Sequence record: OP870144.1
DNA length: 64,000 nucleotides
Source: Escherichia phage vB_Eco_F25
Reading direction: 5' to 3' (one strand)
Shown here one piece after another: positions 1 through 64,000 of the stretch. A program made the translations under genes and the position numbers. The notes under the pieces were generated by a model, which saw nothing but the letters and a program-made list of their open reading frames with translations, ran no database searches and was not told where the DNA came from. Position 1 is the first letter of the stretch. Each line of letters opens with the position of its first letter.

Positions 1-162
1 AAGAAATCTAATAAAGATGAAAGCGCTATTACTGAGAGTATAAATACTCCTGATACTGAAGCAGCCGGACTGAATTTCGTCACTGAAGCTGTAGAAGATA
101 AATCTGCGCAAGGTGCAGAAGATATTGTAAGTGTATATGCGAAAGTCGCATCTCGTTTCTAA
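1..162 (+). CDS. 22: Prohead core scaffold protein gp22, C-terminal fragment (gene begins upstream of window)
   Basis: Open frame from position 1 ending at TAA 160-162 (…DIVSVYAKVASRF*), immediately upstream of gene 23; assignment by synteny with T4. Confidence 0.5.
   Translation, partial: KKSNKDESAITESINTPDTEAAGLNFVTEAVEDKSAQGAEDIVSVYAKVASRF
39..46 (+). promoter_or_regulatory. Late promoter (TATAAATA) for gene 23
   Basis: Exact TATAAATA about 135 nt upstream of the gene 23 ATG, inside the gene 22 3' end. Confidence 0.6.
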
Positions 163-180
163 TTTTAAAGGTTAACACAA

Positions 181-1746
181 ATGACTATCAAAACTAAAGC
201 TGAACTTTTGAACAAATGGAAGCCATTACTGGAAGGTGAAGGTTTACCGGAAATTGCTAATAGCAAACAAGCGATTATCGCTAAAATCTTTGAAAACCAG
301 GAAAAAGATTTCCAGACAGCTCCGGAATATAAAGACGAAAAAATTGCTCAGGCATTCGGTTCTTTCTTAACAGAAGCTGAAATCGGTGGTGACCACGGTT
401 ACAATGCCACCAACATCGCTGCAGGTCAGACTTCTGGCGCAGTAACTCAGATTGGCCCAGCTGTTATGGGTATGGTACGTCGTGCTATTCCTAACCTGAT
501 TGCTTTCGATATTTGCGGTGTTCAGCCGATGAACAGCCCGACTGGCCAGGTATTCGCGCTGCGCGCAGTATATGGTAAAGATCCAATCGCTTCCGGCGCT
601 AAAGAAGCATTCCACCCAATGTATGGTCCAGATGCAATGTTCTCTGGTCAGGGTGCTGCTAAGAAATTCGCTGCTTTGAAAGCAAGTGATACTCTTGAAG
701 TTGGAACTATTTACACCCACTTCTTCCAGGACACTGGTACTGTGTATCTGCAAGCTACAGAAGCTAAACAAATTGATTCAGGCGCATCTGACGCAGCTAA
801 ATTAGATGCTGAAATTAAGAAACAAATGGAAGCAGGTGTACTGGTAGAAATCGCTGAAGGTATGGCTACTTCTATCGCTGAACTCCAGGAAGGTTTTAAC
901 GGTTCTACCGATAACCCATGGAATGAAATGGGCTTCCGTATCGATAAGCAAGTTATCGAAGCTAAATCTCGTCAGCTGAAAGCTGCTTACTCTATTGAAT
1001 TAGCACAAGACCTCCGCGCTGTTCATGGTATGGATGCTGATGCTGAACTGTCTGGTATTCTGGCTACCGAAATTATGCTGGAAATCAACCGCGAAGTTGT
1101 TGATTGGATTAACTACTCCGCTCAGGTTGGTAAATCTGGTATGACCCTGACTCCGGGTTCTAAAGCTGGTGTATTCGACTTCCAGGACCCAATCGATATT
1201 CGTGGTGCTCGCTGGGCGGGTGAATCCTTTAAAGCTCTGTTGTTCCAGATTGACAAAGAAGCAGTTGAAATTGCTCGTCAAACCGGTCGTGGTGAAGGTA
1301 ACTTCATTATCGCTTCCCGTAACGTAGTTAACGTTCTGGCTTCAGTTGATACCGGCATTTCTTATGCTGCACAAGGTCTGGCTACCGGCTTTAACACTGA
1401 TACTACCAAGTCAGTATTTGCTGGTGTTCTGGGTGGTAAATACCGTGTATATATCGACCAGTATGCTAAACAGGATTATTTCACTGTAGGTTATAAAGGT
1501 CCGAACGAAATGGATGCTGGTATTTACTACGCTCCATATGTAGCTCTGACTCCACTGCGTGGTTCTGATCCGAAGAACTTCCAACCGGTAATGGGGTTCA
1601 AAACTCGTTACGGTATCGGTATCAACCCATTTGCAGAATCCGCTGCTCAGGCTCCGGCTTCTCGCATTCAGAGTGGTATGCCTTCTATCCTGAACAGCCT
1701 TGGTAAGAACGCTTACTTCCGCCGTGTATATGTTAAAGGTATCTAA
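181..1746 (+). CDS. 23: Major capsid protein gp23
   Basis: 521-aa ORF whose sequence (MTIKTKAELLNKWKPLLEGEGLPEIANSKQAII…) I recognise as T4 gp23; length matches; followed by terminator hairpin. Confidence 0.97.
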   Translation: MTIKTKAELLNKWKPLLEGEGLPEIANSKQAIIAKIFENQEKDFQTAPEYKDEKIAQAFGSFLTEAEIGGDHGYNATNIAAGQTSGAVTQIGPAVMGMVRRAIPNLIAFDICGVQPMNSPTGQVFALRAVYGKDPIASGAKEAFHPMYGPDAMFSGQGAAKKFAALKASDTLEVGTIYTHFFQDTGTVYLQATEAKQIDSGASDAAKLDAEIKKQMEAGVLVEIAEGMATSIAELQEGFNGSTDNPWNEMGFRIDKQVIEAKSRQLKAAYSIELAQDLRAVHGMDADAELSGILATEIMLEINREVVDWINYSAQVGKSGMTLTPGSKAGVFDFQDPIDIRGARWAGESFKALLFQIDKEAVEIARQTGRGEGNFIIASRNVVNVLASVDTGISYAAQGLATGFNTDTTKSVFAGVLGGKYRVYIDQYAKQDYFTVGYKGPNEMDAGIYYAPYVALTPLRGSDPKNFQPVMGFKTRYGIGINPFAESAAQAPASRIQSGMPSILNSLGKNAYFRRVYVKGI

Positions 1747-1761
1747 TCTTTGACGATTTAA

Positions 1762-1790
1762 GGGACCTTCGGGTCCCTTTAGTTGTTTTT
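1762..1790 (+). terminator. Rho-independent terminator after gene 23
   Basis: Hairpin GGGACC-TTCG-GGTCCC followed by a T-rich run. Confidence 0.7.
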
Positions 1791-1794
1791 ATGG

Positions 1795-1802
1795 TATAAA
1801 TA
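1795..1802 (+). promoter_or_regulatory. Late promoter (TATAAATA) for gene 24
   Basis: Exact TATAAATA 28 nt upstream of the gene 24 ATG, after the gene 23 terminator hairpin. Confidence 0.65.
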
Positions 1803-1829
1803 AATCATATAAACTGAAAGGAAAGCGCA

Positions 1830-3113
1830 ATGGCTAAAATCAACGAACTTCTGCGCGAATCAACCACAACGAATAGCAACTCAATCGGTCGCCCAAATCT
1901 CGTTGCTTTGACTCGCGCTACCACTAAATTAATATATTCTGACATTGTAGCAACGCAAAGAACTAATCAACCTGTTGCTGCTTTTTATGGTATCAAATAC
2001 CTTAACCCAGACAACGAATTTACATTTAAAACTGGTGCTACTTATGCTGGCGAAGCTGGATATGTAGACCGAGAAAAAATCACAGAATTAACAGAAGAGT
2101 CTAAATTAACTCTCAATAAAGGCGATTTATTCAAATATAATAATATCGTTTATAAAGTATTAGAAGATACACCATTTGCTGATATTGAAGAAAGTGATTT
2201 AGAATTAGCTCTTCAGATTGCAATTGTTCTTTTAAAGGTTCGTCTATTTTCTGACGCAGCGTCAACAAGCAAATTTGAAAGCTCTGATAGTGAAATTGCG
2301 GATGCTAGATTCCAGATTAATAAATGGCAAACCGCAGTTAAATCTCGTAAACTTAAAACTGGTATCACGGTTGAATTAGCACAAGATTTAGAAGCAAATG
2401 GATTCGATGCTCCTAATTTCTTAGAAGATTTGCTTGCAACTGAAATGGCAGATGAAATCAATAAAGATATTCTGCAGTCTTTGATTACAGTATCAAAACG
2501 TTATAAAGTTACAGGAATTACTGATACTGGATTCATTGATTTGAGTTATGCATCTGCACCTGAAGCTGGTCGTTCATTATACCGAATGGTATGTGAAATG
2601 GTTTCGCATATCCAAAAAGAATCAACTTATACAGCAACGTTCTGTGTTGCTTCAGCTCGTGCCGCTGCGATTCTTGCTGCATCTGGTTGGTTAAAACATA
2701 AACCAGAAGATGATAAATATCTTTCACAAAATGCCTACGGGTTCTTAGCTAATGGTTTACCGCTTTATTGCGATACTAATAGCCCATTAGATTATGTAAT
2801 CGTTGGCGTAGTAGAAAATATCGGTGAAAAAGAAATTGTTGGATCAATTTTCTATGCTCCGTATACAGAAGGTCTCGACTTAGATGACCCTGAACATGTA
2901 GGTGCATTTAAAGTTGTGGTTGATCCAGAAAGCTTACAACCGTCTATCGGTTTATTAGTTAGATATGCTTTATCTGCAAATCCTTACACCGTAGCAAAAG
3001 ATGAAAAAGAAGCAAGAGTAATTGATGGTGGAGACATGGATAAAATGGCGGGTCGTTCAGATTTGTCTGTTTTATTAGGTGTTAAGCTACCGAAAATTAT
3101 CATTGATGAATAA
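1830..3113 (+). CDS. 24: Capsid vertex protein gp24
   Basis: 427-aa ORF directly after gene 23 with its own TATAAATA late promoter; gp23 paralogue position; length matches T4 gp24. Confidence 0.93.
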   Translation: MAKINELLRESTTTNSNSIGRPNLVALTRATTKLIYSDIVATQRTNQPVAAFYGIKYLNPDNEFTFKTGATYAGEAGYVDREKITELTEESKLTLNKGDLFKYNNIVYKVLEDTPFADIEESDLELALQIAIVLLKVRLFSDAASTSKFESSDSEIADARFQINKWQTAVKSRKLKTGITVELAQDLEANGFDAPNFLEDLLATEMADEINKDILQSLITVSKRYKVTGITDTGFIDLSYASAPEAGRSLYRMVCEMVSHIQKESTYTATFCVASARAAAILAASGWLKHKPEDDKYLSQNAYGFLANGLPLYCDTNSPLDYVIVGVVENIGEKEIVGSIFYAPYTEGLDLDDPEHVGAFKVVVDPESLQPSIGLLVRYALSANPYTVAKDEKEARVIDGGDMDKMAGRSDLSVLLGVKLPKIIIDE

Positions 3114-3118
3114 AACAA

Positions 3119-3142
3119 AGGGACCGAAAGGTCCCTTTTTAT
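3119..3142. terminator. Bidirectional terminator between gene 24 (+) and rnlB (-)
   Basis: Hairpin AGGGACC-GAAA-GGTCCCT flanked by A-run and T-run, between convergent genes. Confidence 0.7.
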
Positions 3143-4147
3143 TTAGCTCACCAACTCAATCCAAGCCGGACGAAGTACATCTTGTACCATTTTAACTAAT
3201 TCCTTTTTAACCAAAGAAGGATTATCCGCTTGAGTTAGAGTAATACCTTCACGAGAAGTTTCTTCCAAAATATCTTGAACAGTTAATCCCATCACCTTTC
3301 CAAAATCTTTTGGACCAATTTCGCCAATTTTGGAAATAACGTTATTTACTCGGTTCAATGTAACATAACAAGCTAAAATTCCAACCAATTTATTATCAGC
3401 TTCTGACAATTCAACTTTAGCTTTAATAGGCTTATCAGACTTTTTCTTTTCACTAAATTTAGAGTTCTTGCATTTAATCGCTACGCGATTGCCATTAGGC
3501 ATCCAAGAAGGATAGCAAGGTTTCAATACATATCCTTCAGCAGTAAATACTTCGCCTTTTGCTTCGGCATTCCAGACGCATTTATTTGCATCAACTAATC
3601 CAGCATGGTCTACTGTAAAATTATAATCTTGGACGACAGAATCTAAATCATTTGGCAATTTAATAAGCTCTTCAAATTTACCGCGACCTAAAAGTGGAGC
3701 CATTTTAAATTTAAATGTATTACAGAATGATTCCATCATATAATCATCGACATAAGTCACATCACCGCTTTCGGTAGTAACAATAATGTCAAATACATAA
3801 AAATCTTTATCGCCATAATCGACATTCTTCTGAATGCCAGGTCCAGCGAATTCGCCAAAAACTTGATAAGATACAACTGCTGAAGTTTCCATAATATCTT
3901 GTACTGCTTTAATGGAATCAGTGTAATTCTTTAGAATAATTTCATACCCAAAGAAATCTTCAGCAGGAAGAATAGGACCAGTACGTTTAGCACAAGTTGC
4001 TTTATCGCGCTCAATAATCAACGAGAAATTTGTACCATGAATCTTTTCACGAGCTACCCATTCGCCGCCAGTCAATCCTAAACTGTAAAGTTTTTCAATG
4101 AATTTAGAATTGTAATGATTTTCAAGACTGCTATACTTTTTAAACAT
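3143..4147 (-). CDS. rnlB: RNA ligase 2 (Rnl2)
   Basis: 334-aa ORF; N-terminus [43 protein letters not shown] contains the ligase KxHGxN nucleotidyl-transfer motif; T4 position between 24 and hoc. Confidence 0.9.
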
Positions 4148-4156
4148 AATTAATCC

Positions 4157-4435
4157 TCAGAATGTAATTTCTAACCAATCACCATCACGCTGGTCACTAT
4201 TGACTTTAAAGCTAAATCCTTCTTTTCTCAGCCAATCACCAATTTCTTCAGTAATCAATTTATCACGAGCAGTACAATAATAACTAAAATATGTTTTACC
4301 TTGTTCAGCTGCTTTATTAGCAAGTTCCGAAAAATCTTTAATAAAACACTCTAGCTTAAACTGTTTGCTTTTAAGTGCTTTTTCGCGTAATTGATTAGCA
4401 AAAGATTCATTTTCATAAAGATCATACTGTTCCAT
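4157..4435 (-). CDS. Hypothetical protein (positional equivalent of T4 24.2)
   Basis: 92-aa ORF, tightly packed and co-oriented with rnlB. Confidence 0.55.
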   Translation of the reverse strand: MEQYDLYENESFANQLREKALKSKQFKLECFIKDFSELANKAAEQGKTYFSYYCTARDKLITEEIGDWLRKEGFSFKVNSDQRDGDWLEITF

Positions 4436-4637
4436 TTTTCACCTTTTTATTAATATGTCTTTTTCTATAGACAACTTTTTCTCGAGTCTCAAATTTATTC
4501 TTAGCAGTCATAGCTCGAGCCCATAATACAGCTACTTCCTTTGCCTGTAAGTTCAATTCACGAGCAATTTCAATGAATGACTTTCCAGACTCATGGAGTG
4601 TAAACACCACAACCTCAGTTCTCATAATCAATCTCAT
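4422..4637 (-). CDS. Hypothetical protein (positional equivalent of T4 24.3)
   Basis: 71-aa ORF overlapping downstream ORF by 14 nt; co-oriented early-gene block. Confidence 0.5.
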   Translation of the reverse strand: MRLIMRTEVVVFTLHESGKSFIEIARELNLQAKEVAVLWARAMTAKNKFETREKVVYRKRHINKKVKNGTV

Positions 4638-4725
4638 GTTATCGAGTTGGTGCCATTATATACATCGTTTTCTGATTGCGTTTTGTGTGCTTTCAAAATG
4701 AAGAAAGGGGCCGAAGCCCCTGAGA

Positions 4726-5856
4726 TTATGGATAGGTATAGATGATACCAGTTTCTAAAGCAGTTTTATGAATGATGTATCCATTACGCGATTCTTGAAC
4801 ATCAACTTCTGGATAGTCTTTCATCATCTTCTGAAGAGTGTAACGATGCAGATAGTATTTACTGTCTGGATCTTCAGTTTTCCAATCTTTACCTTCTTCA
4901 GTCATTTTTTGGATTTCATCCATAACCCACCAACCGCACCAGATATAAGCTGAGCTACGATGTGGAAGAGGATGAACATAAGGTAATTCACCTTCTGGTT
5001 CCGGAGCAACTTTATCAGTTACCTGAACTTGACCTTCTGCTGTAATAGTTTTGCTATCATAATCAGTGGCAGTAACAGTTGCAGTAACTTCAATAGTTTG
5101 ACTTCCAATAGATGATGTATCAACGGTGTATACATTAGTTGACCCTTCTACAGGAGAAGAATCTTTCTTCCATGAATACGTAATTTGCGCTTCTTCCGGA
5201 GCATCAGTAACATTAGCAGTAAATGTAGCCGAAGCATCTTGCTGAACATTAATAGAAGGAGGAGTCAATGTAACCTGTGGATTCATTGTCTTCTTATTAA
5301 CTGTCAATGATACTTCATTAGAAGTAACTTCTTTTGCATCATAATCTGCCGCGGTTACTTGAGCTACGCATTTAATTCTTTTTACTCCACTTGTAGTTGG
5401 AGTGTAATTGAATGTAGCACTAGTTGCTTCGCCCACAGGAGAACCGTCAACGTACCATTGATATGTAGCAGTTGCGCCCGATGGCTGCGAAGCTAAAGCA
5501 GCAGTAAATTCAACAGCTGTTCCAATTACTCCTTCTGGAGGACTATTAGGAGTTACAGCTAAAGTAGTTGTCTGTGTCTTATTTTGAACTGTGATAGTTG
5601 TAGTAGCTTCTGCTGTTTCAGCATCAGTATCTGGAACTGGGTTTGTTGCAACTACTTTAATAGTTTTTTGACCGGCAGGTCCTTTTAATACATAACTAAA
5701 AGTTGCAGATGTTTCTTCCTGTGGAACATCATCTACAGTCCAAGCATATGTAATAGGTCCATCTCCAGTTTGACCACTGGGTGTAGCAGTAAACTGCTGA
5801 GTCTGATCTATAACTCCAGTAGGTGTTTTAGGAGTTATATCAACTGTAAAAGCCAT
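4726..5856 (-). CDS. hoc: Highly immunogenic outer capsid protein Hoc
   Basis: 376-aa ORF (T4 Hoc length); Thr/Val-rich tandem Ig-like domains followed by a Trp-rich C-terminal capsid-binding segment; position between 24.3 and inh. Confidence 0.88.
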   Translation of the reverse strand: MAFTVDITPKTPTGVIDQTQQFTATPSGQTGDGPITYAWTVDDVPQEETSATFSYVLKGPAGQKTIKVVATNPVPDTDAETAEATTTITVQNKTQTTTLAVTPNSPPEGVIGTAVEFTAALASQPSGATATYQWYVDGSPVGEATSATFNYTPTTSGVKRIKCVAQVTAADYDAKEVTSNEVSLTVNKKTMNPQVTLTPPSINVQQDASATFTANVTDAPEEAQITYSWKKDSSPVEGSTNVYTVDTSSIGSQTIEVTATVTATDYDSKTITAEGQVQVTDKVAPEPEGELPYVHPLPHRSSAYIWCGWWVMDEIQKMTEEGKDWKTEDPDSKYYLHRYTLQKMMKDYPEVDVQESRNGYIIHKTALETGIIYTYP

Positions 5857-5865
5857 AAGTTATCC

Positions 5866-6546
5866 TTATTTTAATGTTACGAAAGAAGAGTTGCGTGTTT
5901 CACGAATTAAAACTGATCCGTCACGGTTAATGTAGTAAATTAAGCTAAATAAAGTTTGGTGTGCCGACGCATGCTCAAAACTTGTTGGGTGAGATTTCCA
6001 ATCAGGAGTTTCAGCAATCCATTGATAAATCCACCAAGGAACAGTGCAGAATCCTGGATTTTTTCCAATCAGCTGAAGATTCGGACTAAAGTTTTCCGGA
6101 AGAGTAAATACAGACGGCTTTTCAGATTCAATAATCTCAGCTACAGCTTGTTCAAATTTTTCTTCAACAAAAGGAGTATCTTCAATCAAAACATCGGTAT
6201 TTTCGGGAATTTTATCCGTTTCTACTACTTCAATTTTAATATCAGATTTAACCGGAGAATCAATCAGAAGTGCTGCTTCTGGATTGACTTCTTCATCGTC
6301 ATATTTTAATCCCTCTGCAGCATCAGCAGCATCAATTAAGTCTTTAATAGATAACCCATCAGTTTCTGGCATAGGTTCACTAGCGAGCTTCTGGAGGGCT
6401 TCTTCAATATCAGCAACGATATTATCAAAAGATTTATTCTTTTTGACCTTTATACCAAACTGTTCAGCGTATTCAGCTAATTTAGCTTTAGCTTCTTTAT
6501 TATCATCAAGAGCCTTCAGCTCTGCAATATAATCTTTATCTATCAT
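5866..6546 (-). CDS. inh: Inhibitor of prohead protease (Inh)
   Basis: 226-aa acidic ORF immediately upstream of hoc on the same strand; T4 synteny. Confidence 0.75.
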   Translation of the reverse strand: MIDKDYIAELKALDDNKEAKAKLAEYAEQFGIKVKKNKSFDNIVADIEEALQKLASEPMPETDGLSIKDLIDAADAAEGLKYDDEEVNPEAALLIDSPVKSDIKIEVVETDKIPENTDVLIEDTPFVEEKFEQAVAEIIESEKPSVFTLPENFSPNLQLIGKNPGFCTVPWWIYQWIAETPDWKSHPTSFEHASAHQTLFSLIYYINRDGSVLIRETRNSSFVTLK

Positions 6547-6559
6547 AATATTTCCTCAG

Positions 6560-6567
6560 TATAAATA
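6560..6567 (+). promoter_or_regulatory. Candidate late promoter upstream of segE
   Basis: TATAAATA 29 nt upstream of the segE ATG. Confidence 0.4.
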
Positions 6568-6595
6568 TAGATATATTTATTACTCGGAAAATAGT

Positions 6596-7213
6596 ATGTA
6601 CCACTTTGTATATGAAACAACAAATCTAATAAATGGTAAAAAGTATATAGGAAAACACTCTACTGATGACTTGAATGATGGTTACCTTGGTTCCGGTAAG
6701 GCAATTCAGCAGGCTATAAAGAAATATGGTGAAAACAATTTCTCTAGAACAATACTAAAAGAGTTTAAAACTTCCGAAGAAGCGTACATGTATGAAGAAG
6801 AAATTATAACTCCTGAAATAATAAAAAGCAAAAATTATTATAATATGAAACCTGGTGGAATTGGTGGAATTGTTATGACTACAGAGGTTATAGCAAAGAT
6901 GAAAGAATCTTCCGCTAAGAGATTTGAAAACTCACCGGGCACGGTATTAGGTACAACTTGTTACACTAATGGAACTAAAAATATTTTTATTAAACCTGGA
7001 GAACTTGTTCCAGAAGGATTTGTAAAAGGGATGGTTCATCCTAATAGAAAGTCCAGAAAAGGATGTAAAGTCAAACCGACTACCACAGGAACTTTTTGGG
7101 TCAATAATGGCGTAATAAATAAATTAATACAACCAGACGGTATTATTCCCGACGGATTTATTAAAGGTCGTCTCATGAAAAGAGATTCTAAAGGCAAATT
7201 TAGTAAGGCATAA
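6596..7213 (+). CDS. segE: GIY-YIG homing endonuclease SegE
   Basis: 205-aa ORF with N-terminal GIY-YIG-type motif (HFVYETTNLINGKKYIGKH); located between inh and uvsW as in T4. Confidence 0.8.
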   Translation: MYHFVYETTNLINGKKYIGKHSTDDLNDGYLGSGKAIQQAIKKYGENNFSRTILKEFKTSEEAYMYEEEIITPEIIKSKNYYNMKPGGIGGIVMTTEVIAKMKESSAKRFENSPGTVLGTTCYTNGTKNIFIKPGELVPEGFVKGMVHPNRKSRKGCKVKPTTTGTFWVNNGVINKLIQPDGIIPDGFIKGRLMKRDSKGKFSKA

Positions 7214-7215
7214 TT

Positions 7216-8724
7216 ATGGATATTAAAGTACATTTTCACGACTTCAGTCATGTACGCATCGATTGTGAAGAGAGCACGTTCCACGAATTAAGAGATTTCT
7301 TTTCGTTTGAGGCCGATGGATATAGATTTAACCCTCGCTTCAGATATGGCAACTGGGATGGAAGAATCCGTCTTTTAGATTATAATCGTCTTCTTCCATT
7401 CGGCTTAGTCGGGCAAATTAAAAAGTTCTGTGATAACTTTGGCTATAAAGCCTGGATTGACCCACAAATTAACGAAAAAGAAGAATTATCAAGAAAAGAT
7501 TTTGATGAATGGCTTTCTAAATTAGAAATCTATTCAGGAAATAAAAGAATTGAACCACACTGGTATCAAAAAGATGCAGTGTTCGAAGGATTAGTTAATC
7601 GTCGTAGAATTCTTAATCTTCCAACATCCGCCGGTAAATCATTAATTCAAGCTTTGCTTGCGCGATATTATTTGGAAAATTATGAAGGTAAAATTCTTAT
7701 CATTGTTCCAACAACTGCCTTAACAACTCAGATGGCTGATGACTTTGTTGACTATCGTTTATTCAGTCATGCAATGATAAAGAAAATTGGTGGCGGAGCA
7801 TCAAAAGATGATAAATATAAAAATGATGCACCAGTCGTTGTTGGTACATGGCAAACTGTAGTAAAACAACCAAAAGAATGGTTCTCACAGTTTGGAATGA
7901 TGATGAATGATGAATGCCATCTTGCTACAGGAAAAAGTATTTCATCTATCATATCAGGTTTAAATAACTGTATGTTTAAATTTGGTTTGTCTGGTTCATT
8001 ACGTGACGGCAAAGCCAATATCATGCAGTATGTTGGAATGTTTGGTGAAATATTTAAGCCAGTAACGACCTCTAAATTAATGGAAGATGGACAAGTAACT
8101 GAGTTAAAAATTAATAGTATTTTTCTTCGCTATCCCGATGAGTTCACTACTAAATTAAAGGGAAAAACTTACCAAGAAGAAATAAAAATTATTACTGGGC
8201 TCAGTAAAAGAAATAAATGGATCGCTAAATTAGCTATTAAGCTTGCACAAAAAGATGAAAACGCTTTTGTCATGTTTAAACATGTATCGCATGGTAAAGC
8301 TATTTTCGATTTAATTAAAAATGAATACGATAAAGTTTATTACGTATCAGGGGAAGTTGATACCGAAACCCGCAATATAATGAAAACCTTAGCTGAAAAT
8401 GGTAAAGGAATAATTATAGTAGCTAGTTATGGTGTATTTTCTACTGGTATTTCAGTTAAAAATCTACATCACGTTGTTTTAGCGCACGGTGTTAAATCAA
8501 AAATCATTGTATTACAAACAATCGGTCGTGTATTACGTAAGCATGGTTCTAAGACAATAGCAACAGTCTGGGATCTTATAGATGACGCGGGCGTTAAGCC
8601 AAAATCTGCTAATACGAAAAAGAAATATGTTCATTTGAACTATCTTTTAAAACACGGCATTGATCGTATTCAGCGCTACGCAGATGAAAAATTTAATTAC
8701 GTAATGAAAACAGTTAATTTATAA
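7216..8724 (+). CDS. uvsW: UvsW DNA/RNA helicase
   Basis: 502-aa ORF; recognised sequence MDIKVHFHDFSHVRIDCEESTFHELRDFF…; SF2 helicase motifs (PTSAGKS Walker A, DECH box). Confidence 0.95.
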   Translation: MDIKVHFHDFSHVRIDCEESTFHELRDFFSFEADGYRFNPRFRYGNWDGRIRLLDYNRLLPFGLVGQIKKFCDNFGYKAWIDPQINEKEELSRKDFDEWLSKLEIYSGNKRIEPHWYQKDAVFEGLVNRRRILNLPTSAGKSLIQALLARYYLENYEGKILIIVPTTALTTQMADDFVDYRLFSHAMIKKIGGGASKDDKYKNDAPVVVGTWQTVVKQPKEWFSQFGMMMNDECHLATGKSISSIISGLNNCMFKFGLSGSLRDGKANIMQYVGMFGEIFKPVTTSKLMEDGQVTELKINSIFLRYPDEFTTKLKGKTYQEEIKIITGLSKRNKWIAKLAIKLAQKDENAFVMFKHVSHGKAIFDLIKNEYDKVYYVSGEVDTETRNIMKTLAENGKGIIIVASYGVFSTGISVKNLHHVVLAHGVKSKIIVLQTIGRVLRKHGSKTIATVWDLIDDAGVKPKSANTKKKYVHLNYLLKHGIDRIQRYADEKFNYVMKTVNL

Positions 8725-8749
8725 GGGCTTCGGCCCTTTGGAGAAAAAG

Positions 8750-8980
8750 ATGTTACTAGGATTTAAACAATTTCTTTATGAAGCTTCTATTGATGAATTT
8801 ATGGGTAAAATTGCCTCTTGTCAAACATTAGAAGGTTTAGAAGAACTTGAAGCTTATTATAAGAAAAGAGTCAAAGAAACTGAATTAAAAGATACTGATG
8901 ACATCTCTGTAAGAGATGCTTTGGCAGGAAAAAGAGCTGAATTAGAAGATTCAGACGATGAAGTAGAAGAAAGCTTTTAA
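8750..8980 (+). CDS. uvsW.1: UvsW.1 small acidic protein
   Basis: 76-aa ORF from ATG 8750 with GGAG RBS 6 nt upstream; the track ORF starts earlier at a TTG codon (8738). Confidence 0.7.
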   Translation: MLLGFKQFLYEASIDEFMGKIASCQTLEGLEELEAYYKKRVKETELKDTDDISVRDALAGKRAELEDSDDEVEESF

Positions 8981-9035
8981 ATTAAAAAAGGCCCAACCAA
9001 AAAGGAAGGGCCAAAACTATAGACTAAAGGTCACA

Positions 9036-9203
9036 CTATAGCAAAAGTTGTGTTTCATTTAATTGTTCTTCCGAACTTTCTGAAACTGGTAGTTCTTTAA
9101 TGTAATTATAGCAAGGCCCAGGATGTACAGGACCTTTGTCTGTTTCAACAACCAATGCAGAATCGATTGGAGTTTTACAGACAACACAAATCTTATCTGA
9201 CAT
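9036..9203 (-). CDS. Small Cys-containing protein (positional equivalent of T4 uvsY.-2)
   Basis: 55-aa ORF found by manual translation (MSDKICVVCKTPIDSALVVETDKGPVHPGPCYNY…); GAGGAG RBS; below track length cutoff. Confidence 0.45.
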   Translation of the reverse strand: MSDKICVVCKTPIDSALVVETDKGPVHPGPCYNYIKELPVSESSEEQLNETQLLL

Positions 9204-9231
9204 GATTGTCTCCTCTGAATTATATATCTAT

Positions 9232-9456
9232 TTATACAACTCTCATATGCATATCAATGCCCATATCTTTAGAATAAAAATATTCATCAAGATATCCGGC
9301 AAATTTTCCTTTAATATAAAGGACATCTTCACCACACGGGTGGTCGGCCAGGATACGAATATCCTGACGCTTAAGATTATGCTTTTTCATTAAGAATTGA
9401 ATTTCCGTTTCAAATTCTTCTTCATAATTAAAAGCATCATCAATGCTATATCTCAT
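9232..9456 (-). CDS. Hypothetical protein (positional equivalent of T4 uvsY.-1)
   Basis: 74-aa ORF directly downstream of uvsY with 1-nt overlap. Confidence 0.6.
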   Translation of the reverse strand: MRYSIDDAFNYEEEFETEIQFLMKKHNLKRQDIRILADHPCGEDVLYIKGKFAGYLDEYFYSKDMGIDMHMRVV

Positions 9457-9869
9457 TATTTTCCAGCCTCAAATGCTCGCATGTCTTGAATATGCTTAAT
9501 AGCAAATCCACGTGATTTAATAGCATCAAGAGCTCCGCTACAGAAATCCAATAAAATCCCCCAATATTGTAACGAGGTATCAACCTTTAAAACATCCTTA
9601 TCAGCTGATAGAACTGTTTTCATTTCTGATTTCTCGTAACGATCCATACTAAATTCATCACCATCTCCTCGTCCCGAGTAGTAGTCTAATCTAGCTTTAA
9701 GAGCAACTTTTTTCTGTGCGTCAATTCTAAGCATTTCCTTTTTAATACTTGAATGCTTATTAAGCCATTTACTATATAACATCACATTATTAGCTGCTTC
9801 ATACTGTAATTTAGTCGAATCTATAAACACATCTTTCTTCAATTCTTCTTGAAGATCTTCTAATCTCAT
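9456..9869 (-). CDS. uvsY: UvsY recombination mediator protein
   Basis: 137-aa ORF; sequence MRLEDLQEELKKDVFIDSTKLQYEAANNVMLYSKWLNKH… recognised as T4 UvsY; MotA-type middle promoter upstream. Confidence 0.95.
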   Translation of the reverse strand: MRLEDLQEELKKDVFIDSTKLQYEAANNVMLYSKWLNKHSSIKKEMLRIDAQKKVALKARLDYYSGRGDGDEFSMDRYEKSEMKTVLSADKDVLKVDTSLQYWGILLDFCSGALDAIKSRGFAIKHIQDMRAFEAGK

Positions 9870-9909
9870 ATTGTTCTCTATTCAATTGTTATTGGATGGA
9901 CTTAGATTC

Positions 9910-9937
9910 ATTATACCACGTTTTAACGTGAAGCATT
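9910..9937 (-). promoter_or_regulatory. MotA-dependent middle promoter for uvsY
   Basis: Minus strand reads aTGCTTCA-13 nt-TATAAT just upstream of the uvsY ATG. Confidence 0.5.
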
Positions 9938-10334
9938 ATACCCTATTACTGGAAGCCAGTTGCAGTTTTATCTGCTCAATATCATCAGGATTATCGATGA
10001 CCGAAAAGCGTATTTCTACTATCAGAGTATAATCATCATAAACCGGTATTACATTAACTGCTAATTTATCAATACGTGGCTCATAGTTTCTTACTGCGCT
10101 TTCGATATTACGCTCAACCGTGTCAGCAGTAAGAGGAGTCATATTCTCAAAAAGCTGGTCAGATAAATCACATCCAAATTCCGGGTCAAACGGTCTCGAC
10201 CCTTTTCTGGTTGTAATAATTCCCAAAAGGCTATTTTTAATTGACCTTAATCCAAGGGATCTGGAAACATCTTTGTTCCAATCCATTTTCATTTCCGGGT
10301 CAATATCAGAATAAAGCTTATTAATATTTGCCAT
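9936..10334 (-). CDS. 25: Baseplate wedge protein gp25
   Basis: 132-aa ORF (T4 gp25 length); recognised sequence; overlaps gene 26 stop. Confidence 0.92.
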   Translation of the reverse strand: MANINKLYSDIDPEMKMDWNKDVSRSLGLRSIKNSLLGIITTRKGSRPFDPEFGCDLSDQLFENMTPLTADTVERNIESAVRNYEPRIDKLAVNVIPVYDDYTLIVEIRFSVIDNPDDIEQIKLQLASSNRV

Positions 10335-10960
10335 TATAGTAACTCAAAGAACTCTTTGAGGCCTCTTATTACGTGAGCATGGGTTTTTCCACACTCTGGA
10401 CATTTAATTGGAACAGCCAAATAAACGGTAGGCTTTAAAAGCATATCTTTTATAGCTACAATATCTGACTCTGTGATGATAGAATATAAATCTTCCAGTT
10501 CTTTTTCATTTAAGTCTTCAACTGGAATGCTTTCCCCGTTAGCGTGAATCGTTTCTATGCATGATACTATCATATGGGCTATATTTTTATCATCAAAAAT
10601 TTTAGGGTATCGGAATTTAATTTTAATGTCACCCAGTGTATACCAGAGGTCTTCTGATGCATCTATTTGTGTATGTAATAGATTTATATGGGTTGGTATT
10701 TCAGTTCCACAGGTGCACTTCCAGGAGTTTTCGTGATTAACTTCGCCGAGAGAATGTGCCCATAAATGAATCAGCAGTAGTTCTGATTCTTGGCGGTTTA
10801 AATCTTTTGCATTTGTGCAGTCTTTGATTAGCTTTTTAACAATTACTTCTACGGAACCATTATTTTTGGCAGTAATAAGTTCTAGATATTCTTTAAGCGT
10901 GAATGCGCGACAATTGATTATTTTAGAACCAACTCTCACATCAAATTTGTATTCATACAT
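10334..10960 (-). CDS. 26: Baseplate hub protein gp26
   Basis: 208-aa ORF divergent from gene 51, sharing an intergenic late-promoter region; T4 synteny and length. Confidence 0.88.
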
Positions 10961-10982
10961 ATTTAGCTCCTTTATTTATCAT

Positions 10983-10993
10983 ATTTATAAATA
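10983..10993. promoter_or_regulatory. Overlapping divergent late promoters for genes 26 (-) and 51 (+)
   Basis: TATTTATAAATA reads TATAAATA on both strands (10986-10993 plus strand, 10983-10990 minus strand) in the 50-bp 26/51 intergenic region. Confidence 0.55.
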
Positions 10994-11010
10994 GAATAAA
11001 AGGAGCATCT

Positions 11011-11760
11011 ATGGCAAACATTATTCGTTGTAAATTACCAGATGGTGTTCATCGTTTTAAACCATTTACGGTAGAAGATTATCGAGATTTTTTGTTAGTT
11101 CGAAACGATATAGAACATCGGTCACCACAAGAACAAAAAGAAGTAATTACTGATTTAATTGATGATTATTTTGGAGACTATCCGAAGACTTGGCAACCAT
11201 TTATATTTTTACAGGTATTTGTAGGGTCAATAGGTAAAACTAAAGTACCGGTCACATTTGTATGTCCAAAATGTAAAAAAGAAAAGACAGTTCCATTTGA
11301 AATATATCAAAAAGAATTAAAGGAACCTGTTTTTGATGTAGCTAATGTTAAAATTAAATTAAAGTTTCCTTCTGAGTTTTATGAAAATAAAGCAAAGATG
11401 ATTACTGAAAATATTCATTCAGTCCAAGTAGATGAAATTTGGTATGATTGGAAGGAAATTAGTGAATCAAGTCAAATAGAACTTGTTGATGCCATCGAGA
11501 TAGAAACATTAGAAAAAATTCTCGATGCAATGAATCCTATTAATTTAACTCTACATATGTCATGCTGTAATAAGTATGTAAAAAAATACACTGATATAGT
11601 AGACGTATTTAAGCTATTAGTTAATCCAGATGAGATATTTACTTTTTATCAAATTAATCACACACTCGTAAAAAGTAATTATAGCTTAAATTCAATAATG
11701 AAAATGATTCCTGCTGAACGTGGATTCGTATTAAAACTGATTGAGAAGGATAAACAATAA
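11011..11760 (+). CDS. 51: Baseplate hub assembly protein gp51
   Basis: 249-aa ORF; TATAAATA late promoter at 10986-10993; first gene of the 51-27-28-29-48-54 block. Confidence 0.88.
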
Positions 11761-12932
11761 TGAGTATGTTGCAACGCCCCGGATATCCAAATCTCAGCGT
11801 TAAATTATTTGATAGCTACGACGCTTGGAGTAATAATAGATTTGTTGAATTAGCTGCTACTATTACTACATTAACTATGCGGGATTCTCTTTATGGCCGA
11901 AATGAAGGAATGCTACAGTTTTATGATTCTAAAAACATCCATACAAAAATGGATGGAAATGAAATAATTCAGATTTCTGTAGCTAATGCAAATGATATTA
12001 ATAATGTTAAAACACGAATTTATGGATGTAAGCATTTTTCCGTGTCAGTAGATTCAAAAGGTGATAACATCATTGCTATTGAATTGGGAACTATTCATTC
12101 TATAGAAAATCTTAAATTTGGTAGACCATTTTTCCCTGATGCAGGTGAATCTATAAAAGAAATGCTTGGCGTCATTTATCAGGATCGCACATTATTAACT
12201 CCAGCAATAAATGCTATAAATGCTTATGTTCCTGATATTCCATGGACTAGCACATTTGAAAACTATTTGTCATATGTAAGAGAAGTTGCTCTAGCTGTAG
12301 GAAGCGACAAATTTGTATTTGTGTGGCAAGACATCATGGGAGTTAACATGATGGACTATGATATGATGATAAATCAAGAACCATATCCAATGATTGTCGG
12401 TGAGCCGTCTTTAATAGGTCAATTCATCCAAGAATTAAAATATCCATTAGCATATGATTTCGTTTGGTTGACTAAATCGAATCCTCACAAACGCGACCCA
12501 ATGAAAAATGCTACTATTTATGCTCATTCATTTTTAGATTCTTCATTGCCAATGATTACTACAGGAAAGGGCGAAAACTCTATTGTAGTGTCAAGGTCAG
12601 GTGCTTATTCTGAAATGACTTATAGGAATGGCTATGAAGAAGCTATTCGTCTTCAAACTATGGCACAATATGACGGCTATGCTAAATGTTCTACTGTCGG
12701 TAATTTTAACTTGACTCCTGGCGTTAAAATTATTTTTAATGATAGTAAAAACCAATTTAAAACAGAATTTTACGTTGATGAAGTTATCCATGAATTATCC
12801 AATAATAATTCAGTAACTCATCTATATATGTTCACTAATGCAACGAAACTGGAAACAATAGACCCAGTTAAGGTTAAAAATGAATTTAAATCTGATACTA
12901 CCACTGAAGAAAGTAGTTCTTCCAATAAGTAA
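11760..12932 (+). CDS. 27: Baseplate hub protein gp27
   Basis: 390-aa ORF; start overlaps gene 51 stop (TAATG); T4 synteny and length. Confidence 0.92.
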
Positions 12933-13413
12933 TAAAGAAGTTTCTATTCCTAAAATGGGTCTTAAACATTATAACATTTTAAAAGATGTTAAAGGTCCTG
13001 ATGAAAATTTAAAACTTCTTATTGATTCTATTTGTCCGAATTTATCACCGGCAGAAGTTGATTTCGTTTCTATTCATTTATTGGAATTTAATGGAAAGAT
13101 TAAATCTCGTAAAGAAATAGATGGTTATACTTATGACATTAATGATGTTTATGTGTGCCAAAGATTAGAATTTCAATACCAAGGAAATACATTTTATTTT
13201 AGACCTCCTGGAAAATTTGAACAATTTTTAACGGTGAGCGATATGTTATCTAAATGCTTGCTTAAGGTCAATGATGAAGTTAAAGAAATTAATTTTCTTG
13301 AGATGCCAGCATTCGTTTTAAAATGGGCAAATGATATTTTTACAACTTTAGCAATTCCTGGCCCTAATGGTCCAATAACTGGAATTGGCAATATTATTGG
13401 ATTATTTGAATGA
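12880..13413 (+). CDS. 28: Baseplate hub distal subunit gp28
   Basis: 177-aa ORF overlapping the end of gene 27; T4 length. Confidence 0.85.
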
Positions 13414-15182
13414 AAAAGCCACAAGAAATGCAAACGATGCGTAGAAAAGTTATTTCAGATAATAAACCAACACAGGAAGCGGCTAAATCCGCTTCCAACA
13501 CTTTATCTGGACTTAATGATATATCTACGAAATTGGATGATGCTCAAGCTGCTTCTGAATTAATAGCTCAAACTGTCGAAGAAAAATCGAATGAAATAGT
13601 TGGAGCAATTGGTAACGTAGAAAGCGCAGTGAGTGATACTACTGCCGGTTCTGAGTTAATTGCTGAAACTGTTGAAATTGGCAACAATATTAATAAAGAA
13701 ATCGGTGAATCACTCGGGAGCAAATTAGATAAATTAACAAGTTTACTAGAGCAAAAAATTCAGACAGCTGGAATTCAACAGACTGGGACTAGTTTAGCCA
13801 CAGTTGAAAGCGCTATTCCTGTTAAAGTCGTTGAGGATGATACTGCTGAATCTGTGGGTCCTTTATTACCGGCTCCCGAAGCAGTTAATAATGATCCTGA
13901 CGCTGATTTTTTCCCTACCCCTCAACCAGTTGAGCCAAAGCAAGAATCACCAGAAGAAAAACAGAAAAAAGAAGCATTTAACTTAAAATTATCTCAAGCT
14001 TTAGATAAATTAACAAAGACTGTTGATTTTGGATTTAAGAAATCCATTTCAATTAGTGATAAAATATCAAGCATGTTATTTAAGTATACTGTCAGTGCTG
14101 CTATTGAAGCCGCTAAAATGACTGCAATGATATTGGCTGTTGTTGTTGGAATAGACCTGTTGATGGTTCATTTTAAATACTGGTCAGATAAATTTTCAAA
14201 AGCCTGGGATTTATATAGTACTGATTTTACTAAATTCTCTAGCGAAACCGGAACATGGGGTCCTTTATTACAGAGCATCTTTGATTCTATTGATAAAATT
14301 AAACAACTTTGGGAAGCGGGAGATTGGGGTGGTTTGACTGTAGCTATCATAGAAGGACTTGGAAGTGTTCTTTTTAATTTAGGAGAGCTTATTCAATTAG
14401 GTATGGCTAAATTATCTGCAGCAATTCTTCGAGTCATTCCTGGTATGAAGGATACTGCTGATGAAGTAGAAGGAAGAGCATTGGAAAATTTCCAAAATTC
14501 TACTGGAGCATCTCTCAATAAAGAAGACCAAGAAAAAGTTGCAAATTATCAAGATAAACGAATGAACGGAGACCTTGGTCCAATAGCAAAAGGATTAGAT
14601 AAAATTGCTAATTGGAAAACTCGTGCATCTAATTGGATTCGTGGGGTTGATAATAAAGAAGCACTAACTACCGACGAAGAACGCGCAGCAGAAGAAGAAA
14701 AATTAAAGCAACTTTCACCTGAAGAAAGAAAAAATGCTTTAATGAAGGCTAATGAAGCCCGTGCCGCAATGATTCGCTTTGAAAAATATGCTGATTCAGC
14801 TGATATGAGTAAAGACTCAACGGTTAAATCTGTTGAATCTGCCTATGAAGACCTTAAAAAACGGATGGATGACCCGGATTTAAACAATTCACCGGCAGTT
14901 AAAAAAGAACTTGCTGCTAGATTTTCTAAAATTGATGCTACTTATCAAGAGCTCAAGAAAAATCAGCCTAATGCCAAACCTGAAACTTCTGCTAAATCGC
15001 CAGAAGCAAAACAAGTCCAGGTAATAGAAAAGAACAAAGCACAGCAAGCTCCTGTTCAACAAGCATCTCCTTCGATCAATAATACTAATAACGTTGTTAA
15101 GAAAAATACTGTCGTTCATAATATGACACCCGTAACGAGCACGACTGCTCCTGGTGTATTTGATGCGACTGGAGTTAATTAA
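13410..15182 (+). CDS. 29: Baseplate hub / tail length determinator gp29
   Basis: 590-aa ORF, ATGA-overlapped start, long alpha-helical tape-measure-like composition; T4 length. Confidence 0.92.
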   Translation: MKKPQEMQTMRRKVISDNKPTQEAAKSASNTLSGLNDISTKLDDAQAASELIAQTVEEKSNEIVGAIGNVESAVSDTTAGSELIAETVEIGNNINKEIGESLGSKLDKLTSLLEQKIQTAGIQQTGTSLATVESAIPVKVVEDDTAESVGPLLPAPEAVNNDPDADFFPTPQPVEPKQESPEEKQKKEAFNLKLSQALDKLTKTVDFGFKKSISISDKISSMLFKYTVSAAIEAAKMTAMILAVVVGIDLLMVHFKYWSDKFSKAWDLYSTDFTKFSSETGTWGPLLQSIFDSIDKIKQLWEAGDWGGLTVAIIEGLGSVLFNLGELIQLGMAKLSAAILRVIPGMKDTADEVEGRALENFQNSTGASLNKEDQEKVANYQDKRMNGDLGPIAKGLDKIANWKTRASNWIRGVDNKEALTTDEERAAEEEKLKQLSPEERKNALMKANEARAAMIRFEKYADSADMSKDSTVKSVESAYEDLKKRMDDPDLNNSPAVKKELAARFSKIDATYQELKKNQPNAKPETSAKSPEAKQVQVIEKNKAQQAPVQQASPSINNTNNVVKKNTVVHNMTPVTSTTAPGVFDATGVN

Positions 15183-15190
15183 GGAATAAT

Positions 15191-16285
15191 ATGGCAATTG
15201 TTAAAGAAATAACTACTGATTTAATTAAAAAGTCCGGTGAGAAAATTTCAGCCGGACAGAGCACTAAATCAGAAGTAGTAACTAAAACATACACTGCCCA
15301 GTTTCCAACTGGGCGTGCTAGTGGTAATGACACTACAGGGGACTTCCAGGTAACAGATCTATATAAGAATGGATTATTATTTACTGCATACAATATGTCA
15401 TCTAGGGATTCTGGAAGTCTTAGATCGATGAGATCTAACTACTCTTCTTCATCTTCGAGTATTTTAAGTACAGCTAGAAACACTATTAGTAGTACAGTAT
15501 CAAAATTATCAAATGGATTAATATCAAATAATAATTCAGGAACAATAAGTAAAGCTCCTGTCGCAAACATTCTTTTACCGAGATCTAAATCTGATGTTGA
15601 CACATCATCACATAGATTTAATGATGTTCAAGAAAGCCTTATCAGTAGAGGCGGAGGTACTGCTACTGGTGTGCTAAGTAATGTTGCTTCAACCGCAGTA
15701 TTTGGGGCACTGGAAAGTATAACACAAGGTATAATGGCTGATAATAATGAACAGATTTATACGACAGCCAGAAGTATGTATGGTGGTGCTGAAAATAGAA
15801 CTAAAGTGTTTACATGGGATTTGACTCCACGTTCAACAGAAGATTTAATGGCTATTATTAATATCTATCAATATTTTAACTATTTTTCTTATGGTGAAAC
15901 AGGTAAATCTCAATATGCTGCTGAAATAAAGGGGTATTTAGATGATTGGTATCGTTCTACGTTAATTGAACCTTTATCTCCGGAAGACGCAGCTAAAAAT
16001 AAAACACTATTTGAGAAAATGACAGCAAGTTTAACGAACGTTCTAGTAGTTTCAAACCCGACAGTTTGGATGGTGAAAAACTTTGGCGCAACATCTAAGT
16101 TTGATGGAAAAACGGAAATATTTGGTCCATGCCAAATACAGAGCATTAGATTTGATAAAACACCTAATGGTAACTTTAACGGATTAGCTATTGCTCCAAA
16201 CCTCCCTAGTACATTTACTCTCGAGATTACTATGAGAGAAATTATCACGTTAAACCGTGCTTCTTTATATGCGGGGACTTTTTAA
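15191..16285 (+). CDS. 48: Baseplate tail-tube junction protein gp48
   Basis: 364-aa ORF (T4 gp48 length) following gene 29. Confidence 0.92.
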   Translation: MAIVKEITTDLIKKSGEKISAGQSTKSEVVTKTYTAQFPTGRASGNDTTGDFQVTDLYKNGLLFTAYNMSSRDSGSLRSMRSNYSSSSSSILSTARNTISSTVSKLSNGLISNNNSGTISKAPVANILLPRSKSDVDTSSHRFNDVQESLISRGGGTATGVLSNVASTAVFGALESITQGIMADNNEQIYTTARSMYGGAENRTKVFTWDLTPRSTEDLMAIINIYQYFNYFSYGETGKSQYAAEIKGYLDDWYRSTLIEPLSPEDAAKNKTLFEKMTASLTNVLVVSNPTVWMVKNFGATSKFDGKTEIFGPCQIQSIRFDKTPNGNFNGLAIAPNLPSTFTLEITMREIITLNRASLYAGTF

Positions 16286-17250
16286 TGTATTCTTTAGAGG
16301 AATTTAATAATCAAGCAATAAACGCAGATTTCCAACGTAATAATATGTTTAGCTGCGTTTTTGCAACAACTCCATCAACTAAAAGCTCTTCGTTGATAAG
16401 TTCAATTAGCAACTTTTCTTATAATAACTTGGGCCTAAATTCAAATTGGTTAGGATTAACTCAAGGTGATATTAATCAGGGAATTACCACGCTAATTACA
16501 GCTGGCACACAAAAACTAATAAGAAAATCAGGAGTCAGTAAATATCTTATTGGTGCCATGAGTCAACGTACTGTCCAGAGTTTATTAGGCTCATTTACAG
16601 TTGGTACATATTTAATTGACTTCTTTAACATGGCATATAACTCATCTGGATTGATGATATACTCTGTAAAAATGCCAGAGAATAGATTATCCTATGAAAC
16701 TGACTGGAACTATAATTCTCCTAATATTCGTATAACTGGGAGAGAATTAGACCCTTTGGTTATTTCATTTAGAATGGATTCAGAAGCTTGTAACTATCGT
16801 GCAATGCAAGACTGGGTTAACTCCGTTCAAGACCCAGTAACTGGATTACGTGCTTTGCCACAAGATGTCGAGGCAGATATTCAGGTTAATCTTCATTCTC
16901 GTAATGGATTGCCTCATACTGCGGTGATGTTCACCGGATGCATTCCAATATCAGTGAGCGCTCCTGAGTTATCATATGATGGAGATAACCAAATAACTAC
17001 ATTTGATGTTACTTTTGCGTATAGAGTGATGCAGGCTGGAGCAGTTGATAGACAAGCTGCGCTTGAATGGCTTGAATCTGCTACTATAAATGGTATTCAA
17101 AGCGTTCTCGGAAATAGTGGAGGTGTTACTGGACTATCTAATTCGCTTTCACGACTCAGTAGATTAGGTGGAACTGCAGGAAGCATTTCAAACATTAATA
17201 CTATGACAGGAATTGTCAATTCGCAAAGTAAAATATTAGGAGCAATATAA
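16285..17250 (+). CDS. 54: Baseplate tail-tube initiator gp54
   Basis: 321-aa ORF overlapping gene 48 stop; followed by strong bidirectional terminator hairpin. Confidence 0.92.
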   Translation: MYSLEEFNNQAINADFQRNNMFSCVFATTPSTKSSSLISSISNFSYNNLGLNSNWLGLTQGDINQGITTLITAGTQKLIRKSGVSKYLIGAMSQRTVQSLLGSFTVGTYLIDFFNMAYNSSGLMIYSVKMPENRLSYETDWNYNSPNIRITGRELDPLVISFRMDSEACNYRAMQDWVNSVQDPVTGLRALPQDVEADIQVNLHSRNGLPHTAVMFTGCIPISVSAPELSYDGDNQITTFDVTFAYRVMQAGAVDRQAALEWLESATINGIQSVLGNSGGVTGLSNSLSRLSRLGGTAGSISNINTMTGIVNSQSKILGAI

Positions 17251-17254
17251 CAAT

Positions 17255-17285
17255 GGGGACCGAAAGGTCCCCATATTTTTATTTA
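17255..17285. terminator. Bidirectional terminator between gene 54 (+) and the alt.-3-like ORF (-)
   Basis: Hairpin GGGGACC-GAAA-GGTCCCC followed by ATATTTTT. Confidence 0.7.
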
Positions 17286-17569
17286 CGGAATGAAATGAAA
17301 GCAGCAACTGAAGCAACTAAACTGTCTTCAATATAAACTTCAATTTTTACCGGAGCTTCTGACTCAAATTTACCTGTTACTACACCCTGAAAAATACTTT
17401 CAGTCTGTTCTGGCTTTGAAAAATTTTCAGAAGGAAAAATTCCAAATTTTTTATCTGTTCCGAAAATTTTGATAAATTCATCATAAACTGCTTCATTAAA
17501 AGCGTTATCAGCAGGAATAACGCCTTCAACTACAAGTTCTTGACCTAAAAAGCGTAAAGAAGATTTCAT
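17279..17569 (-). CDS. Hypothetical protein (positional equivalent of T4 alt.-3)
   Basis: 96-aa ORF downstream of an early promoter at 17601-17630. Confidence 0.55.
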   Translation of the reverse strand: MKSSLRFLGQELVVEGVIPADNAFNEAVYDEFIKIFGTDKKFGIFPSENFSKPEQTESIFQGVVTGKFESEAPVKIEVYIEDSLVASVAAFISFRK

Positions 17570-17580
17570 TTTGTGTTCCT

Positions 17581-17632
17581 CATGTTATGTTAGTAAGACT
17601 ACTATAACACAACACGAGGGACTTGTAAACTA
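17581..17632. repeat. Copy 1 of a roughly 50-bp early promoter / 5'-leader cassette (partner at 31311-31362)
   Basis: CATGTTATGTtAGTAAGACTACTATAACACAACAcGAGGGACTTGTAAAC, identical to the copy upstream of alc except for 2 positions. Confidence 0.7.
17601..17630 (-). promoter_or_regulatory. Early promoter (GTTTACA-17-TATAGT) upstream of the alt.-3-like ORF
   Basis: Minus strand GTTTACAagtccctcgtgttgtgtTATAGT; near-identical to the alc promoter at 31333-31362. Confidence 0.6.
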
Positions 17633-17989
17633 CATTTTGAACTTTTAGTACGCGTAATAGGCATGCGTCGATTTTATACTGTTTCATTGTTTGAAGAGCA
17701 GTATCAAAAACAGCATTAATGACACCAATTGGATTTCCACCCAAGTTTTTAAGCTTAACTAATGATAGTTTCTCATTAACACCTATCATTACGATATGCA
17801 TCATTTTGTCGCCTGGTTTAACGTTTTATCTGTATCACCGCCAGAGGTGTATGTACAAAATCTAAATCCAGGAAGCACGCTTTCTTCGCCGGCTTGAATA
17901 GCAAAAATTTGTGGTATTTTATGCTTAGGATTTAAGTTAACAACCGGCGCCGAAGCGCCGTCAAATAATTCTGTAATAAGTTCCATGAT

Positions 17990-20077
17990 TTATCCTTGAA
18001 CGAACTTGTAAGGCATGTTTGCAATATCTATGCAAGACGCAATAATTCCAAGAGATGATTCTACTTTCTGTTTAACATTTGATGAAACAAATGATGCAAA
18101 GTCAACTCTATCTTCTATATCACCTGTCATTGTAACCAATTCACCAGTTTCCATTAAATGGTCTCCGTCATAGATTACCGATTCGGTGAGTTCTTCTGTG
18201 GTCATAACTTCAGCTTGAATGAGTTTTGTATTATTAGATGTTGTTCCGTCATTATTAGAAGCATCAGTTATTTTATTAACTTTGACCATCAATCCGCGCG
18301 GTAGAATAACTTCAGCTTCTGTTGCTATTCCGAGACTTCCTGGATATACAACATTAACTTTATGAGCTCCATCAATTGCCCATCCTATTTGAACTTTAAC
18401 GTATTCAGGATTTTCTTTATACGCTCTTATTTCGCTTGGATTAATAGTTATTCCTTCTTCATTTTTATCAACTGTCAATTCATTACGAGCTTCTGGTTCT
18501 AAAAGACCAATACCAGCATGTGTAATTCCAAAACGTCCAAAAATGATAGGAGTTAAAGAAGTAGATACAAAATTTCTGAAATAGAACACTTTATTTTTAA
18601 CTAGTGCTTCGTATATAGGAGCAGTCATGCTTTGAGCACGATAAACTGTAATGCCTTCTGGTATACGGTCACCATTTTCAAAAGCTGAATCTAAGTTATT
18701 TATAGCAGATTCAATTTCTTTTTCACTCATTACATCATATCGTTCTGGATTGTAACGACCCAAAAGAAGATTATTGATGTCAGTATATCCTGAACCACAA
18801 TACTCTCTAATGCCGCGCTTTTGTGATGGAGTATATTTAGAACCATCACGGGCAATAGTAATATCAATCATTGGACCTGCACCAATTCCAGAAAAACTGT
18901 AAATCATTCGTTTGAGGAATTTAGTTTTTGCTGCGTTCCAGGAATTTTTAGTTATTTCTTCCCAGACTTCATCTGGTTGTCCTTTACGATTTTTATTATG
19001 ATTAGCAAGCCATTTATCTTTATAATCTTCAAAGAATTGATTTACAGCTGCTGCGTATTTCTCTAAACATTTTATTGAAGTAGTTGGTTCATTTTTAATT
19101 GCATTAAAAATTACTTCTTTAATTTTTTCTGAAACTTCATTAACCTCACTTTTTGAAAAGAATTTATAGTCATAGTGAAGTTCATCTGCGGTTCCTTCGG
19201 CAATAATTTTTGCTGCCTTAGTTTTAGAAGCTAATGAATTAATTCCAAGCTTCATTTCTTCTGCTTCGGGAATTAAAGGAGCTGTAGCAGGTTTATTGAA
19301 ATTAGCTGCGGTAGATTCATATTTCTGGAATAATTCGCTTTCAAATCTAGAAGATTCTAATGACTGACTTTGCGCAATTGCTCTACGGGAAATTTTAACT
19401 TTAACGATTACAGCTTGGTCAGAACGTTTATCATTTTCTTGTGCAATAGATGCTGCAATTGCCTCATTTTTAGTTACTTGGGCTCCAGTATCTTTATTGA
19501 TATAAACATCACCGACTTTTGATTCAACTTTAGTAAAGAGCTCGGTACTAATTTCCGGAACTCCTGGAATGTCTTCTAGTGATACATTTTTGCGATGTAT
19601 AAGAATATATGCGTACTTTTTATCATAATCCCAGAGTTCCTTAAGAAGGACGTATCTACCACCTGAACGACTACGGATAAGTCTATCAGCAATAACTTGA
19701 ATTTGTCGAGCTTGGCCAGCAGTTTTAGACTTAAGAATACGAAGCATACAAGCATCAATTTTATATTGACGCATTGTTTGCATTGCAACAGTAAAAACTG
19801 AATTGATATAATTAATTGGGCTTGGACCAAGACCTTTTAATTTAGCAATTGAACCTTTAGCAGTTAATGTAAAAGGAACAATATGCATCATTTTATCGCC
19901 CATCTTTAAATCGCGATTAGTATCACCTCCAGATGTATAGGTACATAAACGAAAGCCTGGTTGTTCAATTGCATCATCAACATGAACTGAAAAAATTTGT
20001 GGTATTTTCTTCTTTGGATTTAAGTTTGTAATCGGAAGAGTAGTATCTTCGTCAAATAATTCTGTAATGAGTTCCAT
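17990..20077 (-). CDS. alt: Alt ADP-ribosyltransferase (virion-packaged, modifies host RNA polymerase)
   Basis: 695-aa ORF from second ATG (GAGG RBS 5 nt upstream); sequence MELITELFDEDTTLPITNLNPKKKIPQIFSVHVDD… recognised; late promoter TATAAATA on - strand at 20101-20108. Confidence 0.92.
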   Translation of the reverse strand: MELITELFDEDTTLPITNLNPKKKIPQIFSVHVDDAIEQPGFRLCTYTSGGDTNRDLKMGDKMMHIVPFTLTAKGSIAKLKGLGPSPINYINSVFTVAMQTMRQYKIDACMLRILKSKTAGQARQIQVIADRLIRSRSGGRYVLLKELWDYDKKYAYILIHRKNVSLEDIPGVPEISTELFTKVESKVGDVYINKDTGAQVTKNEAIAASIAQENDKRSDQAVIVKVKISRRAIAQSQSLESSRFESELFQKYESTAANFNKPATAPLIPEAEEMKLGINSLASKTKAAKIIAEGTADELHYDYKFFSKSEVNEVSEKIKEVIFNAIKNEPTTSIKCLEKYAAAVNQFFEDYKDKWLANHNKNRKGQPDEVWEEITKNSWNAAKTKFLKRMIYSFSGIGAGPMIDITIARDGSKYTPSQKRGIREYCGSGYTDINNLLLGRYNPERYDVMSEKEIESAINNLDSAFENGDRIPEGITVYRAQSMTAPIYEALVKNKVFYFRNFVSTSLTPIIFGRFGITHAGIGLLEPEARNELTVDKNEEGITINPSEIRAYKENPEYVKVQIGWAIDGAHKVNVVYPGSLGIATEAEVILPRGLMVKVNKITDASNNDGTTSNNTKLIQAEVMTTEELTESVIYDGDHLMETGELVTMTGDIEDRVDFASFVSSNVKQKVESSLGIIASCIDIANMPYKFVQG

Positions 20078-20100
20078 CATATCCTCTCTAGTGTTTATTC

Positions 20101-20108
20101 TATTTATA
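20101..20108 (-). promoter_or_regulatory. Late promoter (TATAAATA) for alt
   Basis: Minus-strand TATAAATA about 24 nt upstream of the alt ATG; consistent with Alt being a virion protein. Confidence 0.6.
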
Positions 20109-20129
20109 AAATTAAAGGCCCGAAGGCCT

Positions 20130-20318
20130 TTAGTAATCTAGTGGTAAGAGAGTACGATATATTTCAAACTTTGGTCCTTTTTCATAGGCATCAAATGTTT
20201 CTGTAAATTTATTATAAGCGTATGCATCTACAAATTCGAGAATGACTTGTGATACAGAAGTAGAAACATCTCCACCTTCTTTTTGAGCAATGACAATTGT
20301 TTCTAAGTAAGCTTTCAT
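20130..20318 (-). CDS. Hypothetical 62-aa protein, translationally coupled to DNA ligase
   Basis: ORF start overlaps gene 30 stop by 4 nt (ATGA). Confidence 0.5.
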   Translation of the reverse strand: MKAYLETIVIAQKEGGDVSTSVSQVILEFVDAYAYNKFTETFDAYEKGPKFEIYRTLLPLDY

Positions 20319-21778
20319 AGACCAGTTACCTCATGAAAATCACCAAATACATCCTCGAATGTATTAGCTTTAGTTTTATCTTCACGTAAACGAATCGCAA
20401 TCGGAAGAAATAATTTAACGTAATCAGTACGTCCATCTAATTTTACCCAGCCGTTGCATTCGCACTCTAGAATTTTTCCAATATAATAATTTTGGTTTTC
20501 CATAATGCGAGTACGGTCAAGTTCATGCGATTTTACGCCGGCTTTATCTTTTAAGCCTGAACCAGCATTTACTTTAATTTTTCCACACTCTGACTCAAGA
20601 ATAAATCCACCTGCTTTAGTAGGGTCTTTACGGTGAGGATAAATTCCTACAATTTTTAAATCAACATCAATTACTTCTTTAAATTTATAAAGATTTTTTG
20701 AACGAGCATTTTCCCATAATCCATCGATATTTTTGAGAATAATACCTTCAAGACCTTGGTCAATATACTTTTTGTAAATTACCTTAGCTTCATCTAGGTT
20801 ATTTACTACTTGGTTTTCAATTAAAATTACTTTATCATAGCCTGATGTCATTTGTTCTAGTTTAGAAAAACGTACATCATATTTTAAACGAAACGCCGGA
20901 AGACCGTATATTTCTACCAACGGAACATAATCCCAGACCTGAAACTTCATGCATTGAGCTTCTTTTTCTGAAATAGTTCCCTTTAAAGATTTATTAGCGA
21001 TTCCATTAGAAGTAGTACGTGATTCAGCTACTTCGGCGAATTCTTTAGCTTTACTAATTTCAGGATAAGCATCAAAAAGAAAATCTAGGCCTTCTGGCTC
21101 CTTTTCAACTTGCTCATGGTATACCAATTCGCCATCAATTAACACACCTTCTGGATGAATCTGGCGAGCTTCTGCAGTCATTTTGATTAACTCTTCTTTG
21201 AGAAGATCTAATCCTAGATATTCATTACCAGCTCGTGATAAAAGACGAACATCATCTAATTCATCACCTCTGACTTCAGCAAAGCACCGAGCTCCATCAG
21301 CTTTTAATTGGGCAAAGGCTGGAAATTTGATATTCTTATTAATGCCTTTTTCATCATAAGAACTTGCCAGCATTTGAGGTTGTTCAGGAATTAAACCTGG
21401 CCAAACTTTGTTTGCAATAGATACTGATGCACCACATTCAAGGTCTCGCATCATCACCCGACGCAAAACTTCAACATCATCTTTTTTACCGTCAGCAATA
21501 TATCCAGTTAATTCCTCAATTGCCGCATTTCCGGTCAATTTCCGAGTAGCTAACGTGAATTCAATGAAGTCAAGCATATCGGTAAGAGTCAACATTCCAA
21601 AACTCTGGGTAGCAATACCAGGTTTAGGCCATTTCTTGATATAATACTGTAACCCACGAGAATAAGTCAGACGATATACTCGTTTAAGCAATTCATTATC
21701 TTTATTCTTTTCAAGAATTGCTTGCTTCTGCTTAGTTGAACCAATAGATGCTATTTCGTTCAGAATTTTAAGAATCAT
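20315..21778 (-). CDS. 30: ATP-dependent DNA ligase gp30
   Basis: 487-aa ORF (T4 ligase length); sequence MILKILNEIASIGSTKQKQAILEKNKDNELLKRVYRL… recognised; contains ligase KxDG adenylation motif (LKADGARCF). Confidence 0.95.
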   Translation of the reverse strand: MILKILNEIASIGSTKQKQAILEKNKDNELLKRVYRLTYSRGLQYYIKKWPKPGIATQSFGMLTLTDMLDFIEFTLATRKLTGNAAIEELTGYIADGKKDDVEVLRRVMMRDLECGASVSIANKVWPGLIPEQPQMLASSYDEKGINKNIKFPAFAQLKADGARCFAEVRGDELDDVRLLSRAGNEYLGLDLLKEELIKMTAEARQIHPEGVLIDGELVYHEQVEKEPEGLDFLFDAYPEISKAKEFAEVAESRTTSNGIANKSLKGTISEKEAQCMKFQVWDYVPLVEIYGLPAFRLKYDVRFSKLEQMTSGYDKVILIENQVVNNLDEAKVIYKKYIDQGLEGIILKNIDGLWENARSKNLYKFKEVIDVDLKIVGIYPHRKDPTKAGGFILESECGKIKVNAGSGLKDKAGVKSHELDRTRIMENQNYYIGKILECECNGWVKLDGRTDYVKLFLPIAIRLREDKTKANTFEDVFGDFHEVTGL

Positions 21779-22044
21779 TGTTCATCCTTTAGAGTTTGGT
21801 TTACAGCTCTATTATAAATCAATTCATCATTAAGCTCAGTCAAAGACCTATGGTACGTGGTTCTAACTTTATTTCCTTGCATCCAGTGCTTGACGTAAAT
21901 AAAACCTTGCTCTACACATTTTTTAAAAATTCGTTCGTCTTTTTGAGCTCGGAATTCTGGATTGCATCTAAAAAATTGATTTACGTGACCGTAATCACGT
22001 GTAGTATTACCTTCATTTTCATAAATAGTGTGAACGACAAACAT
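21775..22044 (-). CDS. Hypothetical protein (T4 30.1 position)
   Basis: 89-aa ORF overlapping neighbours by 4 nt each side. Confidence 0.6.
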   Translation of the reverse strand: MFVVHTIYENEGNTTRDYGHVNQFFRCNPEFRAQKDERIFKKCVEQGFIYVKHWMQGNKVRTTYHRSLTELNDELIYNRAVNQTLKDEQ

Positions 22045-22886
22045 TAGAATGCTCCTTGGAAAATATTATCACCACTAGTAGGTCTATTATACAAATACTC
22101 TATGCCACCAGGTTTAATATAGTTCCATGTATGAAATGGATGCACATGATATGGATGTGTATAATATGGATGGTATGGATTTAATCCAGGAGTTCTCCAG
22201 GTAGTATTCCAACGAAAAGAATCGTTTTTAATCATCTTTTCAATTACATCTTTTATAGCTTTTTCACTATCAAAACTTTCTTTATTTTCCTTCGATGGAA
22301 AAAGCTTATTCTCTACATCATTCCATGTATAAACTCGCTGAGCGGTTTTTGGAATACTGTCACGCTCCCCTCGAGCCATCCAATAAACAGGAACATTTAA
22401 TATTTCACTCGCATGATCGCAGTGGTGAGCGAGATCGTCAATATAACAAATTACGTTATATTTCTCTTTTGCCTTTTTGAACAACTCTTCTTTTGAAGAA
22501 TCATGACCACACATCAATACTTCTGAGAAGGCACCAGGAAAAAGAGCATTCAAATTAAATTGACGATTCAGCAGAGCGTCAATAGAATCACCCAATGCTG
22601 TAACAGCTACAAAATTATAATCTTCTTTTAATTTGTTAATTACGCACAGGGCATCTTTATATGGAGACAAATAGCGAATAAAATCTGAACGATTATACTT
22701 TTCGATTAATTTAACACCGAGTTCTTCATCGCAATTAAAGAGCTTACCAGGAGAAATAAATTTTTCGTCCTGAATCATTTTTAAAATATGTTCCAACGGA
22801 AGATTATATTTTTGGGCAAAATAAGGAAGGCCCGATTGCCAGCTTAAACACACCCCGTCAATATCAGTCAAAATAGTAGGCTTCAT
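22044..22886 (-). CDS. HAD-superfamily-like hydrolase with His/Pro/Tyr-rich C-terminal tail (T4 30.2 position)
   Basis: 280-aa ORF; N-terminal LTDIDGV resembles HAD motif I (DxDx[T/V]); C-terminus NPYHPYYTHPYHVHPFHTW is a low-complexity H/P/Y repeat. Confidence 0.6.
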   Translation of the reverse strand: MKPTILTDIDGVCLSWQSGLPYFAQKYNLPLEHILKMIQDEKFISPGKLFNCDEELGVKLIEKYNRSDFIRYLSPYKDALCVINKLKEDYNFVAVTALGDSIDALLNRQFNLNALFPGAFSEVLMCGHDSSKEELFKKAKEKYNVICYIDDLAHHCDHASEILNVPVYWMARGERDSIPKTAQRVYTWNDVENKLFPSKENKESFDSEKAIKDVIEKMIKNDSFRWNTTWRTPGLNPYHPYYTHPYHVHPFHTWNYIKPGGIEYLYNRPTSGDNIFQGAF

Positions 22887-23347
22887 AGAGAGTCTCTTAA
22901 TAGGTTTAACACATCAATAAATTCAGCTTCGGTTAGTATTGTATCATCTTTTGTTAGACCACTAGCCATGCTGTGCTTCAAAACTTTTCCTTTCGAGGCT
23001 TGTAATGCATCACGAAAACCCCTGTTTTGGATCGCTGCTTCAAAATATGCATTTGTGTATAATTCTTTCCATGCTGGAGAGTATCTTGAAAATGGAACTC
23101 CAAGCCAGAACAACGTGCCACGGTCCTGAGCTCTAGCATAAGACCTTCCAGCTTGTTGGGCGGCAAGCCCGGATAACCCAAATATACGTCTTTGCTGTTC
23201 AACATTTTTCACCTTACATCCTTGGAGGAATCCTTCGAGACCTCCAAATTGGATACCATCCATAACAAAAGGCCATTGGGCGAAATTACTTAATGCACAT
23301 GATGGCCATCTAAAATTGCTTCTAATCTCTAGCTCAGACATTTTCAA
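22883..23347 (-). CDS. NADAR/YbiA-like domain protein (T4 30.3 position)
   Basis: 154-aa ORF; segment LSNFAQWPFVMDGIQFGGLEGFLQGCK resembles the conserved core of YbiA/NADAR (DUF1768) proteins as I recall it. Confidence 0.55.
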   Translation of the reverse strand: MKMSELEIRSNFRWPSCALSNFAQWPFVMDGIQFGGLEGFLQGCKVKNVEQQRRIFGLSGLAAQQAGRSYARAQDRGTLFWLGVPFSRYSPAWKELYTNAYFEAAIQNRGFRDALQASKGKVLKHSMASGLTKDDTILTEAEFIDVLNLLRDSL

Positions 23348-23540
23348 TACTTATAATTTCAACATCAGCCCAATGACCATAGCAAGGAAGACGAAATTCA
23401 ATTGGCCAGTTAGGGTCCTTTTCTAATATAATAGACTTAACTTGCGGTTCTTCATGTTCATCGGTATACGGACCTTTATATGTTACTTTATATGTGACCT
23501 TAATGTACTGAATTCCAAAAATCTTATTAATTATATTCAT
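23334..23540 (-). CDS. Hypothetical protein (68 aa)
   Basis: ORF with AAGGAA RBS; overlaps upstream ORF end. Confidence 0.5.
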   Translation of the reverse strand: MNIINKIFGIQYIKVTYKVTYKGPYTDEHEEPQVKSIILEKDPNWPIEFRLPCYGHWADVEIISIENV

Positions 23541-23635
23541 ACTAATTCCTTTAATCCATAGATAGGAGATAATTCATCGCCCATACGAAGGTCTTCATTT
23601 CCATCTACCCAGGAAACAATATAAGCCTCTTTTAT

Positions 23636-23734
23636 TTAAATACCACTCCATTTAAATGGAGGTAGAACCTTAGAAATTAATCCAGGTATACCAACTCCCT
23701 TTAATTCAACAGTTTGACCTAAAAAGAATTTCAT
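23636..23734 (-). CDS. Small ORF (32 aa), translationally coupled
   Basis: Manual translation MKFFLGQTVELKGVGIPGLISKVLPPFKWSGI; ATG overlaps the stop of the upstream 95-aa ORF (TAATG). Confidence 0.3.
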   Translation of the reverse strand: MKFFLGQTVELKGVGIPGLISKVLPPFKWSGI

Positions 23735-24021
23735 TAGAACCTCATCTGAAAGCCATGTGATTTAACATTACCGCCGCCAATATCAGAAATATTAATTTCA
23801 CGCGCAATTGAAGGGTCAATGTCAATTTCACGATTGAGTTTAGTGATAGCTAAAGTATCGCGGCCATTTACAGTACGGAACTCTAAAGGGCAGACTATAT
23901 TAACATAGTTTTTAATCGATTCACTAGTAGGTTGCAAATGAGCAGGAAGGTCTTTAGGCGCCTTTGAGAAAACCACTTCACAGAAATTTTTACGGGTATC
24001 AAAATAAGTAGTCATAAACAT
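23734..24021 (-). CDS. Hypothetical protein (95 aa)
   Basis: ORF in co-oriented early block preceded by GC hairpin at 24038-24053. Confidence 0.55.
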   Translation of the reverse strand: MFMTTYFDTRKNFCEVVFSKAPKDLPAHLQPTSESIKNYVNIVCPLEFRTVNGRDTLAITKLNREIDIDPSIAREINISDIGGGNVKSHGFQMRF

Positions 24022-24062
24022 AGTATTTTCCTCAGTAAGGGGCCGAAGCCCCTCATTTTATT

Positions 24063-24428
24063 TTAAATATCAAATTCGTTAAGAACTACATCAAAGATTG
24101 CTTCAAGATGCTCAGGTTTAGCTCTGTTACTCAAAATATGACGAATCCAAGTTTTAACCAGAAGCTTACGATTAACGCCATTCCAGCAAGGATGAGTCCC
24201 TAAATCGCGTTGACGGAAATCATCATCTAATGCGATTTTAAAAGAAGAACCTTCTTTCGTGATTGAAACCGTGATGCCATTTTCAAATCGCATATAAACG
24301 TAGTTAGGAGTCATATACTGTTCAATTTCGCATACTGATCCATTTTGATGTTTCCAAAGGCAGATAGTATCAATAGAACCTGCAATACCATTAGAAACAT
24401 ATTTACGTTCAAAGTTGATGTAGTTCAT
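24063..24428 (-). CDS. Hypothetical protein (121 aa)
   Basis: ORF with early promoter (24464-24494) upstream. Confidence 0.6.
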   Translation of the reverse strand: MNYINFERKYVSNGIAGSIDTICLWKHQNGSVCEIEQYMTPNYVYMRFENGITVSITKEGSSFKIALDDDFRQRDLGTHPCWNGVNRKLLVKTWIRHILSNRAKPEHLEAIFDVVLNEFDI

Positions 24429-24463
24429 TTTTATTCTCCGAGATGTTTAATTGCGGTACAGGT

Positions 24464-24494
24464 ATATAATATCATATCCTGTACCAAAGTAAAC
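24464..24494 (-). promoter_or_regulatory. Early promoter upstream of the 121-aa ORF
   Basis: Minus strand GTTTAC…TATTAT with AT-rich upstream region. Confidence 0.5.
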
Positions 24495-24496
24495 AA

Positions 24497-24829
24497 TTAT
24501 TTTACTACTTTCCAATGTTGCATGTCAAGTTTACCAACTTTTTTCATCTTCTCAATTAAGCGTTCGGCACGTTGGCGGGCTGTAACATAATACCATTCAC
24601 CTAATTCATTTTGTTCAATTTTTCCAACGATTACTGTATTCAATTCATAAATCCAGCCAGTAAAGAAATTATGAACTTGGATTGTAAAGGTGAAATCTGT
24701 TCCCATACCTTCTGTTGTTTCTACTTCAATAATATCACCTTCAACTGCCATTAAGAACCACATAGTTTCATCATATTTACCATTGAAGCATTTAGTTTTA
24801 ACCGCAGCGTTCAGATTAATCGTTTTCAT
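24497..24829 (-). CDS. Hypothetical protein (110 aa)
   Basis: ORF with early promoter (24857-24886) upstream. Confidence 0.6.
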   Translation of the reverse strand: MKTINLNAAVKTKCFNGKYDETMWFLMAVEGDIIEVETTEGMGTDFTFTIQVHNFFTGWIYELNTVIVGKIEQNELGEWYYVTARQRAERLIEKMKKVGKLDMQHWKVVK

Positions 24830-24856
24830 TTTATTCTCCTTTGTTTGTGTAAGATA

Positions 24857-24886
24857 ATACTATCACAAAGGAACTATACTGTAAAC
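24857..24886 (-). promoter_or_regulatory. Early promoter upstream of the 110-aa ORF
   Basis: Minus strand GTTTACA-17-TAGTAT. Confidence 0.5.
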
Positions 24887-24915
24887 AACTTTGTGCAATC
24901 TTTGGAAAATAAAAA

Positions 24916-24935
24916 AGGACTCCCGAAGGAGTCCT
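24916..24935 (-). terminator. Stem-loop downstream of the small basic protein ORF
   Basis: Hairpin AGGACTCC-CGAA-GGAGTCCT. Confidence 0.45.
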
Positions 24936-24939
24936 CAAC

Positions 24940-25158
24940 TTATGCTTTCTGCTTACCAAAACGAGAAGCATCATCTCGAAGAACCGCACGTGCTCGGCGC
25001 ATGATCTTCTCAACAGTTTGATTGATACGAGAGTTCGACCCACGCTTGTAACCAGCGCGTTTAGAATCACCAACTTTCTTTTCAACTGCTTTCTTTGCTT
25101 TAGCTTGTTTTGCCATTATAAATTCTCTTTTAAATGAAAATGCAGGACTTATTGGCAT
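24940..25158 (-). CDS. Small highly basic protein (start ambiguous: 25158 or internal ATG at 25118)
   Basis: 72-aa ORF, Lys/Arg-rich (…MAKQAKAKKAVEKKVGDSKRAGYKRGSNSRINQTVEKIMRRARAVLRDDASRFGKQKA); followed by terminator-like hairpin at 24916-24935. Confidence 0.5.
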   Translation of the reverse strand: MPISPAFSFKREFIMAKQAKAKKAVEKKVGDSKRAGYKRGSNSRINQTVEKIMRRARAVLRDDASRFGKQKA

Positions 25159-25515
25159 TGCCTGCGCAAGCCCTCAAGGGGAACATAGGTTTTTGAATAT
25201 TTAACGACCAGGATAACCATAAACCTCGTCATCATACCTTATAGCTCTTATCTGTTGCACACCGTTAGCTTAAAGGTTCCGGGTTCGATTTCTCGAGGAT
25301 AAGATATATACTGATGGATATATAGGCCTTGAGGCGTACTCCCGATTGGCCATCACCTCGGGGTAGCATGCACTTGCCGCTATAAGAATAACATTCAAGA
25401 GGTACACCGTAAAACTGCCGGGGTCTTAAAACTATAATGATTCGCAAATCATTAATCAGACAGTTCGACGGCTCCTCGATTTTAGCTCACACTAAGGCAG
25501 TGAATCTCCAATAAA

Positions 25516-25764
25516 TTACTTCAGTGTTACCACAAAGTGACGAACTGCTTTTCGTGCAGCAGAAGCCAGAGGCTTAGCATATTTAAGTTCATCTTTTTCC
25601 TGAAGCTCAGCAGCTAATGCAGTTTGAGCAGGATTCAGATGTTTGAAATAACGCAGGATTTCAAGAGCTTCGGCTTCAACATCAATAGATGCGCCATAGT
25701 TTTCGTGACCATTATTCCATGCGTTTCGTTGCAGTTCAAGAGCGTGTTGTAATTGTTTAATCAT
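25516..25764 (-). CDS. rIII: rIII lysis-inhibition accessory protein
   Basis: 82-aa ORF (T4 rIII length); sequence MIKQLQHALELQRNAWNNGHENYGASIDVEAEALEILRYFKHL… recognised; TATAAATA late promoter upstream on - strand. Confidence 0.9.
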   Translation of the reverse strand: MIKQLQHALELQRNAWNNGHENYGASIDVEAEALEILRYFKHLNPAQTALAAELQEKDELKYAKPLASAARKAVRHFVVTLK

Positions 25765-25882
25765 TTAAAAATTCTCGTTAGAGATTAAAACTCGGTAGTC
25801 ACGTTCTTCTGAATTTCATCTTCTTTCGACAGATCTCTCAGTTGTAGACTACCACATAGAATTGAAACTCAATTCATATTAT

Positions 25883-25890
25883 TATTTATA
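25883..25890 (-). promoter_or_regulatory. Late promoter (TATAAATA) upstream of rIII
   Basis: Minus-strand TATAAATA between gene 31 stop and rIII start. Confidence 0.5.
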
Positions 25891-26226
25891 TCACTTATAA
25901 AGACACGGAATAGCTTTATAGTGACAGGTAACGAATTTTTGTTTAATTTCTTTTGGCTGCTTAAGACCCAGAGCTACAAAAGGATGCGGAACGTTTCGAA
26001 TTTGACCAACTGGCAGAGAAGTCAAATCACCAACTTCGCAGAAACCTTCAGGAACATCAGGACCAACAGAGTGAATTACACACAGTTCAGGAACTTCACC
26101 TTGAACACGTTTACCAATAATAAGTCCTGATTCTGTGACTTCTTCATCACCGGCTTGCGCAGGTTCAGAAACTAAAATAACATATTCACCGACAGCACGA
26201 ATTGGTAGCTGTTGTACTTCAGACAT
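25891..26226 (-). CDS. 31: Co-chaperonin gp31 (GroES analogue)
   Basis: 111-aa ORF (T4 gp31 length); recognised sequence; MotA-box middle promoter upstream. Confidence 0.92.
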
Positions 26227-26256
26227 CGTTTTTCCTTTTTGTTAACAGATGAATTA

Positions 26257-26282
26257 ATAATAACAAATAATTCTTAAAGCAT
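26257..26282 (-). promoter_or_regulatory. MotA-dependent middle promoter for gene 31
   Basis: Minus strand reads ATGCTTTA-12 nt-TATTAT about 30 nt upstream of the gene 31 ATG. Confidence 0.5.
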
Positions 26283-26591
26283 TTATTTACCAATAAATTG
26301 GAGTAAATGCTCAACTTTCATACCATTAACAGAAATCAATTTGTCAATAGAAAAACCTCGCCATGCACCGAGTTCAACATCAAATATCGGAATCATATCA
26401 GTAGATTCTTTCCGAGTAGATTCAGTCAATTTACCGGTTTGCATAGTTGGCATAAAGTCAGCATCACGAGTGCCTTTCATAGTACGAATAGTACCATCAG
26501 ACTTTTCAAAAACCACGTTTGAAATACCCATGGACAATTTAGTTTTCAAAATTTCACGAATTGCTACTTTCTGTTCAGTTGTCAATTTCAT
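26283..26591 (-). CDS. Hypothetical protein (T4 31.1 position)
   Basis: 102-aa ORF. Confidence 0.6.
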   Translation of the reverse strand: MKLTTEQKVAIREILKTKLSMGISNVVFEKSDGTIRTMKGTRDADFMPTMQTGKLTESTRKESTDMIPIFDVELGAWRGFSIDKLISVNGMKVEHLLQFIGK

Positions 26592-26828
26592 TTATTTACC
26601 TATTACAGTTTTAATATGGGTTGTTCCACGTTCTTTAAGAGTGGAAAGCAATTTTTGGCATTTTTCTAAATCAGATTTCCAACTATACGGCCTATCAATA
26701 CAAACCCATTCTGACTTATAATACTGTTTCCATTTAGAGAAAAAATATTTCTTATACTCTACAGCAAATGAAATGTTCTCATTAGAATAAGAACTAATTG
26801 CTGTGAGTTGTACCAAACGAAATTTCAT
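26592..26828 (-). CDS. Hypothetical protein (T4 31.2 position)
   Basis: 78-aa ORF, abutting neighbours. Confidence 0.55.
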   Translation of the reverse strand: MKFRLVQLTAISSYSNENISFAVEYKKYFFSKWKQYYKSEWVCIDRPYSWKSDLEKCQKLLSTLKERGTTHIKTVIGK

Positions 26829-27409
26829 TATTCACCACAGAATTCGTTGATATTTTCCCAGTTTAACTTATTCAAGTTTTTCTTAGGAACATTGAACACT
26901 TCAATACCTGCATTTCGCAGAATATCATCCCAGCCAGGTTTATTTTTATCGTATGTTTCGCAATAAACCAGCTTTTTAATACCAGATTGAGCTATCGCTT
27001 TTGCACAATCTGGGCAAGGAGAAAGTGTTACATACATAGTAGCACCTTCAATTGAAGAACCGTTTCGTGCAGCAAACAAAATCGCATTTAGTTCAGCATG
27101 AATTTCATTTTTAGACGACCATTCAGAGTGAGCACTGCGGTGTTCTTTCGCCAAGACAAAACGATCAGTTGAACCAAACGATACGCATTCGGGCTTATGA
27201 CCTTGAATGATAGTATGTTTAGGTTTATTCAGCAACCAACCTTGCTCAGCAGCATAATCACAACAGTTCACACCCCCGGCAGGTGAACCATTATATCCGG
27301 TAGAAATAATACGTCCATTCTTTTCAATTACTGCTCCTACCTTCCAGGAGCAACATTTTGATTCTTGTGATACTAAATATGCAATTTGAAGTACTGTACT
27401 CGCTTTCAT
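26828..27409 (-). CDS. cd: dCMP deaminase
   Basis: 193-aa ORF with cytidine/deoxycytidylate deaminase zinc-binding motifs (HAELNAI … PCPDCAKAI); T4 length. Confidence 0.93.
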   Translation of the reverse strand: MKASTVLQIAYLVSQESKCCSWKVGAVIEKNGRIISTGYNGSPAGGVNCCDYAAEQGWLLNKPKHTIIQGHKPECVSFGSTDRFVLAKEHRSAHSEWSSKNEIHAELNAILFAARNGSSIEGATMYVTLSPCPDCAKAIAQSGIKKLVYCETYDKNKPGWDDILRNAGIEVFNVPKKNLNKLNWENINEFCGE

Positions 27410-27744
27410 TTCATAATCACCAGATAAGCAGATTTAGCAGTTTCAACACGATAAATTTCGTGACGAAGTTTAGTTATACTTTTAATAACAGAACTAATTA
27501 TATTCTGCCCGTCTTTAAAGCGGTTTTTCTTATCAATAAAAATTGCACCAGCCATCTTTTTGTGAAGCTCAACTGGATACTTCGTCACAATAATAGCGTC
27601 ATATACAGAAGGATGAATACTATTCACTAGAGTATCATTCATTAAAGTTATTCTAATGAACTGTGCTGTTTCAGAATCAAGCGCTCTATGATCGCCAGTA
27701 TCATTTTCAAGACAATTATCAATTATATCAGTTAAATTCATCAT
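27406..27744 (-). CDS. Hypothetical protein (T4 cd.1 position)
   Basis: 112-aa ORF, 4-nt overlaps. Confidence 0.55.
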   Translation of the reverse strand: MMNLTDIIDNCLENDTGDHRALDSETAQFIRITLMNDTLVNSIHPSVYDAIIVTKYPVELHKKMAGAIFIDKKNRFKDGQNIISSVIKSITKLRHEIYRVETAKSAYLVIMK

Positions 27745-27977
27745 AGTACGCCATACACCCTTTGTGCTTCAACTAATCCATCAAAATCCAGTTTAAGATG
27801 CGATATTTGATCGCCATCACCTGGATTCACAATTACTAATACTGAACGAGGAGTTTCGGTAATAACACGAACCGATGTTTCGGGAAATCGTTCAGAAACC
27901 TTATTTACCAATTCCTGAGCAAATAGTTTAACTTTTTCTTGGAATTCTTTAACAGTAATTGGTTTTTCACTTAGCAT
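27741..27977 (-). CDS. Hypothetical protein (T4 cd.2 position)
   Basis: 78-aa ORF; early promoter at 28008-28037 upstream. Confidence 0.55.
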   Translation of the reverse strand: MLSEKPITVKEFQEKVKLFAQELVNKVSERFPETSVRVITETPRSVLVIVNPGDGDQISHLKLDFDGLVEAQRVYGVL

Positions 27978-28007
27978 TTCAATTTCCTCATTTATTTTGG
28001 TAGAGCT

Positions 28008-28037
28008 ATAATATCACAACTCTACCGTAAAGTAAAC
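28008..28037 (-). promoter_or_regulatory. Early promoter upstream of the cd.2-position ORF
   Basis: Minus strand GTTTACT-17-TATTAT. Confidence 0.5.
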
Positions 28038-28039
28038 TA

Positions 28040-28315
28040 TTAAATTGCTTTGAATTCTGATGTCTGTGATTCAAAGCGAATATCGCCTTTGATGACTAGC
28101 TCAGCATCAAGACCGAATACGACAATAATATGAGCAGAACCTGGATACAGCGTAATAGCAACAGAATCCACCTGGTCTGGAAGCAAAGTGTTCAATACAT
28201 GAGTCACTTGAGCGTGGATTCGAAGCTCAGCTGCATTATCAAGTTTTTCAAACATATTATTAGCTATAATTTGGCTAAACACTACTTCTACGATTTTAGA
28301 GTAAGTCGGAAACAT
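28040..28315 (-). CDS. Hypothetical protein (T4 cd.3 position)
   Basis: 91-aa ORF. Confidence 0.55.
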   Translation of the reverse strand: MFPTYSKIVEVVFSQIIANNMFEKLDNAAELRIHAQVTHVLNTLLPDQVDSVAITLYPGSAHIIVVFGLDAELVIKGDIRFESQTSEFKAI

Positions 28316-28317
28316 AT

Positions 28318-28518
28318 TTACCTCGCATAATTTTCTTCAAGCCAATTAATAACATCCAACGCATTATCAAAAGTTGAACCATCTATTATTTCTTCTGTTT
28401 CATAATCAAGAATATCTAAGTCTACTCTTCCATCAACAATAGGCCATAAACAAAATAGATATTTCTTTTCTTTTTCAATTTTATCACAAAGTCGATAAAT
28501 CTTTTCTATGTTATTCAT
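28318..28518 (-). CDS. Hypothetical protein (T4 cd.4 position)
   Basis: 66-aa ORF. Confidence 0.5.
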   Translation of the reverse strand: MNNIEKIYRLCDKIEKEKKYLFCLWPIVDGRVDLDILDYETEEIIDGSTFDNALDVINWLEENYAR

Positions 28519-28707
28519 AAGTTTTCCATGGTAAAGGCAGTTTAGTTTTCTTTACTGTTAGTTCAACATCAGGATTCTTTTCTCTTAATTTAAGGCATTC
28601 CTCCCAAGCTCTTATTTCACTAGTGAATACACAAAATTGCCCATTACTAGTACCAACTAAACCACTATTTACAATAACAATAGACCAAGTTTCATGATGC
28701 CACGCCA

Positions 28708-28708
<1 letters not shown>
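28511..28708 (-). CDS. Hypothetical protein (T4 cd.5 position)
   Basis: 65-aa ORF from internal ATG that overlaps the pseT stop (TAATG); the track ORF extends to 28738. Confidence 0.45.
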
Positions 28709-29933
<1,225 letters not shown>

Positions 29934-29936
29934 TTA

Positions 29937-30167
29937 TTATTTCTCAACCAATGATTGAATATAATCATGCAGGTCTTTAGATGCTTTACCCCACTTATTT
30001 TGGTATTCATTTTTAAGATTAGCCCGAGATTGAGCTAATAAAACATCATTAGTTGGAGGTAAAGATTCTAACCGTTGAATCTGGCGTCCATAAATCATTG
30101 CAGCCATCTCGGATTCATAAATCAATCCTTTGAGATGTTCAAATTGATGCCATGAAATCATTTGCAT
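29937..30167 (-). CDS. Hypothetical protein (76 aa)
   Basis: ORF in co-oriented block. Confidence 0.5.
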   Translation of the reverse strand: MQMISWHQFEHLKGLIYESEMAAMIYGRQIQRLESLPPTNDVLLAQSRANLKNEYQNKWGKASKDLHDYIQSLVEK

Positions 30168-30457
30168 TTATCCTCTTTTAGCTCTTGACGATAATAACAT
30201 ATCATAGTTTTTTGGTCATGTACATATCGTTTTACATCATTAAGCCAAATACGAAATTCCTGGGAATCTTCAAATGGCATACCGACCCAAGCTTTACCAT
30301 CAATAACTTTAACTTGCCAAGATAGTTTAGCTTCATCATATGACTTTATTTGTACAGGCCAATTAGGATGAACTGTTTCTTTCTTTACTTCTAGAGGCTT
30401 TGTCGAACAACCAACTAGAAGACCAATAGATAATATTACTGCTGATAGTTTAATCAT
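30158..30457 (-). CDS. pseT.2: Outer-membrane spanin-like lipoprotein (Rz1 equivalent; likely T4 pseT.2)
   Basis: 99-aa ORF with lipoprotein signal peptide and lipobox (MIKLSAVILSIGLLVGCS); immediately follows the TM/coiled-coil partner with 4-nt overlap. Confidence 0.65.
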   Translation of the reverse strand: MIKLSAVILSIGLLVGCSTKPLEVKKETVHPNWPVQIKSYDEAKLSWQVKVIDGKAWVGMPFEDSQEFRIWLNDVKRYVHDQKTMICYYRQELKEDKCK

Positions 30458-30807
30458 TTAGAAAGGTCCTGGATGTCTTCTGCGAACTTGTTGAAGGAGT
30501 TGTTGATTTGTTTTTCAACCAATCCTGGCTTATGGGCCACCACATCCGCCTTCTTTGCGTCTTTGCGCAGTTTTTCATTTTCACGCTCAATAGCAGCAAT
30601 TGCCTCACGATTTTTATTATTCATCGCATCAATATAATTATACTGAATTCGCAAATTGTTTAATGCTAAGGCGTTTTCATTGGCCGTTTTTGTAATTTCT
30701 ACAACAGACGTTTCTAATCTTTCAATTTTATTTTTTAAAATTAAAGAAGTTCCGCCTAATGCAATTACAATTAATAGCAAACCTGCTGTCGTATTACTTA
30801 ATTGCAT
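30454..30807 (-). CDS. pseT.3: Inner-membrane spanin-like protein (Rz equivalent; likely T4 pseT.3)
   Basis: 117-aa ORF: N-terminal TM helix (GLLLIVIALGGTSLIL) followed by a predicted coiled coil. Confidence 0.65.
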   Translation of the reverse strand: MQLSNTTAGLLLIVIALGGTSLILKNKIERLETSVVEITKTANENALALNNLRIQYNYIDAMNNKNREAIAAIERENEKLRKDAKKADVVAHKPGLVEKQINNSFNKFAEDIQDLSK

Positions 30808-31304
30808 AAAGTTTTAATAACCTCTATAATATCGTCTTGAGAAAGACCGTTAATTAAAATATGATGTTCCGCCGGAGATTTAGAAATTTTAAAGCATGCC
30901 GCAACATCTTCTGCCATATCCGATGCACTACGATTTGGATTACTAATTCCAAGACGATGCTTTCCAGTCAAAGGATTAACGATGATATAGCATTTACAAC
31001 TATTGATATGAACATTAGGTTGAGTCTGATTAATGAACACTTCACAATCATACTTAGCGAGTTGATTTTCTAAAAAGACTTTCATCTCCTCAACCGCATC
31101 AGGAAGCATATCACGGGCTTGCTCAAGACGACGATTTCGATATTCTTTAGTGGTCGTTTTCCGCTTGACTTGCTTCGCTAAATCTTTCTTAAGATCGGTG
31201 ATATATCCAACTCGACGATTTCCTTTGAATACAGAAATCCCATCTGTAGTATCACCGTATGCTTCAACGACCATTTCAGTAGTAATAAGCTGCAAATCCA
31301 TCAT
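30798..31304 (-). CDS. alc: Alc, inhibitor of host transcription on cytosine-containing DNA
   Basis: 168-aa ORF (T4 Alc about 167 aa) between pseT.3 and rnlA; early promoter at 31333-31362 upstream. Confidence 0.85.
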   Translation of the reverse strand: MMDLQLITTEMVVEAYGDTTDGISVFKGNRRVGYITDLKKDLAKQVKRKTTTKEYRNRRLEQARDMLPDAVEEMKVFLENQLAKYDCEVFINQTQPNVHINSCKCYIIVNPLTGKHRLGISNPNRSASDMAEDVAACFKISKSPAEHHILINGLSQDDIIEVIKTLCN

Positions 31305-31310
31305 AAAGTC

Positions 31311-31362
31311 CTCATGTTATGTCAGTAAGACTACTATAACACAACATGAGGGACTTGTAAAC
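31311..31362. repeat. Copy 2 of the early promoter / 5'-leader cassette (partner at 17581-17632)
   Basis: CTCATGTTATGTcAGTAAGACTACTATAACACAACAtGAGGGACTTGTAAAC. Confidence 0.7.
31333..31362 (-). promoter_or_regulatory. Early promoter upstream of alc
   Basis: Minus strand GTTTACAagtccctcatgttgtgtTATAGT about 30 nt upstream of the alc ATG. Confidence 0.6.
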
Positions 31363-31365
31363 AGC

Positions 31366-32953
<1,588 letters not shown>

Positions 32954-32980
32954 AATAAAATGGGCCTTGCGGCCCACTCC

Positions 32981-34159
32981 TTAAAAGTATTTTTTAAAAC
33001 TCATCATAACTTTATCATCAACATCATTATCAATCTGTGCAACAAGATAAGATGACAGTTCTACTTCTTGCGGCGCTGATTGAACATTATCAGAATTAAG
33101 GTATTCACGAATCCAAGGATATGGATGTTTAACCGGAGCATCGGTAATCGGGCATGGAAGACCGCACTGTTTCATACGAGATACAGTTAAGTAATCAATA
33201 AAGCTCCACATGCTATTTGTATTTAATCCAGGAACATCGCCATCTTTAAATAAATGAACTGCCCAATCTTTTTCTTGGCGGTTAACTTCCATGAAAATAT
33301 CAACTGCTTCTTGTTCACACTCTTTGGCAATTTTAACCCATTCATCACCATCAGTGCCAAGTTGAAGTTGACGAATAATATATTGTGTACCTTTAAGATG
33401 AAGCTGCTCATCACGTGCAATAAATTTCATAATCTTCGCATTACCTTCCATGATTTCCATGTTCTTATGGAAGTTGAAAGTACATGCAAAGGATACATAA
33501 AAACGAATAGCTTCCAGAGCATTGATAACATGAAGACACAGATAGAGAGACTTCATTAGGTCATGTTTACATTCTTCCATGTGCATAAGACTATTTGAAT
33601 ATGCATCTAAATCATATTCATTTTCGGAAAAACGTTTAAAAATTTCTTTGGCATTTTCCCATTCACGAGTCTTGACTAGAACATCGTCATAATAGCGGCC
33701 AATAGACTCAGCACGTTTCATAATAGCTTCATCTAATACAATTTCATCAAATACCTTCGATGGATCAGTATAAAGATTTCGCATGATATGAGTATACGAA
33801 CGAGAGTGAATAGTTTCACTGAATGTCCATGTAGCAACCCATGTATCAAGACTTGGGTCTGAAATTAACGACATAAGTACAGCAGATGGTGCACGACCCT
33901 GAATGCTATCTAGAAGTGATTGATACTTCAGGTTATTAGTAAAAATATCTTGCTGATATTGAGGAAGCTTGTTAAATTGCGCAGCATCCATCATTAAGTT
34001 TACTTCTTCAGGACGCCAGAAAAATGACAACTGCTTTTCGGTTAAATCTTCAAAAACTTTATGACGTTGAATATCATAACGCGCAATACCAAGACCTGAA
34101 CCAAAAAACATAGGTTCTTTTAAAACATCAACTGGATTTGTATTAAAAACTGTGCTCAT
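32981..34159 (-). CDS. nrdB: Ribonucleotide reductase small subunit NrdB (uninterrupted, no intron)
   Basis: 392-aa continuous ORF with RNR beta di-iron ligand motifs (e.g. EAIRFYVSF, DEQLHL). Confidence 0.93.
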   Translation of the reverse strand: MSTVFNTNPVDVLKEPMFFGSGLGIARYDIQRHKVFEDLTEKQLSFFWRPEEVNLMMDAAQFNKLPQYQQDIFTNNLKYQSLLDSIQGRAPSAVLMSLISDPSLDTWVATWTFSETIHSRSYTHIMRNLYTDPSKVFDEIVLDEAIMKRAESIGRYYDDVLVKTREWENAKEIFKRFSENEYDLDAYSNSLMHMEECKHDLMKSLYLCLHVINALEAIRFYVSFACTFNFHKNMEIMEGNAKIMKFIARDEQLHLKGTQYIIRQLQLGTDGDEWVKIAKECEQEAVDIFMEVNRQEKDWAVHLFKDGDVPGLNTNSMWSFIDYLTVSRMKQCGLPCPITDAPVKHPYPWIREYLNSDNVQSAPQEVELSSYLVAQIDNDVDDKVMMSFKKYF

Positions 34160-34210
34160 AAATTTTCCACTTAGTTAATAGATAGTGACTCGTCCATGAG
34201 TCAAATTATA

Positions 34211-36475
34211 TCATAATTTACAGGATGAACAATCTTCAGCTTTTGGAGTTTCTATTTCATAATCATCAGTACCAGAACCATCACGGGTATTATGATAATA
34301 GAAATTTTTTCCGCCAAAATACCAAAAATACAAAAGGTCATCAATCATTATTGACATTGGAACCTTTCCTTTTGGAAAAATCTGTGGGTCATAATATGTA
34401 TTCGCCGAAGCTGATTGACAAACCCATTTCAGCATAATAGCTACCTGCGTAAGATAAGGTTTATTACCTTTCTTAGCTAATTTCCATGTATAATCATAGA
34501 GGTCTATGTTATGCTCAATATTGGGCACGACTTGATTAAAGGAGCCCTCTTTTGATTCTTTAACAGAGACTGGTCCACGTGGAGGCTCGATACCGTTTGT
34601 ACTGTTAGAAACTTGGGAAGATGACTCACATGGCATAAGTGCTGATAATGTGCTATTACGGATGCCAAAGAGCTTAAGGTCTTCCCGCAGCGACGACCAG
34701 TCACAAACGTATTTTGGAGCTGCGATTTGGTCAATCTTTTTATTGTACCAGTCGATAGGTAATTCGCCTCGAGACCAACGAGTGTCTGAATAATATTCAC
34801 AAGGTCCTTTTTCTTTGGCGAGTTTAATGGATGCTTTAATGAGTCCATACTGTAATCTCTCAAATAATTCATGTGTTAAATCGTTAGCATCTTCATAAGA
34901 AGCAAAGTTACTTGCCAGCCAAGCTGCATAGTTAGTAACACCTACACCGAGGTTACGACGCTTTTTAGCTTTTTCTGCTTCAGGAACTGGATATCCTTGG
35001 TAATCCAAAAGATTATCGAGAGCACGAACTTGGACTTCTGCCAATTCATTAATTTTATCTTGGTCTTGCCAGTCAAAATTATCCAGTACGAATGCAGAGA
35101 GAGTACACAATCCAATTTCAGCATCTGGACTATTCACATCATTTGTTGGAATAGCAATTTCACAACACAAGTTACTCTGACGAATAGGTGCCTTTTCACG
35201 AATAAACGGAGTATAGTTATTCGTATTATCAATGAACTGCACATAAATCCTTGCTGTTCCTGAGCGTTCAGTCATGAGCAATTCAAATAGTTCACGGGCT
35301 TTAATACGCTTTTTACGAATATTAGGGTCTTTTTCTGCTGCTTCGTATAATTCACGGAAACGGTCTTGGTCTTTAAAATAAGAATAATAAAGCTCGCCAC
35401 CCATTTCATGCGGACTGAACAAAGTAATGTAATCGTTCTTTCCGAATCGTTCCATCATCAAATCATTCAGTTGAACACCATAATCCATATGACGAATGCG
35501 GTTTTCTTCTACGCCTTTGTTATTTTTCAAAACAAGAAGATTTTCAACTTCCAAATGCCAAATAGGATAATAAGCAGTAGCAGCGCCGCCACGAATTCCA
35601 CCCTGTGAGCATGATTTAACAGCAGTCTGAAAATGTTTCCAAAAAGGAATAACACCGGTATGGCGTACTTCACCCATGCCAATCTTAGAACCTTCGGCAC
35701 GAATCATACCAACATTAATACCAATTCCAGCGCGTTTGGAGATATATTCAACAATTGAAGCGGAAGCCTTATTGATAGACTTTAATGAATCACCTGCCTC
35801 AATAACAACGCATGAACTAAACTGTCGAGTCGGAGTACGACAGCCAGCCATAATAGGAGTTGGCAATGAAATCTGTCGAGTAGATACTGCTTCATAAAAA
35901 CGAATAACATGTTTTAATCTATCAACAGGTTCATCTTGATGCAATGCCATTCCAATAGTCATAAATGCAAACTGTGGAGTTTCATAAATTTGACCAGTGG
36001 TTTTATCTTTAACTAGATATTTTTCTTTTAATTGCATCGCCCCGGAATAAGTAAATTCCATATCCCGCTCGTGCTTAATTTTTGATTCTAAAAATGTAAT
36101 TTCTTCTGCTGAATATTTTGACAATAATTCAGGGTCATATTTACCTTCATTTACACAGTAAGAAATATGGTCAATAAATGAACGTGGTTCATATTGTCCG
36201 TAAACATGCTTACGAAGAGCAAACATTAAACAGCGCGCAGCTACATATTGATAATCAGGCTCTTCAACCGAAATAGAATTCGCAGCAGCCTTAATTACAA
36301 TGGTTTGAATGTCATCAGTGGTCATTCCATCACGGAGATATGATTTAATATTTTCATATAATTCATAAGGATCTACAGATGTTCCTTCAGCTGCCCAAGA
36401 TAAAACTTTAATAATTTTTTGTGGATCAAAGCTCTGAGAAACACCACTACTTTTGATAACATTAATTAATTGCAT
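34211..36475 (-). CDS. nrdA: Ribonucleotide reductase large subunit NrdA
   Basis: 754-aa ORF (T4 NrdA length) with class Ia RNR active-site region (NLCCEIAIP). Confidence 0.95.
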   Translation of the reverse strand: MQLINVIKSSGVSQSFDPQKIIKVLSWAAEGTSVDPYELYENIKSYLRDGMTTDDIQTIVIKAAANSISVEEPDYQYVAARCLMFALRKHVYGQYEPRSFIDHISYCVNEGKYDPELLSKYSAEEITFLESKIKHERDMEFTYSGAMQLKEKYLVKDKTTGQIYETPQFAFMTIGMALHQDEPVDRLKHVIRFYEAVSTRQISLPTPIMAGCRTPTRQFSSCVVIEAGDSLKSINKASASIVEYISKRAGIGINVGMIRAEGSKIGMGEVRHTGVIPFWKHFQTAVKSCSQGGIRGGAATAYYPIWHLEVENLLVLKNNKGVEENRIRHMDYGVQLNDLMMERFGKNDYITLFSPHEMGGELYYSYFKDQDRFRELYEAAEKDPNIRKKRIKARELFELLMTERSGTARIYVQFIDNTNNYTPFIREKAPIRQSNLCCEIAIPTNDVNSPDAEIGLCTLSAFVLDNFDWQDQDKINELAEVQVRALDNLLDYQGYPVPEAEKAKKRRNLGVGVTNYAAWLASNFASYEDANDLTHELFERLQYGLIKASIKLAKEKGPCEYYSDTRWSRGELPIDWYNKKIDQIAAPKYVCDWSSLREDLKLFGIRNSTLSALMPCESSSQVSNSTNGIEPPRGPVSVKESKEGSFNQVVPNIEHNIDLYDYTWKLAKKGNKPYLTQVAIMLKWVCQSASANTYYDPQIFPKGKVPMSIMIDDLLYFWYFGGKNFYYHNTRDGSGTDDYEIETPKAEDCSSCKL

Positions 36476-36792
36476 AAGTCCTCAACTTGAAAATCGTCTT
36501 TAAACAATCGGTTAACTATATGAGCTATTATATCACCATGACACGGCTTTGGTTTACATGTGCATCCTAGCCTCATTCCACGTAAAGGCTCTAAATGTGC
36601 TTTAGTTATTTCTCCGGATTTAATTCGACGTATAAAATCTTTTTTGAATAATTCAATGGCAGCCTCCCGGCTGCCAGCATCTTTACCGACGTAATTTCCC
36701 CAAAATGTACCACGGTGAATATTAACATCAAAGTCGGATTTATATTTATTCACTACTTGGCATAGACGGCCCGCGCGGTGATAATTCGTCAT
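36466..36792 (-). CDS. Hypothetical Cys/His-motif protein (T4 nrdA.1 position)
   Basis: 108-aa ORF; C-terminal [11 protein letters not shown] motif suggests metal binding. Confidence 0.6.
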
Positions 36793-37021
36793 ATTGTTTT
36801 TCCGTTAAAACAGTAATATCATAATAACAATCTGAAGAAGTTTTAACTGTAGAAATTTTATTATCAAAATACTCACGAGTCATTTTATGAGTATAATATT
36901 TTTTGCCATAAATGATAATAGGCTGATTTGGTCCTGGAACTTCTAACTCGCTTGGGTTAGGAAGTGTAAAAAGAACTACACCAGAAGTATCTTTAAATCG
37001 TAAAATCATATATCCTCTCAA
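36746..37021 (-). CDS. Hypothetical protein (T4 nrdA.2 position)
   Basis: 91-aa ORF. Confidence 0.5.
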
Positions 37022-37032
37022 TTAAATTAAAA

Positions 37033-37344
37033 TTATACCGCCATCTTTCCTTTAATTGACGGATGAGATACATAGTTGTTAAGAACAAAATTATGAGGCT
37101 TTGCAAATTGACTCAACCAAAATACCTGCGATTCTGTGTCCCATTCATCAAATTCATCTGGAAATTTTAATTGTAATTCGCATAAATCCATAGGTTCACG
37201 GCGTAAAATTTCTTTACATTGTTCTACGTGATTCATATAGATATGAGTATTACCACCAGAAAATATCAAATCTCCAGGAATAAGATTACACATTTTAGCT
37301 ACAATATGAACTAACGTAGCATATGATGCAATATTAAATGGAAG
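37033..37344 (-). CDS. td: Thymidylate synthase, exon 2
   Basis: Exon boundary placed from the recalled T4 td intron 3' end (…CATAATG|CTACCG); translation LPFNIASYATLVHIVAKMCNL… continues the TS fold; exons 1+2 give 286 aa. Confidence 0.9.
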   Translation of the reverse strand, partial: LPFNIASYATLVHIVAKMCNLIPGDLIFSGGNTHIYMNHVEQCKEILRREPMDLCELQLKFPDEFDEWDTESQVFWLSQFAKPHNFVLNNYVSHPSIKGKMAV

Positions 37345-38360
37345 CATTATGTTCAGATAAGGTCGTTAATCTTACCCCGGAATTATATCCAGCTGCATGT
37401 CACCATGCAGATCAGACTATATCTCCAACTTGTTAAAGCAAGTTGTCTATCGTTTCGAGTCACTTGACCCTACTCCCCAAAGGGATAGTCGTTAGGCATT
37501 TATGTAGAACCAATTCCATTTATCAGATTTTACACGATAAGTAACTAATCCAGACGAAATTTTAAAATGTCTAGCTGCATCTGCTGCACAATCAAAAATA
37601 ACCCCATCACATGAAATCTTTTTAATATTACTAGGCTTTTTACCTTTCATCTTTTCTGATATTTTAGATTTAGTTATGTCTGAATGCTTATGATTAAAGA
37701 ATGAATTATTTTCACCTGAACGATTTCTGCATTTACTACAAGTATAAGCAGAAGTTTGTATGCGAACACCGCACTTACAAAACTTATGGGTTTCTGGATT
37801 CCAACGCCCGTTTTTACTTCCGGGTTTACTGTAAAGAGCTTTCCGACCATCAGGTCCAAGTTTAAGCATCTTAGCTTTAACAGTTTCAGAACGTTTCTTA
37901 ATAATTTCTTCTTTTAATGGATGCGTAGAACATGTATCACCAAACGTTGCATCAGCAATATTGTATCCATTAATTTTAGAATTAAGCTCTTTAATCCAAA
38001 AATTTTCTCGTTCAATAATCAAATCTTTCTCATATGGAATTTCTTCCAAAATAGAACATTCAAACACATTACCATGTTTGTTAAAAGACCTCTGAAGCTT
38101 TATAGAAGAATGGCATCCTTTTTCTAAATCTTTAAAATGCCTCTTCCATCTCTTTTCAAAATCTTTAGCACTTCCTACATATACTTTATTGTTTAAAGTA
38201 TTTTTAATCTGATAAATTCCGCTTTTCATAAATACCTCTTTAAATATAGAAGTATTTATTAAAGGGCAGTCCTACAATTTAGCACGGGATTGTCTACTAG
38301 AGAGGTTCCCCGTTTAGATAGATTACAAGTATAAGTCACCTTATACTCAGGCCTCAATTA
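37345..38360 (-). mobile_element. Group I self-splicing intron in td (1016 nt) carrying the I-TevI ORF
   Basis: 5' end TAATTGAGGCCTGAGTATAAGGTGACTTATACTTGTAATCTATCTAAACGGGGAACC… recognised as the T4 td intron; length 1016 nt matches; splits an otherwise continuous TS reading frame. Confidence 0.9.
37492..38229 (-). CDS. I-TevI: Intron-encoded GIY-YIG homing endonuclease I-TevI
   Basis: 245-aa ORF (I-TevI length); N-terminal GIY-YIG motif (MKSGIYQIKNTLNNKVYVGSAKDFEKRWKRH); zinc-finger/linker CKCGVRIQTSAYTCSKC. Confidence 0.93.
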   Translation of the reverse strand: MKSGIYQIKNTLNNKVYVGSAKDFEKRWKRHFKDLEKGCHSSIKLQRSFNKHGNVFECSILEEIPYEKDLIIERENFWIKELNSKINGYNIADATFGDTCSTHPLKEEIIKKRSETVKAKMLKLGPDGRKALYSKPGSKNGRWNPETHKFCKCGVRIQTSAYTCSKCRNRSGENNSFFNHKHSDITKSKISEKMKGKKPSNIKKISCDGVIFDCAADAARHFKISSGLVTYRVKSDKWNWFYINA

Positions 38361-38909
38361 ACCCAAGAAAACATCTACTGATCGTTGATACCACTGCAAA
38401 TCCAAATAACCATTACGCACATTAAACTGATAGAACATGTGACAAGGCGGTAATGCCATTTGCTTGAGTTCAGCTGGATTCCATGCTGAAACAACTTGAC
38501 GTCTATCATTTGGCAGTTTTTTAATACGATCAATAACTTCTACAATTTGGTCTACACCGCCAAAATCACGCCATTGTTTTCCATAAATTGGACCAAGTTC
38601 ACCACTATGATATCCTAAATCTTTTGCCTGATTTTCGTAATTTTCATCCCAGACTGTTTTGCCTTGAATTAATGAATCATGCTGAATTAATCGTAAATCA
38701 TTTACATTAGTACTTCCTGATAAAAACCATATTAGCTCAGCAATACAAGCTTTCCAAGCGAGCTTCTTAGTTGTTACTGCAGGAAAACCTTTAGTTAAAT
38801 CCCAGCGCAATTTAGTACCGAACAAAGCAATTGTTCCTGTGCCTGTTCGGTCATCAGTTTCATAGCCATTTTCAAAAATGTCTTTAATTAAATCTTGGTA
38901 TTGTTTCAT
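38361..38909 (-). CDS. td: Thymidylate synthase, exon 1
   Basis: 183 codons ending …RSVDVFLG at the intron 5' splice site; TS active-site Cys region (ALPPCHMFYQF). Confidence 0.92.
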
Positions 38910-38953
38910 TTAGTACCTTATATAAATTATAATACATTTTATGAAGCTAATAA

Positions 38954-39313
38954 TCAATACGGTTTAGCATCAAATTTTCTTTCAATTTCAGGCGTGAAAT
39001 ATAATTCTTTACCGCGTTTGGAAAAGCGACCAATAATATGATAATTATTCTCATCAAACGTAATATTGCCAATATCCATAGCTTTCAACCAAATATCGAT
39101 ATTTCTGTCAAGCTTTATATCAAAATTCCAATACGGAGAACTATTACCGAAAATACTGCAAGCGGATTCAGTGAAACAACTGCTATAAATCTTGTCTTTA
39201 GGAACTACTAATTGATAGACGCCTTTAATAAACTGAGGACCCTGCCATTTAGGTTGTTTCGCGTCTTTTTCTAATAGAATAGGGTAATAATTAAAGCTCA
39301 TATTTTCCGCCAC
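38954..39313 (-). CDS. Hypothetical protein (119 aa) inserted between frd and td
   Basis: Uninterrupted ORF filling a roughly 410-bp gap between frd stop and td start; co-oriented; no recognisable motif. Confidence 0.55.
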   Translation of the reverse strand: MAENMSFNYYPILLEKDAKQPKWQGPQFIKGVYQLVVPKDKIYSSCFTESACSIFGNSSPYWNFDIKLDRNIDIWLKAMDIGNITFDENNYHIIGRFSKRGKELYFTPEIERKFDAKPY

Positions 39314-39321
39314 GCGTTATT

Positions 39322-40148
<827 letters not shown>

Positions 40149-40158
40149 ATTATTTTCC

Positions 40159-40401
40159 TTAAACAGACTTTTTCACAATTTTCCAATCAGCTTTAAACTG
40201 TTCAACGTCAGAATAGTAAATCCAAAATCCCGCGCTTTCTCCATCTTCATAAAGAGGACATCCATCACATTCATCTTCCCACCCCATATCGCGTAAAAGG
40301 CGTTCAGCTTTTTCAACAAGCTCAGAATCTTTACCGATGATATTAAAATACCATTTACCTCTAACTTCTGAATCTTTGATGCTCTGGCGTTGTAATCTCA
40401 T
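40159..40401 (-). CDS. Hypothetical protein (T4 frd.2 position)
   Basis: 80-aa ORF. Confidence 0.6.
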   Translation of the reverse strand: MRLQRQSIKDSEVRGKWYFNIIGKDSELVEKAERLLRDMGWEDECDGCPLYEDGESAGFWIYYSDVEQFKADWKIVKKSV

Positions 40402-40509
40402 TTTATTCTCCTTAGCAAGCTTTAATCAAAAGATATAAACAGACCAACATAACTGCTGCCATAATATAAGGTGCGAACATTTTCTTTTCTCCATTAGTTT
40501 TGATAGGGT

Positions 40510-40539
40510 AATAGTATCACACTACTACCCTTCTGTAAA
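40510..40539 (-). promoter_or_regulatory. Early promoter upstream of the frd.2-position ORF
   Basis: Minus strand GTTTACA-17-TACTAT. Confidence 0.5.
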
Positions 40540-40941
40540 CTACTTTTTGAAAGTTTTTCGCAAAAGTTCAATGATTTCATCTACATTGTTTTCGTCAACA
40601 ATGCAGTGAATTTTTGTTACGCCAGAAACCTTGTCTTTGACTTCATCTTCTTCAGAAGTTGGTTCTTTATATTCGCGGAAACAATAAAACTCTTCTTCAC
40701 TAAGTTCAAAATAATCATCACCCATACCATCATCATTATAGATTTCACCATTAGCACAAATGATTTCGGTTACATAATCAAAGCCATCTAAACTTGATAT
40801 TGATTTAACTTCAAACCAACCACCATTTTCTTGAATGATGCCGACCATATTAGCATTTGATGAACTAATATCAATGAAAGATTTAATACGGTGTGGATTT
40901 AACTCGTATTTTTTGCCGATTTCCATTTTGATTTTCCTCAT
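40540..40941 (-). CDS. Hypothetical protein (133 aa)
   Basis: ORF preceded by GC hairpin at 40948-40965. Confidence 0.6.
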   Translation of the reverse strand: MRKIKMEIGKKYELNPHRIKSFIDISSSNANMVGIIQENGGWFEVKSISSLDGFDYVTEIICANGEIYNDDGMGDDYFELSEEEFYCFREYKEPTSEEDEVKDKVSGVTKIHCIVDENNVDEIIELLRKTFKK

Positions 40942-40971
40942 TTTAATAGGGGCTTAATAGCCCCTTGATAA

Positions 40972-41199
40972 TTATTGTTCAATCATTCCCATGTAAAATT
41001 CTGTGTCTTCAGCATCCATACCATCACAATATTCATTAGCCATAAAGCGGGTGAGGTCTTCAAGAGGACCTTCAATAACGATTTGAATACTCCAAAACTT
41101 AGAATCTTGCACGCTTGTGATACTAAGTTCAGGATAACGATTACGAATAATCTCTTCAATATATTCAAAATCAACGATGTCAATATCAACTTTAGCCAT
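40972..41199 (-). CDS. Hypothetical protein (75 aa from internal ATG)
   Basis: Start chosen at MAKVDIDIV… just downstream of an early promoter (41243-41272); the track ORF extends to 41262 and would include the promoter. Confidence 0.5.
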
Positions 41200-41242
41200 A
41201 TTGTTTTCCTCTTTAATCATCAGCAGTATTGCCGATAGTTGT

Positions 41243-41272
41243 ATAGTACCATGGAAGAACAAGGATGTAAAC
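41243..41272 (-). promoter_or_regulatory. Early promoter downstream of the gene 32 terminator
   Basis: Minus strand GTTTACA-17-TACTAT with A/T-rich UP-like element; member of a near-identical promoter family (see 58516 and 62145). Confidence 0.55.
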
Positions 41273-41280
41273 AGTTTTGT

Positions 41281-41321
41281 GAAAAATTTTTAAAATAAAA
41301 AAGGGGACCTCTAGGGTCCCC
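41281..41321 (-). terminator. Terminator downstream of gene 32
   Basis: Hairpin GGGACC-TCTA-GGGTCCC followed on the minus strand by a U-run. Confidence 0.65.
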
Positions 41322-41343
41322 AATTAATTAGTAATATAATCTA

Positions 41344-42249
41344 TTAAAGGTCATTCAAAAGGTCATCCAGGTCCGTGTCATCAGCACTAGATGAACTGCC
41401 AGAGCTTGAGCTCATAAAATCATCTTCAGTTTTTGTTTTGAAGTCATCAACATTGAATGCATCCAAATCATCAGCAACTTTATCAGCTTTCTTAGCGGCA
41501 GTTGCTGCGGCACCACCCATAGCAGCAGTTCCCATAACTTGACTGAACTTAGTGCTCAGTTCTTCAAACGATTTGAATTTATCTTTAGAAGTCATTTCAG
41601 AAAGGTCAACCATTTGTTCGAACAGTTCTTTCTGGAAAGATTCATCATCAATGTTTGGAATCGCAGATTGATTCAGGAATTTAGATTCATCGTAGTTACT
41701 AAAACCAGAAACTTGTTTAACTTTCAGTACAAAGTTAGCACCTTCCCACGGACAAGTTACATCAACCGGAGTTTCACCCATTTCAACATCAACCGCAATC
41801 ATCGCGTTGATTTTATCCCAGATTTTCTTACCGAAACGATATTTAAATACTTTACCTTCATTTTCTGGAGCAGCTGGGTCTTTTACAACAAGAATATTAG
41901 CCCAGTAAGAAGTTTTACGTTTAACAAGACTGTACTCTTTATTGTCAGTGTTGTACAGATCATTTTTACTGATGTACTGACATACTGGACAAGAATCGTA
42001 ATCACCATGGGTAGATGAACATGTTTCAATATACCATTTACCATTTTTCTTGAAACCGTGATTTACAAGAATTGCGAATGGTGCTTGTTCATCATTTTTA
42101 GACGGAAGAAAACGAATTACTGCTTGACCGTTACCCGCATTATCGAGTTTCAGTTTCCACTCGCCTTTATCTTCAGAAGAAAAACCTTTATTGCCATTCA
42201 GTTTAGCCATTTGTGCAGCAAGTTCAGCAGTAGATTTACGTTTAAACAT
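41344..42249 (-). CDS. 32: Single-stranded DNA-binding protein gp32
   Basis: 301-aa ORF; sequence [51 protein letters not shown]… recognised; acidic Ser/Asp-rich C-terminus; known autoregulatory leader upstream. Confidence 0.97.
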
Positions 42250-42312
42250 TTTATTTCCTTTTTAATTTAATTTAATTAACAGTTGGTGCTATGACACTTT
42301 ACCTCATAGCTG
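42250..42312 (-). promoter_or_regulatory. Gene 32 mRNA translational operator (autoregulatory leader)
   Basis: Minus strand reads GCTATGAGGTAAAGTGTCATAGCACCAACTGTTAATTAAATTAAATTAAAAAGGAAATAAAATG: pseudoknot-forming segment followed by UUAAA repeats, as described for T4 gene 32. Confidence 0.7.
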
Positions 42313-42936
42313 GCATAATTCGCAATACTCTGGGTCTTCGAGAGGTATCCAACCTGAGTTGAAATACTTTACCATCGATTTAGCAGTTGTATCAGTTATA
42401 TTTATATTACCTTTAACTCTTCGCCATCCGGGAGTTTTACCGTACAGATTAGAGGATAATAATAACACATAATTCTCGTAAGCAATATGAGATAATTTCC
42501 AAGACTCTATATTAGCTCGTGATGTTTTCCAAGGTCTAAAATCGTCACGGTTCATATAATTAGCCAATCTCATATGCTCTCTAACTTCCGGGTCTTTTGC
42601 TGGATGAGTTTCACCACTCACACCAAATCCACCACCAGCATATACCAGATTAAAATAGTCTGGATTATCTCTGGCATTTACTTCAAGTTGGTATTTTCGT
42701 TCTGCTTCAATAACATCCAAGTCATCATCAATTTGAATTATTTTAACGCTCGGTTTTTGAAGCATTAGCGCATTCAAAAATCTTTTTTGTTTACATGAGC
42801 TCCAGTATTCCTTTCCGGAAGAGTCATATATTATTCCGTTCTCAAATGAGCAATTTAATTTACTACCGATATAGTAGTATGGCGGAGTCTTATTTTTGAC
42901 ACGGTCTTCAAATGTAAACCAATATACTATATTCAT
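42304..42936 (-). CDS. segG: GIY-YIG-like homing endonuclease (SegG-like; T4 32.1 position)
   Basis: 210-aa ORF between genes 59 and 32; N-terminal IVYWF…YYYIGSK resembles a GIY-(10 to 11)-YIG motif. Confidence 0.6.
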   Translation of the reverse strand: MNIVYWFTFEDRVKNKTPPYYYIGSKLNCSFENGIIYDSSGKEYWSSCKQKRFLNALMLQKPSVKIIQIDDDLDVIEAERKYQLEVNARDNPDYFNLVYAGGGFGVSGETHPAKDPEVREHMRLANYMNRDDFRPWKTSRANIESWKLSHIAYENYVLLLSSNLYGKTPGWRRVKGNINITDTTAKSMVKYFNSGWIPLEDPEYCELCQL

Positions 42937-42937
42937 A

Positions 42938-43591
42938 TCAATACTTACAAGATTTCACAGTTTCAATGAAAACATTTTTAGCTTTCTGTGAATCAATATT
43001 TAAAATTTTTCTATAAGCCTTTAACTTTATAGAATAATTATTCCAGACTAAATTATCAGTCTGTTCATCGTGTTTATCAATTATATTTAAAAACGAATCA
43101 AGCAAGATAAACGTTTCAAACGAAATTATATTCGATTGAAGTAGTTTAAAAATATAACTTGATTGAACTTTTGGATTATACTCAAAGATTTCTTTAAAAG
43201 CAGAAACTTCAACTTTCTTACTAAAATAATAAATGTTGCGAATATCTTCTTCAAACTTAAATTTAATTTGCTTTAAGCGTCCGATATATTCACGATAAAA
43301 CACAAGTGCATCAGCGTCAGAGATGTCGCCAATCCAAGCATCCTGGTTAGCAACAAGATTGCTTATAAAGATTAAAGCAAGTTCCTTTAATTTATATTTT
43401 TCTGATAACTTCTGGAAAAAATACTTATCCCTTCGCTTTTGATAAGCGGCATCAGACACCCGCATGCACCAATTATACTTAATAACATCATACTTTCCAT
43501 TCATATGTTGTTTTATCATTAAGTATAATTTATAAACTGATTTACCATCAATGTATCTTTCACCACCAGCAGGCATGCGGAGTTTAATCAT
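42938..43591 (-). CDS. 59: Helicase loader gp59
   Basis: 217-aa ORF (T4 gp59 length); recognised sequence MIKLRMPAGGERYIDGKSVYKLYLMIKQHMNGKYD…. Confidence 0.93.
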   Translation of the reverse strand: MIKLRMPAGGERYIDGKSVYKLYLMIKQHMNGKYDVIKYNWCMRVSDAAYQKRRDKYFFQKLSEKYKLKELALIFISNLVANQDAWIGDISDADALVFYREYIGRLKQIKFKFEEDIRNIYYFSKKVEVSAFKEIFEYNPKVQSSYIFKLLQSNIISFETFILLDSFLNIIDKHDEQTDNLVWNNYSIKLKAYRKILNIDSQKAKNVFIETVKSCKY

Positions 43592-43926
43592 AGTAGAAAA
43601 TCTAATGTATTAGTTTTTTCACAACGAACAACAGAAGGACGTAAAAGATTTTCGTCAATAGCTTCTGACTGAATTTTTTCAATTATACCCGAAGGAATAA
43701 ATTTAGCAAATTGAGTTTCAGGAATAGAATTTTCTTCCAAGAATGCTGTCGTAGCTTCAAGATAACTCATTCCAAACTCTTCTACCATTTTTTCAATAAT
43801 AAATCCATTTTCTTGACGATCAAGAAGCTTTGCTATTTCATCCTTTTCTTTCTTAATTGAAAGTTCTTTTTCTGAAAGACCGGTCTCATCGACCGGACGA
43901 ATGTCATTTAGAGAAAACTGTGTCAT
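43588..43926 (-). CDS. 33: Late transcription co-activator gp33
   Basis: 112-aa protein from ATG 43926 (MTQFSLNDIRPVDETGLSEKELS…); the track ORF has 3 extra N-terminal codons. Confidence 0.88.
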   Translation of the reverse strand: MTQFSLNDIRPVDETGLSEKELSIKKEKDEIAKLLDRQENGFIIEKMVEEFGMSYLEATTAFLEENSIPETQFAKFIPSGIIEKIQSEAIDENLLRPSVVRCEKTNTLDFLL

Positions 43927-44173
43927 AAAGTTCAACTACCTCTTCAGTTTCAGCTTCAAACACATCACGGTTATCTTTATGATACAAAGCTAATAGACGA
44001 TTAAACATCTTACCATCAACGCCAAGTTCATCTTTGGCACGAATTCGAATATCTTTAATCAGTTCATTATAACCGGAAATTTTCAGTTTATGATCAGATG
44101 CTTCTTTAATAAATTTAGCCAAGTCTTCGCCATGGATAGCTTCATCAAATTCAACCATTTCTTTTTTAGCCAT
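43904..44173 (-). CDS. dsbA: DsbA double-stranded DNA-binding protein
   Basis: 89-aa ORF (T4 DsbA length) upstream of and overlapping gene 33. Confidence 0.85.
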   Translation of the reverse strand: MAKKEMVEFDEAIHGEDLAKFIKEASDHKLKISGYNELIKDIRIRAKDELGVDGKMFNRLLALYHKDNRDVFEAETEEVVELYDTVFSK

Positions 44174-44181
44174 TATTCACC

Positions 44182-45099
44182 TCAAAATTCATTAATGCTA
44201 TTAGTTAATTTAGAAAGACCCGCTTTTACAAAATATGAATAAATTTTGCCACGCGGTGGTAATTTATATGAATTATAGTAATTCACAATGTTTGAAGCAA
44301 TATTATCAGGAATATAATCAAAATCAATTAGAACTAAATTTTCTTTGTATCGATTATATTCAGATTCGGTGAGAAGCACCTTAGCTTGCTCACGGTCATT
44401 AGCAATAGCTTCAACGATTGAAGTTTTCATTGAAGGAGTTCGTTCACCTTCAACTCTGGTAAACCAAAAGTCAGATCGTACTTTAACTGAAGCGACGTTA
44501 TCCTTTTTGTCGCCTTTAAGGATTTTAGTCATACAGTCAATTTCAGCAGAACCGCTTTTAATTTTAACCCATTTCTTGTGCATCGGTGACCATTGCTTAA
44601 CATTTGGGTATTTGTGAAGTTGAGTAAAGTCACCATCCGATGAAATGATTAAAATCTTATGTCCTTCTAAAGAGAACTTTTTAACAAGAACAGCAATATG
44701 GTCATCTGCTTCATACTTATCAATATCCATAACAATGTATGGCATATAAGCTTTCAATTCATCTATAACTTTATGGCTGGATTCAAAATAACCTTCCCAG
44801 TCCCAAGTAGATTCTTCTCGTGCTTTTCCACGGTTTTTCTTATAGTAATAAGCAAAATCACGACGCCAGTATCCAGATTTCGCGTTATCGATACACAGTA
44901 CAATTTTAGTGTATCCAAGAGTTTTTGCTTTTTTGACATTAAACTTAATTGAGTTCAATATCAAATGACGAACCATTGATAAATTAATTTTTTCTTTATC
45001 TGGAAAGTTTACTAAAGCAGTCGAAAGTGCAATTTGACTAAAGTCAATTAAGCAAATTCCTTCTTTGTAATCTTCATCCAGCATCATTTCTAAATCCAT
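44182..45099 (-). CDS. rnh: RNase H (5'-3' exonuclease, FEN-1 family)
   Basis: 305-aa protein from ATG 45099 (MDLEMMLDEDYKEGICLIDFSQIAL…) with GAGG RBS; recognised as T4 RNase H. Confidence 0.93.
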   Translation of the reverse strand: MDLEMMLDEDYKEGICLIDFSQIALSTALVNFPDKEKINLSMVRHLILNSIKFNVKKAKTLGYTKIVLCIDNAKSGYWRRDFAYYYKKNRGKAREESTWDWEGYFESSHKVIDELKAYMPYIVMDIDKYEADDHIAVLVKKFSLEGHKILIISSDGDFTQLHKYPNVKQWSPMHKKWVKIKSGSAEIDCMTKILKGDKKDNVASVKVRSDFWFTRVEGERTPSMKTSIVEAIANDREQAKVLLTESEYNRYKENLVLIDFDYIPDNIASNIVNYYNSYKLPPRGKIYSYFVKAGLSKLTNSINEF

Positions 45100-45161
45100 A
45101 TGAACCTCGTTCAATTAGTGAGATTTCTATTATATACCATCCAAATCTTAAAGTAAACAAG

Positions 45162-45169
45162 TATAAATA
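45162..45169 (+). promoter_or_regulatory. Late promoter (TATAAATA) for gene 34
   Basis: Exact TATAAATA 35 nt upstream of the gene 34 ATG. Confidence 0.65.
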
Positions 45170-45203
45170 CTTATTATTGAAAACACAATAGGAGCCCGGG
45201 AGA

Positions 45204-48200
45204 ATGGCCGAGATTAAAAGAAAGTTCAGAGCAGAAGACGGTCTGGACGCAGGTGGTGATAAAATAATCAACGTAGCTTTAGCTGATCGTACCGTAGGAA
45301 CTGACGGTGTAAACGTTGATTACTTAATTCAAGAAAACACAGTTCAACAATATGATCCAACTCGTGGATATTTAAAAGATTTTGTAATCATTTATGATAA
45401 CCGCTTTTGGGCTGCAATAAATGATATTCCAAAACCAGCAGGAGCTTTTAATAGCGTACGATGGAGAGCGTTACGCACTGATGCAAACTGGACAACTGTT
45501 TCGTCAGGACCTTATCAATTAAAATCAGGCGAATCGATTTCAGTTAACACCGCAGCGGGTAATGACATTACATTTACTTTGCCATCTTCTCCAATTGATG
45601 GTGATACTATCGTTCTCCAAGATATTGGAGGAAAACCTGGAGTTAACCAGGTTTTAATTACAGCTCCGGTACAAAGCATTGTAAACTTTAGAGGTCAACA
45701 AGTACGCTCAGTACTAATGACTCATCCAAAATCACAGATAGTTTTAATTTTTAGTAATCGTCTGTGGCAAATGTATGTTGCTGATTATAGCAGAGAAGCG
45801 GCAGTTGTAACGCCAGCGAGTCTTTATCAAGCGCAATCAAACGATTTTATCGTGCGTAGATTTACTTCTGCTTCAGCAATTAATATTAAACTTCCTAGAT
45901 TTGCTAATCATGGGGATATTATTAATTTTGTTGATTTAGATAAATTAAATCCGTTATATCATACTATCGTTACTACATACGATGAAACGACTTCAGTACA
46001 AGAAGTTGGAACTCATTCCATTGAAGGCCGTACATCTATTGATGGTTTCTTAATGTTTGATGATAATGAGAAATTGTGGAGATTATTTGACGGGGATAGT
46101 AAAGCACGTTTACGCATTATAACAACTAATTCAAACATCCGTCCAAATGAAGAAGTCATGGTATTTGGCGCGAATAATGGAACAACTCAAACGATTGAAC
46201 TTCAGCTTCCAACTGATATTTCTATCGGTGATACTGTTAAGATTTCCATGAATTACATGAGAAAAGGACAAACAGTTAAAATCAAAGCTGCCGGTGAAGA
46301 TAAAATTGCTTCTTCAGTTCAATTGTTGCAATTTCCAAAACGTTCAGAATACCCACCTGAAACTAAATGGGTGACTGTTCAAGAATTAGTTTTTAATGGC
46401 GAAACCAATTATGTTCCAGTTTTACAGCTTGCTTATATCGAAGATTCCGATGGAAAATATTGGGTTGTACAGCAAAACGTTCCAACTGTAGAAAGAGTAG
46501 ACTCTTTAAATAATTCTACTAGAGCAAGATTAGGTGTAATTGCATTAGCTACACAGGCTCAAGCTAATGCAGATTTAGAAAATTCTCCACAAAAAGAATT
46601 GGCAATTACTCCAGAAACGTTAGCTAATCGTACTGCTACAGAAACTCGTAGAGGTATTGCAAGAATAGCAACAACTGCGCAAGTAAACCAGGATACCACA
46701 TTCTCTTTTGCAGATGACCTTATCATCACTCCTAAAAAGTTGAATGAAAGAACTGCTACAGAAACTCGCAGAGGTGTCGCAGAAATTGCTACGCAACAGG
46801 AAACTAATACAGGTACTGATGATACTACAATCATTACTCCTAAAAAGCTTCAAGCTCGCCAAGGTTCTGAATCATTATCTGGTATTGTAACTTTTGTATC
46901 TACTGCAGGTGCTACTCCGGCTTCTAGCCGTGAATTAAATGGTACGAATGTTTATAATAAAAACACTAATAACTTAGTTGTTTCACCTAAAGCCTTGGAT
47001 CAGTATAAAGCTACTCCAACACAGCAAGGTGCGGTAATTTTAGCAGTTGAAAGTGAAGTAATTGCTGGACAAAGTCAAGAAGGATGGGCAAATGCGGTTG
47101 TAACGCCAGAAACGTTACATAAAAAGACATCAACTGATGGAAGAATTGGTTTAATTGAAATTGCTACTCAAAGTGAAGTTAATACAGGAACTGATTATAC
47201 TCGTGCAGTCACTCCTAAAACTTTAAATGACCGTAGAGCAACTGAAAGTTTAAGTGGTATAGCTGAAATTGCTACACAAGTTGAATTCGACGCAGGCGTC
47301 GACGATACTCGTATCTCTACACCATTAAAAATTAAAACTAGATTTAATAGTACTGATCGTACTTCTGTTGTTGCTCTATCTGGATTAGTTGAATCAGGAA
47401 CTCTCTGGGACCATTATACCCTTAATATTCTTGAAGCAAATGAGACACAACGTGGTACACTTCGTGTGGCTACACAAGTTGAAGCTGCTGCTGGAAAATT
47501 AGATAATGTTTTAATAACTCCTAAAAAGCTTTTAGGTACTAAATCTACCGAATCACAAGAAGGTGTTATTAAAGTTGCAACTCAGTCTGAAACTGTGGCT
47601 GGAACGTCAGCGAACACTGCTGTATCTCCAAAAAATTTAAAATGGATTGTACAGAGTGAACCTACCTGGGCAGCTACTACTGCGATAAGAGGTTTTGTTA
47701 AAACTTCATCTGGTTCAATTACATTTGTCGGTAATGATACAGTCGGTTCTACCCAAGATTTAGAACTGTATGAGAAAAATAGCTATGCAGTATCACCATA
47801 CGAATTAAACCGTGTATTAGCAAATTATTTGCCATTAAAAGCAAAAGCTGCAGATAGTAATTTATTGGATGGTCTAGATTCATCTCAGTTCATTCGTAGG
47901 GATATTGCGCAGACGGTTAATGGTTCACTAACCTTAACTCAACAAACGAATCTGAGTGCCCCTCTTGTATCATCTAGTACTGCTACGTTCGGTGGATCAG
48001 TTTCAGCAAATAGTACATTAACTATTTCTAATACTGGAACAGCAACTCGATTGATTTTTGAGAAAGGACCTCAAACTGGAACAAACCCAGCCCAAACGAT
48101 GACTGTTAGAGTGTGGGGAAATCAATTTAGTGGGGAATTAGATACAACGCGTTCTACCGTATTTGAAGTTAGTGATGAAACATCTAGTCATTTTTATTCT

Positions 48201-49073
48201 CAGCGCAATAAAGCCGGAAATATAACATTTAATATCAACGGTACAGTAACACCGATAAATGTTAATGCTTCAGGAACATTGAATGCAAATGGAGTAGCAA
48301 CATTTGGTAATTCAGTCACTGCAACTGGTGAAATTATTTCTCGAAGCGCAAATGCTTTCCGTGCTATTAACGGAAATTATGGTTTCATTGTTCGCAATGA
48401 TGGATCAGTAACGAATTTTATGCTTACTGCATCGGGTGATCAGACTGGTGGATTTAATGGATTACGTCCTTTGGCTATTAATAATGCATCTGGTCAAGTA
48501 ACGATTGGTGAAAGCTTAATCATCGCCAAAGGTGCTACTATAAATTCTGGTGGTTTAACTGTTAATTCGAGAATTCGTTCTCAAGGTACTAAAACTTCTG
48601 ATTTATATACCCGTGCGCCAACATCTGATACTGTAGGATTCTGGTCAATTGATATTAATGATTCAGCTACTTATAACCAGTTCCCAGGTTATTTTAAAAT
48701 GGTTGAAAAAACTAATGAAGTGACTGGTCTTCCATATTTAGAACGTGGCGAAGAAGTTAAATCTCCTGGTACATTGACTCAGTTTGGTAACACACTTGAT
48801 TCGCTTTACCAAGATTGGATTACTTATCCAACAACTCCAGAAGCGCGTACCACTCGTTGGACCCGCACATGGCAGAAAACCAAAAATTCTTGGTCAAGTT
48901 TTGTTCAGGTATTTGATGGAGGTAACCCTCCTCAACCGTCTGATATCGGTGCTTTACCATCTGATAATGCTACAATGGGTAATCTTACTATTCGTGATTT
49001 CTTACGAATTGGTAATGTTCGCATTATTCCTGACCCAGTGAATAAAACTGTTAAATTTGAATGGGTTGAATAA
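45204..49073 (+). CDS. 34: Long tail fibre proximal subunit gp34
   Basis: 1289-aa ORF (T4 gp34 length) with late promoter at 45162-45169; internal tandem repeats (ATETRRG-type motifs). Confidence 0.95.
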   Translation: MAEIKRKFRAEDGLDAGGDKIINVALADRTVGTDGVNVDYLIQENTVQQYDPTRGYLKDFVIIYDNRFWAAINDIPKPAGAFNSVRWRALRTDANWTTVSSGPYQLKSGESISVNTAAGNDITFTLPSSPIDGDTIVLQDIGGKPGVNQVLITAPVQSIVNFRGQQVRSVLMTHPKSQIVLIFSNRLWQMYVADYSREAAVVTPASLYQAQSNDFIVRRFTSASAINIKLPRFANHGDIINFVDLDKLNPLYHTIVTTYDETTSVQEVGTHSIEGRTSIDGFLMFDDNEKLWRLFDGDSKARLRIITTNSNIRPNEEVMVFGANNGTTQTIELQLPTDISIGDTVKISMNYMRKGQTVKIKAAGEDKIASSVQLLQFPKRSEYPPETKWVTVQELVFNGETNYVPVLQLAYIEDSDGKYWVVQQNVPTVERVDSLNNSTRARLGVIALATQAQANADLENSPQKELAITPETLANRTATETRRGIARIATTAQVNQDTTFSFADDLIITPKKLNERTATETRRGVAEIATQQETNTGTDDTTIITPKKLQARQGSESLSGIVTFVSTAGATPASSRELNGTNVYNKNTNNLVVSPKALDQYKATPTQQGAVILAVESEVIAGQSQEGWANAVVTPETLHKKTSTDGRIGLIEIATQSEVNTGTDYTRAVTPKTLNDRRATESLSGIAEIATQVEFDAGVDDTRISTPLKIKTRFNSTDRTSVVALSGLVESGTLWDHYTLNILEANETQRGTLRVATQVEAAAGKLDNVLITPKKLLGTKSTESQEGVIKVATQSETVAGTSANTAVSPKNLKWIVQSEPTWAATTAIRGFVKTSSGSITFVGNDTVGSTQDLELYEKNSYAVSPYELNRVLANYLPLKAKAADSNLLDGLDSSQFIRRDIAQTVNGSLTLTQQTNLSAPLVSSSTATFGGSVSANSTLTISNTGTATRLIFEKGPQTGTNPAQTMTVRVWGNQFSGELDTTRSTVFEVSDETSSHFYSQRNKAGNITFNINGTVTPINVNASGTLNANGVATFGNSVTATGEIISRSANAFRAINGNYGFIVRNDGSVTNFMLTASGDQTGGFNGLRPLAINNASGQVTIGESLIIAKGATINSGGLTVNSRIRSQGTKTSDLYTRAPTSDTVGFWSIDINDSATYNQFPGYFKMVEKTNEVTGLPYLERGEEVKSPGTLTQFGNTLDSLYQDWITYPTTPEARTTRWTRTWQKTKNSWSSFVQVFDGGNPPQPSDIGALPSDNATMGNLTIRDFLRIGNVRIIPDPVNKTVKFEWVE

Positions 49074-49081
49074 GAGGTATT

Positions 49082-50197
49082 ATGGAAAAATTTATGGCAG
49101 AGTTTGGACAAGGATATGTCCAAACGCCATTTTTATCGGAAAGTAATTCAGTAAGATATAAAATAAGTATAGCGGGTTCTTGCCCGCTTTCTACCGCAGG
49201 GCCTTATGTTAAATTTCAAGATAATCCTGTAGGAAGTCAAACATTTAGTGCAGGTCTTCATTTAAGAGTTTTTGACCCTTCCACGGGAGCATTGGTTGAT
49301 AGTAAGTCATATGTTTTTTCTACTTCAAATGATACAACATCTGCTGCTTTTGTTAGTTTCATGAATTCTTTTTCAAGCAATAGACTTGTTGCCATATTAA
49401 CTAGCGGAAAGGTTAATTTTCCTCCTGAAGTAGTATCTTGGTTAAGAACGGCAGGAACATCTGCTTTTCCATCTGATTCTTTATTGTCAAGATTTGACGT
49501 ATCATATGCTGCCTTTTACACTTCTTCTAAAAGAGCTATCGCACTAGAGCATGTTAAACTGAGTAACAGAAAAAGCACAGATGACTATCAAACTATATTA
49601 GACGTAGTATTTGATAGTTTAGAAGATGTTGGAGCGACAGGATTTCCTAAAAGAACATATGAAAGCGTTGAGCAATTTATGTCAGCTGTTGGTGGAACTA
49701 ATAACGAAATTGCACGTCTACCTACAGCATCTGCAATAAGTAAACTTTCTGACTATAATTTAATTCCTGGAGATGTTCTTTATCTTAAAGCACAACTATA
49801 TGCTGATGCTGATTTATTAGCGTTGGGAACTACTAATATTTCAATTCGTTTTTATAATGCGTCGAATGGATATATTTCCTCTACCCAAGCTGAGTTTACT
49901 GGGCAAGCTGGGTCTTGGGAGTTAAAGGAAGATTATGTAGTTGTTCCTGAAAATGCAGTAGGATTTACGATATACGCACAGAGAACTGCACAAGCGGGTC
50001 AAGGTGGTATGAGAAATTTAAGCTTTTCTGAAGTGTCAAGAAATGGTGGCATTTCAAAACCTGCTGAATTTGGCGTTAATGGCATTCGAGTTAATTATAT
50101 CTGCGAATCTGCTTCACCTCCGGATATAATGGTACTTCCTACACAAGCATCGTCTAAAACTGGTAAAGTGTTTGGGCAAGAATTTAGAGAAGTTTAA
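49082..50197 (+). CDS. 35: Long tail fibre hinge connector gp35
   Basis: 371-aa ORF between genes 34 and 36; terminator hairpin downstream. Confidence 0.92.
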   Translation: MEKFMAEFGQGYVQTPFLSESNSVRYKISIAGSCPLSTAGPYVKFQDNPVGSQTFSAGLHLRVFDPSTGALVDSKSYVFSTSNDTTSAAFVSFMNSFSSNRLVAILTSGKVNFPPEVVSWLRTAGTSAFPSDSLLSRFDVSYAAFYTSSKRAIALEHVKLSNRKSTDDYQTILDVVFDSLEDVGATGFPKRTYESVEQFMSAVGGTNNEIARLPTASAISKLSDYNLIPGDVLYLKAQLYADADLLALGTTNISIRFYNASNGYISSTQAEFTGQAGSWELKEDYVVVPENAVGFTIYAQRTAQAGQGGMRNLSFSEVSRNGGISKPAEFGVNGIRVNYICESASPPDIMVLPTQASSKTGKVFGQEFREV

Positions 50198-50202
50198 ATT
50201 GA

Positions 50203-50229
50203 GGGAGCCTTCGGGCTCCCTTTTTCTTT
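50203..50229 (+). terminator. Terminator after gene 35
   Basis: Hairpin GGGAGCC-TTCG-GGCTCCC followed by TTTTTCTTT. Confidence 0.7.
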
Positions 50230-50236
50230 ATAAATA
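50229..50236 (+). promoter_or_regulatory. Late promoter (TATAAATA) for gene 36
   Basis: Exact TATAAATA 24 nt upstream of the gene 36 ATG, after the gene 35 terminator. Confidence 0.65.
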
Positions 50237-50259
50237 CTATTAAAATAAAGGGGCATACA

Positions 50260-50916
50260 ATGGCTGATTTAAAAGTAGGTTCAACAACTGGAGGCTCTGT
50301 CATTTGGCATCAAGGAAATTTTCCATTGAATCCAGCCGGTGACGATGTACTCTATAAATCATTTAAAATATATTCAGAATATAATAAACCACAAGCTGCT
50401 GATAACGATTTCGTTTCTAAAGCTAATGGTGGTACATATTTAAATAAAGTAATTTTTAATAAAGGAATGACTGTTCCTGGTGCTGGGTCAGGTGACAACG
50501 GTATTTTTGCCGGTCCTGGTGATAATGCTACATATGATACTACAAATATGGATATTGTTTCATGGTATGGTATCGGCTTTAAATCATCACAAGGGGCAGC
50601 AGGTAGAACTGTAGTAATTAACACACGAAACGGAGATATTAGCTCAAAGGGTGTAATTGAAGCATCACAAATACGCGCAACTTCGTTATCACCAGTAAAT
50701 AATTATGACCTTACGAGAAAAGATTATGTTGATGGAGCAATAAATATTGTTACAACAAATGCAAACTCTAGAGTATTACGCTCTGGAGACACTATGATAG
50801 GAAATTTAACTGCGCCAAACCTTTTTTCACAGAATCCTGCATCTCAACCCTCGCATGTTCCGCGATTTGACCAAATCGTAATTAAGGATTCTGTTCAAGA
50901 TTTCGGCTATTATTAA
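50260..50916 (+). CDS. 36: Long tail fibre distal connector gp36
   Basis: 218-aa ORF with TATAAATA late promoter at 50229-50236. Confidence 0.92.
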   Translation: MADLKVGSTTGGSVIWHQGNFPLNPAGDDVLYKSFKIYSEYNKPQAADNDFVSKANGGTYLNKVIFNKGMTVPGAGSGDNGIFAGPGDNATYDTTNMDIVSWYGIGFKSSQGAAGRTVVINTRNGDISSKGVIEASQIRATSLSPVNNYDLTRKDYVDGAINIVTTNANSRVLRSGDTMIGNLTAPNLFSQNPASQPSHVPRFDQIVIKDSVQDFGYY

Positions 50917-50924
50917 GAGGACTT

Positions 50925-53900
50925 ATGGCTACTTTAAAACAAATACAATTTAAAAGAAGCAAAACGGCAGGTCAACGTCCAGCTGCTTCAGTATTAGCCG
51001 AAGGTGAATTGGCTATAAACTTAAAAGACCGTGTACTTTTTACTAAAGATGACCAGGGAAATATTATTGATTTAGGTTTTGCTAAAGGCGGTAGTATTGA
51101 CGGGAATGTTATTCATAAAGGCAATTATAACCAAACTGGAGATTATACTTTAAACGGTACATTCACCCAGACTGGTAATTTTAATTTAACCGGTATTGCT
51201 CGAGTAACTCGTGATATTATTGCTGCTGGGCAGATTATGACTGAAGGCGGAGAACTTATTACAAAAAGTTCAGGTACATCACATGTTCGTTTTCATGATT
51301 CAGCTGACCGTGAACGTGGAATCATTTTTTCTCCTGCTAATGATGGATTAACTACACAAGTAATTAACATCAGAGTTCAAGATTACAAAGCTGGTTCAGA
51401 AAACACTTTCGCTTTTAATGGAAATGGTTTGTTTTCTTCACCAGAAGTTTTTGGGTGGAAATCTGTATCAACTCCGGTAATTTATACCAATAAAGTTATC
51501 ACCAATAAAAAGGTTAAAGATGATTATGACATCTATTCGATGGCAGACAATGTTCCATTATCTGAAAGCACTACTGCTATTAATCATCTTCGTGTTATGC
51601 GTAATGCAGTTGGTTCTGGTATTTTCCATGAAGTTAAAGATAATGATGGAATAACATGGTATAGTGGAGATGGATTAGATGCTTATCTGTGGTCATTTAC
51701 CTGGAGCGGCGGAATTAAATCAAGCCACTCAATTTCTATCGGTTTAACACCCGGACCTAAGGATTACTCAATATTAGGACCGTCTAGTATCGCTTTAGGA
51801 GATAATGATACTGGATTTAAATGGCATCAAGACGGATATTATTTCAGTGTTAATAATGGCACAAAAACGTTTTTATTTAGCCCTAGCGAAACAACTAGCC
51901 TAAGAAAATTTGTAGCTGGGTATTCTACTAATGGAACCGATTTAACTACTCCTCCGACTGAAAACTATGCTCTTGCTACTGTCGTGACATATCACGACAA
52001 TAACGCGTTTGGAGATGGTCAGACTCTTTTAGGATATTATCAAGGCGGTAACTATCATCATTATTTCCGCGGCAAGGGCACTACAAACATTAATACTCAC
52101 GGAGGGTTATTAGTTACTCCTGGTAATATTGATGTTATTGGCGGTTCTGTTAATATCGATGGTAGAAATAATAATTCAACTTTAATGTTTAAAGGCTATA
52201 CCATAGGTCAAAGTTCCGTTGATAATATGTATATAGCTGTTTGGGGAAATACTTTTACTAATCCAAGCGAAGGCACCCGTAAAAATGTCATGGAAATTTC
52301 TGATGATATTGGATGGATGCATTATATTCAACGTAATAAAGATAATACGGTTGAAGCCGTATTAAATGGTCAACAAACAATTAATGAAAATATTATTGCG
52401 AAAAAGGATATTTGGGTTGACCGAGCAGTTCATACCATTGGCGAAATCACTACAAATGCTGTTAATGGTCTTCGTATTTGGAACAATGATTACGGAGTTA
52501 TTTTTAGACGCTCAGAAGAAAGTCTTCATATTATTCCTACAGCATTTGGCGAAGGAGAAACCGGTGATATTGGGCCTTTACGTCCTCTCAGCGTAGCTTT
52601 AAATTCCGGTAAAGTTACTATTCCAGATTTACAGTCAAGTTATAATACGTTCGCTGCAAATGGTTATATTAAATTTGCTGGTCATGGGGCTGGTGCCGGT
52701 GGTTATGATATTCAGTATTCACAAGCTGCTCCTATTTTCCAAGAAATCGATGATGCTGCTGTAAGCAAATATTATCCTATTGTTAAACAGAAGTTTTTAA
52801 ACGGTAAAGCTGTCTGGTCTTTAGGTACTGAAATTAATTCAGGTACATTTGTTTTACATCATCTAAAAGAAGATGGTTCACAAGGCCATACATCAAGATT
52901 TAATGCTGATGGTACAGTTAATTTCCCCGATAACGTTCAAGTCGGCGGCGGTGAAGCTACTATTGCTCGTAATGGTAATATTTTCTCAGATATTTGGAAA
53001 TCGTTTACTTCTGCGGGAGAAACCACAAATATTCGCGATGCAATAGCTACTCGTGTTTCTAAAGAAGGCGACACGATGACTGGTAAATTGACTTTATCAG
53101 CAGGCAATGATGCTCTCGTTTTAACTGCGGGCGAAGGTGCTTCGTCACATATCCGTAGTGATGTAGGTGGTACAAATAACTGGTATATAGGCAAAGGTGG
53201 CGGCGACAACGGTCTAGGTTTTTACAGTTACATTACACAGGGTGGTGTATACATAACAAATAACGGCGAAATATCGCTTTCTCCTCAAGGTCAAGGAACA
53301 TTTAATTTTAATAGAGACCGCCTTCATATAAACGGTACACAATGGGTTGCGCACCAAGCTGGTGATTGGGGAAACCAATGGCGACAAGAAGCGCCGATAT
53401 TTGTAGATTTTGGCAATGTCGGTAATGATAGTTATTACCCGATTATCAAAGGAAAATCTGGTATTACTAATGAAGGATACATATCGGGTGTTGATTTTGG
53501 TATGCGACGCACTACTAACCAATGGGCTCAGGCTATTATCCGTGTTGGTAACCAGGAAAATGGTTCTGACCCACAAGCTATCTATGAATTTCACCACAAT
53601 GGAGTTCTGTATGCTCCTAATATGGTTCAAGCTGGAGCAAGATTATCAGCTGGCGGTGGTGATCCGGTATGGCAAGGCGCATGCGTTGTTATTGGTGATA
53701 ATGATACTGGATTAGTTCATGGCGGTGATGGACGAATTAACATGGTTGCAAATGGAGTGCATATTGCTTCATGGTCTTCATCCCATCATGAACACACTGG
53801 GCTTTGGGCCACCGACGGCGCGTTTTGGACTGAAACCGGAAGAGCTATTATTTCATTTGGACATTTAATTCAACAAAATGACAGCTATTCAACATATGTC

Positions 53901-54254
53901 CGCGATGTTTATGTCCGCTCTGATATTCGTGTTAAAAAGGACCTAGTTAAATTTGAAAATGCTTCACAAACACTTTCAAAAATTAACGGTTACACTTATA
54001 TGCAGAAGCGAGGCCTAGATGAAGAAGGCAATCAGAAATGGGAACCTAACGCCGGTTTGATAGCTCAAGAAGTTCAAGCTATTTTGCCTGAATTAGTTGA
54101 AGGTGACCCTGATGGCGAAGCTTTACTTCGTTTAAACTATAACGGTGTAATTGGTTTAAATACAGCTGCAATCAATGAGCATACTGCAGAAATTGCGGAA
54201 CTTAAATCAGAAATTGAAGAACTTAAAGCATTAGTTAAATCATTGTTAAAATAA
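50925..54254 (+). CDS. 37: Long tail fibre distal subunit gp37 with C-terminal chaperone-like domain
   Basis: 1109-aa ORF after gene 36; C-terminal segment (…[38 protein letters not shown]… followed by coiled coil) resembles intramolecular-chaperone domains of phage fibres. Confidence 0.92.
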
Positions 54255-54285
54255 TAAGAGGGGCTTCGGCCCCTTGGAGGTTTAT

Positions 54286-55059
54286 ATGGCAGTAGCAGGA
54301 CCGTGGGTAGGATCGTCTGCAGTAGTTAATACAGGACAAAATTGGATGGGTGGTGCCGCGCAGAGATTGAGAATGGGAATTCCGTTTTGGATGAGTAATA
54401 TGATAGGTCGATCTGTTGAAGTAATTCACACACTTGGAGCGGACCATAACTTCAATGGTCAATGGTTCCGAGATAGATGTTTTGAGGCAGGTAGTACACC
54501 TATAGTGTTTAATATCACTGGAGATTTAGTATCATATTCTAGAGACGTTCCTTTATTCTTCATGTACGGAGATACACCGAATGAATATGTTCAACTGAAT
54601 ATACATGGTGTAACGATGTATGGACGTGGCGGTAATGGCGGTAGCAATAGTCCTGGCTCAGCTGGAGGTCATTGTATTCAAAACGATATTGGTGGGAGAC
54701 TAAGAATCAATAATGGCGGAGCTATTGCAGGCGGTGGCGGCGGCGGTGGCGGCGGTAACTACGGTAGACTATCATTTGGTGGTGGTGGTGGTCGCCCATT
54801 CGGTGCTGGCGGGTCTTCCTCTCATATGAGTTCTGGTGCAACTGCTGGCTCCATTTCCGCTCCGGGTGCAGGATCTGCTGGTGAGGGGTCTCTTTGGGTA
54901 TATACAGGCGGGAATGGCGGTGAAGTTGGCTCAGCAGGAGGTAGATGTAATATTCATGGGAACGGTACAGAATATAACGGTGGTGCTGCTGGTTATGCCG
55001 TCATAGGGTCTACACCGACATGGCAAAACGTTGGAGCAATATATGGTCCAAGAGTATAA
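54286..55059 (+). CDS. 38: Receptor-recognising adhesin gp38 (T2-type, glycine-rich motifs)
   Basis: 257-aa protein from ATG 54286 (GGAGG RBS; the track ORF begins at a TTG codon); several poly-Gly motifs ([17 protein letters not shown]) separated by variable segments. Confidence 0.85.
54722..54790 (+). repeat. GGY codon tract encoding the poly-glycine motif of gp38
   Basis: ggcggtggcggcggcggtggcggcggtaac… simple-sequence tract within gene 38. Confidence 0.6.
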
Positions 55060-55089
55060 TTTGAATAAATATCCTTAAAAGGAGGGTCT

Positions 55090-55746
55090 ATGGCAGCACC
55101 TAGAATATCATTTTCGCCCTCTGATATTCTGTTGGGTGTTCTAGATCGCTTGTTCAAAGATAACGCTACCGGGAAGGTTCTTGCTTCCCGAGTAGCTGTC
55201 GTAATTCTTTTGTTTATAATGGCGATTGTTTGGTATAGGGGAGATAGTTTCTTTGAGTACTATAAGCAATCAAAGTATGAAACATACAGTGAAATTATTG
55301 AAAAGGAAAGAAATGCACGCTTTGAATCTGTCGCCCTGGAACAACTCCAGATAGTTCATATATCATCTGAGGCAGACTTTAGTGCGGTGTATTCTTTCCG
55401 CCCTAAAAACTTAAACTATTTTGTTGATATTATAGCATATGAAGGAAAATTACCTTCAACAATAAGCGAAAAATCACTTGGAGGATATCCTGTTGATAAA
55501 ACTATGGATGAATATACAGTTCATTTAAATGGACGTCATTATTATTCCAACTCAAAATTTGCTTTTTTACCAACTAAAAAGCCTACTCCCGAAATAAACT
55601 ACATGTACAGTTGTCCATATTTTAATTTGGATAATATCTATGCTGGAACGATAACCATGTACTGGTATAGAAATGATCATATAAGTAATGACCGCCTTGA
55701 ATCAATATGTTCTCAGGCGGCCAGAATATTAGGAAGGGCTAAATAA
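55090..55746 (+). CDS. t: Holin T
   Basis: 218-aa ORF (T4 holin length); N-terminal TM helix (VAVVILLFIMAIVWY) with large periplasmic C-terminal domain; recognised sequence. Confidence 0.93.
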   Translation: MAAPRISFSPSDILLGVLDRLFKDNATGKVLASRVAVVILLFIMAIVWYRGDSFFEYYKQSKYETYSEIIEKERNARFESVALEQLQIVHISSEADFSAVYSFRPKNLNYFVDIIAYEGKLPSTISEKSLGGYPVDKTMDEYTVHLNGRHYYSNSKFAFLPTKKPTPEINYMYSCPYFNLDNIYAGTITMYWYRNDHISNDRLESICSQAARILGRAK

Positions 55747-56019
55747 TTATTTGTTTGTATACATCTCTAGATATCGATATACACCCTCAAAACCCTCGTT
55801 GAATTCGTCGATGAGGGTTTTCTTATCTTCTTGAGTTAATTCAGAAACAATTTTACGGAATGAATTCTGATTTAACTTTCTACCTTCATGCGTTACTCCA
55901 ATCTCATTCAGAAATGCAATAAAATTAGCACGATTCTCAACAATATCTTCTCTGGAAAATTTAATCAAAATAGATGCAACAGTAATAATTTCACGAACTG
56001 TATCAATGTTTTTATTCAT
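55747..56019 (-). CDS. asiA: Anti-sigma-70 factor AsiA
   Basis: 90-aa ORF; sequence MNKNIDTVREIITVASILIKFSREDIVENRANFIAFLNEIGVTHEGRKL… recognised as T4 AsiA. Confidence 0.93.
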   Translation of the reverse strand: MNKNIDTVREIITVASILIKFSREDIVENRANFIAFLNEIGVTHEGRKLNQNSFRKIVSELTQEDKKTLIDEFNEGFEGVYRYLEMYTNK

Positions 56020-56028
56020 TAACTACAC

Positions 56029-56184
56029 CACTCAATTAGTTGACTTTATTATAATATCATCAGACGCTTGATTTGTAAACTGGTCTGTGTTATTTTCTTC
56101 AAAAATTTTTTCTACGAATTCCTTGAACGACTCACGTTCCTGAGCTACATTATGCTCGATTACCTTTTCAAGATTATGACTCAT
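56029..56184 (-). CDS. Small acidic ORF (51 aa), translationally coupled to arn
   Basis: Manual translation MSHNLEKVIEHNVAQERESFKEFVEKIFEENNTDQFTNQASDDIIIKSTN; its ATG overlaps the arn stop (ATGA). Confidence 0.35.
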
Positions 56185-56459
56185 TCAAAATAATCTTCAA
56201 TTTCGTAATCATGGATATAAATCATTATAGTTTTTAATACATCATCAATACTTTTTCCTGGAGCTGGAATTACGTAAAAATATCCCGCCTTTGAGTTATC
56301 TTTATAAGTTCCAACCAAGAAATCATTATTTTCAAGATGTAGTTCTTCAACTAATTCATCGACAATTGAGTGGTATAAATTTGGTAGAAACTTATATAGC
56401 TTTTCTAGAATGTCAATTTTGATTGTATATTGAACCACAGATTGAGAATCAATAATCAT
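56181..56459 (-). CDS. arn: Arn anti-restriction protein (McrBC inhibitor)
   Basis: 92-aa acidic ORF (T4 Arn length) in the asiA-motA interval. Confidence 0.8.
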   Translation of the reverse strand: MIIDSQSVVQYTIKIDILEKLYKFLPNLYHSIVDELVEELHLENNDFLVGTYKDNSKAGYFYVIPAPGKSIDDVLKTIMIYIHDYEIEDYFE

Positions 56460-56542
56460 AGACCTTCCCCTTATGTTTCTGTTTGCGATTAGATTCTTTA
56501 AACGCTTTCTTCTTATCTTTATGAACAGAAGCTTTATTAAAA

Positions 56543-56761
56543 TTATGTTTTGCGACTAAATTGTTCATAGTGCTGAATTACCTCTCTTAAACATTTGCAT
56601 GTGAATGAAAACTTTTTAGCTACACCACATTCAAATATATGTTCTCTTAAATCACGTGTGTCAGTATATCCCATCTTAACAATAAAATACCGTATTAAAT
56701 TTTTATCTTTATCATTGAGAGAATTAAAATAGTCAGATTTTGAATTAATTTCCCTGGCCAA
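56543..56761 (-). CDS. Hypothetical protein (T4 arn.1 position)
   Basis: 72-aa ORF. Confidence 0.5.
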   Translation of the reverse strand: MAREINSKSDYFNSLNDKDKNLIRYFIVKMGYTDTRDLREHIFECGVAKKFSFTCKCLREVIQHYEQFSRKT

Positions 56762-57041
56762 ATTGAATCACCTTCAGTTGGCGTTTTAGCTCTTTTATCA
56801 TCTCTTCATTCATCGCAATATAAAGATCGCGTAAAGCAGGTTTTAGCATTCCATTTACTGGAGAACTAAATGGACATACATAATCTTTTCCTACAAGCTT
56901 TTTAGTGAATTCCATATCACAGAACTTAAATCCCGGCTCATTGGTATAAATTCCCCAATTAGTTGACATCATTTTATTAGCATATTCCAGTGCCTGAATT
57001 TGATTCATAATTCCATCAATTTGAAACTTTTTAATATTCAT
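56745..57041 (-). CDS. Hypothetical protein (T4 arn.2 position)
   Basis: 98-aa ORF overlapping neighbours. Confidence 0.55.
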   Translation of the reverse strand: MNIKKFQIDGIMNQIQALEYANKMMSTNWGIYTNEPGFKFCDMEFTKKLVGKDYVCPFSSPVNGMLKPALRDLYIAMNEEMIKELKRQLKVIQFGQGN

Positions 57042-57502
57042 TAGTAAAGGTCCTCAGAGTAAAGTTCTTTTTCACTACCACCACGTTCAATACGTACTTG
57101 TCCAGCGTAAGTTGCAATAATCATTGCTTCTTCACGTGTCCAATAATTACTATATTGGTCAATAAACCCTTGGTCATCATCACAAACTTGTTGAGTAACT
57201 AATTGAGGTTTAACTACATCTAAAACTTCTGCCATATCTTTAGAATAATGACGAGCACCTGGAATAATAAGAGTTCGTCCATCTTTTAATTTAAAACGAT
57301 TAGCTGCACAGACAATTCGTCGTTGATACTTTTGGTTTTCATCCCAGTACGCAGTCTGCCAACAGATTTCAGGAACTTCATCTAAAACATTTTGTTCTGT
57401 ATATTCACCACCGTAAGAAGCTAATTTAGCAGCCAGACTTTCCGGAGTCTCACGAGATAAAGCTTTATCTAACAGAGCTAAACGTTCTTTAAAAGTTTTC
57501 AT
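57041..57502 (-). CDS. Hypothetical protein (T4 arn.3 position)
   Basis: 153-aa ORF. Confidence 0.6.
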
Positions 57503-57828
57503 TTAAACCATCCTTTAATACGTTGCCACAAAGTTTTCTGTTGAGCTTTGTTAACACCAATTGAGCGAATAACCGGTTGAGATTCCTGGAATTCTTTATA
57601 ATCAGCAAGGTAAATTTCGTAAGCTGCATCCGTAAATGAACTTATCGCTGCCATAAAATTATTGCGAATACCTACCGGAGCATCTTTACTTTCACGAATA
57701 ATCATGTATTTACCAGTCTTAATCTTTACAATAGTTCCAAGATAAGCTCCATGGTACCAAATATCCCAACCCTCTTGAGTAGGTTCTGCGCAACGACGAA
57801 GTTCATTGACAATTTCTAACTTGTTCAT
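57499..57828 (-). CDS. Hypothetical protein (T4 arn.4 position)
   Basis: 109-aa ORF, 4-nt overlap. Confidence 0.6.
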
Positions 57829-57838
57829 TATTTATTCC

Positions 57839-58474
57839 TCACAGTTCAGATGCTACAGTGATTACTGCTTCAATGTTTTCTGCCGAGCGTTTAATGTCAA
57901 GATACACATTACCGTTTTTAGCGATTTTACATGACATTCCGATATCAGTGAATTTCTGAATATGGTGTTCCATCATTTTGTATCCAAAAATTCGCATATT
58001 TCCATTGTTGTTAATTTCAAAATTACGAATTCCGTGAGTGCGTTTTTCTAAAATAGCGAGATAGTTACTGCGATAAGTTTCAACCTTTTTAAGAACAAAT
58101 CCATTTTCATCTAAAAGTTTTAACATGAAGTCTTTATCTTCTTCCATATCGGAAGTAATCTCGCGAGCTTTACGAGTTGCTCGTTTTTTCAGCAGTTCCG
58201 GAGCATTTTCTTGTGCGTATAAAGTTGCTGCATTTGAAATAATATCCTGAGCTTCACCAGTAATGATTAATCCATCACCAGATTTCTCCACCAGGCCTTT
58301 TTTAATCAATACCCCAATATTACTATTAACTACTGCGTTACCTAAATCTGGATGCACCTCACGAACTTCTGCAGCTGTAATGAAATCTTTCTTAGCAATA
58401 GTAATTAAAATCGCGGCAGTTTTTTCATTCAGAACATCGTTAGAAGCTTTGATGATGTAAGTTACTTTAGACAT
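57839..58474 (-). CDS. motA: MotA middle-transcription activator
   Basis: 211-aa ORF; sequence MSKVTYIIKASNDVLNEKTAAILITIAKKDFITAAEVREVHPDLGNAVV… recognised; early promoter at 58516-58545. Confidence 0.95.
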   Translation of the reverse strand: MSKVTYIIKASNDVLNEKTAAILITIAKKDFITAAEVREVHPDLGNAVVNSNIGVLIKKGLVEKSGDGLIITGEAQDIISNAATLYAQENAPELLKKRATRKAREITSDMEEDKDFMLKLLDENGFVLKKVETYRSNYLAILEKRTHGIRNFEINNNGNMRIFGYKMMEHHIQKFTDIGMSCKIAKNGNVYLDIKRSAENIEAVITVASEL

Positions 58475-58515
58475 TTTCTAATCTCCGTAATTCTGTATCA
58501 GTAGTTGATAGTTGT

Positions 58516-58545
58516 ATAGTACCACAGTATGCTTTGGTTGTAAAC
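58516..58545 (-). promoter_or_regulatory. Early promoter for motA
   Basis: Minus strand GTTTACA-17-TACTAT, 42 nt upstream of the motA ATG, with A/T-rich upstream element. Confidence 0.6.
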
Positions 58546-58560
58546 CGTTTTGTGAAAAAA

Positions 58561-58596
58561 TTTTTGAAATAAAAAAGGGAGAGCCTCGGCTCTCCC
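58561..58596 (-). terminator. Terminator downstream of the motA.1-position ORF
   Basis: Hairpin GGGAGAGCC-TC-GGCTCTCCC followed on the minus strand by a U-run. Confidence 0.6.
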
Positions 58597-58601
58597 TAAA
58601 A

Positions 58602-58751
58602 TTACTGCATGACTGTGATAACTGTCATGATAACACGTTGAATTCCGAACGCAAGAAGACCTCCTGCTACGGCTGGAACAACGCCTAAACCCGCCAGTAA
58701 AATGCTACCAGATACTAATGCAGCGCTTGTAATACCAATGAATGGACTCAT
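58602..58751 (-). CDS. Small hydrophobic membrane protein (T4 motA.1 position)
   Basis: 49-aa ORF by manual translation (MSPFIGITSAALVSGSILLAGLGVVPAVAGGLLAFGIQRVIMTVITVMQ); start overlaps gene 52 stop; terminator downstream. Confidence 0.5.
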   Translation of the reverse strand: MSPFIGITSAALVSGSILLAGLGVVPAVAGGLLAFGIQRVIMTVITVMQ

Positions 58752-60076
58752 TTGATTTCCTCTAAATCTTTAGTGTATTCAGTAACTACATCAGTAGTTT
58801 TCCAATATTCATTTTCTTCTTTTTTAGCTTTAGCTTCTTCAGCAAGTTTCTTTGCTTCATCGGAAGTCATATGAAAAATATTCATTCCAACTAGTTTATC
58901 AACATAAGAAGAATACATATCGATTTTCGAAAGTTCTTCGGTCAGTTCTTTGCGAGTTTTACCCTGTACAACGATTTCACCTGAAATTACTTTCTTAATG
59001 AAATGTGCCTTGGCAAAGGCTAAACGAAAAGCTGATTCAGTTTCTTTAATTTTGTTATCAATTCGTTTTTGGACATAAGTTTTACGAACTTCAACGAAGT
59101 CTTTAATTAAATCAACTACGTTATCGTAAACTTGCAGCTTTCCTTTCTCATTAATGACTGTAATATTTTGGGAACGACGCTCAATCAACCCGAAGTCTTT
59201 CATGATTTTTGCATGGCGTTCTTCTTCGTTATCACTCAAAGCGTATTCTTTGCGGAATTTAACTTTAAAGCCAAAGCCATGCTCACCACAAGCATCATCC
59301 CACGTAATGAAGCCTTTATCTTCAAGTGGGTCTAAGATTTTACTCACATAAGTTTCACGATCATACTTATACGGAATCTCAGTGATATGCATTTGAGTTC
59401 GTGAAGTAAACTTATATGTTCCACGAATTTCATATTGCCCATCAATTTCAGCGACTTCACCACGAAATTCTGGGAATTCTACCTTCGGTTTAGTTATTTT
59501 CTTTCCTTGAAGAGCTTGCAGTACAGCTTTCTTAACAGAAGAAACACTATGAGGAAGAATGTAAGTTGCATAACCAGTTGCAATACCGGAAACGCCATTA
59601 AGAAGAACAGTAGGAATAATAGGCAAATAGAAAGCAGGCGGAATGTGTTCTTTATCTTGATGTACCGGAGCATATTCAGTATCTTTATATACGTTATAGA
59701 AATTTTTACTTACACGAGCAAAAATATAACGACTTGCCGCTGCTTTTTGAACAGTACGAGAACCAAAGTTTCCTTGACCATCTAACAGAGGAAAGTTATT
59801 ATTCCAAGTGTTAGCCATCAAAGCACCTGCGTCTTGTGCAGAGTTTTCGCCATGGTGATATCCAAGGTCCGCTACACCACCTGCGATAGAAGCGAGCTTA
59901 TGAAACTTATCTTTATTTCCTCGTGCCAAATCAAGAGCTCGAGCAATAACAAATCGTTGAACTGGCTTAAATCCATCAATCATATTTGGAATAGCACGAT
60001 TTTCAACCGTGTACATAGCATAAGCCAATGCTTCATTATCAATGATACTTTTTAAATCGCGATTATTCAGTTGCAT
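58748..60076 (-). CDS. 52: DNA topoisomerase II medium subunit gp52
   Basis: 442-aa ORF (T4 gp52 length); GyrA-like N-terminus with active-site region; recognised sequence. Confidence 0.95.
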   Translation of the reverse strand: MQLNNRDLKSIIDNEALAYAMYTVENRAIPNMIDGFKPVQRFVIARALDLARGNKDKFHKLASIAGGVADLGYHHGENSAQDAGALMANTWNNNFPLLDGQGNFGSRTVQKAAASRYIFARVSKNFYNVYKDTEYAPVHQDKEHIPPAFYLPIIPTVLLNGVSGIATGYATYILPHSVSSVKKAVLQALQGKKITKPKVEFPEFRGEVAEIDGQYEIRGTYKFTSRTQMHITEIPYKYDRETYVSKILDPLEDKGFITWDDACGEHGFGFKVKFRKEYALSDNEEERHAKIMKDFGLIERRSQNITVINEKGKLQVYDNVVDLIKDFVEVRKTYVQKRIDNKIKETESAFRLAFAKAHFIKKVISGEIVVQGKTRKELTEELSKIDMYSSYVDKLVGMNIFHMTSDEAKKLAEEAKAKKEENEYWKTTDVVTEYTKDLEEIK

Positions 60077-60080
60077 AAAT

Positions 60081-60221
60081 TTACCATACTAGTGAATGTA
60101 GTGCCATAATAACATCAGAAATGAAAAGCACGACTTGAATTAATCCGAACATTACTCCATAATATAGTGCTACTAATAAAGTAGCAAGGGCTAATGAATA
60201 GCCCAAGATTTTCTTAATCAT
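60081..60221 (-). CDS. Small hydrophobic membrane peptide (46 aa; T4 52.1 position)
   Basis: Manual translation MIKKILGYSLALATLLVALYYGVMFGLIQVVLFISDVIMALHSLVW; ATG overlaps the stop of the upstream peptide. Confidence 0.45.
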   Translation of the reverse strand: MIKKILGYSLALATLLVALYYGVMFGLIQVVLFISDVIMALHSLVW

Positions 60222-60372
60222 TAGTAGATAACAACACAAATGTTAAATATGCACACATACCCTGAGCTAAAGCTTGCGAAAACACACTGCTGGCATCAAT
60301 ACAGATAGTTAAAACACATGCTACTATCCAACAAATAAATGAAATAACTCCTAATAATTTTGCAATATTCAT
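60214..60372 (-). CDS. Small hydrophobic membrane peptide (52 aa; candidate ac)
   Basis: Manual translation MNIAKLLGVISFICWIVACVLTICIDASSVFSQALAQGMCAYLTFVLLSTND; GAGGAAAAT RBS; sits where T4 ac lies, between stp and gene 52. Confidence 0.5.
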   Translation of the reverse strand: MNIAKLLGVISFICWIVACVLTICIDASSVFSQALAQGMCAYLTFVLLSTND

Positions 60373-60379
60373 ATTTTCC

Positions 60380-60460
60380 TCACTGGCGTCTTCGGACGCC
60401 TTTGGTTTTAAGATTGTTACGATAGAACTGCATCACGTGTTCGTTGTGGAAATTACTCAT
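60380..60460 (-). CDS. stp: Stp peptide (modulator of the host PrrC/EcoprrI system)
   Basis: 26-aa [29 protein letters not shown]; first 22 residues match T4 Stp as I recall it; ATG overlaps the ndd stop. Confidence 0.85.
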
Positions 60461-60918
60461 TAATATGCCTGTAAAACAAATTTAAAGTTATCAGCCAACA
60501 TACGGTTCATTTCTTCAAGTGTTTGATACTCAGAATGATGATTACGAGTAAACGCCAAAGCTAACTGACCTTTTCCAAATCCCGTCGTTAGAGGTTTCAT
60601 CTTAGAAGCAGGCAGATAAAACACTGTGTATGGAACATTGTTATTTGCAATAGTACGCGCAAGTTGAGACCGGCATTGACGAATATGACTTAAAACCGCA
60701 CTGAATCCTTGCTTAGAACGCTGATTACCTACATAAAATCGTGCAGACACACATGGATTACTAAATGGACGACCATCTAATTTACTTACTAAAAAGTAAA
60801 ATCCAGGTTTAGATAAAATATCTTTATGCGGAGTTCCTAAAAACCATTCACCACCCTTGATTGTACCAATAACAGTTGCGCCTGCATTGTTCAGATCAGT
60901 AACAGTCATGTATTTCAT
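60460..60918 (-). CDS. ndd: Ndd nucleoid disruption protein
   Basis: 151-aa protein from ATG 60918 ([26 protein letters not shown]…) with AGGAA RBS; the track ORF is N-terminally extended. Confidence 0.9.
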
Positions 60919-60978
60919 ATTAATTTCCTCTAAATTATTTTCTACTCCAAGGCCGCATGAATACACACGGCCATTAAA

Positions 60979-61194
60979 TTAATCGTCGCAGTCGACGCTC
61001 AATTCCCAGAATTCTTCTACGGTATAAGTTTCAGTATCATTTTCAATACAGAAACGTTCATTACTGTTATTTGCTAAAGTAGCATTAACTGTCGGTTTCT
61101 CGCTAGTGCTCTTAAGAGGTGAAATACGAATTAACTGATCACCGTTATCTAAACAGAAAATTTCACCAACTTTTACATCTTTAAAACTTTTCAT
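60979..61194 (-). CDS. Hypothetical protein (T4 ndd.1 position)
   Basis: 71-aa ORF. Confidence 0.5.
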   Translation of the reverse strand: MKSFKDVKVGEIFCLDNGDQLIRISPLKSTSEKPTVNATLANNSNERFCIENDTETYTVEEFWELSVDCDD

Positions 61195-61309
61195 AATTCA
61201 CCTCAAGGAGTATAAAATCCGAATGCAGTTGTTGACCATCCCATCCAATATGGAAAATTTGCACCAATGTAAAACATAAGAATATAAAACCAACCGCTCA
61301 ACAAATTCA

Positions 61310-61528
61310 TCATTTTACACCATTCCAAATTGTTTCAACCACAGATTTTAAACCATTTTGATGAATATCAATTCCGACTACTGTCATCAAATAGATTCCA
61401 ACTACAACTGAACCTAAGGCAAAAATCAGCATAAAAATGAATAAAGCCGGAAAAATATTATCGAAAAACCATTCAATAAATGTAAAAGCACTGCGTTTAC
61501 GCTTCATATTTTCCTCACATAAATCCAA
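61310..61528 (-). CDS. Hypothetical small membrane protein
   Basis: 72-aa ORF with two hydrophobic segments (FPALFIFMLIFALGSVVVGIYLMTVVGI). Confidence 0.45.
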   Translation of the reverse strand: MDLCEENMKRKRSAFTFIEWFFDNIFPALFIFMLIFALGSVVVGIYLMTVVGIDIHQNGLKSVVETIWNGVK

Positions 61529-61627
61529 AGTAAGCGTTTAATACATCAATCATTAAAACGATTGGGAATATACTCAAAACTACTAATATTATAACTACAT
61601 TCCATATAGCTTTAACAATCTTTTTCA
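61515..61627 (-). CDS. Small hydrophobic peptide (37 aa)
   Basis: MKKIVKAIWNVVIILVVLSIFPIVLMIDVLNAYFGFM from internal ATG; early promoter at 61657-61686 directly upstream. Confidence 0.4.
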
Positions 61628-61656
61628 TTTTCTGTTCCTCCGTAGTTGATAGGGTA

Positions 61657-61686
61657 ATAATACCACAGAGGAACAGTCTTGTAAAC
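61657..61686 (-). promoter_or_regulatory. Early promoter within the ndd-denB small-ORF cluster
   Basis: Minus strand GTTTACA-17-TATTAT. Confidence 0.5.
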
Positions 61687-61903
61687 AACTTTTTTAAAAA
61701 TATTCGTAATAAATGTGAATACCAATCACTACTGCCGAAACTTGCGCAACCCACCACGCACAAGCAATAAGTACAGAATTAAAAATTTTCATAATAACCT
61801 CATCACAAAAGTAAATGTTAAACAAATTAATGGAATACTAATTAACCAAACGAAACACCACCATAATGAACTCATAGTTCAATCTCAACGATTTTCATTT
61901 TAC

Positions 61904-62110
61904 TCAATAATCCGCTAAAAGATCGACGATTGCATCACGAAGACACTTATTCGCAATACGTTTAAGAGCAATTTCAGTTTCTGGAGCATTTTGAATAATC
62001 ATTGAATTCAATTCAGCCTCAGCAAACTGAAGTTCTTTAACTAATTCAGCTTTATATTTTCCTTGCCCTTTCTTAGCTTTTGCTCGTTTTAATTCAGCTG
62101 TAGTAAACAT
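61904..62110 (-). CDS. Hypothetical protein (T4 denB.1 position)
   Basis: 68-aa protein from internal ATG (MFTTAELKRAKAKKGQ…) with GGAG RBS; the longer track ORF would run through the early promoter at 62145-62174. Confidence 0.5.
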   Translation of the reverse strand: MFTTAELKRAKAKKGQGKYKAELVKELQFAEAELNSMIIQNAPETEIALKRIANKCLRDAIVDLLADY

Positions 62111-62144
62111 TTTATTCTCCAAATCTGTATCAGTTGATAGTTGT

Positions 62145-62174
62145 ATAGTACCACAGTCCTTGTGGTATGTAAAC
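62145..62174 (-). promoter_or_regulatory. Early promoter between denB and the denB.1-position ORF
   Basis: Minus strand GTTTACA-17-TACTAT; near-identical to the motA promoter. Confidence 0.55.
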
Positions 62175-62190
62175 TGTTTTGTGAAAATTT

Positions 62191-62748
62191 TTAAATGGAA
62201 AGATACCATCCGTTGTAGTTGCTTTTTCTCACAACCTTACGAAGGTCTTCTCTATCACCGATGAACTTCGGAGTGTACTGGATGACACCTGGATGAATTT
62301 CTTTAGTGTTGAATATAATTATACAGTCAGCGACTTGATGATTCAGAATGGGCCCTAGATTTATTCCAGAACCGTATGGATACTCCCCGCTGCATCCGGT
62401 TGTTACCGAAATCCAACGTGAGTCAGTTTGATGTGTCTTAACTTCTACACGAAGCCCGCAGTATCTTGGGTGTGCCAATACATCCCATGCGTATGTATAC
62501 GGGTCATTAACATCCTCTTGGCCTTTGTTAACATACCCGCTCAGCCAGTCTGCTACAAAAAATTCTGCGTACACAGCGATACGGCATCTTTCGATGACTT
62601 CTGCTTTATCCTGATTAGGATTTTGTTTTAAAGAGTATCTTGCTGTATCAGCAATTTTGACCTTCATTTCACTAGTCAAGTCACTGTTCGATAGTGTAAA
62701 TGTCGGAATCTGAAATAGTCTCTGTAAACCCGGATTCGTTTTCTGCAT
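62191..62748 (-). CDS. denB: Endonuclease IV (cytosine-DNA-specific)
   Basis: 185-aa ORF (T4 EndoIV length); recognised sequence MQKTNPGLQRLFQIPTFTLSNSDLTSEMKVKIADTARYSLKQ…. Confidence 0.9.
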   Translation of the reverse strand: MQKTNPGLQRLFQIPTFTLSNSDLTSEMKVKIADTARYSLKQNPNQDKAEVIERCRIAVYAEFFVADWLSGYVNKGQEDVNDPYTYAWDVLAHPRYCGLRVEVKTHQTDSRWISVTTGCSGEYPYGSGINLGPILNHQVADCIIIFNTKEIHPGVIQYTPKFIGDREDLRKVVRKSNYNGWYLSI

Positions 62749-62832
62749 TAAACTTTCCTTTTACGTCGGAATCACTGATATTCATACAAAATCATTGTTT
62801 CCCTTAAAACAAAAGGGCCGAAGCCCCTTATT

Positions 62833-63027
62833 TTATTTGAATTGTGCAATTCTTTTTTCTAAACACTCTGCGTAAGATTTCATTGAGATGAACTGTGAAA
62901 GCAGCAGTTCTTGCTCAACTGCACTAACCGTTAGAAACTTTGTGCTTTCTAAAAATTTGCTCAGTGCATTAATTTTGAGCATTAATTGATCGTATTCTTC
63001 TTTTACTCGTGCTTGATAACCTAACAT
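62833..63027 (-). CDS. Hypothetical protein (64 aa)
   Basis: ORF between rIIB and denB bounded by GC hairpins on both sides. Confidence 0.5.
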   Translation of the reverse strand: MLGYQARVKEEYDQLMLKINALSKFLESTKFLTVSAVEQELLLSQFISMKSYAECLEKRIAQFK

Positions 63028-63059
63028 AATTTTCCTTAATATGATAAGGGCCGAAGCCC

Positions 63060-63998
63060 TTATTTAAATTGTTCAGTAACGTCTTCAACTACTTCGTATT
63101 GGCAGGTACGCATTTTAGCATCGTTGTAATCAATCGGAATTGATACTACATCACGCGGATGTACTTTAACTTTTACAACTCGGCTAGTTGAACTACCAAA
63201 GTGACGAATATAAGATTTAGAACATACATGCAGACCACGAGAACAAGTTTGTGTATCATCGTCATTCACACGAGTACGCGGCATTTTAACTACTTTACCA
63301 GGACTGTTATCAAAGGTGTTTGAGTGACAGTCAAAGTAGTTGTCACGAACTACTTTCCAAGCATAGAAGTAACCATCTTCTGTAATTTCAATATCGTTTG
63401 CTACCAAGAAATCAAAGAGTCGAGATACCGCTTTTTGGCTTGGGTTTTCCAACAGATTTTCCAAGAACGGAAAATAAAATTCAAAGTTTTCACCTTTTTC
63501 CATCGAATCGAGAATACGATCAACTAAACCAGACCGTAATTCGATATTTTGATAGAACAAGCTTCCGCCTTCAATTCGAACATCGCCGGAAATATATTTT
63601 TCAACAGCGCGACGAACATTAATTTTTTGTGCCGCTTCTTCCAACTTATCTGCTACAAGCAGATTAAGAATTTCCTGGAAGTTTGAATGAGTATTAGGAG
63701 TTGCGTTATAAGTTACACCGTCAACAGTAATTGAAATGAATTTTTTAGAAGCATTCCAAATAATGTCAGATTTAGCAACTGGAGCAATAACTGCATCGCT
63801 ATTAACTTTAACTGTAATATCACCGCTAATAGTAACTTTAGAGCGTTTAGCTTCTTCAGCATTTTTCAAAACACGACGAATTGTGTCAACCGATACACCT
63901 TGCCAATCAGCCAATTCCTGTTGGGTGTAATTACCACTTGAATACAATTTAACAATTTCAGCTTGTTCGTTTTTGGTCAGGCATTTAATATTGTACAT
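63060..63998 (-). CDS. rIIB: rIIB protein (rapid lysis / Rex exclusion phenotype)
   Basis: 312-aa ORF (T4 rIIB length); sequence MYNIKCLTKNEQAEIVKLYSSGNYTQQELADWQGVSVDTIRRVLKN… recognised. Confidence 0.93.
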   Translation of the reverse strand: MYNIKCLTKNEQAEIVKLYSSGNYTQQELADWQGVSVDTIRRVLKNAEEAKRSKVTISGDITVKVNSDAVIAPVAKSDIIWNASKKFISITVDGVTYNATPNTHSNFQEILNLLVADKLEEAAQKINVRRAVEKYISGDVRIEGGSLFYQNIELRSGLVDRILDSMEKGENFEFYFPFLENLLENPSQKAVSRLFDFLVANDIEITEDGYFYAWKVVRDNYFDCHSNTFDNSPGKVVKMPRTRVNDDDTQTCSRGLHVCSKSYIRHFGSSTSRVVKVKVHPRDVVSIPIDYNDAKMRTCQYEVVEDVTEQFK

Positions 63999-64000
63999 AA

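Follow-up and report, generated by a model that had tools for sequence, protein, structure and literature searches.

In phage T4, the genes for dihydrofolate reductase (frd) and thymidylate synthase (td) are joined directly: the frd stop codon and the td start codon overlap in the tetranucleotide ATGA, both in M12742 and in the complete genome (NC_000866), just as the original prediction for the locus studied here had stated. In protozoa and plants, the two enzymes reside on one fused polypeptide. In T2H, a gene annotated as td.1 (AY262132.2, ABI48932.1) is located between frd and td, and the same gene is called RB32ORF229c in RB32, T2, RB14, and RB51. T-even phages also possess the seg and mob genes, which, like td.1, are optional reading frames among conserved genes and differ between T2 and T4. 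Unlike the Seg and Mob proteins, Td.1 has no nuclease motif, nuclease fold or DNA-binding domain, and it is vertically conserved. Here, we describe the frd-td junction in a stretch of 64,000 nucleotides of Escherichia phage vB_Eco_F25 (OP870144.1), which we refer to in its entirety as the window.

The frd-td junction of phage vB_Eco_F25

All genes in the frd-td part of the window are located on the minus strand. The dihydrofolate reductase Frd (39322-39903, 193 aa; Pfam DHFR_1, E 1.3e-18) has an amino acid identity of 97% to the C-terminal part of T4 Frd represented in M12742 and of 96% to the full-length T2 protein. The neighboring td gene is interrupted by a group I intron with an I-TevI ORF, in agreement with the original prediction. 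Its first exon (38361-38909, 183 codons; Pfam Thymidylat_synt, E 2.8e-64, profile positions 1-175) is 98% identical to T4 exon 1 and is directly followed by an in-frame TAA (38358-38360) with which the 1016-nt intron (37345-38360) opens. The span of this intron corresponds to the T4 arrangement; its I-TevI ORF (37492-38229) matches the Pfam families GIY-YIG, I-TevI_ZnF, and I-TevI_DNA-bd, and the second td exon (37033-37344) covers Thymidylat_synt profile positions 176-266. We derived the exon boundary by comparing the intronless 861-bp td gene of T2 with the 1877-bp span found in the window. When positions 36500-40500 were scanned with Rfam at gathering thresholds, no RNA family was returned and even the td group I intron was missed, probably because the I-TevI ORF splits the ribozyme core beyond the tolerance of the model.

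In the listed order of the operon, gene 32 (41344-42249) comes first, ahead of frd.3, frd.2, and frd.1, and further Pfam matches in this region are FRD2, Phage_FRD3, and DUF5417. The ORF list contains an 81-aa reading frame (39903-40148; RB32ORF231c, PHROG 3183) between frd.1 and frd that directly adjoins the start of frd. In T4, this position is a mere gap of 72 bp, and EC121 and KarlGJung carry another ORF (PHROG 3566) upstream of it, so that the 81-aa ORF constitutes a second presence/absence polymorphism in the frd-td operon.

The distance between the frd stop and the td start amounts to 412 bp (38910-39321) and holds a single intact, co-oriented ORF (38954-39313). The original prediction had described a gap of about 410 bp with a 119-aa ORF, and the translation that it gave is identical to ours; its only probable amendment concerns the start codon. 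The 119-aa version extends upstream to a GTG (39302-39313), and this extension includes a Shine-Dalgarno-like GGCGG (39307-39311). Translation is likely to begin at the ATG at 39301 instead, yielding a protein of 115 aa (38954-39301, stop codon TGA at 38954-38956), because the GGCGG is positioned 5 nt upstream of this ATG, the GenBank annotation of the gene has a length of 348 bp, and distant homologs all align from there. The 44-bp spacer separating the ORF from td (38910-38953) contains the td ribosome-binding site AAGG. A consensus scan additionally reveals a putative sigma-70-like promoter (TTGATT-17-TATTAT, 38957-38929, with 9 of 12 matching positions) and a putative MotA-box-like TAGCTTCA (38949-38942). 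Of the seven other Tequatrovirus loci with td.1 that we inspected, all but that of phage F2, with its 13-bp spacer, keep this promoter-like spacer, and in one GenBank record a promoter is annotated at this site. Phage F2 (locus L023, 1394-3222) possesses a compact version of the junction overall, with an 11-nt overlap between frd and td.1 and a 13-nt gap between td.1 and td.

The ORF matches PHROG 1928 (E 9.5e-36; residues 8-115 against profile positions 2-125 of 126) and is the same gene as td.1 of T2H and RB32ORF229c, with which it shares the position between frd and td and the annotated length of 348 bp. Its product is 97-100% identical to annotated hypothetical proteins of T2, T6, RB6, RB51, and other phages. 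A megablast search with the junction found 538 phage records, 358 of which cover the ORF at a coverage of at least 80% with 95-98% identity, and tblastn detected td.1 matches in 588 records; T2, T6, RB6, RB14, and RB51 are among the td.1-bearing records in these searches. In hundreds of genomes, td.1 is already annotated as a hypothetical gene. Other labels occur as well, namely "putative homing endonuclease" in phage KarlGJung (MZ501089.1) and "reductase" in one record. Our literature search found no paper discussing td.1 or RB32ORF229c; the mobE paper merely cites the T2H accession, and the T4 reviews contain no mention of the ORF. The absence of td.1 from T4 is probably the reason why this gene has never been studied.

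Conservation of td.1 and the compact junction of T4

The td.1 family extends well beyond close relatives of the window phage. With less than 60% identity, tblastn yielded 226 further records, which belong to phages infecting Klebsiella, Salmonella, Citrobacter, Enterobacter, Pectobacterium, Kosakonia, Serratia, and Erwinia. We scored 24 frd-td loci retrieved from GenBank, IMG/VR, and one metagenome assembly with a family HMM; 19 of them contain a family member, which in every case is placed between frd and td on the same strand. GenBank annotation confirms this slot in Jiaodavirus (Mineola), Gelderlandvirus (S16), Mosugukvirus (PM2), Moonvirus (CF1), Winklervirus (Kc304), and Kanagawavirus (ZX14), so that homologs occupy it in at least seven genera of the Tevenvirinae, Tequatrovirus included; the gene order frd-td.1-td is repeated on one metagenomic contig. 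Across genera, the Td.1 homologs are 26-48% identical to the window protein, a level comparable to that of Frd (43-54%). In the loci that we read, td.1 is accompanied by the td intron in some cases and not in others.

Outside Tequatrovirus, two copies most commonly follow one another in the order frd - td.1a - td.1b - td. Stop and start codons overlap in this arrangement, and the reading frames share 4-23 nt with frd, with each other and with td. The second gene, td.1b, is a paralog of td.1 (hhalign probability 97%; PHROG 1928, E 5e-38); with the family HMM, the first copy scores at E 1e-35 to 1e-39 and the second at 1e-11 to 1e-18. Tequatrovirus and Jiaodavirus keep the "a" copy alone, and the window does not hide a second one. 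The pairs gp155/gp154 of S16 and gp191/gp192 of PM2 belong to the same family and share slot and strand with td.1 of the window; they form two overlapping copies, whereas the window possesses one type-a copy, which is separated from frd by 20 nt and from td by 44 nt. The td.1b gene lies directly before td, for instance in the loci L007 (2797-3147), L008 (2808-3155), and L024 (3344-3688), and its product carries the conserved insert ALVIxGxxPTIxxFKRNPxxY. In locus L016, a longer variant of about 145 aa comes first and an a-type copy second. When we searched 1.8 billion representatives with HMMER, only 20 clusters emerged, all of them small phage proteins of 95-116 aa; a broader profile that included the paralogs gave 31 clusters (113-148 aa), all from T4-like phages. 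No fusion to another domain and no named protein was present among these 31 clusters, and our searches with the td.1 family found no bacterial homolog.

The conservation of the ORF in relatives, which the original prediction had singled out for checking, is strong. We compared the window with six Tequatrovirus alleles plus phage F2 and obtained dN/dS ratios of 0.02-0.07 for td.1, 0.08-0.18 for frd, and 0.04-0.11 for td exon 1; between the window and F2, td.1 differs by 35 synonymous and 11 non-synonymous substitutions. Judged from this substitution pattern, td.1 is a genuine protein-coding gene under strong purifying selection and not a chance frame. The dS values of td.1 (0.10-0.97) lie in the same range as those of the neighboring genes, and td.1 should therefore have been diverging within Tequatrovirus for about as long as they have. 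The base composition of td.1 (GC 0.33, GC3 0.29) compares with a GC of 0.31-0.39 and a GC3 of 0.21-0.28 in its neighbors; it is native to the locus and does not show the atypical values that one would expect of a recently acquired "moron" insertion.

A further, unrelated gene can occupy the slot. In 236 records, among them EC121, Sf21, and JS98 (Dhakavirus), a 68-aa ORF of PHROG 9550 is found between frd and td in the same orientation, and its ends overlap with the stop of frd and the start of td (locus L004, 2576-2782, for EC121; locus L034, 1501-1704, for JS98). That the EC121 ORF might be a truncated td.1 was ruled out by an hhalign probability of 0.2%. Homologs of the PHROG 9550 ORF with 43% identity exist in the unrelated Phapecoctavirus, for example in phAPEC8, and judged from these matches the ORF looks horizontally mobile. 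It is unannotated in JS98, and the label "flagellar biosynthesis protein" that it bears elsewhere looks like an annotation artefact. The T-even phages thus possess three junction alleles: td.1, the PHROG 9550 ORF, and direct overlap. As estimated from evenly spaced rows of the matching records, td.1 accounts for about 66-75%, PHROG 9550 for about 18-25%, and the compact allele for about 7%.

Junctions of close relatives differ accordingly: T2 and T6 carry td.1, while T4 does not, and an HMM search through all six frames of the complete T4 genome detected no td.1 homolog (best E 0.8), so that T4 does not harbor a corresponding ORF elsewhere either. In the window, the td.1 unit is flanked by a 9-bp direct repeat, TAAATGAAA, on the minus strand. 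Its left copy (39320-39328) spans the frd stop codon and its right copy (38904-38912), at a distance of 416 bp, spans the td start codon. The other Tequatrovirus loci with td.1 likewise have the pair, 414-417 bp apart, in six out of seven cases; the exception is phage F2, whose frd 3' end differs. T4 possesses a single TAAATGAAA, and its junction, GTATATAAATGAAACAATACC, differs from the td.1 allele only by the lack of one repeat-to-repeat unit. In an alignment of T4 with the td.1-bearing locus L009, 30 nt before and 26 nt after the repeat are identical, and the repeat itself brackets the missing 416 bp. On the simplest reading, the T4 junction would have arisen by a deletion of 416 bp between the two TAAATGAAA copies.

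The repeat fits a target-site duplication and a deletion equally well, and the motif is common at gene junctions. It occurs 11 times in the window, where shuffled sequences lead one to expect 3.9, with sites that include 9053, 10504, 16763, 26586, 29928, 32247, 38904, and 39320. Since TAAATGAAA is generic, it is therefore not a unique scar and cannot on its own separate deletion from insertion. Ten of the 11 sites lie on the coding (minus) strand or at gene junctions; the motif is probably a recurrent stop-TAA/ATG-AAA junction and could provide microhomology for deletions between neighboring genes.

The probable direction of the change is indicated by the synteny in outgroups and by the divergence within the genus, and not by the repeat. 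At the outgroup site, td.1 is present in six other genera, absent in RB69, and replaced in JS98. RB69 (Mosigvirus) shares the compact junction core with T4, with different flanks; the compact state would therefore have arisen or spread more than once, or it is older than assumed, and in RB69 it would represent a second loss or an allele exchange. Taking these sequence comparisons together, we infer that td.1 is old and that T4 lost it, rather than that the window phage gained it. We assign a probability of roughly three in four to this reading, in which the ORF is td.1, a long-standing resident of the frd-td junction that disappeared from T4. The oddity would then be T4 and not the window phage, as the reference phage lacks a constrained gene that most of its relatives keep. 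Moreover, nature provides an allelic series, with no copy in T4, one in T2 and T6, and two in S16-like phages.

Properties and possible role of Td.1

Td.1 is a mildly basic, 13-kDa, single-domain protein whose family members have a pI of 6.8-9.4, mostly above 7.7. The family motifs, QxxW near the N-terminus, G-[IV]-Y, and the C-terminal GRFxKxG, are all present in the window protein. Only six residues are invariant in the 22-28 sequences that we aligned (Q16, W19, G27, G91, K95, and G97), and L9, Y29, and F93 are nearly so; not a single Asp, Glu, His or Cys is invariant among 28 aligned family members. The original prediction had recognized no motif in the ORF, and our scans with Pfam, NCBIfam, and PADLOC bear this out, as they returned no match for the window protein or for any of the 22 family members; likewise, PDB sequences searched with the family profile yielded nothing above noise (best E 0.058).

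An AF2 model that was built from an alignment of 22 sequences reached a pLDDT of 90.4 and a pTM of 0.83; a first model derived from three sequences had a pLDDT of 58.6 and was discarded. The accepted model predicts a beta-rich protein consisting of a small beta-barrel, one helix (residues 68-76), and, at the C-terminus, a hairpin with the GRFxKxG motif. Comparison with solved structures found no significant match and no nuclease among the neighbors, and a structure search of BFVD returned exclusively uncharacterized proteins of T4-like phages. OB-fold domains, which like the Td.1 model combine a small beta-barrel with one helix (SSB, RPA, S1, HIN), are the most frequent type among the weak structural matches. 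Because the family has no invariant acidic residue, His or Cys, an enzymatic function, including that of a nuclease, is very improbable for Td.1. The conserved aromatic and basic positions, namely Q16, W19, Y29, F93, and K95 together with the GRFxKxG hairpin, look like a binding surface.

We tentatively propose that td.1 is translated together with Frd and Td and that Td.1 serves as a dispensable, non-catalytic binding or adaptor protein in the machinery that synthesizes thymidylate and dNTPs in the phage. This suggestion builds on the gene neighborhood and on the translational coupling, and we would not be surprised to see it fail, as the frd-td neighborhood in T4-like genomes may merely reflect an inherited gene order. 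Dispensability is indicated by the fact that T4 and RB69 lack td.1 and that EC121-type phages have a replacement; it is no less compatible with an accessory or host-specific role than with a metabolic one. Should Td.1 indeed work with dihydrofolate reductase and thymidylate synthase, it would be a new component of the classic dNTP-synthetase complex.

Almost as probable as the adaptor proposal, though likewise doubtful, is a role of Td.1 as a host-directed early accessory protein engaged in anti-defense or host takeover, for which the position in the operon would be of historical significance only. In its favor, td.1 is small, dispensable, and located in an early region, and it is present, absent or replaced within a single genus. 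The restriction of the family to phages, for which we found no bacterial homolog or fusion, points in the same direction, as do the tandem paralogs, which are typical of diversifying counter-defense genes, and the other occupant of the slot, PHROG 9550, which is shared with Phapecoctavirus in the manner of movable accessory genes. However, purifying selection on td.1 in Tequatrovirus is very strong (dN/dS 0.02-0.07), and both its position and its overlapping frames are conserved in seven genera that infect different host genera. The missing PADLOC match also speaks against this role, although it carries little weight since PADLOC covers bacterial defense and not phage counter-defense. If Td.1 were a host-interaction factor, it could explain some of the host-range differences of T2 and T6 versus T4.

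Two more specific functions come to mind. Td.1, together with Td.1b, could be a non-enzymatic subunit of the thymidylate cycle with a new fold that bridges or regulates dihydrofolate reductase and thymidylate synthase; the fused polypeptide of protozoa and plants is a case in which these two enzymes are physically joined, but we consider such a subunit unlikely. Its deletion from the model phage T4 would then explain why it escaped notice for decades. Alternatively, Td.1 could be a small OB-like protein that binds single-stranded DNA or mRNA, for instance as a regulator of the frd-td-nrd transcripts at the level of translation or RNA, an idea to which we attach still lower odds.

Mobile elements in the vicinity of the junction

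The original prediction interpreted the ORF as a lineage-specific acquisition and considered the junction a hotspot for mobile elements in T-even phages. The junction is indeed polymorphic, with three alleles. Nothing ties td.1 to a mobile element or to the intron. The acquisition itself is not supported in view of the approximately two-thirds of matching Tequatrovirus-like records that carry td.1, T2 and T6 among them, of the same-slot homologs in six other genera, and of the native composition of the gene. Its strongest version, a recent arrival through mobile-element traffic beside the intron-containing td gene, can draw on the absence of td.1 from T4, on the polymorphic slot, on the 9-bp direct repeat when this is read as a target-site duplication, and on the nearby homing endonuclease genes for I-TevI and SegG (42304-42936). 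We nonetheless regard it as highly improbable, as the homologs occupy the same slot in seven genera with a divergence comparable to that of frd, the dS of td.1 in Tequatrovirus matches that of its neighbors in a native compositional background, the 9-mer TAAATGAAA is a generic gene-junction motif, td.1 is found irrespective of the presence of the td intron, and the Pfam and NCBIfam scans contain no transposase, integrase or nuclease signature.

That td.1 might encode a free-standing homing endonuclease, as annotated in KarlGJung (MZ501089.1) and as its position as an optional ORF between conserved genes, reminiscent of T4 seg and mob, could suggest, deserves practically no credence, since Pfam, NCBIfam, and PDB searches found no GIY-YIG, HNH, LAGLIDADG or PD-(D/E)xK match, no Asp, Glu, His or Cys is invariant in the 28 aligned members, the single 115-aa domain has no separate DNA-binding domain, the protein has no structural similarity to nucleases, and the gene is under strong purifying selection and syntenic in seven genera, with a dS like that of its neighbors, instead of being sporadically distributed; the label fails on every feature that we tested.

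Exchange of DNA segments has left other traces in this part of the window. The td exon 2 product is almost exactly that of T4 in its first 52 and its last approximately 14 residues, but a block of about 35 aa between them is replaced; overall, its identity is 74% to T4 and 73% to T2, compared with 96-97% to EC121 and to the IMG/VR locus L012. This pattern has the appearance of a segmental allele exchange immediately downstream of the intron insertion site. An ORF on the minus strand that lies directly upstream of gene 32 (42304-42936) is 100% identical to the T4 SegG protein (210/210 aa). T2 lacks segG at this position; a T4-type segG and a T2-type frd-td junction thus occur together in the window, and the genome is a mosaic.

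Follow-up and report, generated by a model that had tools for sequence, protein, structure and literature searches.

Two genes on the plus strand, g37 and g38, occupied positions 50925-55059 of the analysed window, a 64,000-nucleotide stretch of DNA from Escherichia phage vB_Eco_F25 (OP870144.1). Both open reading frames were found where the preliminary description had placed them, and g38 was located between g37 (stop at 54254) and the holin gene t at 55090-55746, identified by a Phage_holin_T match (Pfam, E 8e-118). The gp37/gp38 architecture and both exact proteins are already known and annotated and hold no novelty: gp37 was identical over its full length to NCBI WBF79748.1 ('long tail fiber, distal subunit') and gp38 to WBF79806.1 ('tail fiber adhesin'), both from Escherichia phage vB_Eco_F25. 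A search of the literature library found no paper on this phage. The genes and their expression elements were as follows.

50229..50236, + strand: T4-type late-promoter box TATAAATA upstream of g36 (putative promoter)
50925-54254, + strand: g37, precursor of the distal subunit of the long tail fibre, 1109 aa
54258..54275, + strand: tetraloop hairpin (GAGGGGC-UUCG-GCCCCUU) between g37 and g38, directly adjoining the ribosome-binding site of g38
54276-54280, + strand: Shine-Dalgarno GGAGG for g38, 5 nt upstream of ATG 54286
54286..55059, + strand: g38, T2-type tail fibre adhesin, 257 aa

The box at 50229..50236 is the likely promoter of a g36-g37-g38 transcript. No second copy was present between it and g38, and the three genes would probably be co-transcribed late. 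A UUCG hairpin with a T-run was located just before the box, at 50201-50222. The g37-g38 hairpin had a folding energy of -13 kcal/mol (z = -1.1 versus shuffles), which alone gives no statistical support, and no T-run was present 3' of it on the + strand. The mechanical ORF start of gp38, TTG 54274, was rejected, as it overlaps the hairpin and the ribosome-binding site. The real start codon is ATG 54286, which aligned with residue 1 of the S16, BECP11 and FL18 adhesins. No Rfam family or tRNA was detected in scans of the complete window.

The shaft, tip and chaperone domain of gp37

The gp37 protein was 98.0% identical to gp37 of BECP11, and the following regions were assigned to it.

52272..52592, + strand: gp34-shared domain, residues 450-556, like the gp34 C-terminal trimerisation region (Pfam Gp34_trimer, E 9.8e-07)
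53673..53876, + strand: distal tip region, residues 917-984, where 15 of the 22 residues differing from BECP11 gp37 lie
53904..53918, + strand: DVYVR, residues 994-998, predicted final strand of the mature fibre and predicted gp38 docking surface
53919..54251, + strand: intramolecular chaperone (IMC; Peptidase_S74), residues 999-1109, 111 aa (Pfam PF13884, 6F45_A)

A segment overlapping the gp34-shared domain (residues 418-567) matched the gp34 structures PDB 4uxe/5nxf with an E value of about 1e-16. The PF13884 profile matched residues 999-1058 (E 4.4e-12, 46.5 bits against a Pfam gathering cut-off of 22 bits; profile positions 1-57 of 58). The match began exactly at S999 and fell within the C-terminal 111 residues. 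The Ser-Lys motif S999-D-I-R-V-K1004 occurred once in the protein, and Ser999 and Lys1004 were taken by us to be the dyad, following the Pfam/MEROPS description of the S74 family. This SDIRVK sequence aligned with SDRRIK of S16, SDIRLK of T2 and SDSRLK of T6; the SDxRxK motif was found once each in gp37 of T2, T6, Pu-Krd-SF1 and BECP11 and was absent from T4 gp37.

Residues 918-1109 aligned end to end with the S16 gp37 tip and chaperone (6F45_A, E 3.6e-44), implying an IMC fold for the gp37 C-terminus. The chaperone domain was 56% identical to the S16 IMC and 100% identical to that of BECP11, while the T2/T6 domains (26-30%) belonged to another sub-lineage. A single-sequence AlphaFold2 model of residues 918-1109 had a mean pLDDT of 38.8, with only a helix at about 1065-1108 confident. 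The C-terminus of gp37 had been described earlier as resembling self-cleaving intramolecular chaperones, and this was corroborated by the S74 profile, the S-D-x-R-x-K Ser/Lys motif and the 56% identity to S16. As to the coiled coil said to follow a quoted 30-residue string, the string corresponds to residues 1021-1050, and a heptad-patterned terminal helix (about 1065-1108) comes after it.

Cleavage of gp37 is predicted here from its sequence, whereas the autocleavage of S16 gp37 is documented (PMC7917993). The S16 protein is cut between two serines with the release of 113 residues, and its gp38 docks only after the chaperone domain has been removed (PMC7917993). The predicted cut in the present gp37, R998|S999, would release 111 residues. 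Directly ahead of the cleavage site, DVYVR aligned with DLNVS of S16 and DVYIR of fPS (PMC7917993). At about 954-968, the present gp37 carries 12 residues that are absent from S16, split into one insertion of 10 and one of 2. In the classical Henning-lab system of T2 and T6, the gp37 C-terminus is removed by proteolysis and gp38 then caps the fibre (PMC3157838); the equivalent processing is predicted for the present gp37. Three gp37 chains would fold into the distal half-fibre, aided by their own chaperone domain (residues 999-1109). After trimerisation, the chaperone would cut itself at R998|S999 via the Ser999/Lys1004 dyad and depart from the fibre, and its loss would expose a flat tip of DVYVR strands.

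The adhesin architecture of gp38

The gp38 protein matched both adhesin families of Pfam over their complete profiles, namely GP38 (PF05268; E 1.4e-69, 234.7 bits against a cut-off of 25 bits; positions 1-218 of 218) and Gp38_N (PF21721; E 2.8e-21, 75.7 bits; positions 1-40 of 40, counting from ATG 54286). It also matched the solved adhesins of PP01 (9V85, E 1.6e-79) and S16 (6F45_D, full length, E 1.8e-55), the latter aligning over residues 1-254. Glycine made up 25% of gp38 overall and 34% of residues 130-257. In the C-terminal half, five glycine-rich motifs (GRMs) alternated with four hypervariable segments (HVSs), mapped on an 11-sequence gp38 alignment that included T2 and T6 and left out the K3 and Ox2 adhesins.

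54286..54405, + strand: N-terminal attachment domain, residues 1-40 (Gp38_N; S16/PP01/BECP11 type, PWVGSS)
54619..54642, + strand: GRM1, YGRGGNGG, residues 112-119 (alignment)
54643..54729, + strand: HVS1, residues 120-148 (alignment)
54730..54756, + strand: GRM2, G9, residues 149-157 (alignment)
54757..54777, + strand: HVS2, NYGRLSF, residues 158-164 (4.4 distinct residues per column)
54778..54813, + strand: GRM3, 12 residues, 165-176 (alignment)
54814..54906, + strand: HVS3, residues 177-207 (alignment)
54907..54945, + strand: GRM4, 13 residues, 208-220 (alignment)
54946..54978, + strand: HVS4, 11 residues, 221-231 (3.9 distinct residues per column)
54979..55056, + strand: GRM5, GGAAG, residues 232-236, and conserved C-terminal strand, residues 237-257 (alignment)

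The poly-glycine motifs quoted in the preliminary description were present: GGGGGGGGG corresponds to residues 149-157 and is followed by NYG, and GGGGG corresponds to residues 165-169. Among the 11 sequences, HVS2, HVS3 and HVS4 contained 3.1-4.4 distinct residues per column versus 1.4-2.2 in the GRMs. The proposal that the variable segments between the glycine motifs carry receptor specificity agrees with the experiments of others in this adhesin family (PMC3157838, PMC12032242, bioRxiv 10.64898/2026.04.02.716166, PMC12892980).

Residues Trp7, Trp20 and Trp35 of gp38 aligned with the S16 tryptophans, and the N-terminal tryptophans of gp38 act as prongs plugging into the gp37 tip (PMC7917993, citing Dunne 2018). 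One gp38 would dock on the present gp37 tip via its N-terminal domain and these tryptophans. The glycine-rich motifs would then form a sandwich of packed polyglycine-II helices, from which the HVS1-4 loops project to bind the receptor, most probably E. coli OmpA. A fibre tip with an autocleaved IMC, a gp38 with a Trp-prong N-domain and a polyglycine-II sandwich are likewise the features of S16 (PDB 6F45; Dunne et al. 2018). The gene order g36-g37-g38-t, the adhesin nature of gp38 and the GRM/HVS layout are shared with T2/T6. Cleavage, docking and OmpA binding are suggested for the present proteins by these and other homologues.

Two readings of the locus depart from this architecture. It is very improbable that the S74 domain is an uncleaved relic that stays on the fibre. 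Cleavage of gp37 is a prediction, and the AlphaFold2 model of its C-terminus was uninformative (pLDDT 38.8), but gp37 retains an intact Ser/Lys motif, its S74 domain is full-length (profile positions 1-57 of 58) and shows 100% identity to that of BECP11, and docking of S16 gp38 needs the S74 domain removed. We give still less credence, practically none, to gp38 being solely an assembly chaperone, as in T4, with the receptor-binding site in gp37 itself. The g38 gene does occupy the same position as T4 g38, and the substitution cluster at the gp37 tip (917-984) could hint at surface contact by gp37. However, gp38 had no similarity to T4 gp38 (BLASTP, E 1.9), it was strongly homologous over its full length to adhesins whose structures were determined as complexes with the fibre tip, and swaps of gp38 retarget closely related phages in the experiments of others. 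A T4-type chaperone identity was rejected on the BLASTP result, and no Pfam family matching the T4-type gp38 chaperone was found in gp38. T4 shares the locus and its long-tail-fibre role, but T4 gp37 is devoid of the SDxRxK/S74 domain and bears its own receptor-binding tip, and T4 gp38 is an unrelated chaperone.

The earlier identification of gp38 as a T2-type adhesin is backed by both adhesin Pfam families, the matches to solved adhesins and the E value of 1.9 against T4 gp38. No significant alignment to T4-type gp38 was obtained, and gp37 appears to carry a C-terminal domain of the cleavable type. The module at 50925-55059 is very probably the distal host-recognition tip of a Tequatrovirus long tail fibre that is of the T2 type and not of the T4 type.

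Mosaic origin and predicted receptor

Informative sites and sliding identity defined a change of affinity within g38.

54432..54600, + strand: recombination crossover zone in g38, codons about 50-105

The informative sites were BECP11-like upstream of this zone and Pu-Krd-SF1-like downstream of it. The N-domain of gp38 was 100% identical to that of BECP11, the phage with the identical IMC, and 47-58% identical to those of T2, T6 and Pu-Krd-SF1. The N-domain of IME340, Pu-Krd-SF1, FL12 and EV240 is of the T2/T6 type (VPGWIG; 49-58% identical over residues 1-40). The gp37 protein of Pu-Krd-SF1 was 60% identical overall to the present one (IMC, 28%), and those of T2/T6 were 28-29% identical. In contrast, the receptor-binding half of gp38 was 92-100% identical to that of IME340, Pu-Krd-SF1/2/5/7, FL12 and EV240 ('type 2', Lutz et al. 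2025). The gp38 C-domain of the E. coli O157 phages PP01, AR1 and BECP11 (PP01 gp38 RBD, PDB 9V85) is of the OmpC(O157)-binding type and was 57% identical.

On these comparisons, the module is a natural recombinant of a PP01/AR1/BECP11-lineage fibre and gp38 docking domain with an OmpA-lineage receptor-binding half. The PP01/AR1/BECP11 (O157, OmpC-type) lineage would have contributed gp37 (shaft, tip and chaperone) together with the docking domain of gp38, and an OmpA-binding lineage (Pu-Krd-SF, IME340) the receptor-binding half of gp38, with the join in the conserved gp38 core. GRM-mediated crossover (the Tetart and Trojet model) was rejected as the origin of the mosaic, since the junction falls within the conserved core, 5' of GRM1. 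The position of the junction is compatible with ordinary homologous recombination. In a T2/PP01 experiment, gp37 compatibility depended on the N-terminal 113 aa of gp38 (PMC12892980).

The receptor of gp38 is likely E. coli OmpA, as the receptor-binding half closely matches those of the OmpA users IME340, FL12 and EV240. Residues 126-257 were 100% identical to Pu-Krd-SF1/2/5/7, 97% to IME340, 91.7% to FL12 and EV240, and 83-92% across FL12, FL18, FL20 and EV240, the corresponding values being 77% for Tsx types and 50-57% for OmpC/FadL types. From residue 50 on, gp38 differed from IME340 at 5 positions; HVS2 and HVS4 were identical, and the 4 differences in HVS3 were conservative (S/G, S/A, S/T, A/V). 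HVS1 matched that of T6 and the OmpA-type adhesins at every residue; its identity to the OmpC and FadL types was 55-71%. HVS2 has the short form common to the OmpA type-2 adhesins, and a 4-residue insertion in HVS3 was shared with gp38, in this alignment, only by these adhesins and Pu-Krd-SF1. By C-domain identity and class-specific segments, gp38 fits the OmpA-binding 'type 2' class (Lutz et al. 2025). The use of OmpA was demonstrated for IME340 by deletion, complementation and adsorption assays (PMC6499177) and was reported for FL12, FL18 and FL20 (PMC12032242) and for EV240 (bioRxiv 10.64898/2026.04.02.716166). S16 differs in that it binds Salmonella OmpC; its C-domain is 50% identical to that of gp38, and its HVS loops are unrelated (9-32% for HVS2-4). 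The T2 receptors are FadL/OmpF, and the T6 receptor is Tsx.

The same architecture could be directed to Tsx or another beta-barrel protein through a few retargeting HVS substitutions, and we regard this as unlikely. The OmpA type-2 adhesins are near the Tsx binders, residues 126-257 of gp38 being 77% identical to T6 and FL23, and Lutz et al. argued for a recent origin of type 2 among Tsx binders. Single HVS substitutions can switch the receptor, as in RB68, in which Q206L shifted it from OmpF to OmpW (bioRxiv 10.64898/2026.04.02.716166), and gp38 has four differences from IME340 in HVS3. Nevertheless, these changes are conservative, HVS2 and HVS4 are identical to those of an OmpA user, and the short HVS2 with the 4-residue HVS3 insertion was found in 4/4 tested OmpA type-2 adhesins aligned and was absent from the Tsx types. 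The distal tip of gp37 invites a further reading. Across 53673..53876, nucleotide identity to BECP11 fell to 0.80-0.88, and the sole HxH motif of gp37 (HEH, residues 955-957) lies inside this region. Because 15 of the 22 gp37 substitutions cluster at the tip, beside a swapped-in OmpA-type adhesin, there is a slight chance that the gp37 tip of T2-type fibres is not a passive dock and co-adapts with the receptor domain of gp38 or itself touches the cell surface (e.g., LPS).

Significance for host range

The module carries little weight as a discovery, as its architecture is familiar from work of the Henning lab in the 1980s and crystal structures are available (6F45, 9V85). Its practical use lies in reading the receptor off the gp38 sequence (OmpA, the narrow-range 'type 2' class). 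If the gp37 tip were active, the pair of gp37 tip and gp38, and not the gp38 loops alone, would set the host range. With an O157/OmpC-lineage fibre that bears an OmpA adhesin, the locus is a clean natural case of a phage-engineering rule: the N-domain of gp38 must fit the gp37 tip, and the C-terminal half can be swapped for retargeting.

Gene setting of the fibre tip

The window contained a segment of a T-even phage (Tequatrovirus) genome carrying the canonical late block, with a backbone 96-97% identical to many deposited Tequatroviruses. Neither tRNA genes nor Rfam families at the gathering threshold were found across the whole 64 kb. The following genes include the fibre-tip module, whose outer coordinates (50925-55059) had been placed correctly in the preliminary description:

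g34, 45204-49073, proximal fibre
g35, 49082-50197, hinge protein
g36, 50260-50916
g37, 50925-54254, long tail fibre distal subunit, 1109 aa
g38, 54286-55059, tail fibre adhesin, 257 aa
holin gene t, 55090-55746

A GC-rich UUCG-loop hairpin with a T-run (GAGGGAGCC-TTCG-GGCTCCCTT TTTCTTT, within 50201-50236) was located directly 3' of g35, adjoined in front of g36 by a T4 late-promoter box, TATAAATA (50229-50236). Together they look like a terminator/promoter pair that sets the late unit g34-g35 apart from g36-g37-g38; another late box, at 45162, was present ahead of g34. Residues 58-127 of gp35 matched Pfam ILEI (interleukin-like EMT inducer/FAM3-type domain; E 3.5e-07, 31.1 bits versus a cut-off of 27), a family whose name is surprising for the hinge of a phage fibre. 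Residues 418-567 of gp37 (52176-52625) were homologous to the C-terminal region of gp34 (PDB 4uxe/5nxf, E ~1e-16; Pfam Gp34_trimer); by sequence homology, one module is common to both half-fibres.

The gp37 intramolecular chaperone and its predicted cleavage site

The chaperone-like C-terminus proposed for gp37 was borne out by Pfam, which assigned residues 999-1058 to Peptidase_S74 ('chaperone of endosialidase'; 46.5 bits, cut-off 22), and the string quoted for it was found at residues 1021-1050. The match began exactly at S999, the first residue of S999-D-I-R-V-K1004, the Ser/Lys signature of the Peptidase S74 family. SDxRxK occurred once in each T2-type gp37 retrieved (BECP11, Pu-Krd-SF1, T2 and T6), 99-117 residues from the C-terminus, and was absent from T4 gp37. 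Residues 918-1109 matched the crystallised gp37 fragment of Salmonella phage S16 (6F45_A) through to the end (E 3.6e-44), with 56% identity in the chaperone part. S16 gp37 reportedly cleaves itself at DLNVS^SDRRIKK, which frees 113 residues and uncovers the surface on which gp38 docks (PMC7917993); C-terminal processing followed by gp38 capping has also been described for T2 and T6 (PMC3157838). By alignment, the predicted cut is DVYVR998^S999DIRVKK, which would release 111 residues. The last ~44 residues displayed a hydrophobic 3-4-3-4 heptad pattern, and this terminal helix was the sole confident part of a single-sequence AlphaFold model of the C-terminus that was useless overall (pLDDT 38.8).

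Just N-terminal of the predicted site, residues 917-984 (53673-53876; 68 residues of the distal tip) held 15 of the 22 amino acid differences from BECP11 gp37. Two insertions absent from S16 add 12 residues to this region, which also contains the sole HxH motif of gp37 (HEH, 955-957; HSH in BECP11).

The gp38 adhesin and its predicted receptor

The mechanical g38 ORF began at TTG 54274. This start was rejected because GGAGG lies 5 nt 5' of ATG 54286, and both the Gp38_N profile (positions 1-40 of 40) and the homologues begin at that Met; the product comprises 257 aa. Between g37 and g38, a second hairpin with a C(UUCG)G tetraloop (GAGGGGC-UUCG-GCCCCUU; within 54258-54280; -13 kcal/mol) directly adjoins this Shine-Dalgarno sequence and lacks a T-run. 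Compared with shuffled sequences, its folding energy did not reach significance (z = -1.1); the hairpin may make the mRNA more stable or modulate how g38 is translated.

The assignment of gp38 as a T2-type adhesin was upheld: it matched PF05268 over the full profile (E 1.4e-69), PF21721 (E 2.8e-21), the solved PP01 gp38 receptor-binding domain 9V85 (E 1.6e-79; identified via PMC12892980) and, full-length, S16 gp38 6F45_D (E 1.8e-55), and bore no resemblance to the chaperone gp38 of T4 (E 1.9). The poly-glycine runs noted earlier were present at residues 149-157 and 165-169. Alignment with ten adhesins (T2, T6, S16, BECP11, Pu-Krd-SF1, FL12, FL18, FL20, FL23 and EV240), an approach suggested earlier for mapping hypervariable segments, resolved:

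residues 1-40, attachment domain (W7, W20, W35)
residues 41-111, conserved core
glycine-rich motifs GRM1-5 and hypervariable segments HVS1-4, on the same alignment

The most variable columns were HVS2, HVS3 and HVS4. Both the observations and the interpretation of the preliminary description were correct.

Residues 126-257 were 100% identical to Pu-Krd-SF1/2/5/7, 97% to IME340 and 91.7% to FL12 and EV240. OmpA was established as the IME340 receptor by resistant mutants, deletion, complementation and adsorption assays (PMC6499177). From residue 50 onward IME340 differed at only five positions (R86K and four conservative HVS3 changes), HVS2 and HVS4 being identical. FL12, FL18 and FL20 (PMC12032242) and EV240 (bioRxiv 2026.04.02.716166) are OmpA users as well. 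The Tsx binders T6 and FL23 were 77% identical in the receptor-binding half and had neither the short form of HVS2 nor the insertion of four residues in HVS3. The likeness to IME340, FL12 and EV240, together with the absence of these two features from the Tsx binders, points to OmpA as the highly probable receptor.

Mosaic origin of the module

From g35 to the first ~150 nt of g38, the sequence tracked the O157 phage BECP11, mostly at 93-100% nucleotide identity in 150-nt windows (dips: 0.89 at ~49800 and 0.80-0.88 at 53700-53999). From ~54600 to the g38 end it tracked Pu-Krd-SF1 (96-100%), whereas BECP11, whose adhesin half is PP01-like and of OmpC type, reached only 56-73%. Informative sites switched at 54432-54600, within the conserved core and upstream of GRM1. 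GC content was 0.49 across 54500-54999, compared with ~0.36 in the genome around it, and GC skew was strongly positive; a foreign origin was rejected, as the glycine codons (GGN) crowded into the C-terminal half of gp38 account for both. The gp37 chaperone and gp38 N-domain formed two linked lineages, S16/PP01-like ('PWVGSS') versus T2/T6-like ('VPGWIG'; only 26-30% chaperone identity). This pairing fits the experimental demonstration that the N-terminal 113 aa of gp38 must match gp37 (PMC12892980).

Near-identical full-length gp38 already exists in Pu-Krd-SF6 (98.4%) and others, and exact-sequence look-up returned both proteins from NCBI under Escherichia phage vB_Eco_F25, on a contig of 166,974 bp (gp37, WBF79748.1, 'long tail fiber, distal subunit'; gp38, WBF79806.1, 'tail fiber adhesin'). 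The module is a standard, structurally characterised and previously annotated T2-type fibre tip. The present analysis adds a predicted receptor class (OmpA 'type 2', which includes FL12, FL18 and FL20), predicts exactly where gp37 would be cleaved, corrects the start of g38 and maps the recombination.

Follow-up and report, generated by a model that had tools for sequence, protein, structure and literature searches.

The Stp peptide of this phage genome ends in an altered C-terminus, and our comparisons support the view that this ending is the product of a loop inversion in a palindromic hairpin contained in the last six codons of the gene. The flipped loop is a new and rare allele of a known gene, generated by a known mutational mechanism. 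A template switch that inverted the loop in one event, with a near-neutral effect on Stp, is likely to be the best explanation for this allele.

The window, that is the whole stretch of 64,000 nucleotides analysed here, aligns to T4 over 58 kb with 95.3% identity (4.7% of the aligned sites differ), and its best 7-kb match is phage JLBYU22 (96.4%). Judging from these alignments, its source belongs to the T4-like phages (Tequatrovirus), with about 95-96% identity to T4. The features of the stp locus are listed below.

60380 to 60460, minus strand: stp, 26 codons plus stop, with an ATG start (ORF list)
60385 to 60400: perfect palindromic hairpin with arms GGCGTC (60385-60390) and GACGCC (60395-60400), covering stp codons 21-26
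60391 to 60394: inverted 4-nt loop, TTCG on the plus strand and CGAA on the coding strand (alignment, census and mismatch-run scan)
60460 to 60918, minus strand: ndd (nucleoid disruption), directly upstream of stp, 97% identity to T4 Ndd by tblastn
60214 to 60372, minus strand: ac (acridine resistance), directly downstream of stp, 96% identity to T4 Ac by tblastn

The genes are tightly packed: the stp start and the ndd stop overlap by one base (TAATG), and the Shine-Dalgarno sequence of ac (GAGG), 3 nt past the hairpin, shares bases with the stop codon of stp (TGA). Downstream of ac lie 52.1 and then the topoisomerase gene 52, and the gene layout is that of the T4 record. The position and length of stp also match those of the annotated T4 gene (AF158101.6). 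With 81 nt, the stp ORF falls under the usual length limits of gene callers and is mostly unannotated even in GenBank. T4 Stp (AAD42660.1) is a 26-residue peptide that inhibits the type IC EcoprrI and EcoR124I and activates the PrrC tRNA-Lys anticodon nuclease; the window shares with T4 the ndd-stp-ac-52.1-52 locus and the length of the peptide, and differs at residues 23-24, which are FG in T4 and RR in the window.

A first-pass annotation of this DNA had described a 26-codon Stp ORF at 60380-60460 ending in GVRRRQ, had given the end of T4 Stp as GVFGRQ, and had confined the difference to the loop of the hairpin GGCGTC-TTCG-GACGCC at 60385-60400. The ORF list and the sequence agree with the first statement, the translated stp gene of AF158101.6 ends in GVFGRQ, and not in VRRRQ, which would have refuted the observation, and the alignment to T4 places the difference in the loop. 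On the coding strand, T4 reads GGCGTC TTCG GACGCC and the window GGCGTC CGAA GACGCC: all four loop bases differ, the two loops are exact reverse complements of each other, and both arms are identical. The codons GTC TTC GGA CGC (VFGR) of T4 thereby become GTC CGA AGA CGC (VRRR), which corresponds to F23R and G24R in Stp. The hairpin consists of six pairs, five of them G-C, closed by the 4-nt loop, and its 6-bp arms are the same in the window, in T4 and in phage ECP52 (ON782582). Translated comparison gave the same residues 1-22 as in T4, among them the conserved N-proximal 18 residues reported to be needed for both Stp activities (PMC3014915), and the 4-nt loop is the sole tail difference between the two peptides. 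The four loop bases are also all that separates the stp coding sequence of the window from that of phage G8 or IMG/VR locus L007. The exact reverse complement, the unchanged 6-bp arms and the ancestral state of the loop, which is TTCG (see below), bear out the further proposal of the first-pass annotation that the C-terminus was altered by inversion of the hairpin loop.

To place the allele among known phages, we compared the loop across sequence collections. In a phage collection counted without the window's own phage, the same 39-mer context across the loop carries TTCG in 410 records and CGAA in one, ECP52, which is also the only full-length exact match to the window's Stp among 601 stp-bearing records (tblastn). 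TTCG was found in all five IMG/VR matches with the stp hairpin (nine stp contigs in all) and in all eight true stp matches with the hairpin in the JGI/ENA metagenomes, CGAA thus being seen in 0 of 5 and 0 of 8, respectively. No flipped stp was detected in the GTDB genomes, where the only matches were chance ones in GC-rich Actinobacteria and similar, and the flipped 39-mer, the only form queried there, had no match in the RefSeq complete genomes of Escherichia coli. Exact-word searches of about 430 sequences returned no partial or intermediate loop. More divergent relatives point the same way: Gaprivervirus-type stp has a tail ending in LKLTGVFGRP with TTCG or TTTG loops. The 410:1 census and these outgroups indicate that TTCG is ancestral and CGAA derived and rare.

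The hairpin itself varies among relatives. JK38 and QOTSP have a G-to-T change at stp codon 25, which turns the 3' arm into GACTCC, removes one stem pair and gives a tail ending in GVFGLQ. T2, T6 and NIC06P2 encode a different, 28-aa Stp ending in LKNFGILGFKNS, without the GC hairpin; this T2/T6-type peptide shares with that of the window the N-terminal 18-19 residues and the locus, whereas its tail is unrelated. Neither the GVFGRQ tail nor the hairpin is therefore indispensable to T-even phages. Twenty records with at least 99% identity in a first tblastn had been taken as carriers of the flip; the full set of matches and the 39-mer search left only ECP52, the rest being partial alignments of residues 1-22 to FGLQ-type alleles such as those of JK38 and QOTSP.

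With two carriers, the window and ECP52, the loop could have been flipped once or twice. Over 681 nt with the loop masked, the window is nearest to JK38 and QOTSP (five differences) and ECP52 is nearest to EO1 (two differences), all three relatives having TTCG, while the window and ECP52 are 31 differences apart. Within about 700 nt on either side of stp, ECP52 and EO1 are the same except for an indel of one T and for the four bases of the loop, and over about 3.3 kb they differ at 14 sites, which include all four loop bases. The nearest sites separating the window from ECP52 are at +56 and +96 from the stp start, with the loop between them (+66 to +69), 10 nt from the first and 27 nt from the second. 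The nesting of each flipped allele among TTCG relatives suggests that the flip most likely arose twice, independently, on the window and ECP52 backgrounds. The alternative is a single flip that passed from one lineage to the other in a very small patch of recombination or gene conversion. Recombination is very frequent in T4-type phages, and their genomes are mosaic: identity varies widely along the window, and flank haplotypes are shuffled among records. However, the differences at +56 and +96 mean that a single origin needs a conversion patch shorter than about 40 nt, and no third carrier appears among roughly 600 stp-bearing records; we consider this scenario unlikely.

The ECP52 locus has a further peculiarity. 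Compared with EO1, ECP52 has one T more in a run of Ts towards the 3' end of ndd, some 17 nt before the stp start and 83 nt before the loop. This T puts ndd in frame with stp, and ECP52 is annotated with one 179-aa 'nucleoid disruption protein' that runs through to the stop codon of stp. The stp gene of this only other deposited carrier thus has no annotation of its own and forms the last part of an Ndd fusion ORF. The extra T could be a sequencing error in a homopolymer, or Ndd and Stp could really be fused in this phage; the former possibility somewhat lowers confidence in the ECP52 record.

We then asked how often changes of this type occur along the genome. Alignment of the whole window to T4 yielded 84 runs of at least three adjacent mismatches across 64 kb, two of which sit between perfect inverted repeats of at least 6 bp; both are exact reverse complements, a result that independent substitutions would not give. 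One is the stp loop and the other is the following.

3117 to 3138, loop 3126 to 3129: second loop inversion relative to T4, with 9-bp arms, AAAGGGACC-GAAA-GGTCCCTTT in the window and TTTC as the loop in T4

This second hairpin forms the bidirectional intergenic terminator that separates the convergent genes 24 and rnlB, and its loop is GAAA in 238 deposited phage records and TTTC in 242. On the basis of these comparisons, the inversion of loops or spacers is a class of mutation that recurs in these genomes and is not specific to stp. We also observed that the T4 record AF158101 flags 14 nt at 133300-133313 (L038 29301-29314) as 'inverted complement of previously reported sequence'; this segment is flanked by the 7-bp inverted repeats GGTAGAG...CTCTACC and has the form of a spacer inversion, and the corresponding site of the window (28006-28019) has the current T4 orientation.

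The same data bear on the possibility that the stp loop was changed by four independent substitutions in codons 23-24, selected for a basic tail, with the reverse complement arising by coincidence. Mismatch runs are common in the divergent parts of the window, as the 84 runs illustrate, which is compatible with this possibility without being specific to it. The stp flanks, however, are nearly identical to those of TTCG relatives, and ECP52 and EO1, which differ at 14 of about 3300 sites, differ at four of the four loop bases. Given four changes, the chance of an exact reverse complement is 1/81, and this outcome is seen on two backgrounds, with no intermediates found. Stepwise substitution is effectively excluded by these comparisons, and we give the selected-coincidence scenario a negligible probability.

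Template switching during replication is the mechanism that we infer from the pattern and the literature. The nascent strand would leave its template within one arm and pair with the complementary arm on the other strand; the loop would be copied in the opposite sense, and the nascent strand would switch back within the second arm, a single event changing four bases. Quasi-palindrome template switching is said to have been first shown genetically in T4 rII by Ripley and colleagues. Spacer inversion of this kind is also classically associated with the hairpin-loop inversions of chloroplast genomes. Spacer inversion by template switching has been documented in yeast coding sequences, where it includes recurrent and reversible cases and involves arms longer than 9 bp (PMC8604942), whereas the arms of the stp hairpin are only 6 bp long. 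Inverted loops, typically of 4 nt, have also been described for the hairpins of rRNAs and microRNAs (PMC8794818). The stp change has the properties of such spacer inversions: perfect flanking arms, an exact reverse complement of the same length, and a change restricted to the whole loop. It differs from the yeast, rRNA and microRNA cases in that it lies in a phage genome and in an element that is at once the coding sequence of a peptide tail and a UUCG-tetraloop RNA hairpin.

Since small perfect palindromes are locally ambiguous in orientation, we considered whether the flipped loop could be a sequencing or assembly artefact that occurred in the window source and independently in ECP52, the real stp being of the T4 type in both. 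The T4 record itself documents the 14-nt inverted-complement correction between 7-bp inverted repeats described above, and near stp ECP52 differs from EO1 by the loop and by the additional T, a typical homopolymer error. On the other hand, homopolymer errors do not yield reverse complements, and the palindrome spans 16 nt, far below the length of reads or k-mers, so that unique flanks fix its orientation. The presence of the CGAA allele in two unrelated genomes, together with a second inversion that is a common natural polymorphism, its window allele being carried by 238 deposited genomes and hence no assembly quirk, makes an artefact quite unlikely. We retain a template-switch inversion as the probable origin of the allele.

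As for the consequences for the peptide, the first-pass annotation had suggested that a more basic tail could alter the interaction with PrrC or EcoprrI. A review summarising the work of Penner et al. (1995) places a cluster of stp suppressor mutations at residues 4-14 and describes the 18 N-terminal residues of Stp as almost invariant among relatives and the remainder as polymorphic; according to the same review, removing the last eight codons reduces the activation of PrrC and the inhibition of EcoprrI no more than moderately (PMC3014915). Together with the different tail of T2 and T6, the position of the suppressors and the polymorphism of the tail leave that suggestion unsupported. A strong effect of FG to RR is unlikely because residues 23-24 lie in the reportedly dispensable tail, residues 1-22 are unchanged and the T2/T6 tail is unrelated. 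The functional impact of the two replacements on Stp is thus probably small, and the RR form most likely still inhibits type IC restriction and triggers the PrrC anticodon nuclease. The flip would then be near-neutral for the peptide. This may be too generous, since the contrast between 410:1 at stp and about 1:1 at the 24/rnlB terminator implies that the flipped form could be deleterious.

A different reading is that the inversion is an adaptive, reversible flip-flop in which the FG and RR tails, or the sense and antisense positions of UUCG, would modulate how Stp is recognised by defences that sense it, such as EcoprrI-PrrC. The flip appears to have arisen at least twice, an inverted spacer can in principle revert (PMC8604942), and Stp is both an anti-restriction factor and a trigger of defence, so that its variation could be selected; moreover, a 2025 review states that its mode of action is still unknown (PMC12707154). 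However, the flipped loop occurs in only two of more than 420 genomes, the ECP52 versus EO1 comparison, the only one that allows the age of a flip to be judged, indicates a very recent change, and no clade keeps the flipped form. The Stp tail is reportedly largely dispensable, no invertase or dedicated machinery is involved, and a general mutational process accounts for the pattern. We regard such adaptive switching as extremely unlikely. A related version, in which the stp hairpin is a population flip-flop of both the FG/RR tail and the UUCG strand, and in which the RR form alters a 'guard' sensing of the EcoprrI-PrrC type while keeping anti-restriction, seems to us very unlikely. A rare inversion generated by template switching remains our preferred reading.

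The inversion also changes the RNA. Extra-stable C(UUCG)G tetraloop hairpins are a class first found in T4 mRNA (PMC4371310), and the T4 sense mRNA, of the ancestral type, has such a loop at stp. The ndd-stp-ac mRNA of the window reads C(CGAA)G instead, UUCG being moved to the antisense strand, and so has no sense C(UUCG)G tetraloop at this site. Folding with ViennaRNA gave -11.3 kcal/mol for the window sense strand, -12.9 for the window antisense strand and -12.2 for the T4 sense strand. The predicted loss in the mRNA hairpin is just 0.9 kcal/mol, and a cost at the RNA level is therefore not obviously large. A scan for GC-rich C(UUCG)G hairpins with a stem of at least 6 bp gave ten more in the window, at gene ends or in intergenic regions, their stems being 6-8 bp long. 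In all ten, UUCG is in the sense transcript of the neighbouring genes, a strong orientation bias.

1768, 4712, 8729, 17951, 20121, 24044, 24924, 50210, 54265 and 63052: loop starts of the ten other C(UUCG)G hairpins

Among these GC-rich hairpins of the window, that of stp is the only one with UUCG on the antisense strand. Considering this bias of the ten hairpins, and the contrast between the unidirectional stp site (410:1) and the bidirectional 24/rnlB site (about 1:1), our results suggest mild selection against the flipped orientation at stp, which would act through a cost in the RNA, in the peptide or in both. Alternatively, the flip rate may be lower with 6-bp than with 9-bp arms, an effect that would look like selection in these counts.

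We also examined two other possible signals at the hairpin. A terminator pattern, that is a GC-rich hairpin followed by a U-run, is present on the plus (antisense) strand only (GGCGTCTTCGGACGCC TTTGGTTTTA), while the sense strand of the hairpin has no U-run; record G10400 annotates a predicted terminator there. An antisense intrinsic terminator found no support: the T-run TTTGGTTTTA is merely the complement of Lys-Thr-Lys codons, and according to the T4 annotation no known plus-strand transcription unit enters this early-gene block. The G-U wobble changes in Gaprivervirus arms (GGTGTC..., ...GACGTC) were likewise discarded as evidence of selection on the sense RNA, because every synonymous arm transition in this frame keeps the sense pairing, so that this pattern does not distinguish an RNA constraint from a protein constraint.

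At stp, a hairpin loop has thus been inverted within the coding sequence of a model phage gene, a clean case from nature that is seen on two independent backgrounds and rewrites two residues of a peptide central to a classic system of defence and counter-defence. Inversions of this class are near-absent at stp (1:410) and balanced at the 24/rnlB terminator (about 1:1), which suggests that UUCG hairpins or the tail of the peptide are under a constraint that depends on orientation. The case also cautions that, when phages are compared, adjacent substitutions in a cluster may stem from a single template switch and not from positive selection. No new system or mechanism is involved, and neither the recurrence nor the orientation contrast will surprise specialists.

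Finally, we searched the window for the tRNA-repair functions that counter PrrC. Full-length homologues of three T4 proteins were identified.

28708 to 29613, minus strand: PseT (polynucleotide kinase/phosphatase), 95.7% identity to T4
31366 to 32490, minus strand: RnlA, 98.4% identity to T4
3143 to 4147, minus strand: RnlB, 98.2% identity to T4

By homology, the tRNA-repair counter to PrrC (pseT, rnlA, rnlB) is intact in the window, so that the whole Stp/PrrC/repair axis is present. Weak Stp-like matches, with 54-76% identity over 18-26 residues, were also found in siphovirus-sized genomes of about 45-50 kb from phages of Escherichia, Salmonella and Citrobacter hosts, for example BubbaBully (OR896831) and T145P1 (OZ035765) (phage records H99-H110). 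These matches suggest that Stp-like peptides exist outside the T-even group, and one of them, in a siphovirus-sized genome, is annotated as 'activator of host PrrC lysyl-tRNA endonuclease'.
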